A stretch of DNA of 59,011 nt, filler included, from Basidioascus undulatus (lineage: Eukaryota), in the NCBI GenBank assembly GCA_000826855.1. It is 5 parts of 5 records of this genome, joined end to end, with 100 filler letters (N's around TTAATTAATTAA, not from the genome) between each part and the next. Parts side by side here need not be neighbours in the genome. Positions count along the whole stretch, not along the records: positions 22,311 to 33,343 come from JTLS01001054.1; 4 more parts are not named here. One strand, given 5' to 3'. Within the stretch, counting starts at the first letter, position 1. The number at the start of each line of letters is the position of its first letter. Below are positions 1 through 59,011 of the stretch, one piece after another. The notes under the pieces were generated by a model. The model was not told where the DNA came from. It was given only the letters and a program-made list of their open reading frames with translations, and searched no databases. Both the position numbers and the translations under genes were made by a program.

Positions 1-77
1 CGAGCCGGATGAAGACGAGGAGGGGGAAGGAGACGGGGAGGAGGAGAGAGGGAGGGGAGAGAGAGGGGGGAACGAAC

Positions 78-489
78 AGGGTGAGAACGTCGGTTTGGAG
101 CCCGGGGAGACCGACATAGAGCTTGGGGTTGATAGGGAAGACCTGTCCCCACCCAACCACAGCTTCAGTACGCCACCTCCCCCATCTTAAACAAGAAGGA
201 GGAATGAGTGAAAGAGAGACGCGGACGCACCTTCTCAAAGTTGGTAGCCAGCGTCATGTTCCTGTTCCCCAAGCGCAAGTCGCCCGCGATGGCGACGCAC
301 TTCTTGCCGCGCATGGCGACGACCGAGCCGCCGTTGTACTCCCTGTCCATCCGCACCCACAGCCACCATCCCAATCAGTAACCCGCGCTCCTCCTGGTCG
401 CTCCTGCGGATAGACGGACATGATCGACCTGCTCGGGGGAGGTGTCAGCGGACGGAGCGGGGAGAGGAGAGGGCGGGGAAGATGGACAT
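78..489 (-). CDS. PUP3: 20S proteasome subunit beta-3, 5' part (gene continues past the window start)
   Basis: Spliced coding exons 489-488 (AT), 428-420, 342-231 and 142-78, with GT..AG introns, give [29 protein letters not shown]...TNFEKVFPINPKLYVGLPGLQTDV. This is the typical beta-3 N-terminus. Confidence 0.93.
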
Positions 490-1066
490 GATGGGCTGTT
501 TCTGCTAGGGGGTGCGATTGGGTGTGCGGTTTGTGGGAGCGAGTGGGTGGGAGGGGGGAGGGGAGAAAGTTGTGACGAAGACGATGCGTGTGTGCGTGAG
601 GGCGACGCGAGGCGAGCTGACGTCTCCAACCGAGCGAGATTGGGATGGGAGGTGACGAACCGTAAGCTCGGCTGGGGGTGGCTCTTTCTGCCTGCTATAC
701 ATAGACCAACTCAGGCAATAAGGGCCAAAACCAAAAGGGAATCCTCCTTAAATATTAATTAACTGATGATGAAACAGGCGGTAAAGAGAAGGAAACCGAC
801 AGATTGCGAACGCATGACGGGGGACGGGGGATGGTCCGGGGAACACCCCCGTCGTCCTTCCGGCGTTCCGGCCCGTGCGCGCGTGCCTCCGCTCCGCCAG
901 GACGGTGCGGCTGAGCGTTGGCGATTGATCCCAAGCCCGTCCTTTATGGTGCGGTGACTGCGCACCTCCATTTTCATCTGCTCGTCGTTCCCATCTTCAT
1001 CTGTATCTTCCCCATCCCCATCACGTCCCACCCGGCGTACTTCCTGAAGCGAATCAGGCGCCCCAG

Positions 1067-4000
1067 ATGGTCGCACCCGGCACGAGCTCGAGCCCGTGCG
1101 CCACGCCGCCGCTGCCGTACAAGCCCTACCAGGTGCGCCCCTCCTCCTTCCCTTACCCAGCTTCCTGCCCTCTAATCTAGCTCTGGGTGTGCTTGGATGG
1201 ACGGCAGAGCAAGCGACACTCGCGCTCGTTCTCGCTCCCCCCGCCCGAGCTGACGGCAGCACCTCGCTGCTCAACATCCTCCGGTCGCCTCCGCCCCGCA
1301 CGCTCTCACCCGACGCTCTCCACCACCCAGCAACAGCCGCTTTCCCCGACCCCCACTTCCGCCGGCGCCAACACCAACACGTTCCCGCGTCGTGGCGGAC
1401 CGGCATCTCGCGCCTTCTCTGCCGACGAGCTGTTCGCACCCGTGAACGACCTCGCCGCGCTCGTCCTCCCCGACCCGTCGCGCGCCAGTCCGACAGTCCA
1501 GTCCTTCGGCGAGAACGTCACCCTCCTCGGCCCGCCCCAGCCGCACTCGCCCGCCCTCTCTTCCTCCTCCCGCTCCTCCGCCGCTTCTGCTCCGCGCCCC
1601 GTGCCGCTGTCTCCCCGGCCCTCTGCGCTGTCCTCGACGCTCAGCCCCGGCCCGCATCTCCGCGAAGCACACTCGTGGGACTCGCAGTTGACGGCCAAGG
1701 GCATCGAGACTGTGCCTCTGGCGGTGCCGGATGAGGACCTCAACGCGCTCTTCGACGTTTTCCAGCGCGCGCCGGCCATTGCGGGTGGCAGCGGCGGCGG
1801 GAACGCGAGTAGCAGCGCGGCTGGGAGCCTGGCGAGCGGGGCATCGGGAGCCGCTCACAGGCGCGGCTCGTCAGCGGGGAACAGCCTCGACTCTGTGGTC
1901 CAGACGCCTTCATCCCACGGCTTCCCTGGTGACGACCCGCGCTTCGTCGTCTGGGGTGAGTACCACCCGCCGGGCGACTTGCCAATCTCCCTGGACGCGA
2001 GCGCCAGCCCGCGCATCAGCAGTCTCCGCTCGCAGCGCTCCGTCGCCGATCTCGCGCTCCCTACCTCTCCCAGCTCGCCCTCCGTACCCCCTACGACATC
2101 TCTCCCACAACGCGTCATTCTCGCCGCCACGCCATACCGCTGGATCGCGCAGCTCACGTCCGAGTTCTCGTACGATGAGTCCAACCTCTTCTTCAAGACG
2201 TACCGCCAATTCATCTCGCCCTCCGAGCTTGCGCGCGTGCTCTTTGCGCGCTGGGAGTGGACGTTCCGCGAGGAGACGGCCGCGGACGAGACGGCGCGCG
2301 CGACGGTTCGCGTCCGGACGTTCGTCATGCTCCGCTCGTGGATCTTCGTCCGGTTCGGCGAGGACTTCTTGCCGAACCGCGCGCTGCGGAAGATGCTCGG
2401 GGACTGGCTGAACCGCACGAGGCGGGATGAGAGAGTTATCGCGGCGAAGGCCGATGTGAGTGCTCGATGATATCATCTTACAACGTCATACCAAATAGGT
2501 AGCTGACGACGTTGGCTCTGGTTGAACCAGAAAATGATCAAAAAGCTGAAGGATGCCGTCAGGGAGCGACAGGCGGCGCTGGACGAGTACTGCAAAAAGA
2601 CCGGCACCGTACCCGCTCCGAACGATACCGCGCTGCCCGCCCCGAACGCGCCTACCATCTCCGTCCCAGATGGGGGTGCGGCTGACGAGCAAAGCGAGGA
2701 CGATCTGCGCGATCTCGACTTTGAGGCCATCGCGATCACCGACCTGCCTCCGCCCGCGCTCGCACTCGTCTCCGGCGGCGAGCCAACCAATCTCAACCCG
2801 GCCCTCCTCCGCACATACGCCGAGAACGCCCCTGGGACCCCGCCCAGCTTGTCCCGCGCGTTCGCGTCTACGCTCGGCAAGGTCAGCAGGATGAAGCGCC
2901 GGATCCTCAGCACGCGGCCGCCGGCTGCAGCTGAGGAGCCGTCCACGACGAGGGCGGAGGCCGAGGCCGAGAAGGGTGCGGTCGAGGGCGAGACGAGCGT
3001 CGTCTACGTGCGCGGGGGGCTCGACGGCTTCCTCCGGCTCCAGGGCATCATCCGCGATAGGCCGACGGACGATAGCGCCGGAACGCCCGGCCGACCGAGG
3101 ACACCGCCGCACGGCGAAGCGGACAACACGCCTCGTCCGCCCGCATCCCCGGTAACTAACGCGCTCGATGCGACCAGCCCGACGCTCGACCGCGCTGCAA
3201 CGCGTAGGAGCCTCGCTGCCTCCTCCCGCCGGTCATACCTCTCCGGCGGAATGTGCCAGCTCGACGACATCGACTCCGACGACGACCTCTCAATTGCCGC
3301 TCCGCGCATGCGCCGCTTTCCGCCCCGCGGCGATGGGGGCACGCACGACCACCGTCCGTTCAGCTACGCGGACTCCATGCGCTCTGGTAGCCCGTCGGTC
3401 GAGTCTGTCCGCCCGCAGTCGGACGAGGAGGACTACAGCGGCTCGGAGGACGACGAGCGGTACGAAGGCGAACTGCCGCTCATCGATAACTTCGTGCTCG
3501 ACGGTCTGGAAAGCGACGACGACGACAAGGGCGACGTCGAGGCCGCGCTCCGTGCGCTGGAGGGCCACATCGACGAGGCGAAGCAGGCGGAACGGGCGCG
3601 CAGAGTCGAGATGATGCTCGAGAAGAGCCGGTACATCTCTCCTTCTGTACCAAGCGGCGGTCCCCCAGCAATCACTGGCTGACGTCTCGTTCTGCGATTA
3701 TCGTTTTACAGTCAAATGGGCTCGGGTCGCGCGTCCAACTCGTCCGCGACGTACAACTCTAACTCGATCAAGTCGATCCAAGAAGAGGGCGCCGAATCCG
3801 AAGCGGCTCCTCGACTGTCGTACGAGACCCGCGCGTCGTCCGCCGCTGCGTCCTCCTCCGCGGCCGCTCTAGCTCGCTCTCCCTCGGAGAACGAGCGCCC
3901 GTCATCGTCGCTGAGCAAGAAGTCGTCGCTCATCCTCCCGAGCCTTCACCGGCGCGGCGCGTCACAAGATTCCCAGCGGCGTCCTCCATCAACGGACAGC

Positions 4001-5426
4001 GTCCGCTTCGCCTCCTCCGCGGCCAACTCGCCAGTCTTGGCGAACGCGACACCCGTGGCGACACTCTCGCGCAAGTCGTCTATGGGCCGCCTCAAGAGCG
4101 TCCTCATCCGCGCGCCTGCGCCCGCGAAGCGGTCCTGGCTCCTCCGGTACAAGACAAACGTCCTCGCGAGGCAGTTTGCGCTCATCGAGCGCGACTTGTT
4201 CTTGCTCTTGAAGGAGGCGGACTTGAGCGCCGAGGAGGCGTGGCGGAGTGCCGACACCGTCGGGTATCTTGCTTGGGAGGACTACACCAAGGTTCGTTGC
4301 GTCACAATTCTTGTCTTCAATCTCGAACGTTCCCTTATTGACAAGTCTTGTGGGTTATAGGATCTGGCGCGCCGCAGGGCTGCGACGCACAACAGCGACC
4401 CCGGTGGGACGCTTCGTTCCATCGTCGCTCGCTTCAACATGACCGTTCGCTGGACGGTGTCGGAGGCCCTCTTGTCCGAGGGGATCGAAGAGCGCGCTGC
4501 GGTCATCGCCAAGCTTGTTCGACTGGCATTCGTGCGTTGTTGGTCTCCTTTCGTCCGTTTGTCGCACACTCGCTCATGGTTGCGACGACGTTCTGCAGAA
4601 GTGCCACCAGCTGCGCAACTTCATGACTATGACGGCGATCGTGATGGGTGCGTCCTGACTGGCGATCTCCTGAGTTAAAGGCGTCGCGCTGACCTCTTGG
4701 TGCAGGGCTCGACATTCCGGCCGTCAAGAACCAACCTCTCGTCTGGAACGCCGTGCCCAAGCAGCAGCTCCGCATGCTGGTACGTCGCCTGACTGCATGT
4801 CTTGCTCTCTAGCGCCGAAAGCTGACGCGTTGCTGCTTACAGGGCGGTCTCAAGCGCCTGGTGTCGCCCGAAGACAACTTCCGGCTGCTGCGGTCCACGT
4901 GCGCTGCCATCCTCACTCACAACAGCGCCATCCTCGCCAGCCAGACGCGGCCCGCGGCTTCCACGGGCGAGGCGTCAGCGGACGGCGCGGCGGACAAGGA
5001 GGAGAAGCGGAAGGCGAACCGCGAGCGGTCCGCCAGCAACGCACTCGGTACCGTGCACGGCGCTATTCCCTTCTTTGGTGCGTCCAGTTTCGTTCCAACT
5101 CAAGACTTCAAGGACCAGCGCTGACGACATACCACAACTTCCTAGGCCTCTTCGTCCGCGACATCGCCTCCGCGATCGACCTGCCCGACCAGGTTCAGTC
5201 CTCGGAGCACCTTGCGCCGGCGATGGCGTCCACGCTACCCGAGCTTCCCTCATCGGTGCGCGCGACCGAGCCGCTCGTGAACGTACACAAGTTGCGCCTG
5301 CGCGATAACGCTCTCCGGAATGTGCACGAGTTCCAGCAGACCGCGTACTTTGTGATGGGCGAGCCGGAGGGCGAGGTCTTCCGCCGGTGCTTGAAGCTGC
5401 GCGTCGAGCCCATTGCATTCCAATGA
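1067..5426 (+). CDS. Ras-family guanine-nucleotide exchange factor (REM + Cdc25-type RasGEF domain, Lte1-like architecture), multi-exon; start uncertain
   Basis: REM-like segment FFKTYRQFISPSELARVLFARWEW...VRTFVMLRSWIFVRFGEDF, a long low-complexity middle, then RasGEF motifs LARQFALIERDLF, RAAVIAKLVRLA, GAIPFFG/LFVRDI and LVNVHKLR. Canonical introns join the ORF pieces. Confidence 0.85.
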
Positions 5427-8349
5427 GCGCGTCATCCGTGCGCGGACCCATTCCATATCCTCCATCTTTCCTTTTCCTTTCGGACTCTCGATATCCATCT
5501 GTTTTCTCCCTCTCCCGCCTTTTGGTACCCTCGCATACATGTCGCTCGTTTACCCTTTTCATCTCATCTTCACGTATGTCTATCCCACACACTCGTTGTC
5601 TCGTCTCATCCCTACCGCCCTGGTCTCTCTTTCCTACTCTCCATTTTTTCTCTCATCGGGTTGTCGCCGTCGCTATTTCTCTTGTTTTGTTGTTGCGCTT
5701 TCCGGCTTGTGTCCCAGCCGCGTACACCCCTTAACGAACGATCTTTACCCAGTCGTTATTCATCCCCTAACCGCACAGGTGCTTTACCACAATTTACCTT
5801 GCATGATATCTTCTTACATCGATATTCATATTGCGCATCGCGCAGTCTCGGCTTGAGCCTTCGCTGTTTGTCGGCACGGTTGTGTGCAGTCGAAGCGCAG
5901 CTTGCCAGGCCGCTGGACAGCTTGAGCTGGCAGGTTCTTGCCGGGTTCTGTCCTCAAACTTACCTTCGGAAACAAGCAAGGCAGGTGAGTAGGAATCAAC
6001 GGCTACACTCATAAAGCGCTATACCGCGAGTCGGTCCACGACCGTCATCGCGATTCATGATATGTGCACCTTGTTAGGATCTTTTCAGGTACTGCCAATA
6101 AGTTTCGAGTATCAAAGGCCTCATCGTGTTCGAAGAATGCCGGACTCTGTGCGTCGCGTCGAGAAATGGACTGCAGTATCCCTGCACTGCAGACGGTCGG
6201 TCGACTTCCACCGTGCGACGTTTGTTACGCCTGTGCAGGCCGTTCTTGTTTAGTGCTTTTACGATATACTGTTTCTGAGTGCTATTACTTTCAGAGAGGA
6301 GTCTCCTCAACCCCTATATGGGGGCGAGCGAAGATGCGGGATGTGTCATTCCGCATGCGGCAGAAGAAAGGCAGAGCGCGACTTCCTGTCCACCGGTTAT
6401 ATTCCTTTGGCTCTGTCTTCTTCCTTCATCACCGTCTCATACTCTTCCCCCATTGCTTCAACACTTCGATGGCAGCATCCAAAACAGCCTCGAAAGTATC
6501 GACCAAGCGTTCACCTTACTCCGAAATGCAAAGGCCTTCGACACTGTCCAAGTTCCTGGCGTGTTCTGTTCTCCTTGCCAATGTTCGCATTTTCTGCCCC
6601 AAACAAGAGATCCGGTCGCTCACTCTATCTTCCCAGCCCTACATTCAGTACCGCTACCTCCTCACCTCGCCTGCTGCCGCGGCGCAGGCGCTCAGCCCCG
6701 TGGGGGTGCCTCGCCGAGCAAGCGAGCCGCTTGCAGAGAGCACGCTAGGGGCGTATTGGCTGCACTGATAGCATGCGGCTCCCTTGTTCAGGTGAGTTGT
6801 CCCATTTCTTTACTTTTGGTACAAAAGACGGTTCCATGCTGAACATTCTGTTTGTAAACCGGACAGGCTCTCACCCTCCTCGCAGCTTCGGAAGGATTCA
6901 CCGTGTCTCCGCTGATTGCTGCTCTGGGGAATAGGTAAGCCCTCGGAAGCCCTCCACGTATCCTATGAACGAGGTGAATTTTTTTGATCTACACGTGGAC
7001 TCGATACCCTCACCTTTCTGCTAGCTTGGACTCTGCCGGTGCGTTCCCCGGACCGCTCTGTAGTCATGAAGGGCGCAAACGAGGCGCCCGTACAGATTCA
7101 GGACGAGTTTCCGGCCGCTACCCACGGGATCTCTATTGCTATAGTTGCTTGTGATGTCTTACTAGTTCGGTGCGGCTGCAACGATGCTCCCAGCGCGAAA
7201 GCCTTTGCAGCGGCGGTAGGTATCCTCGCATTCAACTCACGCCGACATCTGTGGAATTTGACGTTCTCCTCCTAGGACTGTTTTCCGTTTTGCGAAACTC
7301 TAACTAGGCAGGCTATGTACTTTTCCCTTTCTTACCAATTCCCTTGCTTGCTTGCCCTGATATTGAGCCACGCATCATCTGAAGGTCCTTTTCCGAACCG
7401 GCCTCGTCATCCTCATCGGCTCGCCGCGCAATGCAGCGGCAGTTTTCGCGGGCATCTCGCTATTATTTACCGTACACGCCATCCACATTTATCAGAAGTC
7501 CCTGTAACGCAAGGCGACGTGACGGATTTCGACTTTTACGGCAATATCATAGACATCGATGCTGACTGCAGTTTGGTTAGACGAACAGTACGACGCTGCC
7601 TGGACACGGTATACGTACAGACGCGATTTATGACCCTCCCTGCTTTATATTGAGTAATCTTGCCCATTGTAATGCATTGTTGCATCAAGATTCTGCAACT
7701 CTACTTTGACCATACCGGGCTGTTGCGATTGGGACGTGTGCGTTGAGCCACGCAGGGCTCAACTAGGAGAAGAGGGCCAGAAGATGAGGACCGTGCACCT
7801 TGCCCCCTTGGATTTCTGCCTCGGCAATGTCCACAAACAACCTTATGTGCTTCCCCGCACCCACATAAAACTGCTCAACTTGTAACTGACACGACTGGTC
7901 GGTCTTCGGTCCAGACTTGACAGCCAATCGTAAGCTTCCTGCGCCGCTGGGTTGGCACTTCGGGAGCTCTGAGATATATATACTCGCTAAGACTGTCTGC
8001 ACTATGCTTAAGTCTGTGTCCCAGGCTTAGGAGGATTGGCCGTGTGACTCGATCAGGATGCTGCTGTCCCCTCGCCACTCAAACTGACATGCAGACTCGA
8101 GAATCAAGCACAGCACGCCCGGCATTCAACCATGGGTTGGAAAAAAGTCTATCATGAGGTTAGCATAAAACTCTGGGCTATTGAATACAACAATGGAAGT
8201 GAAATGCGAAAGCCCGATGAGCAGACTGCGGGGATGCAAAGGAGGGAGCGGGCCGCATCATGATGATACAATGGGGAGTCCGGGTATATGGGGTATAAGA
8301 CCAAATATTTGGGAAGTATTAACTGTTATAAAAGTGAGGAATAAATAGG

Positions 8350-9672
8350 GTGCTAGAGCCGAAGTGGGACTGGGCCACCGAGATGATGCGTTACGCCAGG
8401 GTCAGGTTGAGGAGGAGCGCGACGGCTGCTTCGGTGAAGACGAGGACGTTTCCGGCGCTAAATTTAAGGAAACTTCAGCTTCAATTTCTTCAGAAAGGTA
8501 CAAAGAACAGGGACAAGATGTACGCGTCGCGGCACACGCCGTCGGGCCCTTGCGTGAACATGCTGTCGAGGATGTCGATCAGGATGGAGACATCGAGGAC
8601 GATGCCGGTGCTGTAGGTGGAGAGTATTTAAAACGCCACTTTAAAAGGTTTTCGAACGAGGTAAGGCCCAACGTACACCCTGTCGCACCACGCGCCCGCA
8701 GCGTTCCGGACGTATTGCAGATGCAGAAGATGCAGAACAGCGAGGATGGCGGTGAGGTCGATCAGAGTGCCGGACCTGCAGGTGGTAGAAAAGGTCAGCC
8801 AGGAATGAACAGATATGAGAAGCTTGTGAGAAGCGAACGGGTTGCAGAACGTCGGGCGCACCCGCCCGCCGGGCCGTTGAGAAGCGCGAGCACGATGTCG
8901 ACGCTGACGATGAGCCCGGAGCTGGTGACCGTGAGTTGGTTCAGATGGGAGGTTGTTGGTTTGGGAGAGAATATATAGGACGCACAACCCGTCACGGCAG
9001 AGCCCGTCGGAGAGGTAGGTGTAACGCCCGTTTATGATCGTGGCGAAGATCTCGGTGCTGAGGATGTTGCCGAGGCTACGAGTGAGACGTTGACACCGTG
9101 TGAGTGTTTGACTCTGAGTGGATAGGGGAGAGGTTCAATCACATTCCGATGAACTGTCACATCCGCGTTAGAGAAGTAGCGCAGGTTGATAATGTTGACG
9201 AAGAGCTCGAGGTCGAAGGGCAGGTCGGAGCTGTGGGTGAAAGTGTCAGTGAGTCTGAAGAAGGGGAAGGAGGCAAGCCGACGCACGCGATGTTGCAGTA
9301 CCCGCCGCCGTTGCAGAGCGTAAAGTACCCAGAGAGGAAATACACGAGCACGTCGATATTTATCACATTCCCGGTGCTGTCGTAGTCGAATGTAGGGCAG
9401 GTCAGCACAGAACGCGAGAAGGCAGTTTCGGGGGTGAAGGAAGAACGCACGGGGGTCAGTGTAGATCCCGCCGCGGTCTCAGTGAAATACCCTCCGACGA
9501 CCGCGACGACCGCGTCGATGTCAATAAGCGAAAGGCCTCGCTCGGCCTGCTAGACTTGCCGCGTGCCGAAGGTCGTGCCCGGCGAGCTGGAGGTCCCGTC
9601 GGCGGTGGGGGCCGCGGTCGAGACGGCCGCGAGGGAGGCGAGGGCAGAGAGGTGGACGGCGGTGGAGCGCAT
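8350..9672 (-). pseudogene. Decayed secreted protein with about 50-aa tandem repeats
   Basis: Signal-peptide-like start MRSTAVHLSALASLAAVSTAAP and an in-frame TAG at 9552-9550 with coding-like sequence continuing past it. The motif G-x-(I/V/L)-(I/V/L)-(D/N/S)-(I/V/L)... recurs in shifting frames and is interrupted by stops. Confidence 0.55.
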
Positions 9673-10308
9673 GGTTAATGTGTGTGCTGGAGATGGGTGT
9701 CTTGAAGGTGAGCGAGGAAGGGTGTTAAGGCTTGAAGAGCTTGGGAGGCGGAGGAGGGCTGGATGAGATGGGGAAGTGGGGACGCTGCGAGCGGCCACTT
9801 TATTTGCTTCTCCCCTCGAGTGTGTTGTTGAAACTATATGTGGGGACAGACATGGTCAAATTGCCCATGGTCCAATATTAGCGAGAGCTTCAGAGACGGG
9901 GCACAAGGCGTGTTAGGGGCCAGTCTCAGTGGCCAGTCCGTGTAGACACGGACGAACAACCGCCTCGCAGTCCGGAGCCGGCCTGCCCAGAACTGCTCAT
10001 TACGGCTTAGGTTCTCCCTTCCCAGTAGCATGGACAGAAAGTACGATCGTTCAGTGATGAAAGTGGGTACGCATCGCAACGCGAGGCTGCACCGTAGCCG
10101 CACGTTTCTGCGCGCTTTTAAGACGATCCCGTTCAGTGATCATAGGAAAGACACACGCGACACGACCACAGAAGTTTTATGGTGAACGAGGGCAAGTGCC
10201 ATGCGTAACCATGAGAAGCCAGCTTCTGACAGCACGCGGAAAGGTAAGGAAAGAAGGAACCGGCAAAGTGTGCAAAGAGGAGATGTGCGTGAGGCGCGGC
10301 GAAAGGTT

Positions 10309-10660
10309 CTACCAACCGAACCAGAGGTCGATCTCTTTGGGGGTTTTCTTGCGGCCGTTAAGCGTCTGAAAGTGGGTAAAGCACTTGCGGACCTTCTTGC
10401 GGTCGTTAGCGCATCCGATGTCGTACCCCCCCCTGCCGTCACCCCAGAAGTCGGCGACGCAGTATAGCATCTCGCCGTTGAGCTTCGGGTGAATGACGAC
10501 CTTCTTGGACCCGGTCTGGCCGTTGCAGTCCCACGTCCAGATGACGGCGTCTGGACTAGGTGTGGTCCGTCTGCTGGTCGAGGAGCGCGTATACGTCGTC
10601 GCAGTCGTCCCCTTGTCAGTGTCGATGGCCACGGGCAGCAGTCAGAGAGTAGGAAGCATG
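10309..10660 (-). CDS. Possible small Cys/Trp-containing protein or relic (hypothetical)
   Basis: Protein-like ORF ...VIWTWDCNGQTGSKKVVIHPKLNGEMLYCVADFWGDGRGGYDIGCAND...LWFGW*. The nearest in-frame ATG (MLPTL) is separated from it by a TGA. No family recognised. Confidence 0.3.
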
Positions 10661-11059
10661 TTATCGAGGGCGTCAACACCGCTAAGCGGACTGCTCTTTA
10701 TCTTCTTTGCGTTTGCAAAGAATGGAAGGTGCGCCCCAAATGCCCCTGAGCGCACTCTCGTACAGCTGACGCCCATGGTCGGGGGCCTGTTCTTCCGCCA
10801 CCAGGTTCTCTCTGAGCCGCTTCTCTGACCGCGAGCTCTACCTCTCGACTCTCTCCTCGATGATTTCGATCGCGTCGGGCCGCTCTTCCCGAACTGGGCG
10901 GTTTCGTTCACTCCCTGCACATCAAAATTCGACCTGACCGGTCGAAGCTCGATTTCCGGTCGCAAGCCAGCGCGGCGAACATCACCTTCATCTCTTCCCT
11001 CACCAACCTGCGCGCAATCTCCCTAACAGACGTCAACTTCGTATACGGCCGCACATGGT

Positions 11060-11159
11060 NNNNNNNNNNNNNNNNNNNNNNNNNNNNNNNNNNNNNNNNN
11101 NNNTTAATTAATTAANNNNNNNNNNNNNNNNNNNNNNNNNNNNNNNNNNNNNNNNNNNN
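11060..11159. other. Artificial contig spacer (N44-TTAATTAATTAA-N44)
   Basis: N runs flank a linker with stops in all six frames; exactly 100 nt. Confidence 0.98.
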
Positions 11160-11190
11160 ACGTCTTAACAAACATTCAATCCTCGACAAC

Positions 11191-11524
11191 TGTCAAACCT
11201 TGCCACCTCATTTTACACTCTCACCCTTTGCTGACACACTCTCCCCCTCCCCTGTCCCATTCTCACCTGAGACCCTCTCACCCTCCCCTGTCACATTCTG
11301 TGGCTTGCCCTTCGCAGCCACAGTTACCTCTCAGTGATGCAATGCTTCTGTTAGCTATAAAAACCCCCACATACCCTCTACATGTTCTCCATCTGGTCTT
11401 GCCTTCTTGTTTTCACATTGACGTAGTCCCTGCTCTAACCTTACTCGTCTCGTAATCAACCATTGCCCTCACAAGCCCTGGGTAGCCCCCGTTGCGGTCT
11501 GTTTCACTCTGCCGGATCTTGACA
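11191..11524 (+). mobile_element. Candidate LTR or LTR relic
   Basis: Starts TGTCAA and ends TTGACA (6-bp inverted termini, TG...CA), with an internal TATAAAAA at 11356-11363. It sits at a contig edge inside CpG-poor DNA. No target-site duplication (ACAAC vs CTGAG). Confidence 0.35.
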
Positions 11525-12950
11525 CTGAGTTTGTGTTCTGGTCCCCTCATTTGAAGCCACCAGGTAACAGCCATGCCACAGGTATTAACACCTTGCTTAG
11601 TACAAATATATCTGCCCTGAAATCATCTCAAATTCTAGCTACATGGCCAATGATGCTAAGTAAAGGAGACATGCCTCTCCCTCAGGGATTTATTTGTGAT
11701 CTCCCAGTCAGTGTTGGCCTGGCAAGAGGTACATGGTACATTTCTGTGGCTTTGGTCTGTAACATTACTTAGCCTGAGGAGTGGGTTGACCATATCAAAA
11801 GGGCAAACCTTGATGTGACTGGAACTACGGAGGGGACTCCTCATGCCAGTGTATGATGTTGCTGACTTTCCAGTGCCAAAGGTACTGGACAATGTGGGAC
11901 TGCCATTGTAATCCCAAATTTCTATGCTTTTCAACCCAAATTTATAGGCCTGTCAGGGTGTGAGAATGGTGTCCTATGAGGGGGAAAGATCAAGTGATGG
12001 AATGTCCTGCCTTGACTTGTATGCACTTCATGTTACTGCATTGCTTGCTGTCTGCAGGGCACATTTCTGTTCTTTGAGATGCAAGGATGTTTCAAGGCCT
12101 TGCAGAATTTCCTTGAAGCACTTGGCATGGGAGGATTCTACTCTGCTGAACCTTGCATTACGTGAAAGGAGAGTTAAACATGCCTTAAAACAGGCTTCTT
12201 GGACTGGTCCCTCAGGCTTTTTGAGCATTATCAGCTGGAGGCTCGCACTGATGATTCTGTGGCTCACGTGCCCTGCTTGTGGCATCAGACTCAAACAGGC
12301 CATAATTAATTGTGGTGCTGGTATGGCTTTTGCTACACTGACTTTGCTTTCCGCTTCCCTGAAATAATACAGTGTTGGTGATGGCACTGCAGGTACAGGA
12401 GTGGTGCAAATCTCATATATAATGTCTTCACAATATTTAACCAAATTTGTACATGATATGAGTGTTGTTTGGCAGAGGCTTGGAGTACTCTGGTTCCTAG
12501 CTTTGCCCCAGCTCCAAAGCAATCGGACCAACAGATACTAGTGTGATGAGATATAGATTTTATCCTTCCCAAGTCCACACTGACAGCCTGTCAACACGCA
12601 AGGATCCTCCTGTGGGTGCTGGCTTGCCTTTAGTGGGTTCCCATGCATCCCATTTTGGTTTGATGCAGACAGCACAGGTGTGAGCCTGTTGTTCAACTCC
12701 CAAACATCATATTCAGTGGCATAAAAATAGTGTTTTTCCTGGACTTACCACAGGTGAGTATCAAACCTGGCATCATGAAGACAGACACCTGGCTGCCGTT
12801 GTTGTTAGTCCTGCCAAGCCTCTGGGTCAAGGCGGCAACATTATGGTGTTGCATGTTTCTTTTGTTTCAAACATAAGGAAGAAGAGCCCTATATCTTTGC
12901 AGATGTAGAGTGACATGGGTGTTGGTAGCCAAGGTTTCAGTGAGACCGCA
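11525..12950. mobile_element. CpG-depleted degenerate repeat or transposon relic
   Basis: Very few CG dinucleotides and many TG/CA compared with the CpG-rich flanking genes. Broken minus-strand ORF fragments rich in C/H/M/Q/W and stops. No RT, integrase or transposase motif recognised. Confidence 0.55.
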
Positions 12951-13228
12951 TGGCGCGCGGACGGCAGTGAGTTCACGAAAGTCCACATCCGCCTGCAATT
13001 TGTCCACATCTCGTTTCATAGTGTCATTCTGTAATTTTTGCACACAGTACCTTCATACGCATTCTCTAGAGTAGTGTTCACAATGTCCAGTGTCCCAAGT
13101 AGTTGTACGTGGAGCAAGGAGCCCGACCAACCGTTGCGTGCAACAAGCCCGCCTGATGAAGGCGCGATAAATCTTAGTTTCCCGCAACAACAACATAACT
13201 GCTCGCCGCCCACCCTCTCGACCCTCCG

Positions 13229-16200
13229 CTACTCCCCACCCCCTCCTGCGCCAGCTGCCCTCCTTCCACCCCTCCCGCCCGCAAGTCTTCGCACAAACGT
13301 CTTGCGTTGCCAATGCACGCGCATCTCCAAGCGCTGGAGCGCATCCTTCGCCTGCGAGCGGTCGATGTGTGTGCTCTTGGTGTCGACTGTTTACCGCGTT
13401 CCCATCCCAATTTCTCCCCAGTCAATTATTCGGCAGGTCACTGAGGGGAGGGAGGAAGAGAGCCAGACGACGCACCGATCTTCCCATTCACCGCCTTGAG
13501 CGTATCCATGATCTCGCCCAACACATCCCCCTCTCCTTCCCCAGCCACTCCTCTCTGCTTCCGCTCAACTCCCTCCCGCACGTAGCCTTCCACATCGCCG
13601 AGCACGACGCCGAGCATTGCCACACGCCGCGCGAGGTCGCCGTAGTCCGTCTCGGGCGTGATCGTGAACGGGCTCGGGGTTTGCCCTTCTTCGTCGGCAG
13701 CGGCAGGCGAGGCGGGGGAAGAGGGGGAGGACGAGGAGGACGTGGCGCCTTTGAGCACGCGCAGGATGGGGCGCAGGTCCGGTGGGCGGAGGTACTGCTC
13801 CTGACCGTTATCCGGCATCCGACCCAATCAGCGTGCCCCTCTCGCCACGAAAGAAAAGGAGATTGAACGGTACAGAGGCAGGAAGGAGAGTACGACGTAC
13901 GGGCTCCACGCCCCCCTCTACTCTCAGCCCGTCCAGAAAGAGTACCCAGGCCAACCACCGCCTCATCCTTCTGCACGTCTCCGTGCCTGCCGGGAAGGCC
14001 TTGACGAGTGCGAGCTGGAAGTCGGACGGGCGGCCGGTCCCGCACGGGAAGGCGCCACTGAGCGCGTAGAGCTCTGTTTCTGGGTCCGCTGAGGGGGCGG
14101 CGGTGGAGGAGGAAGGAGAGGAGAGGAGGGCACGTTCAGATGTGGCGTGCAAGACGGTTTGGAGGGGATGGGAGAGCGGGTCGAGCGAGAGGAGGAGCAG
14201 CGCTGTGAGGAGGTGTGGGAGTGTCTCGGGTGAGAGGAGATGATTCCTGTGGGTGGGGAAGAGAGGGTCGTTAGATCTGGCATTACTCTGGGAAGACGGA
14301 AGCAATGAAGGAAAGGGAAGGGAGAAACGTACTCGGCAAGCGCATCGATCACCCGCACCAGCCGTTGGATGACCCGCACCCTCAAGACGTCCCTCTCCCT
14401 TTTCTTTTCCTCCCATCCCTCCTCGTCCCCCATACCCCCATCCCCACCCATCTCCACATCCGCGCCCGCACCGTCCTCCCCCTCCTCGGCCTGCTTCTCT
14501 TCGATCAGCCTGAGCGCATCGCGTGTCGAACCGAGGCGTAGGAGAACGCCGAAGTAGGTGATGAGGGAGAAGGGCGATGTCCCGGGTGTGAGAGACGGGA
14601 TGAATGCGAGAAGGGCTGAGAGCGCTGTTGAGGCGGTGGAGGGCGTCGGGTGGAGAAGCGCTGGTAAGGGTGGGAGGAATGAGCGTTGGCCGGTACGGTG
14701 AGGGTGAAGAGATCATACCAGTCTCCAACAGCCAGAGCAAGACCGCATCCCTCTCCTGCTTCCCCACCTCTGCCCTCCCCAACGCTCGCGGGACAAGGCT
14801 CAGCAGCACCTCCAGCGCCTCCGCCTGCCCCGCCTGCACGGCCTCCCCCACAGCGCGCACGACCTTCCCGAGCTTCCCCCCGACCTCAAGCACACCCTCG
14901 AGCCCGCCCACGCCGCGCCACCCCTCCACGTCAGCCATCCTCCGCTCATCCCAAAAGCGGAACCCGCCCGCTCCGCCCCGCCGACGCTGCTCGCGTTTCT
15001 CCTGGCGCGCGGCGCGCTTGGCGCGCTTGTCGGCGCCCAAGAGGGAGTGTATCGCGTCGGACGCGCCGGGGAGGGGGGCGCCGGGGGCGGAGTGCGCAGT
15101 GGAGAGCGATTCGTCCGAGTCGGGTTCAGCTTCGGTGTCCGAGTCGGACGAAGAGACGTCAGAGGTCGGGGAAGTGGGGACGGAATTGGGTTCGTCTTTT
15201 TCGTGGTGCGCCTTGAGCTCTTCGGCCTTGAGCCGGGCCTCGGCGAGCTCGAGCCCGTCCACGCCGGTCCCGAGCTTGTCCGCCGTGCGCTTCTCGGCCA
15301 ACATCTCGTCGAGGAAGATGTTGCGTCCATTCTTGTACCCCTCGCTGGAGGTAGGGGCTGACGCAGACGCGGCCTTCTTGGGCCCGAAGAGCCCGTGCGG
15401 GTTGTAGGCTTTGGAGGGGGGAGGTGCGGCTATTCGACGAGGACGGGTGGAGGGTCCAGCGGCGGCGGTGGTGTTGCGCGTGGAGCGGCGCGGGCGCGGG
15501 GTGGGCTCGTCGGCGTCGGAGGCGTCTGAGTCCGGAAAGGAGAAGAGCGGGGAGGTCGAAGGCCCGCGGGAGGTGGAGGGCGCGGTGGTAGGTTCGGGGG
15601 CGGGTTTCCTGTTGCCCAGTCGGTCAATAGAGAGCGAGTAAGAGAGGTAGTTGGAGAGGTGGAAAGTTGCAAGAAGACACGCACTTTGACTTGAGGGAGA
15701 TGCAAAAGCCAATGTCGTCGTCTTCGCTGCTGCTCGTGTCGGAGAGATCGATCGCGCCCTTGGGCAGGTCGTCGTCGGAGAGGGTGAGGGTTCCAAACGG
15801 CTTGGTCGCAGGTGTCGAAGTCGTGGCCCTGGGAGTGTCCCCACCAAGTTGAGCATCTCCATCTCCACTCTCTTCCGACTGCAAGGAAAGGCGGGGACGC
15901 ACATCTGGGCAAGTGGACTCGGGGATCGGGCCTTGTGCTGCATCTTGCTCTGGCTCAAGCTGCGCCCGGTCGTCTTTGTCGCGGACAGTCTGCCCAAGGA
16001 CACGCTACGCTCGGGCTGGGCGCGCTCGGCGCTGGCGGCGATGATGACGCCGATGAGGTCGCCTCGCTTGGGCTTGGGCTTAGGCGTCGGCGTCGGTGTC
16101 ACGGCGCGGTCCTTGGCCGGGGACTGATGCTGGTGCCGGTGCTCCCTGCGAGTCTGTGGCGCAGGGCTAGAGGGGAGGGGCGCGGAAGAGTGCGACAACT

Positions 16201-16243
16201 TCGACGGCGACGAGGGGACCGCCTTGGATGACTTTGGCGGCAT
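13229..16243 (-). CDS. Probable Smc5/6-associated Nse6/SLF2-like (CANIN-type) protein, multi-exon
   Basis: Long disordered N-terminus (MPPKSSKAVPSSPSK...) followed by a helical C-terminus TDYGDLARRVAMLGVVL...LKAVNGKI|VDTKSTHIDRSQAKDALQRLEMRV. This resembles the I-x-D/E-x(5-6)-R-[ST]-x-x-K-D end of SLF2/Nse6 proteins. The gene itself is well supported; the family call is from memory. Confidence 0.55.
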
Positions 16244-17447
16244 GAGGGCAAGCGAGGGCGAGCGAGATCGCCGGCGACCACGTTGAAGCGGATGGACAAG
16301 ACGGACGCGCGACCGCCCACGCGATTTGCACCCGCGTTCTGCCAAAGGAACCCGGGCCGTCGTCGCCGTCGCTTAAGCGCAGTTTGGTACATGCACACGC
16401 TTTCTTCGAAATCTGGTCCATAAGAATACAGATTAGCTAGGCCTCAACAAAAAAAAAAGAACCCGACAAGTCACTCCCACCCACAACAACGCGCTGGAGC
16501 TCACGGACCGACCTGTGCAGTGTTTCTAACTGCTATTCGACATCTTACGTTCCCCTCGAGCTTCAAATAACCGTAGGGCATTCAACAATGGAAAGGTAGG
16601 TGACGGCCAGTTCATCCCAAAAATGTGCGTCGGGTGCTAATCTCAATGAGCGCTACTGGCACCGCACACAGTGACGCGGTCGTTTCTTCGTATGCTCAAC
16701 AACATCGCACAACCGTCAGCTCACACGAGATCGTCTCAAGTATAGCCATATACGGTCATGACATCCTTTCAAACTACTGTCTGGGTTTCACGTCGGTGTG
16801 GAAGGACATGGCACACAGAAACCTCAGGCTGCTGCAAGCCCACAGCGTGCCGCTCTTGCTCCCTACTATCTCCCATTCCCACGCTCAACCCCTATATTCA
16901 GATGAAAGAAGAATGGTTAACCCTAGGCTGAAAGTATGTCCAGACTGTCCACTTTCAAGGCCAGCGCGTGCGTGTCTCGATCGCAAGCAGCTGTGCCAGT
17001 TACAGCCTAGCCACATCAGTATGGGACGGAGAGAATGAGAAATATCTGAAGGTATCCATCAAGGAATATAAAAAAGCTGAGAGGTGTTTTGCACAGAAGC
17101 TGGTCTTGGCGATCACAGCCATGCATGATGCGTCGAGTCGACGCTGCGTGCACATTCACTCTCGCTCCGCGCTTTCATACCTGACTTTCAACACCCACAG
17201 ACTTTTTTTTCTCCAAATTGAATGGTGCCATGGAACTTTTCCCAAGGAGGCGGGCGCCCAGACTCACATCTAGCACATTGAGGTGCTCTCCGCTGCGCGA
17301 GTTTTCAGACATTGCGAATCACCGTTGGCGACCTCCTCTTGACCTCCTCAGCAAACGCGGCCTTCATTTGACCGCTGTCGTAGATTATTTAGTTTTCGAT
17401 TGCTTTTCTGTATTTCCGTCTCGCTTACAATCGTCACCCACTTGCAG

Positions 17448-18396
17448 AGGGCATGTCCGTCATCTTGTATGCGAACAAGGTAAGCGTCATGCTCCTTGAT
17501 AATCCCACCGACTCTAACGGAAACATTTCGTCTATAATTATTGCAGGATTGGCGCTCCTTCCAATACTACAGCTAGGAGTTTACGCTTCTCCCACTCTCG
17601 CGGGATCTCGGTATGTCCAAAGCTGCTTCTGTCCGTTATCTTCCTGCAAGTAATACAGACTTGTGTTCCACAGTCCCGGTGCTATCATTGCGGGTACCTG
17701 GGCGGTCATGAATCACATCGACGAATAAGGGTACATCTCACTCTGTCGCGGGATCCTGGGTGCAGCACGCACCATCGAGTCGAGCATCCGCGCCGAAATC
17801 CCCGAACTCTACAACATCGGCAGACCGCTTGGGTCGGTCGTCGCCTTTGCCAGCGACAAGTTGAACATCTACGAGGTCGGTTTCGTGATAGATTCCGCGC
17901 TGTCTTTCATCTGCCCTAACCCGCGCGTGGATCTGGTGTTTGCAGATTGGCGACCTCCTCGCAAGCGCGGCTTATTTGGCCGCCGCTATCACCGACCCGC
18001 CAGCGCTGCATATTGCTGTCACTGTGCATTTGAAATTGTTCAGTGCCTTTCAGCCCGCACTCACTTGGCTTTCCCCCCTTTCGCAGCGTCTCACGATCGC
18101 CGCCGTTCCGCAACTGATCGAAGACCTGAAGTGGGCGTCAAGGAAGCGAAGAGCAAGCCGTCTGGCAAGGGCAGCCTCGTTTCCCTCTACGGTACGTGGT
18201 CAACATCGCGACTGCCGGGGCAAGGGTTTTGACATGATCTTCTATTCAGGTCTTGGAACTTCCAGCGCTGTCGGTCCTACCATGGTCTCTCGCTTGGCCA
18301 AGGGCTTCCTTGTGAGTCCGGTTCTTCCGTAGATGGTGCACAGGAACTCGCTCATATTGCTTGGCAATCGTGCAGGACGTACTTTACGTTATCTGA
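17448..18396 (+). pseudogene. DPL1: Sphingosine-1-phosphate lyase pseudogene (C-terminal half)
   Basis: Motifs KGMSVILY, GVYASPTLAGSR|PGAIIAGTWAVM, EIPELYNIGRPLGSVVAF, PPALHIAVT, VSLYGLGTSSAVGP. In-frame TAA at 17726-17728 and frameshifts after FQYYS and after LIEDLK. The N-terminal half is not recognisable upstream. Confidence 0.85.
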
Positions 18397-19220
18397 GCCT
18401 CGTCTTTTGTGCCGTGTATACCACCGCTCCTCGCTTCATTGCTTCATTTGTCAACCGTCTTTCCCCAAGCTTGTCTTATACCCAAAGAAGAGGTCGAGAT
18501 GACGAGATTAACCTCCGCCGCGAGGCTTCAACCTTGATTTTGACGAGAGAGAGAGCTATGTTAGTGGGGCGTTCTTCGCGAGACAGTTGAGCGAGCCCCG
18601 TCCAGAATGTCTGGGCTCTGCAGTGGAGAGAACAACTCAAGCGGTGTAATTGTACTGGCAACGAGAGAACAAGACAGTATCTGTTCTACCAAGTAGATGT
18701 TAGGTAGTAGGGAGAAAAGCAAGGTCGGTCCAACTCTTGAGAGTGCAGATCTTCTTTTGACCACAGCGTGTTAATTTCACTTGCATTATGATCCACTACC
18801 CAATCAACATCGATGTTCAGAGCCAAAGTTGCAGGGAAGTCAGACGTAGTACCTTTTGCGGAAGGAATGCGCTGCAGAGGTGCGCTTAAGCTGCTTAAGC
18901 TTGAAGTTGACTGTTGGATGTGCCTCACTGCCTACCATTATCGATTTACAGAAACCCAGAAGTCTATGATGCGAGTGCGATGGAAACCATGGTACATAGA
19001 GCGGGAGAGGGAAGAAGCGATGCGAGGAGCGGAACCGATTGAACGTGATCCACGATCTATATGCGACGAGTTAGGGAGGGATAGAGAAGTGTGCAGCAGA
19101 GAATGGAGTTGTGTGGTCCATAGGCGTTTCTACATGACAAGACCAACAAAGCGCAAGAGGAAGTCTCCATGCGAGATAGGGGGGGATAAAAGCGGGTGAA
19201 ATAAGAATTAAGCTGTGACA

Positions 19221-22210
19221 TTAGGTAGTCGCGGTCGTGCGGCGGTTGAGGGACGGTCGGCGAGCTTGAAGGGCTCCTGAAGTTGGTGGATCGTTGAGGA
19301 CAAGCGTGTCGAGCGACGGGGGACCCTGATGACCGTCGCCGTCCGCGCGAGACGCAGCCGCACGAAGCTGGGCCATCGTGCCCGCATCAAGACTGCTCAC
19401 GCGTGGTACGCGCCCTTCGACCTCGTCGTATGTCGGCAGACCCGGGCTAAGCGAGATAAACGACGGGTTAGCAACCAGAAATGGAAGGATCGAGGTGGAG
19501 AAGAAAGCAGCATACCTGAGCGGAACGACACCTCCGCCGAGGAAACCCCTCGCAGCAATGTCGTATGACGGCACGGTGTTGAGCGCGCGCATCTCGCGCG
19601 CCTCCTCGGACTCGCCGCCCTCGCTCGGGCCCGGCGGGGGCGAGCTCAGGTCGACCGAGGGCGTATGCGGCGTGTTGGCCCCGGAGGAGCGGTTCGAGCG
19701 GAAGGTCGTAAGCGGGCGGAGCGCTTTCGGAACGTGGAACAGCCCGTGGTGATGGTGGTGCGAGCGCTCTCCTTCGCTGCCGCCGTCGCTCGGCCTGCGC
19801 TCCGGCGAACTCGCGCGCGAGGAAGGCCGGCTGTTGGCGCGACTGTGCGAGCGGCTCGTCGGGCGTGACGAGTTGGGCGTGACGGTGGGAGAGACGGAAC
19901 CGGTCGAGCACGCGCGCTCCTGCTCAGCGGCGAGCTGGCCGAGCGAGAAGAGCAATTCCGAATCCGCCCAGTTGAGATGCGGGCGCGCGGGCAGCCCGCA
20001 CCGGCTGTCCCATGGGGTCTGCGCGCCGGACGAGCCAGAGTCCTGGTGCAGTTCGCGGTCACGCGAGGAGAGGTGCGATTCGCGCGGGACGGAGGAGGGG
20101 CCGGGGAAGAAGATGCCAGGGGTTGTGGGGCGCGAGGCGGCGGGCGAGGAGGACGCGGGCGAGTGCATGGGTGAGAAGGAGTTGCCGACGTTGTTGGGCC
20201 CGCCGGTGGACCACTGGACGGGTACGGTACCCGACGCGTGCGCGTCCGCGTTCGCGATCCGGTCGTAGACGTGGTTGGAGTAGCTGGGGAGGTCGGTGTT
20301 GGGGGAGGGAGGACGGCCGTCGGCGAGCGAGCCGCCGAAGAGGAGGTTACGCGCAGTGGACGTCGCGGCGCGCGCTTCGTCCATGAGGTGCGGGGCGAGG
20401 ACGTGTATCGGGAGGGCGCAGCGAAGCTCGGAGGTGTGTCCGTCGCGGTTCAGGATCAGGCAGGACCACTTGATCTTGTGCGTGAGGAAGACGGGATCTG
20501 GATGGCGATTGGGATTAGCATCGAGGTTTGTCACAATCAAGGAAGACGAGGCAAAATACGCACAATACCCATGACTCGGCGTCGTCCATATCGGCAGCGT
20601 GATCTTGATCACGTCGTCCATCTCGCCGTCGCCCATCTCCGTCAAGTCTTCCGGACCTTCCGCTAACCTCGGATCGTCGTCGCGCCGCCGAACCCTGGGC
20701 CTCGTTCCCGTACTCGGGCCAGGAGTCGCGTCCGCCGGCGCTCTTGAAGAGCTGGCGCTCGAGCCCGCCCCTGAAGCGCCGGCCAGGTCGTATGTCGCCC
20801 CGGGCGGGAAGTACCCCTCATCCGCCTGCCTGACCGTCGAAGCTGTTGGCATGCCATTGGCAGCAGCCGCCGCCTCCGCCGCCGCTCGCAAGTCGACGCC
20901 CCCTCCAGTTGCACGGCTCGGGCCGAGCTCGAAAGGCGTAACGGGCTCGAGCCCGCCGCGCTGCGCGCGCTGCACGGGCGACGCCGGTGCGCTCTTTGTG
21001 CCCCCGCGCAAGAAGGCGTGCGAGGATGAGGAGGTGGAGGCGGCGGTGTCGACGAGCTGCGCGCGGCCGTCGGGCGTAATCTGGTGCTTGACGAGGGTGA
21101 CGACGCGCGTGTCGGGGTGCGAGGACGAGCGCGTGTGTACGACGCTGTACTCCTTGACGATGGTCGTGAGCGAGAGGACGCGCACGCCCTTGGTCAGGGG
21201 CGAGAACTTGATCGAGACGGGGATCTCGTCGCCGGCGGCGAACGCCTTGTGCGGTAGCGTGAGCGCGTACATAATCTTGCCGGGCCAGGTGTTCTGAGGA
21301 TCGAAGGAGAATAATGCGATGTCAGCAAAGACGCGAGAGAAAGCCAGGCAGTGAAGGCAGAATTGGGACGCGTGTGCGACCTATGCGACCTATGAACAAG
21401 CCCGAGCTCATCCCACCCAACCTCCAAGGCATCCCTGCTTATCTCCAATGCAAACGAGCTGCTCACCTCGATATCGAGCGTCTGTGTGAACTCGAGCGCC
21501 TCGACCGGCAGGCTGTGGCAGACGCTGACGTTCGTCCACGCCTGGAAGTTGCTCGCGAACGCGCTCGCGCGTACGGCGGTCGCCTTGAGCTTGTAGCTGA
21601 TCTGGGCGGTGCCGGTCGGGAGGCGGAGAGAAGAGGGCAGCTCGCCGGGAAGCTCGAGGGAGAAGGGGAAGGTGTGCCGGCCGGCCTTAAGGGTGTGGGA
21701 GTGCTTCTTTGTGCCCTCGAGGAAGGACCAGTCGTGGGAGATGAGGGGGTGGGTGTGGTGGTGGTGCTTGAGAACGGCGCTCCTGGAAGAGAAAGAGGGG
21801 GGGGAAAGCAGAGTCAGTCTCGGAAAGGGGAAGGTGAAAGGTGGGCAGCAGGGGTCGCCTGCAGGGGCGAGAAGACGAAGACTCACCCGGTGCTGGACTC
21901 CATGAAGGACACCTTGGCCTTTCCAAAGAAGTTGAGGGTGATCTCGCGGATGTTTGTGCTCTCCATGAGGGTGAGGACGAGCCTGCCGCTGAGGATGCCG
22001 GGCTGGGTGTCGCCCTGGACGCCGCGGAGGACAACGTGCTCGTGGTCGAGGAGGATCTCCATCTGGCTTCCGCCCGGGGTCTGGAGGTCTGGCGGGGGGA
22101 AGGCGGGGGAGGGTTGTGGGATTGGGATGCGCATGGGGGGCGGGGGCGTGGGCATGGCGGAGGAGGAGACCGAGGGGGCCAGGGAGGAGGAGGAGGGCGC
22201 TGCTGCTGCT
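19221..22210 (-). CDS. Alpha-arrestin / Rsp5 adaptor (Rod1/CreD-like); 5' end may be cut by the spacer
   Basis: Arrestin_N (ILSGRLVLTL, HTLKAGRHTFPFSLELPGELPSS, ISYKLKATAVR), Arrestin_C (NTWPGKIMYALTLPHKAFAAGD, THKIKWSCLILNRDGHTSELRCALPI) and PY-like motifs LPSY, VPSY and LPTY. Confidence 0.9.
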
Positions 22211-22310
22211 NNNNNNNNNNNNNNNNNNNNNNNNNNNNNNNNNNNNNNNNNNNNTTAATTAATTAANNNNNNNNNNNNNNNNNNNNNNNNNNNNNNNNNN
22301 NNNNNNNNNN
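22211..22310. other. Artificial contig spacer
   Basis: N44-TTAATTAATTAA-N44. Confidence 0.98.
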
Positions 22311-22402
22311 CGGGGCCCACAACCAGAAGACCCTGACTTGGTTCACCGCCAAAGCCCTCTCCCTCCCATCGCCAACGCTAAGTGGCCTAAACCAAACCCC
22401 AG

Positions 22403-23267
22403 ACGCCTGATAACAAACATCCTCATATCATTCCTCACGACCCCGCGGGCCGATCCCAAGCGCTTCGAGATGCTGTCCCTCCTCGCGTCCGTCCTCTCGT
22501 GGGACGATGAGGAGCGCGAGCAGGCTGGCCTGCAGCGCGGGGGTGGGGCCGGCCCCAGCGCACCGGGAAGGGGCGTGAGGAGAGTCAGCAGCGCGAGCCC
22601 GGCGGCTGCGGGGGCGGGCGGGCAGGAGGAGGAGAGCGCTGCGAGCGAGGTGCGTTTTCGGGTTTCTCTTCTTTTCTCGTCCCATGTACCGGCTGTTGAT
22701 ATTCACTCCCACCCTCAGTCATTCGGCACCCTCTTCGTCGAGTTCCTCCTCAAAGAGACCCAATCCTCTGCCAATCTCAACCAGCCCCCCTCCACCTCCA
22801 CCGACTCGTCCTCCTCTTCCGCATCCTCCGAGACGCGCCTCCTCCCGCCCAACTGGCGCGCAAACCTCCCCTCCGCGCTCCTCCACATCGCCACCCGCTC
22901 TCGCCCTCCAACGACAACCGTGTCCCCTTCGCCCGCGAAGCTCGCGTTCCTCGCCTCCTGGGCATCAACCAACATGGACCCTTCCTCCGCGCTCCACGCG
23001 CTCCTCGCCTCCCGCATGCGCGCCATCCTCGCAAGCCTCATCGAGGCCGACCTCGAGCGCAGCAGGTTCGTCCAGATCCCTCGCTTCGCGGGGAAGAAGA
23101 AGGACGCCGGCGCGGATGGGAGCTTGTTTGTCGGCACCGGGCTCGAGTGCCTTGAGGGAGAGATTCGAACGGTCGTGGAGCGCTTGGGAAGGATCGCAGA
23201 GTTCAACCTCGCTGTCTTCCAGCACGTCTACGCCGAGATCGTCGCGCCGCCCACCGCCGCGGCGTAG
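22403..23267 (+). CDS. 3' end of a gene: GRAB domain (Rud3/GMAP-210-type golgin) continuing in frame into a Tcp11/Sok1-like C-terminus
   Basis: RLITNILISFLTTPRADPKRFEMLSLLASVLSWDDEEREQAGL...SFGTLFVEFLLKE (GRAB plus GA1 motif), then WASTNMDPSSALHALLASRMR...GLECLEGEIRTVVERLGRIAEFNLAVFQHVYAEI (Tcp11-like end). Confidence 0.7.
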
Positions 23268-24939
23268 GCGTTCCCCCTTTGTCTCTCGTCTCTCGCGCCT
23301 TTCACTCCATCTGTCGTCTTGTTTAGTCGTCCGTAGTTAGTTAGTCCCCAGTCCACTCGCACACATTTCACCACATCTATCTCATCACACGCTTCGCATC
23401 TGTTCGCACCCCGTTTTCGCGTTTGTCTCGCATCCGCGCGCTCATGGACCCCTCATTCGCATTGCTTTGCTCTTTAGTCTGTCCTGTTCTGTTTTGTTCG
23501 TACACGTACGTATTACCACGCGCCCTTGAGCGGCGCACCACCACGCACTACCATCTCGCGGATATGCCCACACGATAGCTGTTAGCTCTTGGTTCGTTAG
23601 CCTTGTACTCTGCTTTTTCACTCACTCTCTCGGGCTTTTAGTACTCTTCGCTTCTCACCTCTTCTTCAGCGCTATTGATCCCCTCTCATCGGAGGGTCGT
23701 TCTTCGTTCTCTCGAGCACGCACCAGCGACAGTCTTTTCCGAACTCCCTTCTTCCTTTTGCGCTCTTATGGTTCTGTTTAGCTGCTGCCACACCACTGTT
23801 ACTGTTACATCCACGCATATTTGGTTTGCTTTGCTCACGTTCATTCGTCGTTCGCTCTTCGATTCACACTCTTCGTCTTCGTCTTGTCGGCCGCTCACTT
23901 TGTCGGTGTCGCACCACTCTGTTTGTGCTTTTGGTCTCGCTTTCGACTTTTTGTACCTTGCTTTGTTTTTGGTGCGGCTTTACGATACGTATGAAACTTT
24001 TGCATGTCCTACAGCTTGAGTGCTTTGGGTCGATGGGGATGACTGCGTGTAGTTTCGAAAAGTGACAGGCCATGCCTGTTGGCCCTGCGGCACCCAAGTC
24101 GGTACTGAGTTTGCGCACCGGTTCTGTTTCCCGAATTACATGTTGAGATTCATGATTTCGGGCAGGCTCAAGACTATGCCCGCGCTGCAGGGCGGCCACC
24201 AGGCCCTGAGCTGTTGGCGATGGTCCTGGTTGTAGGATGAGTCTGAACCGCACGTTCCCTGAGAGACAGTGTCGGCTCCTTCTGCCTGGTTCACGTTAAT
24301 ATGAACAGAACACATAGAGCGTCCAGATAGGGCTTTTGAGAGGCACGATCTTATTGCAGTACTTTGACACCCAGCCGTGGGAGCAGAAGCGTGTGGGCTC
24401 GGATGAAGCCCGACTTCGTTTCTTTCTCGGCAACCATCGGCCCATATCGAGCTTTCTCGCATTTGTAACTCACTTCTAAGGCTGTACTCTGCTGTCGCTC
24501 GATGTCCGCCAGCGCGGGGAATCATTGTCCCGCGCCGAACGCTGCTGGCTCGAGGGCGTGTTCCGCGATTGGGCGAGCTCATCGCAGACTCACTTCGACG
24601 CCTCGACGGCGAACAACTGGGTTCTTCGTGTGGGTCCCCTTCGACCCTTTGACTCTCCGAGCCACTCAATGTTGCTGAGCTTTCCTTTCGAAATTTGCAA
24701 CCACTGCCACCTTTCCCGGAGTCCTCTTCCACGCCGTCCTTGCCTTCTTCGGCTTCTTCGAATCTTCGCCCCCTCTCGGCTCTTCCATATCGCTGTCCAA
24801 ACCACGGCAGGGCAGTAGTGGAGCCACAAATTTTCTAGAGAGCGTGGTATCGGTGGAAATCGGAACGATTCGTTGGAGGATCTACAGGAGTTACTCCCTG
24901 TGGCTTGGCTGTACGTACATGTGCACCATACAGTTTCAT

Positions 24940-26040
24940 AATATTGTTGTATTATGAGCCTAGAGGACGTTTGGAAAGGGACAACCTCCGCTACATCATC
25001 GAGGCTGCGCTCCTTCAGGGCGAACTTCTCAACCGCACCGTGGTATTGCCCAGCTTCGTGTATGCGCGGGCGTTGCGAGGTCGGGCAGTGAGTTGAGATA
25101 TCACTGCTACTCAAAGCCGCCCCAGGCAGACCCATGAGAGTTCTTGCCGACAGCAAGACGTGCGCCCTCTTCGCGAAGCAAGTGAATCAGCGGCATGCGC
25201 TTGGTACATTGCGTTCTTCTCCGACTCTCCGAGACCCTCTCACCTGTACTCCATAACCCAATTCAACGGACGGAGAGAGTGGGACGGCCTCCCCGAGGAG
25301 GAGCAGCAAGGGTGGATTCTGCTAATCGAAGAGCGTCGTCTGCTTGCCCGTCGTCTGCTTGCCTCACTTGGCGTTCTTTCCATCAGAGGGACTGACGTTG
25401 GAGCACTCATGCAGGTCATGCTCGATATCACCCATTTTCGGATGACCTACGGATCCGTGTTGACTACGCGCGAGTTCCTGGTCCTGCACGGGCGTGTGGG
25501 GCTAGGCGACAACCCTCTGGGGCAGTGGTTTCCAGGATATCATGACGGGTTGACCAGTGCATATTCACATCTCCAAGGACTGCAGCGGTCAATACAAGCT
25601 TAAATTCTCGTATACCGCGTCATCTCCAGCAGAGACTGCGATCGCAAGCCCCGCGTACGGGTCGACCGCCTCCCTCCGCCGTTCCCAGACAAAGCCGCAA
25701 CCAAGCTCCCTGCCGGCCTCTCGCGCGACGTAGTAAATGGGATCGTTTAACACAAGCTGAAGGAGATTAGCAAGGCGACCTTGCCTTTCCGCAAGGGACT
25801 TGCGCCTGCGGTTCAGGAGCAGGTCGGCGTAACATAGCGGAGATGGTAGAGCTTCCGATGGGACGCGTAGAGAAGGACTTGGCTGGAAAGGAAGCCGTGG
25901 ATATCCTGGCGGTGATGGGGCTACACGGTGTATGGACGAATGCTACGGTGTGAGTGCTTGTATCGCTGGAGAAGGCTTGCTCTGCGGAGTGCTGACGCGC
26001 ATCGCACTTCTACAGGCTGGGCTTGGACTACCTGTATGCC
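24940..26040 (+). pseudogene. O-fucosyltransferase-like glycosyltransferase pseudogene
   Basis: NLRYIIEAALLQGELLNRTVVLPSFVYARA matches the N-terminal NRTLVLP motif of O-FucT-like proteins. There is an apparent +1 shift before CE, downstream stops (e.g. 25601-25603), and no intact C-terminus. Confidence 0.6.
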
Positions 26041-26793
26041 AGATTTCCGGCTGCTCTGGACGTGACCGGATTTCGTTGACAATGGAATTTTTCCCAGCAA
26101 GACCCCTACCCGATCCGTCGTGAAGGTGACGGTTAATGGAAGGCTACGTGGGTTCTACGACGACTACGACGCTGCACCCGAAGAGATCCCATATCTTCAA
26201 GTGCGTCGCTGTATTCCTTCGGCATGTGCGTAGCGATTCTGCAGGATCCGGGCGTGCATCCTACTGATGTTCGCTGGCTGCTGTTAGGCAAATTCATCCG
26301 TTGCGGGTGGCACTGCCAACTCACGAACTAGAGCGGGGAGACCGTTACGTGCAGCACATATCGACAGAGAGCCATAGATACCTTTTCACCGCATGACTGC
26401 GTATGTTGCTCGCATGAAGATGCCGGAAGTGAGTTTGGCAACGTCCGAAGACATCGTCTTTCGTTTTCGGAATTCAGATTCTTCAAAGCGCACTGGAGCT
26501 TATAAAGCAGCTTCCCGCAGCAAGGCGCGTTGAGACCGTCGGCTGGCCGCTTTGCACTCATTTCGGCTTCGGTGCCACCCGTTACGCTTTTGAAGTTTAG
26601 TTGAGTTCAATGCACGGACCCCGCACGTACACCTAGTAGTGAACGCATGCAGGCGTAAAACGTGGCAGTTTCCGCCAGCCGTCGTCCATCACAATCAAAT
26701 TGCCGAGTTGATCCGCCTTCAAACGACATATATACACCATGCAACGGGAAAAATTAGATAGCATCAAATATCTCGCTTAAAGCACCCCACATG

Positions 26794-28553
26794 TCATGGC
26801 CCCGACGCTCCGTTCCCACCGGCGCCTTCCTCATCATCCTCGTCCACCCCCGAGCTCGAGTCCGTCACCCACCCGTCTCCGGAGTCCGGCCCGTCAGACT
26901 CAACCGCATCAGAGTCATCGTACTCGTCAGTGGTAGTGTCGATCAAATCCGTGTCTGTATTCCCGTAGAACTGCTCGGGGAATGCCTCCTCCCAGCCTGC
27001 AGGACAGACAAAGCAGATCGTGTCAGCGGCTTCAGAGCGACAGGACGGGCTCAATCAGGGAAGAGTCGCACGACAATTGTCCGCATTGTCGATATCGTCC
27101 ATGCTGAACTCGAAGTGGCCGATCCACTCTATGCGCAATCGATCCGCGAGGCTCAGCTCAGCGAGAATGTCGAGCGACTCGAAGAAGGCTGGTTCGCCGA
27201 GGTCGAACTGTGTCGTAGGGACCCCAACGTCAGTATGCGCGTTCAAAGAGTCCGGAAAGTCCAAGTAAGGAAAATGCCTACTTGATCGCCCGCCAGCCCG
27301 AGAGTTTTAAGGTCCGGCAGTTTCCCGTCCCGGATGAGCTTCAAAAGCTCCAACAGCGCGAGCTCGTCCATGTAGTCCTCGATCACGAGTTTCTCAAGTC
27401 TGCACTCGCCGAGAAGCGCGTCCATCGCGATTGCTTCGACGAGCGCGGTCGCCTCGTCGCACGGTGGGCAGGAGAGGACTCTGAGGCGCCTGCGCAGCTG
27501 GTCGAAGCGGTCGGAAGCGAGGACATCCGCGATCGACGGGCCTTTGTCCTTCAGGAAGTCGTCGTCCCCCTCAAACCGTAGATGCGTCAGATTTCTGAGG
27601 GGCAAGAGGTGGTTCATGAAGCGGCGGGGACTGGAAGAAGCAGTCAGCATGCATCAAGTTTGCAAAGGCTCGAGAGCGAAGTCCAGACGCACGAGATTGG
27701 TTCGCCGACACTGGCTTCAGGCTGAATATCGGACACGTTGATCACGGTCGTGAAAGACTTTTTGGAGCGGGCGTTGCCTTTGTTGAAGAACGACAGTAGG
27801 CTGCGGATCCGACCCAGGTTTAGCTCTTGGTACAAGGAAAAATATGGAACTTACCCTTTAAAGTGGCTAAAGCGAGGTGCATAATAGAGAATCTCAAGAA
27901 GATGTCCAGTGAGGTGATGGCGGAACCGCGATACCAAGCGCACGCACCGGAGTCGCGATGTCCTTCATGACGCTCGACGTCAAAGTCAACGCATGCAGCG
28001 CGCTCTGGTCCTTCCGCAGGTATCCCATAATGACCGTCCACAGCTCGACCGGCCCCGGCGCGCACTTAAGCGGGTTGATGCGCTGGAGTCGTATCTTGCT
28101 CGCCTGCTCCCGGGCCCACTCCGGCGAGATGTGCTGGACAACCGCGACGGCGTCGGAGACGGCGCCCATATACCTCATCGCCTCATCCGTCGTCTCCCGC
28201 TGCTTCTTCTCGAACCTCGCGCGAGCTTCCAAAAGCTCTGGAACGCGCTCCTGCAGCGCCGAGAGCTCTGCGGCGGCCTCCGGCTGGAGGTGGGTCAGCC
28301 CCGCCGAGAGCCGGATAAGCCGCTCGCCGAACGCTTCCATCTTGGACGACTCCGTGGCCATGGGCGCGAGCGCGGCCGAGATCTGGATGGTTGACTCTTG
28401 TACCTCGGATAGCAGCGAGAGCGTCTCCGAGGGCAGCGAGGGGAGTGCGTTGCGGAGACGAGCGAGCTGAGCTTGAAGCGTATCGACGCGCGAGCGAGCC
28501 GCGTTGAGATCCCGCGGTGGGCTCGCAATGAACGGCGATAGCGACGGGTCCAC
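26794..28553 (-). CDS. F-box-like protein with N-terminal coiled coil, LRR-like segment and acidic tail; start unresolved
   Basis: Helical N-terminus, F-box-like GPVELWTVIMGYLRKDQSALHALTLTSSVMKDIATP, LRR-like LRNLTHLRF and LPDLKTLGL, and a D/E-rich end. Downstream introns splice in frame. Confidence 0.6.
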
Positions 28554-29418
28554 ACCGTTCAGACGGTGGATTCAGACATGTTAATGAGGCCGCTCAGAAC
28601 GAAAGTGGGGTCAGCGTAATGCGAAGTTGAAGAGGGTGATGGTCGCGGTGCATGAAACCGCGCGATATCGATGGCGAAGTTAGCTGCGTCGACGCGTCGC
28701 CTTCTCCGCATGCACGTGCGGCAAGAACCGAAAGCCTTACTACTTGCAACAATGTTAGAACAGCGGACATGTTGCCTCTGTATGCTCTACTTGAGCTCCT
28801 ATGGCTCTGGTTGGTCACGAAAAAGCAACAGAAGCACGCTTCGAAACCAGTTGCCGCCGCTGGTGACCCCAACTCATGCGGCATGTTCTCTTCATTGCTC
28901 AAGTTCGTCATTAAGCTATGAATTTACAAAATGCTTTATCCAGTTAGAATCACCAGCACCTCAACCACTCCATCTCCTGCCCCACTGCCCCGCAGTCAAC
29001 AAAACACCCAGTCAACAAAACAGCGCAGTGCGGGAAGTCACCGAGAGACAGGCGACGTACTGGTCAGATTGTAAATCTTCAACAATCTATGCTTCCGTTT
29101 ACTCTAGTAAGGATGTTCTCAAACTCCTCAAGCCAGCGTGGGGCCTGAACTTTGAAGCCCTGATATGGCTTGGACGATGAGCCCATACTGTTAAGGCATG
29201 AGCCCTTCTGTGCCGTGCACAAATGTGGTCTTACTCAACATAAAATTTACAGCAACATAAGTTATCAAGTCAAATGAGAACGATCGCAGGGAAAATCCAG
29301 GCCGAATGAGTGGTCTTTCACATTGAGTCCGGCAGAGTACACAACAAGCAGTATACGTAAAAACCAAGATGCTGTGTGTTTCTCTGTTGTCTTCTATATC
29401 TATGAGAACGTCTAGAAG

Positions 29419-30569
29419 TTACATCAAAAGCTTTGAGACAAGTGAAACAGGCACCAGTCTCTCCGCCTCATCGTAAAAGCCGCCGTGCACCATGTCGCTA
29501 AACCACAGCGGCCCCACGATGCTGAACCAGGAGAAGACCCAGAGATAGCCGAGCCAGGCCGGCCAACGGGAAATGCCCAATACATCCTCAAAAAAGATCC
29601 CACAACGTTGGGAAATAAAGAATAGGATGGTGCCGATGAACCGCTTGCCGGACGATGTGGCATAGGAATTGGCCATGTGGAACTATCGGAGAATGTGAGC
29701 AGACCGAAGATTGGTGGTTTGAGGCAGCCCTTACAATCGCCGAGAGGAGGAAAGCCGCTGACATGCTGGTTCGAGGCTTGAGTCCTAAAGAGCTAAGGAT
29801 GTAGCGGGGAATCACCGTGAATGGCTGTCTAGAGCGCATCAGCTACCCCAGTCGATAAGAACCAGCACAGCCCACTCACCCGACGGAGGCACTGATGCCA
29901 GCTCTCTCCCCAGAAGCCACGAATTGTGCGCATTCCAGCGAGGCCACCCCACAACGACGGGCAATCGGCCGGGGAGGAGACGCCGAGTGCGACAAGAGCG
30001 ATGCAGCCGTACTCGTAGTGCAGGGAAATCGACCCCCAAAGCGCGATGCCGTGGACGAGCGAGAGAGGGCCAAGCAGAGTGTATTCGAGTCCGATGCGAT
30101 GGATGAAGATGTCGAGCACGTCGAGGAAGAGGTAGAAAGCAAGCGCGCGAATGGTAGCGCCGAAGAGGAAGACCGGACGAGACGATGTCGGTGAGGGAGG
30201 TGTGTTCTTGACGCGCCAGTTCCAGCCGACGCCTCGTTGAGTGAGCAAGAGCCCGAAGGCCCAGCGCAGCCGACCGAAAAAGCCAGAAGGAAGCTTGGCC
30301 TCGCCGTCGCGCCGAAAGTCGCGCTGCGGCTCGCTGCAGAGCAGGAGTTCGACGGCGCGAAGGGCGACGCCGAACGCGGCGCTCGCTGGGCGGAGTCGGT
30401 CTAATGCGTTCGCGGCGGGTAGGGCGGTGTAGAGGTAGATGTGAAGAAGGATGAGCAGTGTGAGGGGCAGCCAAATGTAGAGCCGGAGAAAGCGGGAAAC
30501 CGTTGTGAGGCCGAGGATAAGGGAGAGGTTGGCGAGGTGGATCGTGGCTGTCCAAGGAAGGGACGCCAT
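29419..30569 (-). CDS. Membrane-bound O-acyltransferase (MBOAT_2, wax synthase/Tri7-like)
   Basis: Multiple TM segments, QRGVGWNW, PSLWGG...TIRGFWGESWHQCLRR, spliced AFLLSAI|FH with the conserved His, and LGYLWVFSWF. Two introns. Confidence 0.88.
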
Positions 30570-31515
30570 GGCGATGGGAAGGTGATAGCTAAGCAGGAAG
30601 ACCACGGAAAGTGCACAACATAAGGAGGTTTATATCCCATGCATGAAGATGGGTGAAATATCGTTTGAGAACAAGGCACGTCGAGGCATGCCGCCAAATC
30701 GTATGATGAGGCACGCTCGCTTATCCCTAACCTATAGACTATCTTCCAATTCCCAGTAGTATTTAGGCTGTAATCAGGACCTGTTCGGCTTTTACCTCCG
30801 GCCGCCGTCCCGCCTTCAGGAAATGTTGGTCCACGGAGAGTCTTCGGGAGAAGTGAGCGAAACAACGACCTAGGCTCACGCAAGTTGCCGCAAAGATTTG
30901 ACCACTCATGAAAAAGGCATAACCCTCACCATTTCGCACTTCCAAAACCTCGGTTGGGTTGAAAGACGTTGAAAGACCTCCGGCCTCGAGGTATCTCTGA
31001 ATTCATATTCGTAGCTTTACGTGTAGGCGGACAAGCTGCTTGTGCAAGATGGCCATCAGGGCCGCATCCAAACAGCGGCGGCTAGCGGCCATCCATGAGC
31101 TTCAAACCCGGTTCACAGTAGTATTGTTTCCTCAATGAAGCATTTCTAATACTGAGGCAGCTTTACGGCTTTACCTTCGCATCTGAACAGATTGCCGGTC
31201 CCGCTTCCTGCTCATAAGAGTTCGACTCGCCCTCTGGTCCGCCCTTCACGGCCCACCTGCACCCCCCCTAACCGGGACAATCAACCTGATGGAGTTCCGC
31301 CCCAAATACTCCCTGTATGGATTGGAATCAGCAGCAAAGAACTTCAGCAAACGGGCGATTTCGAGGGCGTGGGTGCACAGACTCAATCGCGATGCTGTCG
31401 GCAAGGCTGAAGCGTGTCTGGAGGACGAGGTCAAAATAAACTGTGGCAGTCTGCAATATAATAGGCTGAACTTGTACTGCGACCGTAATGCACGCTTGTT
31501 ATTGGGTAAAGGTGC

Positions 31516-31520
31516 AAAAA
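31516..31520 (-). terminator. RNA polymerase III terminator (T5)
   Basis: TTTTT one nucleotide after position 37 of the tRNA 5' half. Confidence 0.8.
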
Positions 31521-31521
31521 G

Positions 31522-31594
31522 TCGTAGTCAGATACTCTACCATTGAGCCAGCCGGCCTTGACCGACGCAGGGATCGAACCTGCAACCCCCTGAT
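31522..31594 (-). tRNA. tRNA-Arg(ACG): Circularly permuted tRNA-Arg(ACG): 3' half 31594-31559, then 5' half 31557-31522
   Basis: The minus strand reads A TCAGG GGGTT GCAGG TTCGATC CCTGC GTCGGTC A - A - GGCCGGC TG GCTC AATGGTA GAGT A TCTGA CT ACG A. Reordered, it gives a 72-nt cloverleaf with all four stems paired (Watson-Crick or G-U). Confidence 0.88.
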
Positions 31595-31604
31595 CCCGAC
31601 TTAA

Positions 31605-31652
31605 CCACTAGGCTAACGAAGGGGTTGAAGACGGCTGACAAAATGTATTATA
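31605..31652 (-). promoter_or_regulatory. Putative Pol III promoter of the permuted tRNA: TATA-like box, CAA, upstream A-box
   Basis: TATAATA at 31652-31646, CAA at 31627-31625, and TAGCCTAGTGG at 31615-31605 (fits TRGCNNARYGG), upstream of the B-box GGTTCGATCC at 31580-31571. Confidence 0.7.
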
Positions 31653-32282
31653 GGTAGGCCAGCCAGCAAGTCCAAGGCAAGCAGCAGTTGCGGTTAAAAG
31701 CGTCGAAATCAAAGGCAGCTGCCTCGATATTCCTTGAACACTGCTTCAACGAGAAATGTCAGGAAGTCCGCGCATTTGTGAAAGAAATCAACTCGCGCTA
31801 GTACCCCTGTTCTGTGTCACAGCCTCGCTTGCACGCGCGCGACGCTCTGACCCCCGACGCTCGCTCTTCGCTCCTCGCCCTTCTCTGCCGGCGCTGTCCT
31901 CATCCTCACCTCACCCTCATCACCTCCTTCTCCCCGCCGCTTACCATCGCCCTACCCTCCAGCGAAGTCCCCTTGGACCCAGCGAGCTTTGCAGTTTGTA
32001 GCGCGGTATACTCATCGGAGGTCCGTCTGTGCCTGGGCAGCTGCCGCGTCCCTCGAAACGCCCGCTCCCTGGCTCAACTGCCTCGCGCTCTGTCCCTTCC
32101 AGCCTAACCTTCGCCCTCGTCCTCGTCTCGCGCCCACTCATCCTCCCTCTTCGCCCTCAACACCCAAACATCCCCCGCCCACACTCCATTCATCCCGGCA
32201 GGTGCGAGCTCTCGCTCTCCCTTTGTCCGGCTCCGAGCCCAAGATGGCTGGCTGATATGGGAGGACGGGCGGCCGGGCAGCC

Positions 32283-33343
32283 ATGTCCGACATCCAGGAG
32301 AAGATCGCCGCCGCCCGCCGCGAGGCCGAGGGGCTCAAGGAGAAGATCAGGGCTAAGCGCGAGCAGACGGCGGATACCACTCGTGAGTAGCCGTCCTTTT
32401 GAGTTGCTGGCTGCGGGAGGGCCCACCCCGGTCGGGAGTGGATGTTCGCCTGGTCAAGCTTGCAGAGCATCTGGATCTTGCTTCTTTGCATGGGGATGGG
32501 ATATCAAGGATCCCAAATTGCATCGAGCAAGGTCTTGATGTCGAGCTGGCGCACTGACATCCCGCTCCCCAACCTTTAGTTCGCCAAATGTCCGCCGACA
32601 TCGACCCTCTCCCCCGCATCGTGATGAAGCCGCGGCGGACGCTCAAGGGCCACCTCGCCAAGATCTACGCGATGCACTGGTCCGCGGACAAGCGGCACCT
32701 CGTCTCCGCCTCGCAGGACGGCAAGCTGATTGTCTGGGATGCGTACACGACGAACAAGGTGCACGCGATCCCGCTCCGCTCGTCGTGGGTCATGACGTGC
32801 GCGTACGCGCCGTCGGGCGGCTTCGTCGCCTGCGGCGGCCTCGACAACATCTGCTCCATCTACAACCTCCGCTCCAAGGAGGGCTCCGTCAAAGTCGCGC
32901 GCGAGCTCAGCGCGCACACCGGCTATCTCTCGTGCTGTCGCTTCATCAACGACCGCCAGATCGTCACGTCCTCGGGCGACATGACGTGCATGCTGTGGGA
33001 CATCGACGCAGGCGTGAGGGTCATGGAGTTTGCCGACCACACTGGGGACGTCATGAGGTGCGTGCGCTCTCTTTCTATACACGCGAGCCATCGCGAAGAC
33101 GCAGGGCTGATCTCCTTCCTTGCCCTTTCAGCTTGTCGCTGGGCCCGAACCAGAACATTTTTGTTTCCGGTGCCTGTGACGCGACTGCGAAGATCTGGGA
33201 TATCCGGTCAGGCAAGGCCGTCCAAACCTTCACCGGCCACGAATCCGACATCAACGCTGTCCAGTGCGTTCCCTCTTTCCCCTCCGCACCTCCACCGCCC
33301 CTCTCACCCATCTCCCCGCCCACTCCCTCCCCGGTTCTTCCCG
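32283..33343 (+). CDS. GPB1: Heterotrimeric G-protein beta subunit, 3' truncated by the spacer
   Basis: [22 protein letters not shown]...[77 protein letters not shown]. Confidence 0.97.
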
Positions 33344-33443
33344 NNNNNNNNNNNNNNNNNNNNNNNNNNNNNNNNNNNNNNNNNNNNTTAATTAATTAAN
33401 NNNNNNNNNNNNNNNNNNNNNNNNNNNNNNNNNNNNNNNNNNN
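33344..33443. other. Artificial contig spacer
   Basis: N44-TTAATTAATTAA-N44. Confidence 0.98.
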
Positions 33444-34063
33444 TCGTCGTCGGACGCGCCGCCCTCCGCGGTCCGGAACGAGTCGTCGCCACCTCCTGCG
33501 GCGGCGCCGGCGGACACGGTGGAGGCGGGGGAGGCGGTGGGGTTGTTCCGGTCCCGCCAGAGCTTGTAGAGCTCGACGCCGACTGTCCCGGCTATGACGG
33601 CGGTGTTGTATCTGAAGAGAGAAATGTGACGATTGGGACCAGGTGCCATAGAGACTCGAGAAAGGGGCCAGGAACGGCAGGGGGCGAAAAATAACACTTA
33701 CGCTGTAGCCATCACGCGTTCTGGCAAGCTTCGGGCGCGCTTCGCCGGCCGTCCCTCCTGACGATCTGTTGTCCAAACGCGTTTTAATGAGCAAGCCCAT
33801 CCCATCTGCCTCGCATCCACACCCGATGCAGACGACTGACCATCCTCGCTCTCCTCCCTGCGCCTGATCATCCCCGCCGCGTTCCCCGCGGCCGCCCAGT
33901 CCTCGCTTAGCCCAGCAGCCGCCGCGATGTGCCCTGATACGGTGCGCCCGCGCGGCGCGCCCGGCGCGGGCAGCCCCCGGATCGCGCGCCCTTCGGTTAT
34001 CGTTGGAGGGAGGGGCTGCGGTGGCGCGGGCGTGAAGGTCGAGGAGAACGCGGAGAAGATCAT
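33444..34063 (-). CDS. Hypothetical protein, 5' part (hydrophobic segment TAVIAGTVGVELYKLWRDR), truncated by the spacer
   Basis: ATG at 34063, GC-rich coding-like exons with GT..AG introns, and a reading frame open into the gap. Confidence 0.55.
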
Positions 34064-35576
34064 GGTGTGTGCGTGTGTGTGATGGTTGATTGTTGAGGCA
34101 TCGCAACTTTGGGAGCTCAGGGCTAACAGGGCTGGGATCGCGTGAGACCCGCGGATTGCCCGAGGACAAGGGCACATACTATGGAGCAGGATCGCTGCGA
34201 TCTGTTTCTAGCCTTGTCCTGCCATTGCCAGCTGGAGAAACAGCATCAGTCCTCGTGCTTTATTCAAAGAAACATTACCTATCTTTGGATAAACTTAAAA
34301 TATGGAGGAATCACGGGTGTGCAGGCCGATTAAGACTGCAGCGGCATGTTTCCACCGCAAGGGGAGCCAGTCTTATTCTGAGCTGGTATGCACATCAGAG
34401 GGCTTTATGGCAAGCTGTATGTCCTGTAACTTGAAGTTACAGCAGCAGCGGTGCAGTGGTGCAGCAGGCAGCGACCTCTTGATGCCGTTAATGTGTCGCG
34501 CTTGACCCTTGCAGCTGGCACGTTCCATGTTTGTGCCACTTCACCCGACCTTCACTAGGAGTCTAGTCAATTTATACATTCTGATATTCATAAATTGATG
34601 TTGTATTTGGAACAATCCATACAACGGCCTTCCCGAGCCGCCCTATAAACGCTTTGCCTACCCGCAAGTACGCCTGCAGCATCGTTCCGAGAAGGCAACA
34701 TCTCGGGGAAAAGCATTTACTGATCGAAAACTCAGAAATCACTGCGCTTCACTATCCCTTTTGTACAGGATAGTGAGCTCGGGTACTTTAGAGCCTCCGA
34801 TAGCTATGTTAGGAAAGAGAATGCCGTGGAGCCTTGGAAGCCTGAGGTGGGTATGAGTTTCATCCATGCTACTAGAAGAGTCGATATTTCTTGCTGCTCA
34901 TACCAGCTCATGGAGTGGGGCCCTCTTTGACCTCAGTTCTGCAACTCACTCGGCAGTGGGACGCACTTCTCTCTGTTGGCTGTTCTCTGAAGTTGATGTG
35001 GGTGAGGGCCGGAGTCCGACAGGAAATCACTTGCTAAATTGTAGAAGCGTACTTGGGCCAGACATGATGCTTTGTGCGGTGCTGCTGTACCTGTGGGGAC
35101 ACACGTGGCACACCCCTTGTTGTCCTCATTTTGCTGAAAGATGGGATAAATACTGATGCCTTTCTGTCAAACATAGCATTCCATAGACCAAGTACATCTA
35201 GGTAGTGGCAAAACGGCAGAGATTCAGGCCCAAACTGGTCGAGAATGGAGCCCGGGCCGCATGCAGTCTAAGTGTCGCTGACTGTGGTGGCACACCATCG
35301 CCACTGCCTCCGCTGCAGGATATTTCGAATCCGCTCACCTCCATGGGGACTTGATCTAATCAGGGGCAAGGGGCAATCAGGGACAGCCGAGCAGCGGTGT
35401 TCAATCATCCAACGACACATGTGACCCTCAGAATGCGGAGCCTGCAGACGACAAGACCAGGCTTTCGCCGGAGTTCTCCCGGGTAACGAGAAGAACGCAC
35501 CCTCGCGAACACATAAAGGAAGACAGAAGTTAATCTGAAATTTCATTCTTCCCGCTTCCTCAAACACCTCAGGACT

Positions 35577-38335
<2,759 letters not shown>

Positions 38336-38747
38336 TCTGTGAATGCAACAACTTTAGGGCAGAGGAGTGGTGATCGCATGCATTTATGGAAGTGTCCATT
38401 TACAACAGTACGAGGCGCCTGATGTGCTACGATGGGATGCACCGCCTTGCAAGTCTGCACGTTCCGAAGATAAACCTTGCACTGTGCAATATGAGCGCCT
38501 TGGAATGTGAACAACTACGATCCCCTCTAGAACAATCAAAGGTCCCAAGAACAGTGGGCATGGGGACGTGCCGACAACACTACGCGGCATGCGGCCCTGA
38601 CGGAGAGATGGAGAGCGTGACAAAGCGGGTTAACAAGTTCGAACCGATGACCCAAACATGCAAATGCGGCCAGGCAAGGTATAATATCGACCGAGCAGGT
38701 ACAAGCTGGTCTAGTACACATCCCTGCCCAGTGCCGCAAGCCAGATA

Positions 38748-42955
<4,208 letters not shown>

Positions 42956-44130
42956 CGCAGCGGATCGAACCAGTTGGAGCGGAGTGCGCAGGCGATCGAC
43001 AGGGTATGAGTTCACAGACTCCCAAAGGCGTTCTTCAGTGCTTTTAGGATTGCGATAGCTGCTCGAAAACGAGCGTGAGTACGTTGTGGTGCGAAAGAAA
43101 GAGGCGCGTCGGTGGCAAGTCCTGATTCTCGCTCGAAGCATGCCGGCCGGATGCAATGTCAGTCAGCCCTTTCGGCGCCAGGATTCAAGGAGCCGATTGC
43201 AGCCCAGGTCGTCTCTTCTCGGGTCTGGGGTTCTTACATTATCAACGGATATTGCCATGTGAATCATTATAAAAAAAAATTCACGGTTGATCCGGCTAGG
43301 ATTGCGGCCGTTGGCGGCCTCCCTGCATGACATTATTTGACCTAGGCAGGAAAGCAACAGTGCTCCTGCCCGACAAGCACCCCGACGAACACATGAATGG
43401 TGAGAGGTTTTCCTCCAACTGCAGGATACATCAAATATCATTGGTAAAATCCCACCTACCATTAAGAAAAACGCATCAAACCAAGTGAAGACGAGCTACA
43501 GCCTATGAAATGCCGCACAGTGGCAGCCTACTGGCAAGTGCTCCACACATTCTCAGGCTTCCTCCTACTGAACGTCCCCTTCGCCTCATCCTGTGGGAAT
43601 GCTAAAATACCTACCCCCCCTACCCAGTTAGTAATTCAGAAGGTAATTTGCAGCTGGAAGGCTTATTGAAAAGTCAGAGAGCACTGGTCTCGCGTGCGTG
43701 CTGGCGGGAAAGGTCCAAATCGGGAAATGCCGCAACCCCTCCGCGCAATGCAACTACACAGAGCTGTAAGACCGTCTCTTCTTGCTCACATGTAGACGAA
43801 ATTCATGTGCGTACGCAACAACACGTGTCTTGCAAGTCAAAAAGAGCGTCCAGTTTCTTGCTGTTTCCACCTCCGGCGTTTTAGAGCCCTCGGCAGACTC
43901 AGCAGACACGAAACGGCAACTCGGATGTAGTGCCAGTGGGGCAGTTGAACTCCACTGACTGTGAGAGCGACACACTCCGCTGTATCCTGCATCTCGTGCA
44001 CAATAGTGGACGGCTGTACAAAGGCTTGGACCATAAAGGCGGAGTCGCGTTGCCGTCGTCCCCCCACGTATTCCCGCAACTCAGAAATCGACAGTCCTCT
44101 TCCTTCTCTCTTTTCTAGCACCGAATACCA

Positions 44131-44473
44131 ATGTCCCACATCGACAAGTCTCTCCATAAGCCAGCATCTCCCGAATACATCGAGCACGCGCAGGCGCCGG
44201 TTCTGGAAGCGGATGCCGAGATCGAGGCAAGTCTGCTGTCGACAGTTTTTGAATCATCTCGAGATCCTCCTCTGCGGAGTCCCTTCCATGTCCGAGAGCC
44301 CGTGGCACCTCATACGCAAAGGCCGGGCGGAAGCCGCCAAGAAGTCGCTCAGGCGTCTGGGTACCCCGGAGGACGCGTTGGATTGCAAGGTTGCTGCCAT
44401 CTCGGAGACGATCGAGCGTATGCGCAGGGAGGCGAACGGCGCCAGCGTGCTGGACTGCTTCAAGGGCGTTGAC
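44131..44473 (+). pseudogene. Sugar-porter (maltose permease-like) remnant with internal deletion, cut by the spacer
   Basis: ESPWHLIRKGRAEAAKKSLRRL...GASVLDCFKGVD is the central loop after TM6. It follows an N-terminus-like segment (MSHIDK...EHA...EASL) in another frame, with no room for TM1-5. Confidence 0.7.
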
Positions 44474-44573
44474 NNNNNNNNNNNNNNNNNNNNNNNNNNN
44501 NNNNNNNNNNNNNNNNNTTAATTAATTAANNNNNNNNNNNNNNNNNNNNNNNNNNNNNNNNNNNNNNNNNNNN
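44474..44573. other. Artificial contig spacer
   Basis: N44-TTAATTAATTAA-N44. Confidence 0.98.
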
Positions 44574-44863
44574 GCCGCTCTGTACGCCAAGAGGGACGTC
44601 ATCGAGGGCGTTTCGGAGTGCATCATCATGGGCAACCCGGCGCAGAACTGCGGAACTTCCATGTGCGTCGGTGTTCATCTTTGTCCTTTTATCCTCTGGT
44701 CGTACCATTAACTACAAAACACATATGGATCGACAGGCCCGCGATCCTCCTCCCAAAGCCCGCGTTCCCGCGCAAGCGTTCCCTCCTGTTTGAGGGCAGC
44801 TTCACCAAATGGGCCGGCCCGAAGAATGTGGCGGCCAAGGAAGCGGGCAAGCGCTCGGTCTAG
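44574..44863 (+). CDS. RPC1: RNA polymerase III largest subunit, extreme C-terminus
   Basis: AALYAKRDVIEGVSECIIMGNPAQNCGTS|MPAILLPKPAFPRKRSLLFE...*. GVSECIIMG with no CTD heptads fits Rpc1/Rpo31. Confidence 0.88.
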
Positions 44864-45327
44864 GAGGCTGTCAAGTGACGTTAGTTCTGGTAGTTCTGAA
44901 TGTTGAGGTTCTTGGGTTTGTTTGAACGACAATATGAAATGTTGTATTCGTCCATGCTGTGGGTAGCCGTGCTGTCCAGCTGTCAACTACCATGTCAGTA
45001 AAACTGACTAAAAAATCTTCATTATCCATCAGCCCTGTACTTACATACCGCAGTGTAAGCACACACCGACAGGCTGCTTTTACGGAGGAGCGGGACGAAA
45101 GCCAGCAAGTTCCCCTGAAAATGACCTGTGCTGCCTCGCGATATACACTCGCAGCTGGACTTGGCTGGCACACTCAAAGTACACATAGATCTTGAGGGCC
45201 CTCAAAGCATCTAGTGGCTTCCCAGCAGTACGTTGTGCACCATCCGCACATCACCTGCTTCGTCATACTCGTTTGAAACGGGAGCGCCGCTTGCAACCCA
45301 CATCCCCAGCTGCACCTCCCATTTCGC

Positions 45328-45646
45328 TGTCAACGTAACTTATCTCCTTGTCAACGTAGCTTATCTCCAAGTTTCACGTGGATGTGATAGCCAGAACGGC
45401 TTCTCAACCAATCGGCAAATGTTGGCTGATAGGCGAGAGAAGTGAAGACGGCTCCTTATTTTTCTGTGTCTCACGCTCCTTCCGTTGGACTTCCTCCTCG
45501 CGCTCGCGTGGTCCCTCCCTCGATCAGTGACAGCAACTCCGAAGCAGAATATGTACGACTAGATGTACAAGTATAAACTAAGGCTGCAGGTTCTCGATAA
45601 GCCAAGAAGATCGTCTAGCGGGCACCCGCACAGTCTGTGCTTATCT
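45328..45646 (+). promoter_or_regulatory. Cluster of six HGATAR sites upstream of the DAL5-type permease
   Basis: TTATCT at 45340, 45361 and 45641; TGATAG at 45385 and 45427; CGATAA at 45595. The first two lie in a 21-bp tandem duplication (45328-45369). Confidence 0.5.
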
Positions 45647-45738
45647 CTGCTGCAAGTTGGTTACATAAATGTCTTCAAAGGGGTTATTGCCCTTCGAGTT
45701 TCTTTCTGGGTCCTCCCAAACACCCTGCTTCAACAACC

Positions 45739-48537
45739 ATGGCATCCCTAAACCGACTAGAATCAATCGAGTCCAAGTCCTCCACGAAGAAATCTCCCAC
45801 TGTTGGCATCAACGTCGTCCCTGCTGTCGACGAGAAGGCTCAGGCCTTCCTGCCGGCGGTGGCAGAGGAGGACGCCGATGAGGCCTTGAAGCTTGCTGGC
45901 AAAATCCGTACACAGGTGAGTGGCAACCTTCAAAAGTTTGTTAGCATCGTTCTCGAAGCTGATCTGTTTATGGGGCTGGAAGTTCAGCGAAGAGTACATG
46001 GACAAGGTTCGGCGCAAGATCGACCGTCGCATCGTACCCATCATGGCCGCAGTGTACTTCACTCAGTGTAAAGAAAATTGAGCTGTCTCTGAGGTCAGGA
46101 CATGGACTGAACAAGGGTTGGTTGTGCGGCCCAGTCCTAGACAAAACGTCCCTCAAGTGAGTGGTCTTTGAGGCGCTTTATACAATCGCCGCTAACCGTC
46201 TTCTAACAGTTACTCGAGTGTGATGGGCGTAAGTCATCCCCTGGTTTTTCCTCGGACTACAACTTACGGCTTTTTTCTTTGCAGTTACCCATCGACGGAC
46301 AGTTTTATAACTTGGTCACACTGGCCTTCTACTTAGGTCTCTCTCTCCCTCCTCTCCCTCAACGCCTGCCGCTAGCAAAGTACTAAGTACATTAACGCTC
46401 CCGTTTATCTAGGTTTCCTCGTCTGGGAAATTCCTACCCAGTACATCGCTCAACGCCTGCCGCTGGCAAAGTACCTTGGTAAGCCTGGGTGCTGCAGAAT
46501 AGGTTCCAAGGTGGGAGCCACTGACGCTGTCACATCAGGCGCGAACGTGGTTGTCTGGTCAGCAGTCCTTATGCTACACGCAGCAGCGCCGAAGTTCGGG
46601 CCCTTCTTCGCTCTGCGCTTCATCTTGGGTGAGTGTGTGAGGGCTGGTATGAGAAGGATAGGCTGACGGGAACCTACAGGGATGCTGGAGAGTTGTGTAT
46701 CACCTATTTTGATTCTGATCGTCTCGTCCTGGTACAAGAAGAACGAGCAGGGTGTTCGCATTTCGTCGTTCTACCTCATGTGAGTTCAGTTCTTTGACTG
46801 TGCGTTCAAGGGGTGTGAGTTGACTCTAGGACTAAAGGAACGGCATGACCCAAGTCATTGGCGGTCTGCTTGCATTCGGGGTAACTTTCTACGAGGGCAC
46901 TGCTCTCGCCCAGTGGCGGGTGAGTAGCAAATGAAGTCAAAGTGCTACCGATGCTAACATGTACCCGCCCAGCTCATCTACATTATCCTGGGACTCATTT
47001 CGCTCGTTGTTGGCGTATTGGTACGTGACCTAGATCTTTGATACTCTGGGCGCTGCTGAATGTCCATGCAGGTGCTACTCTTCCTTCCCGACTCCCCTGC
47101 CACTGCACACTTCCTCACCGAGGAGGAACGGATTGCCGCGATTGAGCGGGTGCGCGATAACCAGTCGGGCACAGTCAACAAAGTGCGTACATAATGCTAC
47201 GTCTATAACTCGATTAAGCGAGTGACAGCTCAAGCCCCGTGCAACCAACAGCAATGGAAACAAGAGCAGTTCAAGGAAGCTTTGACGGACAGCCGCACTT
47301 GGCTCATCTTACTTTCGACTGCACTCTGTACGTCGCATGCAAGCATCGTTAAGGTGGTTCTTGAGTTGACCCAATTTACTCTCCAGTCTCTGTCCCGTAA
47401 GAACGACCCAAGCTATATGAGAGGGTGTAGTTCTGACAACCAGTTCCGCAACCAGTAATGGAGGACTGCAGTCGTTCCTCTCTAAGATCCTGGTTACCTT
47501 CGGGTTCACTGGTCGCCTATCTCTGTTGCTGAATGTACCTCAGTAAGTCTGTCTTCATGAAGGTGGACGTCTCCCGTGACTAAAATGAAATGCAGAGGTG
47601 TGGTCGGTGCCATCGTGACTATGGCGGTCGGGATTTGGTCGGACAGAAGCGTGCGTCTTTTCGTCCCATCTGTCTGAATAAAGAGGAATTGAGGCTGGTC
47701 GAGCCAGTCGGAGCGTATGCTTCCCATCTTTGGCTGCGTGGTCCCGACGATTATTGGGGCTGCTATGCTGGTCGGGTTTGATGTCGACCGTATCAAGTTC
47801 AAGGCTGGCTGCATCGTCGGTATTTTACTGGTGTGTGGGTCTCCTTCCTATGTAAACAGCGCCATTATTTGAACCAGTCCTCAACAGGTCTCTGCCTACG
47901 GGTCGGCATTGTCGATCATCTACTCAGTGCGTACCGTCACGCCAGGCTTTCGGCATCTGGGCGGAGGCTGATTCTTCCATTACAGTGGGCGGCTTCGAAC
48001 ATTGCCGGAACAACAAAAAAGAGTAAGAAAGTAAAACTTCATAGATATTCCTATAAGAGAAGCTCACAAACGTGTACGGCGTGACTTTAGCCACCGTCAA
48101 CACTCTCCTCATGGTGGTACGTCTTCAGGATTTCCGTCTGTACTGCAGGCTGCGCGCGCAAGGCAAGGTCTGACGGTGCACAGGCTTTCGCGATCGGTAA
48201 CATTTGCGGTGGGGAGATCTTGTGCGACTTTTCCGCCTTCTTTTTCGCCCAGAGGAGTTCATGAAACTGACAGACCCGTGCGCGCAGCCTTCCGAAGGAT
48301 GCACCCGGCTACCTCCCTGGGAAGATCGCCGTCCTGGTCATCTTCGTCCTGCTGGCCATTCTGGCACTCATCCTTCGGTCCATCAACATCTGCCTCAACT
48401 GCGAGAAGGCCGCCGCCCTTCGGGAGCTTGTCGAGCAGCACGGCTGGACGGACGAAGACCTGCAGCGGGAGCGCGACAAGGCGGCGTTCCTGGACCTGAC
48501 CGACCGCCAGAACCCTTACTTCACCTACGTGCCTTGA
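45739..48537 (+). CDS. MFS transporter, allantoate permease (DAL5/anion:cation symporter) family
   Basis: KVRRKIDRRIVPIM, LDKTSLNYSSVMG, QRLPLAKYLG, RFILGMLESCVSP, WYKKNEQGVR, LPDSPATAHFLTEEER, SNIAGTTKK, AFLDLTDRQNPYFTY. Many short exons. Confidence 0.93.
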
Positions 48538-48736
48538 TGTAAAGCGGTACACAAAGGGAGGGGATTGAAGGTTGGGCGGCAAGTCGGGAGGAGATGCAGT
48601 GGGTATGGATCTTACAATTTCAGGCTGTCAGTGACGAGGCTGCTTCACGAGAAACACGCATTCCGCTTGTGGCGTCGTTGGAAAAACCTGTCAGTTATTG
48701 CCCCCGGCGCAGTTCACATATTGCCACGAAACTCGT

Positions 48737-49827
48737 CTATAGCACGCCTCTCCACCATCCAATCCTCCCGACATCCTTCCATCCTTCCTTCTCAAATACT
48801 GCCCGACTTGCAGCATTTCTCTCAAAGTAGTCGGCGTGCACCCAATCGACGCCTTCCGCTCGTAGCAGCTCGACTGCCCGCCTGATGACGCACCGCCCGA
48901 GACCCTTGGAACGATGGTCGGGCAACGTGTGCAGCGCGCACAGGGATACTGAAGTCCGGAGGGGAAGATGTTAAATCTGTCCAAGAGGGTCAGGAGAGTA
49001 TTATGAAGCTACTTGCGGTCGTCTGAAGTAAGGGACCACGCCACCGGAAGAGGATTGGGTGCGGCGGTCGTGGGAGGAGGTCGCAAGCAGGGTGAGAGGT
49101 GCAGGAGTGGTATGAACCGTGTTGGAGGATGGGGAAGGTGGTTATGGGCAAGGAGCTATTGCACCCGGCTCACAACATCAGCGACCTTCTACGTTGGGCG
49201 GTCATCATCAGATTCACATACTTCTGGAAGCTCGCCTTCGCGCATGAGATCCATCTGCCATTCAATTTCCGTCCGCAAGTCCGTTCCAGTCGACGGTGGC
49301 TCGCCCTCCCATAGCACCTTCCGGCAAGCCCCGCCCATGCTGGGTTTCTCCAACAACTCCTCGCGCTCGATCTGCTCTCCCCAGCGCGTCTCCAGAGCAG
49401 GGCACAGGATGCGATGCCCGGCTTCGTACGTGTACCGGATGAGCTGCACCGCCTGTGGGACGAGCGGAGAGGAGGAAGATTCGGAATGGATGTATAGATG
49501 AGCTTTGGCCGTCCCGGAAGCCGGGAAGGCAAAGTCGTAGGAGGGCGGCGTGAGGACGAGGAGCGCCCAGTCATCTTCGAGCGCGAGCGAAATGCCGGGC
49601 GGCGGCTTGACGAGGATCGAGTTTGGAACAGCTCCGAACGCCCACACTTTTGTGTTCTTCCCTAGGCGCGGAATGATTGAGTCCCAGCTCGCAGCAGCCG
49701 GATGAGGTTGAGATAGTGTGGGCGCGAGAAGAAGGCCGAGGACGTGGGACGCGATGGGTTGACCACGGAGGTGGCTGAGTAACGATGGAAGCGAGATATC
49801 CGAGTGGGAGTAAGTTTGAATGCTCAT
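48737..49827 (-). CDS. GNAT-family acetyltransferase (FR47/glycine N-acyltransferase-like C-terminus)
   Basis: Spliced PVAWSLTSDD|LSLCALHTLPDHRSKGLGR (acetyl-CoA motif A) and NAASRAVFEKEGW. Requires one GT-AG and one GC-AG intron. Confidence 0.8.
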
Positions 49828-50090
49828 TTCTTGATGACGAACGAGTGTAGTAGGATGGCAAGTAAGAGGGACTCGGATGGTTGTGGCCGCAAGGCAAGCA
49901 AGAGTTCCCGATGCGAAGGAAGAAACGCGCAGCGCGTGACTCGGTGACGCCCACTGACAGACCGTGAACAGACAAAGAATGGCTCGCGGTATTTGCTATT
50001 ATGAATGCGTAATAAAGACAGCTTATTATATGCCCATGTGCCCATGGAAGTGAGATAAAAGCATAAAGGCTTAAAAGTATGGTACGTCGC

Positions 50091-51275
50091 TCAACGATTA
50101 ACAATCCGCTCGACTCGCTCATACAGCGTTCTCGGGCTCACGCCTGGCCTCTGCCCATCAACAACCACACGGTCGAACGCCCTAGACGAGTCTTCACGCT
50201 GAGTCGGGTATTCCAGTCGAACAGGCGCGACCGAAGAGGACCCAAGGCTCGGTAACGGGTTCTGCAGCGCGGAGGGGGAGTTGAATGCGTCAAATGCAGC
50301 CTCGAGTTTCGCCGTCGACGGGTACTCCAGGTTGTGCGGCCGAGTGGACTGGTGGTGAGGGGGAAGGGAGTAGTACTGTGCGGGGCGGGTAGCAGGAAGC
50401 TGAGAGGCGGGGCGGGAATGGCACAGCCAGAAGGATTTGCGTCTCAGCGAAGACGACTGCCGAACGAGGGTGTGCTCGGGGTAGGCGAGAGGCTGCACAC
50501 CGCCGGCCTCGGTAAAGGCTAGAACCGATGCGGTTGGCGGAGAAGAGCGGGCGCGGCGTCGGGCGCACCACATTCCGAGGGCGATAAGGAACACGGCGCC
50601 GATGAGGAAGAGCGGAATAGCGAGGTAGACGACGGGAATTTGGAAGTTGCGTGGCTTTCCGGAGGAGGAAGAAGAGGAGGAAGACGAAGAGGCGGTAGAA
50701 TTTGGTAAAGGGCCTGGAGAAAGGGCTTTGAGAGGCGGCGTGCGCAGGTTATCAAGCTGAAGGAAACGTACGGGAGATGGTGAAAGGCGAAGTTTTCCAG
50801 CCATCGCCGATCCCTCGATCGCGCAGCCAGAAGATGTAAGGCCCATCGTGCAGGACCTGCGGGACCGTCCTACAGCTTCATAGTATTCAGGGGCATGTAA
50901 CGCAAGCGACAGAACAGAAAGGAAAGGTCAACTCACAACGAGACCGAGTACGTGCTATTCTGCTGACTCGGCGACGTCCACACCACTGCCCCGCATGCAA
51001 GAGACTCGACCATGGAAGGTTCATCCATGCACAGTTGGAGTGTTGGGTCTTTAATAGAGACGCCAGAAGTGGACCTGTTCGCGCACCATGTTTCGATGTG
51101 AGGGGATCTGGCAAGCGCGGGTTCGACGGAAAAGTGTGAGAGGAGCGTACCAAGCCACGGTCACCGAGTCTCCGCTCTTATAAGAAGCTGGGGTGTCCGC
51201 CGAACGGAATGAAACCGGCACAGCGTGCGCAAGGGGCATGGCGGCCAGCGCGGCGAGAATGGCAAGAGAGAGCAT
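50091..51275 (-). CDS. Type-I membrane protein with signal peptide and small beta-rich (Kre9/KNH-like) ectodomain
   Basis: Signal MLSLAILAALAAMPLAHA, spliced ectodomain SYKSGDSVTVAW...TLQLC...YSVSLTVPQV...YIFWL...TSPFTI, a Ser-rich linker, TM VVYLAIPLFLIGAVFLIALGMWC followed by ARRR. Confidence 0.7.
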
Positions 51276-51568
51276 GGCGTCCGGCGCGGGTAATAAAGAC
51301 GTTGCTCAGCACAGTAACGATGAAGGTGTGAGCAAGAAACGGTACCAAGGTGGGGAATATGGATCGAGCAGGGACGAGAGGCTGAGTGTTGGTCGACTTT
51401 CTTTCTGTGTCTCGCAGCCTTCAACCAACAACAACAGCAATGCCGGATGCAGTTGGTCGAAACCGCGTAACCAGTCGCAGTGTGCTTATGATGCGGAATG
51501 TCTATGAATGCGGCTGCAATGCGTGGAATACAAAATTTGGACTGAACAGAAAAGCGGCTAGAATGCTC

Positions 51569-53506
51569 TTAGAGCTTGGAGTCCTCGTTGGAGAGGACGT
51601 AGCGGTAGCGGGCCTGTAGTGCAGTTCGTTGAGTGGCCTGCGTTCTCGGAGCATGGAACGGATATTCTTACCTTGCCGGCGTCCATGTCCTTGACAGTCT
51701 GGGCAGCAGTCTCCATCGGGCGAACCTCGACCCAGGGCTTGACACCCTTGCTCGCGGCGAGCTCGAACATCTCGCGGAGCTCCTTCGGGCTACCGATCAG
51801 GGAGCCACCGCTGTAGTGGGACGAAGACGATGTCAGTAACCTGGGAACGATCTATAAATGGGGAACTACTTTCAATGATACGCCTCTACTAATAAGCGCC
51901 CCGCCGCGGAAAGCCGGAAGCGGGTTCTCGGGCAAGCCGACAAGGATGAACTTGCCACGCGGGCGGAGGAGGGAGAGGTAGAAGTCGATCGGGAGGTCGT
52001 TCTGGAAGGAGGTGCCTGTTTGAGCGAAAGTCAGTCAGATATTTAGCGTACTGGAATTGGGTGTGAAATATGAATTGAGAACGCACAGAGGATAACGTCG
52101 AACTTGCGGCTGTACTTCTGCTTGGCGTCGTTGTGGTTCGAGACGATCAGGAAGTTCTCCTGCAAGTGCCCGGTCGCATGAGCGAGAATGTAGAATGAAT
52201 TACAAGAATAACTACACTACCTCAGGAATGCCCATCTTGGTCGCATCCGCCTTCTTGCCAGCGGAGTGCGAGAGCGCGTAGGTGTCGGCGCCGAGCGCGA
52301 CAGACCACTGCAGGCCGAGGTGGCCAAGGCCGCCGATGCCGACAACACCAACGGTGGAGCCAGGTCCGACGTTCTCGTCTAAAAACAACGTCATCAGCCA
52401 CATTTATAAGGTTTTAGCGCGAGAAGGACCCGGAAACGCACTCTTCAGAGGCGAGTAGGTCGTAACACCGGCGCAGAGCAGAGGGGCGGCGACCTCCGAC
52501 AACATGTTCTCCGGGATCGGGATCGCAAAGTGGCCCTTGCCACGGAAGCTGCGTTTGGAAGTGACGTCAGGCGTCAGCTTCAAACAACGAGCCTTGACGC
52601 AGGACCTACTAGTTCGCGTAACCACCCTGGGAGATGGAGCCGTCCTCCCACTTGCCCTGGTAGGTGCCAATCATGCCCTTCTCACAGTACTGTTATACCC
52701 AGTTCGGATACGCGTCAGCCAGCCGTGCAAGGTAAAATTAGGGTAGACACGACAGACCTGCTCCCAGTCCAACTTGCACTCGCGGCACTGGCGGCAAGAG
52801 CCAGCCTGTAGGCACGCATCACAAAATCAGCGATACTTCACGAGAGAAAGTCATGTTAAATAATGAGAAACACACACCTGAGCGCCGAAGCCGACACGGT
52901 CGCCAACCTTGATGTGGCTGACGTTGGCGCCGACGCGAGTGGCAATACCGACAATCTCGTGACCGACAACGGCGGGGTAGACAGTAGGGCCCCAGCCTGT
53001 TATATGTGCATTTCAATCAATCCTGCAGTCTCATGCGAGGCAGAGCCCGGGACGGCAGATGAACTCACCGCTGCGGAGGACGTGGATGTCGCTGATGTCC
53101 CAGTTTACAGACAAATCAGCGCCGATGCATCGAGATCGTAGTCAGAGAGGATTGCCTACGATCCACAGACGCCACAGCAGATGATCTGAGAGATACAGCT
53201 TGTGAGCATCATGCCAAAGTAATAGAAGCCAATACTCAGACACACCTTGATGTCGACATCGTCCTCAGACCACTTCTCTGCAACCGAGAGTACCAGCGTA
53301 AGTGCCGATCATGGCGCGAGTATTCCCTCAAGCAACTGGCAACTCACTGGGCGCGTACGACCTGCATTCGCTCGCCACGTCAATTCCAGAAGTCCTGCTA
53401 TCGTAGCCTGAATGTAAAGAACTCACCAGGGCTTGAGCTCACTCCACTCCTCCTTGGAGAAGGCGGCGTGGCCGGTGAACTGCTCGGGAGTCGAAGGGGC
53501 AGCCAT
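51569..53506 (-). CDS. NADP-dependent Zn alcohol dehydrogenase (Adh6/cinnamyl alcohol dehydrogenase type)
   Basis: [80 protein letters not shown]. Many micro-exons. Confidence 0.95.
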
Positions 53507-54264
53507 TGCGGAAGTCTAGTGAATAAGATAGAAAGACGAAAATGGTAGCGGACGAAGAGGCGAGCGAGGAGAAGGCAAGAAGGAAGACGCTGTCTTTCCA
53601 GACGACGATCGGCTTCGAAGCGCGCCTGTGGAGGGCGCCACTCAGCTCGGCTTGAGTTGCTGAGTGAGGATTGGGTGAAACAACCGTTTTTCCTAGGCCC
53701 AGCTCGACACGATGCGCTCAGGAACGACGTAATTGGTACTAATTTCTCTGTCGATAAGACTCCGTCGGCGGCCCCCTCATTCGACCCTTCATCGCGCTAG
53801 GGGTGAACATGTCTGTGCCGCGGCCGCGCGACGCGGCATCCGCGGGATCCTGTCTTCGCTCTGCCGCCACACTGCCGCCACGGCCGCCGGAGGAGATGAT
53901 GAGAGATTAAGGCAAGATGCTGAGCGATGCCGACCATACATACAGGCAACTCCACGCGAGAGCCGCGCCCTGCCACGGTCCACGCGTGGGTCGTTTGGCG
54001 TCGCCGGCGGCTGCTTGGAAAGGAGTAGGAGCGCCGTGAAGACTCAGGAAGAGCGACTATTCACAGCCACATTTTTCGCTACCTATCTTTCCTGAAAGCA
54101 AAAGTTTGGCAAGTTTTGGCAAGTTGCGTGCGAGTCTGCCCGCCGGCATGTGTCGGCGGTCAAGCGACGAATCGGAGGACGGTCTGCTTCGAGCGCGTGG
54201 TCTTCTCCTTGTCCTCAACGTCGACGTTCAGTCACTGCGGCATTTCGCACCAAATCCTTCAACC

Positions 54265-55230
54265 ATGACATCCTTCCCTTCACCTGAGATTCTGCTTCGG
54301 TATGAGGTCGACAGAAGTCAGAGGGCAAATTAAAGATCGACCGGGACTTCGCGGCCGAGGACGCCGAATTGATCCTCGTTTCTGCCGACGATATCGCGTT
54401 CAAAGTGCGTAGTTGATACCCTACGCTGTCCAATACACGTGTAAATGTCAATTATTTCGTAGGTGCACAGCGAGCGCTTGTGCCCTGCCTCTCCCGCGTT
54501 CGAGAGCATCCTTTCGATGCCCACTCCGCCCCCGGCTTCCTCGGCTTCGATCGAACTACGCGATTCAATCCCCTCGATGAGCTTATCCGAGACTTCGCTC
54601 GTCCTTTCAGTCCTCCTGAAACTCATCTATCAAAGGAGCGATAGCGCCGAGTCGATCACAGACCTCACCTTCGAGCCGGACACCTGGCACAGCCTCGCTC
54701 GCGCCGTCGACAAGTACGACCTCTCGCGCACATGATCGAACTTCGTCTTTACCACGTGCTCTCCGACCAAGGCAGTCTGAGCGAGGACATCTTTTCGCTA
54801 GGCGCTATCGCTGCCGCATCGCTTCTCGCTCTCTCACCCCCGAACAGAGGAATCTCCTTCGCTCCTGGCGGTCCCCGTGGTTTCCCCTCATGCACCCGTC
54901 CTATACCGAGGCACTTTCCAACATCGATTCCGCGCGTGAAGGTTTCTCTAAATTGATGCAGTCGTCCCTCTTTGACGTCCTCGACAACCAAGATGAACGG
55001 GTCGGCTCAGCCGTTCTCGACTTCGTGGACGACCATCTCGTCCCCACTTTCACACGTGATTTCATTCAACGACCATCACTGCGGAGGAAGCTTGTGAACG
55101 AGTCGTGAGAGTATGTCGAGACGCATTTCGTCGGGCCACTGCTTGGCACGCTCAGGCCAAAACTCCAGGCTATGATCAACGTTGTGTGGAGCCAGTTTCT
55201 GAATCTACCTGCAGAGGTCACCCTCTTGGC
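54265..55230 (+). pseudogene. BTB/POZ-domain protein pseudogene
   Basis: AELILVSADDIAFK|VHSERLCPASPAFESILSMP...LSETSLVLSVLLKLIY...AVDKYD is a fungal BTB domain. The ATG is out of frame, there is a stop/frameshift at about 54733, further shifts, and a TGA at 55106-55108. Confidence 0.75.
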
Positions 55231-55536
55231 AGTGAGATATCTTGCTGTACGTTGTGGTAGCTACGGCCACGTGTTCAGTCTACGCATTCGTTCGCGAGGT
55301 TGTGCATCGTGGGTCGTCTCGTGTAACAACAGGTGTACCTCAATCGTGTCTGAAAAGAAAGAGCGGGAAACGCATAATAGTACATGATTATCACAAGAAT
55401 TAAGGTGGGACAGAACGATGGATGAACAGGGTAACAATGGGTGAATGCGAGATATCGTAACAGTGAGCGGAGCCTTGCCCGCATGCGAGTGGCAAAAGAA
55501 CCGAAGATAAAGAACCTATAGAAATGCAACCGGACT

Positions 55537-58500
55537 CTAACGTCCACTGTCTGTAGAGCGCCTCCCCCCGCCCTTGCCGTCCTCCGTCGAGCCCGAGCGG
55601 NNNNNNNNNNNNNGCAAGCCTTTGATCGTGCTCGTCACCATTGCGACAACCGACGTCGGCGCGGCAAGGCTTAGCTTGTCGCTCTTGCTGCCCTCGGACG
55701 GCCGGCGCTGCTCGTCCTCTTCGGACAAGCTCGGCATGCTCCACTCGTCCGAGGTAGTATGCCGGCCCTCGGGCGAGCTCGAGCTGGCTGGCGAAAGAGT
55801 GGGGTTGTTGGGAGGGGGCGCGTTGGGCAAGCGGGTATCATCTGCGGAATGCGGTTCGTCAGGCGTTCGTAAAATGCCTGTGAATAACGCTGGGAACGTA
55901 CGTTTGATGAGGGTCTTGGCGTAATCGAGGTCGCGATAAATAGCAGAAATGGTGTTGGCCTGAGCATCAAGCTGGTAAGCTCTCCGCGGGAAAATAAGGA
56001 CACGCAGCCAGAACGTACGACACCGTCTTCCGAGCGGATCTGCTCGCCCACAAGTCGTGCTTTCTCGATGACCTTCTTGTCGGTCGTGGCGGTCTTGAGC
56101 GCCTCCGCAAGGTGTTCGACGCTATTAAAGGGTATCAGTGACTGATCGGCGCGATCAGACGCCCACAACACGCTTACGTGAGTTTGCGCACGCTCGAACC
56201 GACGCCGATGGCTTCGACGCGATCTGCGTTGAAGAACTGGTCGCCAAAGAATCTGCCGTCGACAGCCGAATTAGCCCACTAGCCATTCATGCGGAAGGCA
56301 AACGTCGGTCTCACGGTTTGATGATGGTCGGAATGCCCGCTGCATGTCGAGAGCATGTAAGCGCACCATCCGCAGTAACCGGTTCGTCAAGGCACGCACC
56401 CCGAAGGCTGGCGCCCGTCGTTCCTGCACCGCCATGGTGGCACGCAGCGTCGACTGCAAAGCAATGTCGAGGATCAGTAACGGCGGATCTCGAGTCGAGT
56501 CAACTGGTGACTCACTGCGCGGGAACAACCATCCGTGGTCGATAGACGAGATGTTGTGGATGTTCTCCGGCAGGAACTTGGCCTCCTCCTCGCTCATGCC
56601 GCCGCTCTTCTTACTCGCGAGGCGGTCGGACCAGCCCTTGCTCAAGATGGCGTACACATCGGCCTCCTGGATCGCCTCGACGATGCACGCGGTCATCGCA
56701 TCCGGGTCGCTGGTTGAGATAGAGCGCGCAACGTCAGCATCAAAGAATGGGTGGGAATAATCAGACGGATGCGCACCTGACGACGATCGAGCCAAAACCG
56801 ATGTAGACGACCTTCTTGTGCGCTTTTTGTGCCCTGTCGATGAACTCGACGAGGTCTTGCGGAGGCTGCCACTTCTTGTCGGCCGAGCTGTCCGGGTCGT
56901 CGAGGAACCAATAGCCGGTAACATGGATCCTGCGTCCCCGCAAGTCGTCAGTGCTGAGCAATGACGAGCGGTGAAAAGAGAAGACCGAGCACTCACCACT
57001 CGTACCAGTCCAGCGGCGGCGGGACGAGCGACGGGCTGAAGCAGTAGAGGAACGGGACCTTGTGCTGTTCCATCTTGTCCAGGTTCGTCGACTGCAGGCC
57101 GAGCGTTGACTTGCGCCAGCGGTTGACCTGGCCCGATATGGCGCGCCAGAAAACCTGAGGAAAAGGTTGCGTTCAGCAGTCCGCAAGGATCCCGAGGTAC
57201 CGTTCATCGTACCTGGTCAAACATGGTCTGGAGGAACGGCGGTCAAGCGTTAGCGTCAACCGTTCACCGGCTCGTTCAGCAGCTTCGATCGCCGTTCGAC
57301 ACACATAGCTCATGTACTGTGCCCGCTCCTTCGTCAGTTTCCCTGTCTACGCATCTCAACTGGGGAATCACGTACGTTGTACGACCCGCCCATCTTGTGT
57401 TCCCTGCAGCCCCGAAACCTCATTCAATTAGCCTCCTCTCTCACGTAGTCGCCCACATTCACTCACGGCACAGCAAACGCATGCGGGTACGCGCGCGTGC
57501 GCGTCCAGGGCATAGTGAAAGCGCGGTAGTACGGGATCTGGAGCGCCTCGGCGATGTGCAGGCCGCCCATCGCGCTCGGGCTCTCGATGAGGATGTCCGT
57601 GCCTTGGCATGCCTTCCACGAGCGGCAGAGGAGGTCGTCGAGCCAGGAGCGGAACTGTTTTTATCACTACAATGAGCCATACAGGCCCCGCAGCGGCGGA
57701 AACGGAGACGGAACGGACCTTCGTCAAGCCCTCTTTCATAAACGACTGTAGCCCACTACCAAGTCAGCTCCTGTTCATTAATATCGTAGAGTGGATACGC
57801 ACAAGAGTGAACATCCCGTGCTCGACACAAATGCGCATGAGTTCCGCTGGGTCTCCTCCCACGTCGCGGAACTCGATCCCGTGCTGCAATGACGCGCACC
57901 CATTCGCTCAGCCACTGCTGCAACGCTTTACAATCCAGCGAAGTTCACTCACGCCCTCGATCCAGTCCCTGTACTCCGCGTGCGTCGCGATCCGGACCTT
58001 GTGGCCCTCCGCCTTGAGGCCCTTGCACAGCGCGATGTACGGCTGGACGTCTCCGCGGCTTCCAATGGTAAGGCACGTAAAGTGCAGCGAGTCCTGCGGG
58101 CGGAACGTTACTGCCCATCCCATCCCCCACCTCATCAGCTTCCCCTTCCCTCACTCCTTCCCGACGCGCCGCATCACCCGAAGTCAACGCACCGAAGGAT
58201 GAGCTCGTCGAAGTAAACATGACGGGCGGGACTGCGTCCGCGTTCTGGGGCGGCGGGCGTGCGGCGACCTCCGGGTGGAGCGCCTCGAGCTCCTCGAGGA
58301 TCATCGCCTCGCGCTTCTCGTTGCTCGGGCGGGACTGGGCCGACGCCGCAGAGCTCTCGCGCCGGTATGCGTCCTCGAGCTGCCGGTTCAGCAGCTGCAT
58401 GCATGCGTCGCGCCGCGTCGAGGAGGTGAACTCCAGGAAGAGCTCTTCGTGGCCTGGACCCCCGACATGGTCAGATCGCCTGCTCAGATTCCTCTTCTGT

Positions 58501-59011
58501 CTGAATACCCTTTCGCACCCTTGACGATAACCACCAGCCCATGGTGCGCGAGCCGCAGCGGTTTTTGTTTCACGACGCGCTGGATGTCGGACAGGGGGAT
58601 GATCATCTGCGGGTGTCCCATCCTCCAACAATCAGCCACACGTCCACCTCCTCGTTCGCCCTTCGGCCTCACGTACCTTGGTCTTCATCAAGATCTGCGT
58701 AGAGCGGAAGCACAGGTAGTTTTCAGACACGTAGACTTTCCCGCTGGTCGGCAAGACGCGGAACAGCGCGCCGGGGAAGTCTGTTGCACTCCCCATTCCC
58801 ACATCAGCCACCTTCCCCTCCCCTTCCTCCTCAGCGCAGAGAGGTACGTACGGCCCAGCAGCTTCTCCCCCGGCAGCGCAAACGCCTCCCGAAACTTGCC
58901 GAGCAGGCGCGCCTCCTCTTCCTCCTCCTCCTCCATCCCCAAACTGCGCTCCATCATGGAGTACTCCGACCCCCCTCCAACCCCCTCCCCCTCGTCCTCC
59001 TCCTCGCGCGC
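55537..59011 (-). CDS. ATG26: Sterol 3-beta-glucosyltransferase, 3' part (5' end beyond the window; 13-N gap at 55601-55613)
   Basis: GRAM-like [103 protein letters not shown]. Confidence 0.97.

Follow-up and report, generated by a model that had tools for sequence, protein, structure and literature searches.

In the fungal genome studied here, the two halves of an arginine tRNA gene stand in swapped order, apparently in many copies. Read directly from the minus strand, the locus runs from tRNA positions 38-73 through a single A to positions 1-37, and then to a C and TTTTT, which is the order that a preliminary description of this DNA had claimed (Table 1). The stems, the loops and the T arm listed in that description are likewise all present. 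In the reordered tRNA, the acceptor stem has seven base pairs including two G-U pairs, the D stem has four with one G-U, and the anticodon stem has five with one U-G. The anticodon loop reads CU-ACG-AA, the variable loop is 5 nt long, and the T arm has five pairs and contains TTCGATC. When the halves were reordered by a script, ARAGORN recognised a tRNA-Arg(acg) of 72 nt with a regular cloverleaf. The cloverleaf of this 72-mer lies at -23.9 kcal/mol, against an MFE of -25.9 kcal/mol. The break had been assigned to 37/38, the canonical site, and the sequence, ARAGORN and the doubled-window scan described below agree on this.

Table 1. Features of the permuted tRNA-Arg(ACG) locus, listed 5' to 3' along the minus strand
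Feature	Position	Length	Strand	Basis and remarks
TATA-like TATAATA	31652-31646		minus	Sequence reading; ~20-26 nt upstream of a start predicted at about 31626
A-box-like D-arm remnant, TAGCCTAGTGG	31615-31605		minus	10 nt upstream of the 3' half; exact consensus match
Leader AGTCGGG	31595..31601	7 nt	minus	Common to other genomic copies; three other contigs match to 31601
tRNA 3' half, positions 38-73	31594-31559	36 nt	minus	Sequence reading; ARAGORN on the reordered halves
Parts of the 3' half: anticodon stem 3' strand, variable loop, T arm, acceptor 3' strand, discriminator A	31559..31594		minus	
B box in the T arm, GGTTCGATCCC	31570..31580		minus	Sole pattern match in the 59 kb; expectation 0.83
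Single intervening A that separates discriminator A73 from G1	31558	1 nt	minus	Sequence; 56-nt read-derived contig, 0 mismatches
tRNA 5' half, positions 1-37, position 17 absent	31557-31522	36 nt	minus	Sequence reading; ARAGORN
Parts of the 5' half: acceptor 5' strand, D arm, anticodon stem 5' strand, CU-ACG-A	31522..31557		minus	
Trailer C	31521		minus	Directly after position 37
T5, Pol III terminator-like	31520-31516		minus	Follows the trailer C

In its native order the gene escapes the standard scanners, as had been expected. Across the whole 59-kb window, that is, the entire stretch of DNA analysed, ARAGORN reports 0 tRNA genes, and Rfam gives 0 matches at gathering scores. As a specificity control, the 59 kb were read in sliding windows of 90, 110 and 130 nt, and every window was doubled before it was passed to ARAGORN. 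Doubling exposes a 37/38-permuted gene because the doubled copy resembles an intron-containing gene. A call was made in 25 of the 21,732 doubled windows, 24 of them at the permuted locus (14 as Arg-acg) and 1 elsewhere. The call elsewhere, a Ser-act near 28600 in a single doubled window, was taken as a false positive. These results show that the permuted tRNA is, in practice, not a product of chance. Within the 59 kb, the scan finds the permuted layout only at this locus. Neither half has a second copy within the window.

The window consists of draft-assembly contigs of ~11 kb, joined by artificial spacers of the form N44-TTAATTAATTAA-N44. Six pieces were counted, in order of decreasing length; the complete ones measure 11,059 to 11,027 nt, and one is partial. 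The locus is located in the 11,033-nt piece at 22311-33343, 1.75 kb from its right end. The distance of about 1.7 kb to a gap that had been given for it is correct as a distance to the end of the piece, but the "gaps" are artificial spacers. A G-protein beta gene lies ~1 kb from the permuted locus on the opposite strand. Over one of its exons (32588-33055), identity with fungal G-beta proteins reaches 85-93%, and therefore the host is a fungus, as previously stated. The best named matches belong to basidiomycete yeasts and smuts, with chytrid and Mucoromycota proteins nearly as close. From G-beta alone a basidiomycete host is likely, and the class is not fixed by it because the protein is too conserved. 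The window also holds an ORF of 266 aa with a single match, at 43%.

Promoter- and terminator-like signals accompany the two halves. TATAATA may act as an upstream element for RNA polymerase III (Pol III); its TATAAT hexamer was also flagged by a sigma-70/hairpin consensus scan, which is not designed for Pol III signals. A start near 31626 would give the usual distances to TATAATA and to the A-box-like remnant. No T4 run occurs between ~31626 and 31521, and the T5 run begins one base past position 37. The true A box, in the 5' half, is located downstream of the B box; the upstream remnant restores the A-then-B order, with a spacing of 24 nt versus 32 nt in a normal tRNA by our own count. A search of the two strands of the 59 kb with an A-box consensus gives two matches where 0.87 would be expected. 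One is the upstream remnant, and the other, at 42292, does not resemble a tRNA and sits in coding-like DNA rich in GC. By arithmetic from 0.87 per 118 kb, the chance of an A-box match within 40 nt upstream on the same strand is ~3e-4. A B-box-like match at 42971 is not tRNA-like. In addition, the tRNA model of Rfam places 31615-31567 on its positions 8-63 with 13.4 bits and an E-value of 9.6, which is weak when taken alone; in this alignment a D arm stands immediately before the 3' half.

The preliminary description had held that no pairing-competent 5' half precedes the 3' half. As to acceptor pairing this stands, the 7 nt before the A-box remnant being acceptor-like and unable to pair with the acceptor 3' strand, but the claim overlooks the remnant itself, and the multi-copy nature of the gene was missed as well. 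Compared with the true 5' half, the remnant is identical in 11 of 27 columns, and these are generic D-arm bases only. A decayed full unit in the upstream region was considered and rejected. Alignments of the flanks to the 86-nt unit are no better than those of shuffles, of which 380 and 451 out of 500 score as high or higher in local alignment; the D-arm motif is the one feature to stand out. There is a hint that three other copies also have a D-loop-like stretch before the leader, in a noisy consensus with an agreement of ~0.6.

The MFE fold of the 86-nt unit keeps the tRNA body intact and shuts the open anticodon loop with a 5-bp helix of leader and trailer. The leader AGUCG pairs with C35-G36-A37 and the trailer CU, and a 3x3 internal loop lies between this helix and the anticodon stem. 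Compared with the body alone, the helix contributes -6.9 kcal/mol. This favoured fold places the 5' cut site inside the helix. Eukaryotic endonucleases need an anticodon-intron pair of the G-3:C32 type. In another register, G-3 pairs with C32 and G-G-A38 forms a 3-nt bulge at the 3' cut site. This strict BHB-like register has one U-C mismatch and two 3-nt bulges and lies at +6.9 kcal/mol relative to the body. The folding energy is not unusual, with a z of -1.07 for the 86-nt unit and -0.13 with a longer leader. Since the strict register is unfavourable and the folding energy unremarkable, we call the motif BHB-like. At the acceptor end, the 1-nt intervening sequence gives a 2-nt loop. Nuclear introns and green-algal type II junctions have relaxed hBH forms at 37/38, according to the 2014 review (PMC3978253).

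The locus was compared over 31380-31740 with k=31 read-derived contigs from two sequencing runs that contain the whole stretch, X1 and X2; a third run, presumably of DNA, is denoted X3, and none of the three is recorded as RNA. X1 and X2 differ in year, study and contig set, but their support is technical rather than independent because each may be the assembly's own source. A contig of 10,108 nt in X1 and one of 14,573 nt in X2 lead from the flank through T5, C and A37 to the D loop with 0 mismatches, and both end at 31542. On the other side, contigs of 1,740 nt (X1) and 14,071 nt (X2) start at 31572 and run, again with 0 mismatches, from the T loop through position 38 and the leader into the other flank. 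The 73-A-1 junction lies inside a 56-nt contig (31533-31588), also with 0 mismatches. Therefore, each of the three unusual junctions is present within a contig in two runs. None of the k=31 contigs listed spans the whole locus, since the contigs break there on a repeat. The joining of flank to flank, and the number of units that stand between the flanks, thus rest on the original assembly. An ordinary 37-to-38 join (31522 to 31594) is absent from the joints listed for X1 and X2 (56 contigs each, 8 listed per run). Sides of 36 nt should be visible, given that one joint has a side of only 24 nt, but this does not prove that the join is absent.

Contig depths indicate that the unit is repeated in the genome. 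The 56-nt junction contig has a depth of 175 in X1, compared with 14.8-18.7 for five long contigs among those listed, and of 473 in X2, compared with 31.6-48.2 for long contigs among those listed. This piece covers the tRNA body without the anticodon arm, from position 44 through the swapped junction to position 26, and its depth relative to the long single-copy contigs suggests about ten copies. In X1, a 53-nt variant that differs by one mismatch reaches a depth of 298, or about seventeen times single copy. Only single-contig depths were used for these numbers; summed bin depths, which reach ~4,670 in X1, were left out because short overlapping contigs are counted in them several times.

In each of the two runs, 13 contigs have the 5' half and C-T5 in common with the window and diverge from it at 31513-31516. 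Past the T run these contigs are unlike the window and agree little with one another, and we therefore take their downstream flanks to be different. One contig has a further 24 nt in common (31394-31417) after a skip of 98 nt. Upstream, three contigs match as far as the end of the leader at 31601 and then differ, and one matches only to 31589. A paralogue of 31516-31595 with 6 differences is found on a contig of 4,220 nt (18,542 nt in X2), and the read-derived contigs also contain variant copies with another trailer after A37. Of the 56 contigs of X1, 37 are alike at >=99%, 16 at 95-99% and 3 at 90-95%. In X3, the first and last 30 nt of a 93-nt contig are the same, making it cyclic. The repeat that it implies is 63 nt long, consists of the 3' half, the A, positions 1-21 plus a short connector, and lacks the anticodon arm. 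Taken together, this looks like a dispersed gene family whose conserved part is the transcribed unit, that is, the 7-nt leader, the 3' half, the A, the 5' half, the C and the T run. Near-identity that is limited to the unit and set in unlike flanks is the pattern of a selected tRNA gene family.

The main alternative is a non-functional tRNA-derived repeat, generated by a tandem or partial duplication of tRNA-Arg(ACG) without the outer parts. Such a repeat would owe its spread to duplicated DNA, unequal crossing-over or a retroposed Pol III transcript, its copies would look perfect only because they are recent, and the Arg(ACG) tRNA of the cell would be supplied by ordinary genes elsewhere. We judge this unlikely, while giving it real weight. 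The high copy number would fit a repeat, as would the other trailers after A37, the copies that lose the match at 31589 and the unit of X3 that lacks the anticodon arm, but what the copies have in common is only a core of the size of a transcribed unit, with divergence right past the T run in 13 contigs. Copies of a tRNA-derived SINE share a body and a tail, unrelated to tRNA, downstream of the tRNA-like head. Here, no common body or tail is found downstream, and the 13 contigs of each run diverge 0-3 nt past T5. A search of the literature outside subscription journals found no paper on a tRNA-derived SINE in basidiomycetes.

A repeat would also be compatible with a fold that is not unusually stable and lacks a strict BHB. 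However, neutral DNA has no reason to keep the exact 37/38 break, a terminator one base further on and acceptor complementarity, or to retain every invariant base of a tRNA and a leader that complements the anticodon region. Remnants of a tRNA 5' part upstream of the locus and, by the noisy consensus, of three other copies are a further argument for a repeat, but the remnant here is strongly diverged, whereas the core is identical to about ten other copies. This difference argues for constraint or conversion acting on the core and not for a very recent burst. Moreover, the ordinary genes that a repeat would leave in charge should show a 37-38 join, and none is seen among the joints listed.

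A second alternative, which we consider very improbable, is a tRNA mimic that does not decode: a small Pol III RNA resembling the bacterial Y RNA YrlA, with a tRNA-like body and an open anticodon end, that acts in its transcribed form and is never circularised. The Rfam YrlA model matches 31516-31602 with 32.2 bits and an E-value of 3.5e-5, and the tRNA-like module of YrlA is also permuted, but the score is far below the YrlA gathering score of 69, and the order of T arm, acceptor and D arm alone accounts for the match. The predicted fold would suit a mimic in that a helix closes its ends. Across these ends, nevertheless, the full anticodon stem and a 7-nt loop that includes U33 and ACG are rebuilt exactly, which would be superfluous for a mimic, and YrlA is bacterial or phage-borne while the host here is a fungus. 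Least probable of all is an assembly artefact, a mis-join across repeated tRNA sequence in a genome without any permuted unit: the assembly is a draft with ~11-kb contigs, the k=31 contigs break on the repeat so that none listed spans the locus, and the runs that contain the locus may be the assembly's source, but the three junctions lie within read-derived contigs of two runs with 0 mismatches, the permuted unit would survive even if two copies had been mis-joined, since its ends are in direct contact with both flanks, and an ordinary gene requires the 37-38 junction that is missing from the joints listed.

Our preferred reading, with a probability of roughly 0.55, is that the locus is one of a multi-copy family of type II (37/38) permuted tRNA-Arg(ACG) genes in a fungal nuclear genome and gives rise to a working tRNA. 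From the DNA we infer that the gene may be transcribed, circularised and functional. Its case is stronger than the preliminary description knew, because the gene belongs to a multi-copy family and has promoter- and terminator-like signals. In the proposed pathway, RNA polymerase III would start near 31626, guided by the TATA-like element and by the A-box remnant together with the B box. It would read the leader, the 3' half, the A, the 5' half and the C and stop in T5, producing a transcript of ~105-110 nt. The halves would then fold into a normal tRNA body with an open anticodon loop, and pairing of the leader with the anticodon region and the trailer would create a structure like that of a 37/38 intron. 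The tRNA splicing endonuclease could cut after A37 and before A38, and tRNA ligase would join 37 to 38 to form a circle of 73 nt. RNase P and tRNase Z, or an exonuclease, would linearise the circle at its acceptor end and trim off the single A. Addition of CCA and deamination of A34 to inosine would complete the tRNA. The single-nucleotide intervening sequence is the weakest step of this pathway. A bolder version, that every tRNA-Arg(ACG) comes from at least 14 permuted loci with no ordinary gene and that the remnant A box solves the promoter problem, is a possibility we hold tentatively and at clearly less than even odds.

tRNA-Arg(ACG), after inosine editing, is the main reader of CGU, CGC and CGA. 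If the preferred reading is true, permuted tRNA genes extend to opisthokonts, and yeast-type splicing and ligation machinery is able to handle permuted precursors. Circular tRNA intermediates could then be studied in a genetically tractable kingdom, and standard scanners could miss a whole isoacceptor family in fungal tRNA sets. If all tRNA-Arg(ACG) is permuted, the four-subunit opisthokont endonuclease and the fungal ligase would routinely make circular tRNA, and RNase P with a 3' nuclease would open a circle with a single extra nucleotide. In addition, a remnant A box before the B box would be a new promoter solution, in contrast to the loss of TFIIIC proposed for red algae.

By 2014, 34 permuted tRNA genes were counted in six unicellular algae and one archaeon (Soma 2014, PMC3978253). 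A prasinovirus and Auxenochlorella (PMC12633428) were added later, so that in the sources consulted the layout is reported from algae, one archaeon and an algal virus (PMC3978253 and later papers). According to the 2014 review, most eukaryotes are without permuted tRNA genes (PMC3978253), and a 2026 review still limits the eukaryotic exceptions to certain unicellular algae. The preliminary description knew of no report from fungi, and we likewise found no fungal permuted tRNA gene in the literature outside subscription journals. The present locus would therefore place a type II permuted arrangement in a new kingdom, the fungi. Two pattern scans of metagenomes, one for the T arm and the D arm in exact form, 15-40 nt apart, and a relaxed one for B box...GGTAGAG...CTACGA...TTTT, gave 0 matches each. 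In the review's account, the intervening sequences of known permuted genes measure 1 to 74 bp, TATA-like sequences lie upstream and a T-stretch downstream, and the pathway through a circular intermediate was shown experimentally for algal permuted genes (PMC3978253). The same review poses as a question how an intervening sequence of 1 nt is removed (PMC3978253).

The closest counterparts are the type II genes, the commonest type in green algae (PMC3978253). As described for Ostreococcus, Micromonas, Bathycoccus and Auxenochlorella and for the Bigelowiella nucleomorph, these genes, like the fungal one, have the 3' half first and both halves on one strand (Maruyama et al. 2010 via PMC3978253; PMC3673656; PMC12633428). 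They also have the 37/38 junction and, where the acceptor ends meet, a short intervening sequence, with an AT-rich or TATA-like element upstream and a T-stretch after the 5' half (PMC3978253). The green-algal type II junction is of the relaxed hBH type and not a strict BHB (PMC3978253), and the fungal locus may resemble it in its predicted BHB-like fold. There are differences as well. The intervening sequence is 1 nt here versus 11-64 bp among the green-algal entries consulted, and Arg(ACG) is not among the permuted isoacceptors of the entries consulted (PMC3978253). The fungal gene is apparently multi-copy, whereas the algal permuted genes described are single and belong to small tRNA sets. 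The A-box-like remnant that restores the A-then-B order upstream sets the fungal locus apart from the green-algal type II genes as described. Expression has been shown for algal permuted genes, while the fungal family is known here at the DNA level.

In Cyanidioschyzon merolae, the gene order is the same, and the pathway of endonuclease, ligase, circle, RNase P/tRNase Z and CCA is the one proposed here (2007, via PMC3978253). Like the fungal locus, its genes are preceded within 50 bp by a TATA-like sequence and followed by a T-stretch (PMC3978253). Their junctions are at 20/21, 37/38, 50/51 and 59/60 with intervening sequences of 7-74 bp, compared with 37/38 and 1 nt in the fungus (PMC3978253). 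According to the review, the box-binding subunits of TFIIIC were not found in C. merolae and transcription is thought to be TFIIIC-independent, whereas the fungal locus seems to keep a TFIIIC-compatible A-B arrangement (PMC3978253). The tRNA-Tyr(GTA) gene of Thermofilum pendens has an intervening sequence of 1 nt, the shortest in the review's table, as here (Chan, Cozen and Lowe 2011, via PMC3978253), and in the sources consulted such a sequence is otherwise known only from an archaeon (PMC3978253). Unlike the fungal locus, this archaeal gene has its junction at 59/60, within the T loop, encodes its CCA and contains a further intron (PMC3978253). Outside the tRNA genes, YrlA (RF02553) is the best Rfam match in E-value mode and has its T arm, acceptor-like stem and D arm in the same order as here. 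YrlA has no decodable anticodon loop, whereas the fungal unit regains a full anticodon arm when its ends are joined.

Further near-identical units of the permuted tRNA-Arg(ACG) gene appear to lie elsewhere in the genome, and contigs assembled from reads at k=31 indicate that their downstream sequences differ. In runs X1 and X2, the end of the T-run that closes the unit (position 31516) is joined directly to 31394-31417 in one single-copy contig of each run. These 24 nt lie 98 nt further downstream of the T-run at the window locus. Part of the downstream flank is therefore common to this locus and at least one other copy, the two differing by an insertion or deletion of 98 nt. Another contig, of 3,014 nt, matches 31522-31565 with two mismatches, from the 3' end of the acceptor across the single A to the end of the 5' half. 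Its match to the window ends exactly after A37, so the copy in this contig has a trailer other than C-T5.

In run X3, the kind of which is a guess, a 93-nt contig over window positions 31537-31595 has identical first and last 30 nt. This contig implies a 63-nt repeat or circle. The unit is composed of G(-1), tRNA positions 38-73, the A, tRNA positions 1-21 and four other letters, and corresponds to a tRNA body without the anticodon arm. It may represent a tandem array of truncated units.

ARAGORN, run on sliding windows written twice so that a 37/38-permuted tRNA resembles an intron-containing gene, also called a Ser-act tRNA with a 39-nt 'intron' near ~28600. The call came from a single doubled window among 21,732 and is most likely a false positive.

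The pieces of the window (11,059, 11,051, 11,033, 11,030 and 11,027 nt, in order) are draft contigs of decreasing length. An artificial spacer with stop codons in every frame links each to the next, and adjoining pieces are therefore not neighbours in the genome.

Annotated features and sequence breaks in the window
Feature	Position	Strand	Remarks
Heterotrimeric G-protein beta subunit gene, exon	32588-33055	+	85-93% identity to fungal G-beta proteins
266-aa open frame	29829-30629	-	One homologue, 43% identity (near-length search); Pfam PF13813 precomputed
Artificial spacers	11060-11159, 22211-22310, 33344-33443, 44474-44573		N44-TTAATTAATTAA-N44
N13 run	55601-55613		Within the window

The permuted unit is located ~1 kb upstream of the G-beta exon, on the opposite strand. 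The 266-aa open frame looks like a member of a poorly populated, membrane acyltransferase-like family.

Follow-up and report, generated by a model that had tools for sequence, protein, structure and literature searches.

Introduction

According to the available excerpts of two reviews, of 2014 and 2026 (PMC3978253, PMC13578239), eukaryotic permuted tRNA genes are confined to a few unicellular algae, in which they are thought to survive through TFIIIC-independent transcription. A tandem-duplication route to permutation has already been published (PMC3978253), and the tandem intron-containing tRNA genes of Ostreococcus lucimarinus, which are accompanied by an extra 5' half, are taken as intermediates of the duplication model (PMC3978253, PMC13578239). 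A search of the literature returned no report of permuted tRNA genes in fungi, basidiomycetes included.

As described in the excerpts of PMC11724288, the recruitment of TFIIIC to yeast tRNA genes is governed by the B-box, and tauA, and through it TFIIIB, is placed by the A-box. A surrogate A-box would thus be of use. The gap between the two boxes in natural yeast tRNA genes is 31–93 bp, 32 bp being the commonest value. Helenus elements, small LTR retrotransposons of Pucciniales and some Agaricomycetes, carry a tRNA-like Pol III promoter within their LTRs, and after removal of such elements rust fungi mostly have fewer than 20 genes per tRNA type (PMC10886601, Table 2, in the part of the paper available). 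Here we describe a locus of Basidioascus undulatus at which a permuted tRNA-Arg(ACG) unit is preceded by a second consensus A-box. An earlier sequence-only reading had proposed that this leader box lets Pol III transcribe the permuted gene.

Genomic setting and architecture of the locus

The window, i.e. the whole 59,011-nt stretch of DNA that was analysed, is fungal nuclear DNA. The permuted unit is situated in an intergenic region upstream of the gene of a G-protein beta subunit, approximately 650 nt from the gene start. This gene contains introns and occupies 32256-33391 of the plus strand (first exon 32256-32390, large exon from 32588), and its product is ~90% identical to basidiomycete Gpb1/Bpp1 proteins. 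The best named relatives of an arrestin-like ORF of the window belong to Wallemia, Tremellomycetes and Microbotryomycetes, with 33–38% identity. Sequence comparison points to a host that is probably a basidiomycete without a close relative in the searched protein collection. Paired 44-N runs recur approximately every 11.1 kb (11060-11159, 22211-22310, 33344-33443, 44474-44573 and 55601-55613); they look like masks and not like assembly gaps, and one pair cuts the G-beta gene.

In the native order of the sequence ARAGORN detects no tRNA genes in the 59-kb window, and Rfam gives no match in it at the gathering score. The unit and its leader consist of the following elements.

31652-31646, minus strand: TATAATA, a TATA-like element by sequence reading, with a putative promoter function
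31627-31625, minus strand: CAA, by sequence reading
31600-31615, minus strand: D-arm-like leader segment TAGCCTAGTGGTTAAG, the first 11 nt of which match the A-box consensus
31615-31605, minus strand: leader A-box TAGCCTAGTGG, an exact match to TRGCNNARTGG
31602-31597, minus strand: AAGUCG, the 5' strand of the terminal 6-bp helix (unconstrained MFE) and the start of the repeated core (contig breaks)
31596-31559, minus strand: 3' half of the tRNA (from ARAGORN applied to the joined halves and from a YrlA alignment below threshold)
31596-31594, minus strand, within the 3' half: loop nucleotides GGA, A31594 being position 38
within the 3' half, minus strand: 3' strand of the anticodon stem, variable loop GGGTT and T arm
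31580-31571, minus strand: B-box GGTTCGATCC, listed also as GGTTCGATCCC at 31580-31570
31566-31560, minus strand: 3' strand of the acceptor stem, GTCGGTC, with the discriminator A at 31559
31558, minus strand: single spacer A between the discriminator A73 and G1
31557-31522, minus strand: 5' half of the tRNA, beginning with the acceptor strand GGCCGGC and continuing with the D arm (ARAGORN)
31550-31540, minus strand: the tRNA's own (internal) A-box TGGCTCAATGG, within the D arm of the 5' half
31525-31523, minus strand: anticodon ACG, with A37 at 31522, in the loop after the 5' strand of the anticodon stem
31524-31519, minus strand: CGACUU, the 3' strand of the terminal helix (unconstrained MFE)
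31520-31516, minus strand: T5, a Pol III terminator-like end of the core, overlapping the CGACUU strand

Along the minus strand the leader is followed by the 3' strand of the anticodon stem, the variable loop, the T arm, GTCGGTC and AA, and then by GGCCGGC, the D arm, the 5' strand of the anticodon stem, CUACGA, C and T5. The 3' half precedes the 5' half on one strand and the two meet at their acceptor ends, which is the layout of a permuted tRNA gene; the intervening sequence amounts to 1 nt, or to 2 nt with the discriminator included. The rejoined halves are recognized by ARAGORN as a canonical 72-nt tRNA-Arg(ACG) with all four junction choices that give a 7-nt loop. Its acceptor stem is formed by 7 pairs between GGCCGGC and GTCGGTC (two of them G-U, according to the ARAGORN drawing), and the T stem by 5 perfect pairs. 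From the TATA-like element to the start of the core (31602) there are 50 nt, and the downstream T-stretch, T5, adjoins the terminal helix directly. Every motif named by the sequence-only reading is found on the minus strand at the place assigned to it, and the internal A-box is indeed located downstream of the B-box. Other pieces of the permuted unit were sought within the window and none were found, and predicted proteins reading through the unit, considered as a route to further copies, yielded no candidate.

In the unconstrained MFE structure of 31604-31516 the ends are held together by the 6-bp helix AAGUCG/CGACUU, which is separated from the anticodon stem by a 3x3 internal loop (GGA/CUA). 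The repeated core described below starts and ends exactly with this terminal helix. Direct reading in the strict bulge-helix-bulge register gives three of the four pairs of the central helix, with U33 facing C31598. The same reading allows C32 to pair with G31597, which stands three nucleotides ahead of the 3' site; an anticodon-intron pair of this C32 type is the one used by eukaryotic endonucleases. A ligated circle would hold one spacer A besides the discriminator, which would result in a 2-nt loop on the acceptor stem. The MFE of the presumed 115-nt transcript is uninformative (z = -0.05).

The unit as a dispersed repeat

DNA contigs of three data sets (X1, X2 and X3) were matched to positions 31450-31700 at a likeness of at least 80%. 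The repeated core revealed by X1 and X2 comprises 31602-31513 and has sharp limits at 31602/31601, where loose ends and contig breaks mark its start, and at the T-run. In two DNA data sets the summed contig depth of the unit is 70–270 times that of the flanks. For X1 it equals 17.5 up to 31512, 1472 in the bin 31513-31521 and 1263–4845 across the unit, and at the core start it drops from 1263 to ~17 at 31602 (16.9 from 31603). The steps in X2 are alike, with 38–47 in the flanks and 2772–15056 in the unit. Each of X1 and X2 contains 55 matching contigs, 37 of which are at least 99% alike. In 13 X1 contigs the sequence diverges from the window at 31513-31516, just past the T-run, and their downstream flanks are unrelated.

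Contigs belonging to the locus itself end within the unit (31542 and 31572), which is expected of a repeat. The permuted arrangement is real and not an assembly artefact, because the junction is spanned by unitigs (31533-31588, no differences, depth 175; 31536-31588, one difference, depth 298) and further copies exist on other contigs, among them another full copy on a 4.2-kb contig (31516-31595, 6 differences in 80 nt). The arrangement is present at no fewer than 14 loci. The summed depth suggests 70–120 junction copies, and since this value is inflated by overlapping unitigs the copy number is stated here as tens. Halves in the normal order do not occur on any X1 or X2 contig, which is a weak negative since k=31 contigs break within repeats.

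The conserved core consists of the permuted tRNA only, with the B-box before the A-box and a T-run at the end. It shares with tRNA-derived SINEs the presence of many dispersed copies (55 contigs, at least 13 of them with unrelated downstream flanks in X1) and lacks their body plan, i.e. an A-then-B head, a body unrelated to tRNA and a tail that is A-rich or LINE-like. The junction unitig without differences ends beside 31532 and 31589, the partners of the 27:43 pair; therefore, copies seem to differ at both positions. This pair exists only in the tRNA fold, and if the changes are compensatory they would argue for selection on the fold.

The leader A-box

Both strands of the 59-kb window were scanned with the A-box consensus TRGCNNARTGG (the A-box-type pattern is also written TRGYNNANNNGG), which gave three matches, against an expectation of 1.46 by shuffling. 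Of these, two lie on either side of the window's only B-box match (GGTTCGANNCC), on its strand. The third match, at 42292, belongs to GC-rich coding-like sequence without tRNA features and was rejected as chance. By our own arithmetic the chance of the leader A-box is ~1.2e-5 per position and ~7e-4 per 60-nt upstream stretch. The TATAATA element occurs four times on the two strands of the window (~2e-3 per 60-nt stretch) and does not fit the stricter TATAWAW pattern; it lies 31 nt upstream of the leader A-box, 37 nt start to start.

The second consensus A-box that had been claimed upstream of the B-box is confirmed from the sequence, the starts of the two boxes being 35 nt apart with 24 nt between them. 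The leader box precedes the B-box on the transcribed strand, in the order of a type-2 promoter, and the 24-bp gap falls outside the 31–93 bp natural to yeast (PMC11724288, in excerpt). A Pol III start near 31622-31630 would suit both the TATA-like element and the leader A-box. It is improbable that transcription will prove to require the latter.

The earlier suggestion that the leader is a remnant of a D arm is judged the best reading of this segment. The motif is non-random and stands in the correct order before the B-box. As was also pointed out, the would-be acceptor strand CCTTCGT makes no Watson-Crick pair with GTCGGTC when the two are read directly. At this locus the leader ends with GGTTAAG, followed by TCG and the 3' half. 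It has no measurable similarity to the unit's own 5' half in shuffle-controlled local alignment (p = 0.2 to 1.0). Segments of 19, 39 and 79 nt upstream and of 79 nt downstream were aligned to the unit with the same control, and because these local alignments were not significant (p = 0.2 to 1.0) the idea of a whole decayed unit upstream at the locus was dropped. Directly 5' of the leader remnant, TTCAACCCCTTCGT (31616-31629, minus strand) is identical at 11 of 14 positions to TTCGATCCCTGCGT, the T loop plus the T-stem 3' strand of the unit; this likeness has p = 0.21 on shuffling and is not colinear with a whole upstream unit.

Leaders of other copies and a proposed origin of the family

The leader A-box and the element resembling a TATA box lie outside the repeated core and have single-copy depth (14.8–16.9 in X1, 31603-31629). 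The same leader, which the sequence-only reading had advised looking for at other permuted loci, is not shared by any other copy at 80% likeness or above, but a D-arm-like remnant is present in two of the three readable upstream contexts and ends there at the same base as at our locus. One of these contexts is a class of three contigs (consensus agreement ~0.6) with ...TTTAATCAATYGGT (...TCAATYGGT) directly before the unit's first AG. Apart from one extra base, this leader shares 10 of 11 positions with TCAAT-GGTAG, the D loop of the unit itself; when it is viewed as an A-box, G10 and C11, the two most conserved positions, are gone from it. The other is a 93-nt X3 unitig (matched to 31537-31595), whose first and last 30 nt are identical, which means a tandem period of 63 nt. 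In this form the unit's own intact A-box has GGTAG as its end, is separated by 4 nt from the 3' half and stands 34 nt before the B-box. The order is 3' half, AA, 5' acceptor strand, D arm to GGTAG and 4 nt. It would be a tRNA-derived satellite-like variant of the unit; it was not flagged in X1 or X2. The third context is a copy truncated at 31589 and has no D-arm-like motif.

The proposed origin of the gene from a tandem tRNA pair is supported at the level of the family, where it fits the tandem form and the D-arm-like leaders of other copies, but not at this locus. This locus is an unlikely birthplace of the permutation because the multi-copy core excludes the leader, which no other contig shares at 80% likeness or above. 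The data fit a family that began as a head-to-tail arrangement, with the upstream 5' half truncated past the D loop. Sequence change is far faster in the remnant than in the core. The retained promoter box, the fungal host, the copy number and the 1-2-nt spacer are new elements; relative to the published tandem-duplication route, only the idea of a retained A-box is new.

Discussion

The explanation that we prefer, whose probability comes close to even, is that the locus belongs to a dispersed family of permuted tRNA-Arg(ACG) genes with tens of copies, that its leader is a vestigial D arm and that the unit makes a tRNA. Each unit would consist of the 3' half, one spacer A and the 5' half, with the 6-bp end helix closing it and the T-run ending it. 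The leader A-box would be what remains of the D arm once borne by an upstream 5' half, now truncated, of a head-to-tail ancestral element; at this locus the putative vestige still fits the A-box consensus, 24 bp before the B-box and with the TATA-like element 31 nt further up. TFIIIC would anchor on the B-box and TFIIIB would owe its position to the TATA-like element, with at most some help from the vestigial A-box. Pol III is predicted to start near 31622-31630 and to stop in the T5 run. The ends of the transcript would then pair, the tRNA splicing endonuclease would cut at the sites equivalent to 37/38, tRNA ligase would close the circle, and RNase P together with 3' trimming would open it at the acceptor stem.

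This explanation is supported by the order of the motifs, the tRNA with intact stems, the terminal helix, the depth of the family, the D-arm-like leaders and the lack of a normal-order X1 or X2 contig; by analogy, the upstream TATA-like element and the T-stretch may also be counted, as they resemble those of algal permuted genes (PMC3978253, in excerpt). It is opposed by the position of the leader outside the core, by the one context of three without the motif, by the three-contig class without G10 and C11, by the 24-bp gap below the yeast range, by the 1-nt spacer, by a central helix with three of four pairs in the strict bulge-helix-bulge register, and by the lack of significant similarity between leader and unit. 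With its tens of copies and its truncated and tandem variants the family resembles a selfish repeat more than the normal tRNA family of a fungus. It is a realistic possibility, though we consider it distinctly short of probable, that the units are a non-functional or selfish tRNA-derived repeat making no working tRNA and that both leader A-box and TATA-like element are neutral relics or coincidences of the flank. Such a repeat could stem from a retro-copied Pol III transcript or from dispersal of the 63-nt tandem array. The depth of 70–270 times the flanks, the existence of truncated and tandem forms and the single-copy leader agree with it, as does a core that runs from a purine (A31602/A31601) to a T-run like a copied Pol III transcript; the 1-nt spacer would be awkward for RNase P and for 3'-end processing, and multi-copy tRNA-like mobile elements are known in basidiomycetes (PMC10886601, in excerpt). 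However, this copy keeps all stems and, by our own reading of the sequence, the usual invariant bases, and 37 of 55 contigs that are at least 99% alike, with unrelated flanks up to the T-run, are the pattern of selected tRNA gene families. Moreover, direct reading of this locus finds no A-rich tail, tRNA-unrelated body, TG..CA ends or target-site duplication, and a normal-order copy of the tRNA body is not seen on X1 and X2 contigs, which weighs little.

The strict version of the earlier proposal, in which the leader A-box is under selection, is indispensable alongside the B-box as part of a type-2 Pol III promoter and directs a start 12–20 nt upstream of itself, appears unlikely to us. The exact consensus match has a chance of only ~7e-4, the order of TATA-like element, A-box, B-box and T5 is correct, and the placing of tauA and TFIIIB depends on the A-box in yeast (PMC11724288, in excerpt). 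Direct reading adds that every constrained position of the A-box fits even though the 7 nt equivalent to an acceptor strand cannot pair. On the other hand, paralogous copies do not keep the motif at a likeness of 80% or more, the three-contig class has lost G10 and C11, and the gap of 24 bp is not a natural one by the yeast measure. A D arm derived from a tRNA meets the A-box consensus by descent, and therefore the match alone is no proof of selection. Still another origin of the leader, from a different tRNA gene next to which the unit was inserted, would be suggested by a leader that departs from the D arm of the unit itself at 4 of 12 positions and by a 2-nt insertion, and by its local alignment to the unit, which is not significant. 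The leader D loop AGTGGTTAA presumably resembles the long D loops of class II tRNAs. We regard this origin as very improbable: neither downstream of the unit nor elsewhere in the window is there another tRNA-like piece, B-box or T arm, and the two other copies with a D-arm-like remnant ending at the same base indicate shared ancestry and not an accidental neighbour.

Extended to the organism, the preferred explanation would mean that an early-branching basidiomycete makes its tRNA-Arg(ICG) from multi-copy permuted genes with a 1-2-nt spacer, via circular RNA and with the ordinary splicing endonuclease and ligase, a vestigial D arm before each unit having sustained TFIIIC-dependent transcription despite the inverted boxes. 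As a whole this proposition is doubtful. If the tRNA-Arg(ICG) reading is true, these are the first permuted tRNA genes outside algae and archaea. A permuted family in a fungus, where use of TFIIIC is to be expected, would directly test the idea of TFIIIC-independence (PMC3978253, PMC13578239, in excerpt), and it would offer a concrete intermediate of duplication and loss in which the upstream half is reduced to a promoter box. If the units are dead copies, they represent an undescribed kind of tRNA-derived repeat. Such repeats are missed by standard tRNA finders, as illustrated by the absence of ARAGORN genes and of Rfam matches at the gathering score.

Relation to described systems

The only Rfam match at a relaxed threshold is YrlA (RF02553), a bacterial Y-RNA-like RNA whose tRNA-like module is permuted, with 32.2 bits against a gathering score of 69, i.e. 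below membership. The two share a T arm, a closed acceptor stem and a D arm held by an end stem. In contrast to the fungal unit, the YrlA model has a part between the terminal stem and the tRNA-like module, which binds Ro and is deleted in the alignment, and the YrlA family is bacterial. We take the match as an independent sign of permuted topology; it is a resemblance of shape and not membership.

The exact 36-nt junction was found neither in prokaryote genomes nor in viral contigs. A scan of metagenomes for a T arm followed after a gap of 17–27 nt by the unit's D arm gave 116 loci, none with the fungal junction; 94 of these are ordinary tandem pairs of complete tRNA genes, and 22 are cut by contig ends or belong to other tRNA clusters. 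In five of the 116 loci (L015, L017, L050, L076 and L082) ARAGORN places neither the T arm nor the D arm in a complete tRNA. In two of them, L015 and L050, six of the 7 nt that precede the D arm can pair, as judged by eye, with the strand after the T arm. The five loci may contain prokaryotic permuted tRNA-like or Y-RNA-like modules; Rfam at the gathering score finds in them only ordinary tRNAs elsewhere in the loci.

Helenus elements (PMC10886601, in excerpt) are likewise multi-copy and tRNA-derived and inflate tRNA gene counts. Their tRNA-like part, however, is in normal order inside longer LTRs accompanied by PBS, PPT and 5-bp target-site duplications, whereas the fungal repeat is ~88 nt long, permuted and ended by a T-run, with no target-site duplication at this locus. 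With the yeast type-2 Pol III promoter (PMC11724288, in excerpt), on which tauA occupies the A-box and tauB the B-box, our locus has in common an A-box consensus 5' of a B-box consensus on the same strand, a TATA-like element further upstream and a T-run. It differs in the 24-bp gap and in the location of the A-box in a leader outside the mature RNA.

The prasinophyte green algae and the Bigelowiella nucleomorph (Maruyama et al. 2010, cited in PMC3978253 and PMC13578239) also possess nuclear eukaryotic permuted tRNA genes, in another lineage, and the available excerpts of the two reviews describe no vestigial upstream D arm or A-box for them. The closest counterparts are the permuted genes of Cyanidioschyzon merolae with the junction at 37/38 (Soma et al. 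2007; PMC3978253, in excerpt). They too have the 3' half upstream on one strand, a TATA-like element upstream, a T-stretch downstream, inverted A- and B-boxes and a leader/trailer pair beside the anticodon stem, and tandem duplication with loss of the outer halves was proposed for their origin. The fungal unit, a candidate gene, has termini arranged as helix, 3x3 loop and helix in place of a clean bulge-helix-bulge, and its intervening sequence is 1–2 nt long in comparison with 7–74 nt in the alga. In contrast to the algal genes, it resides in a fungal host in tens of dispersed near-identical copies and carries an A-box-like remnant before the B-box.
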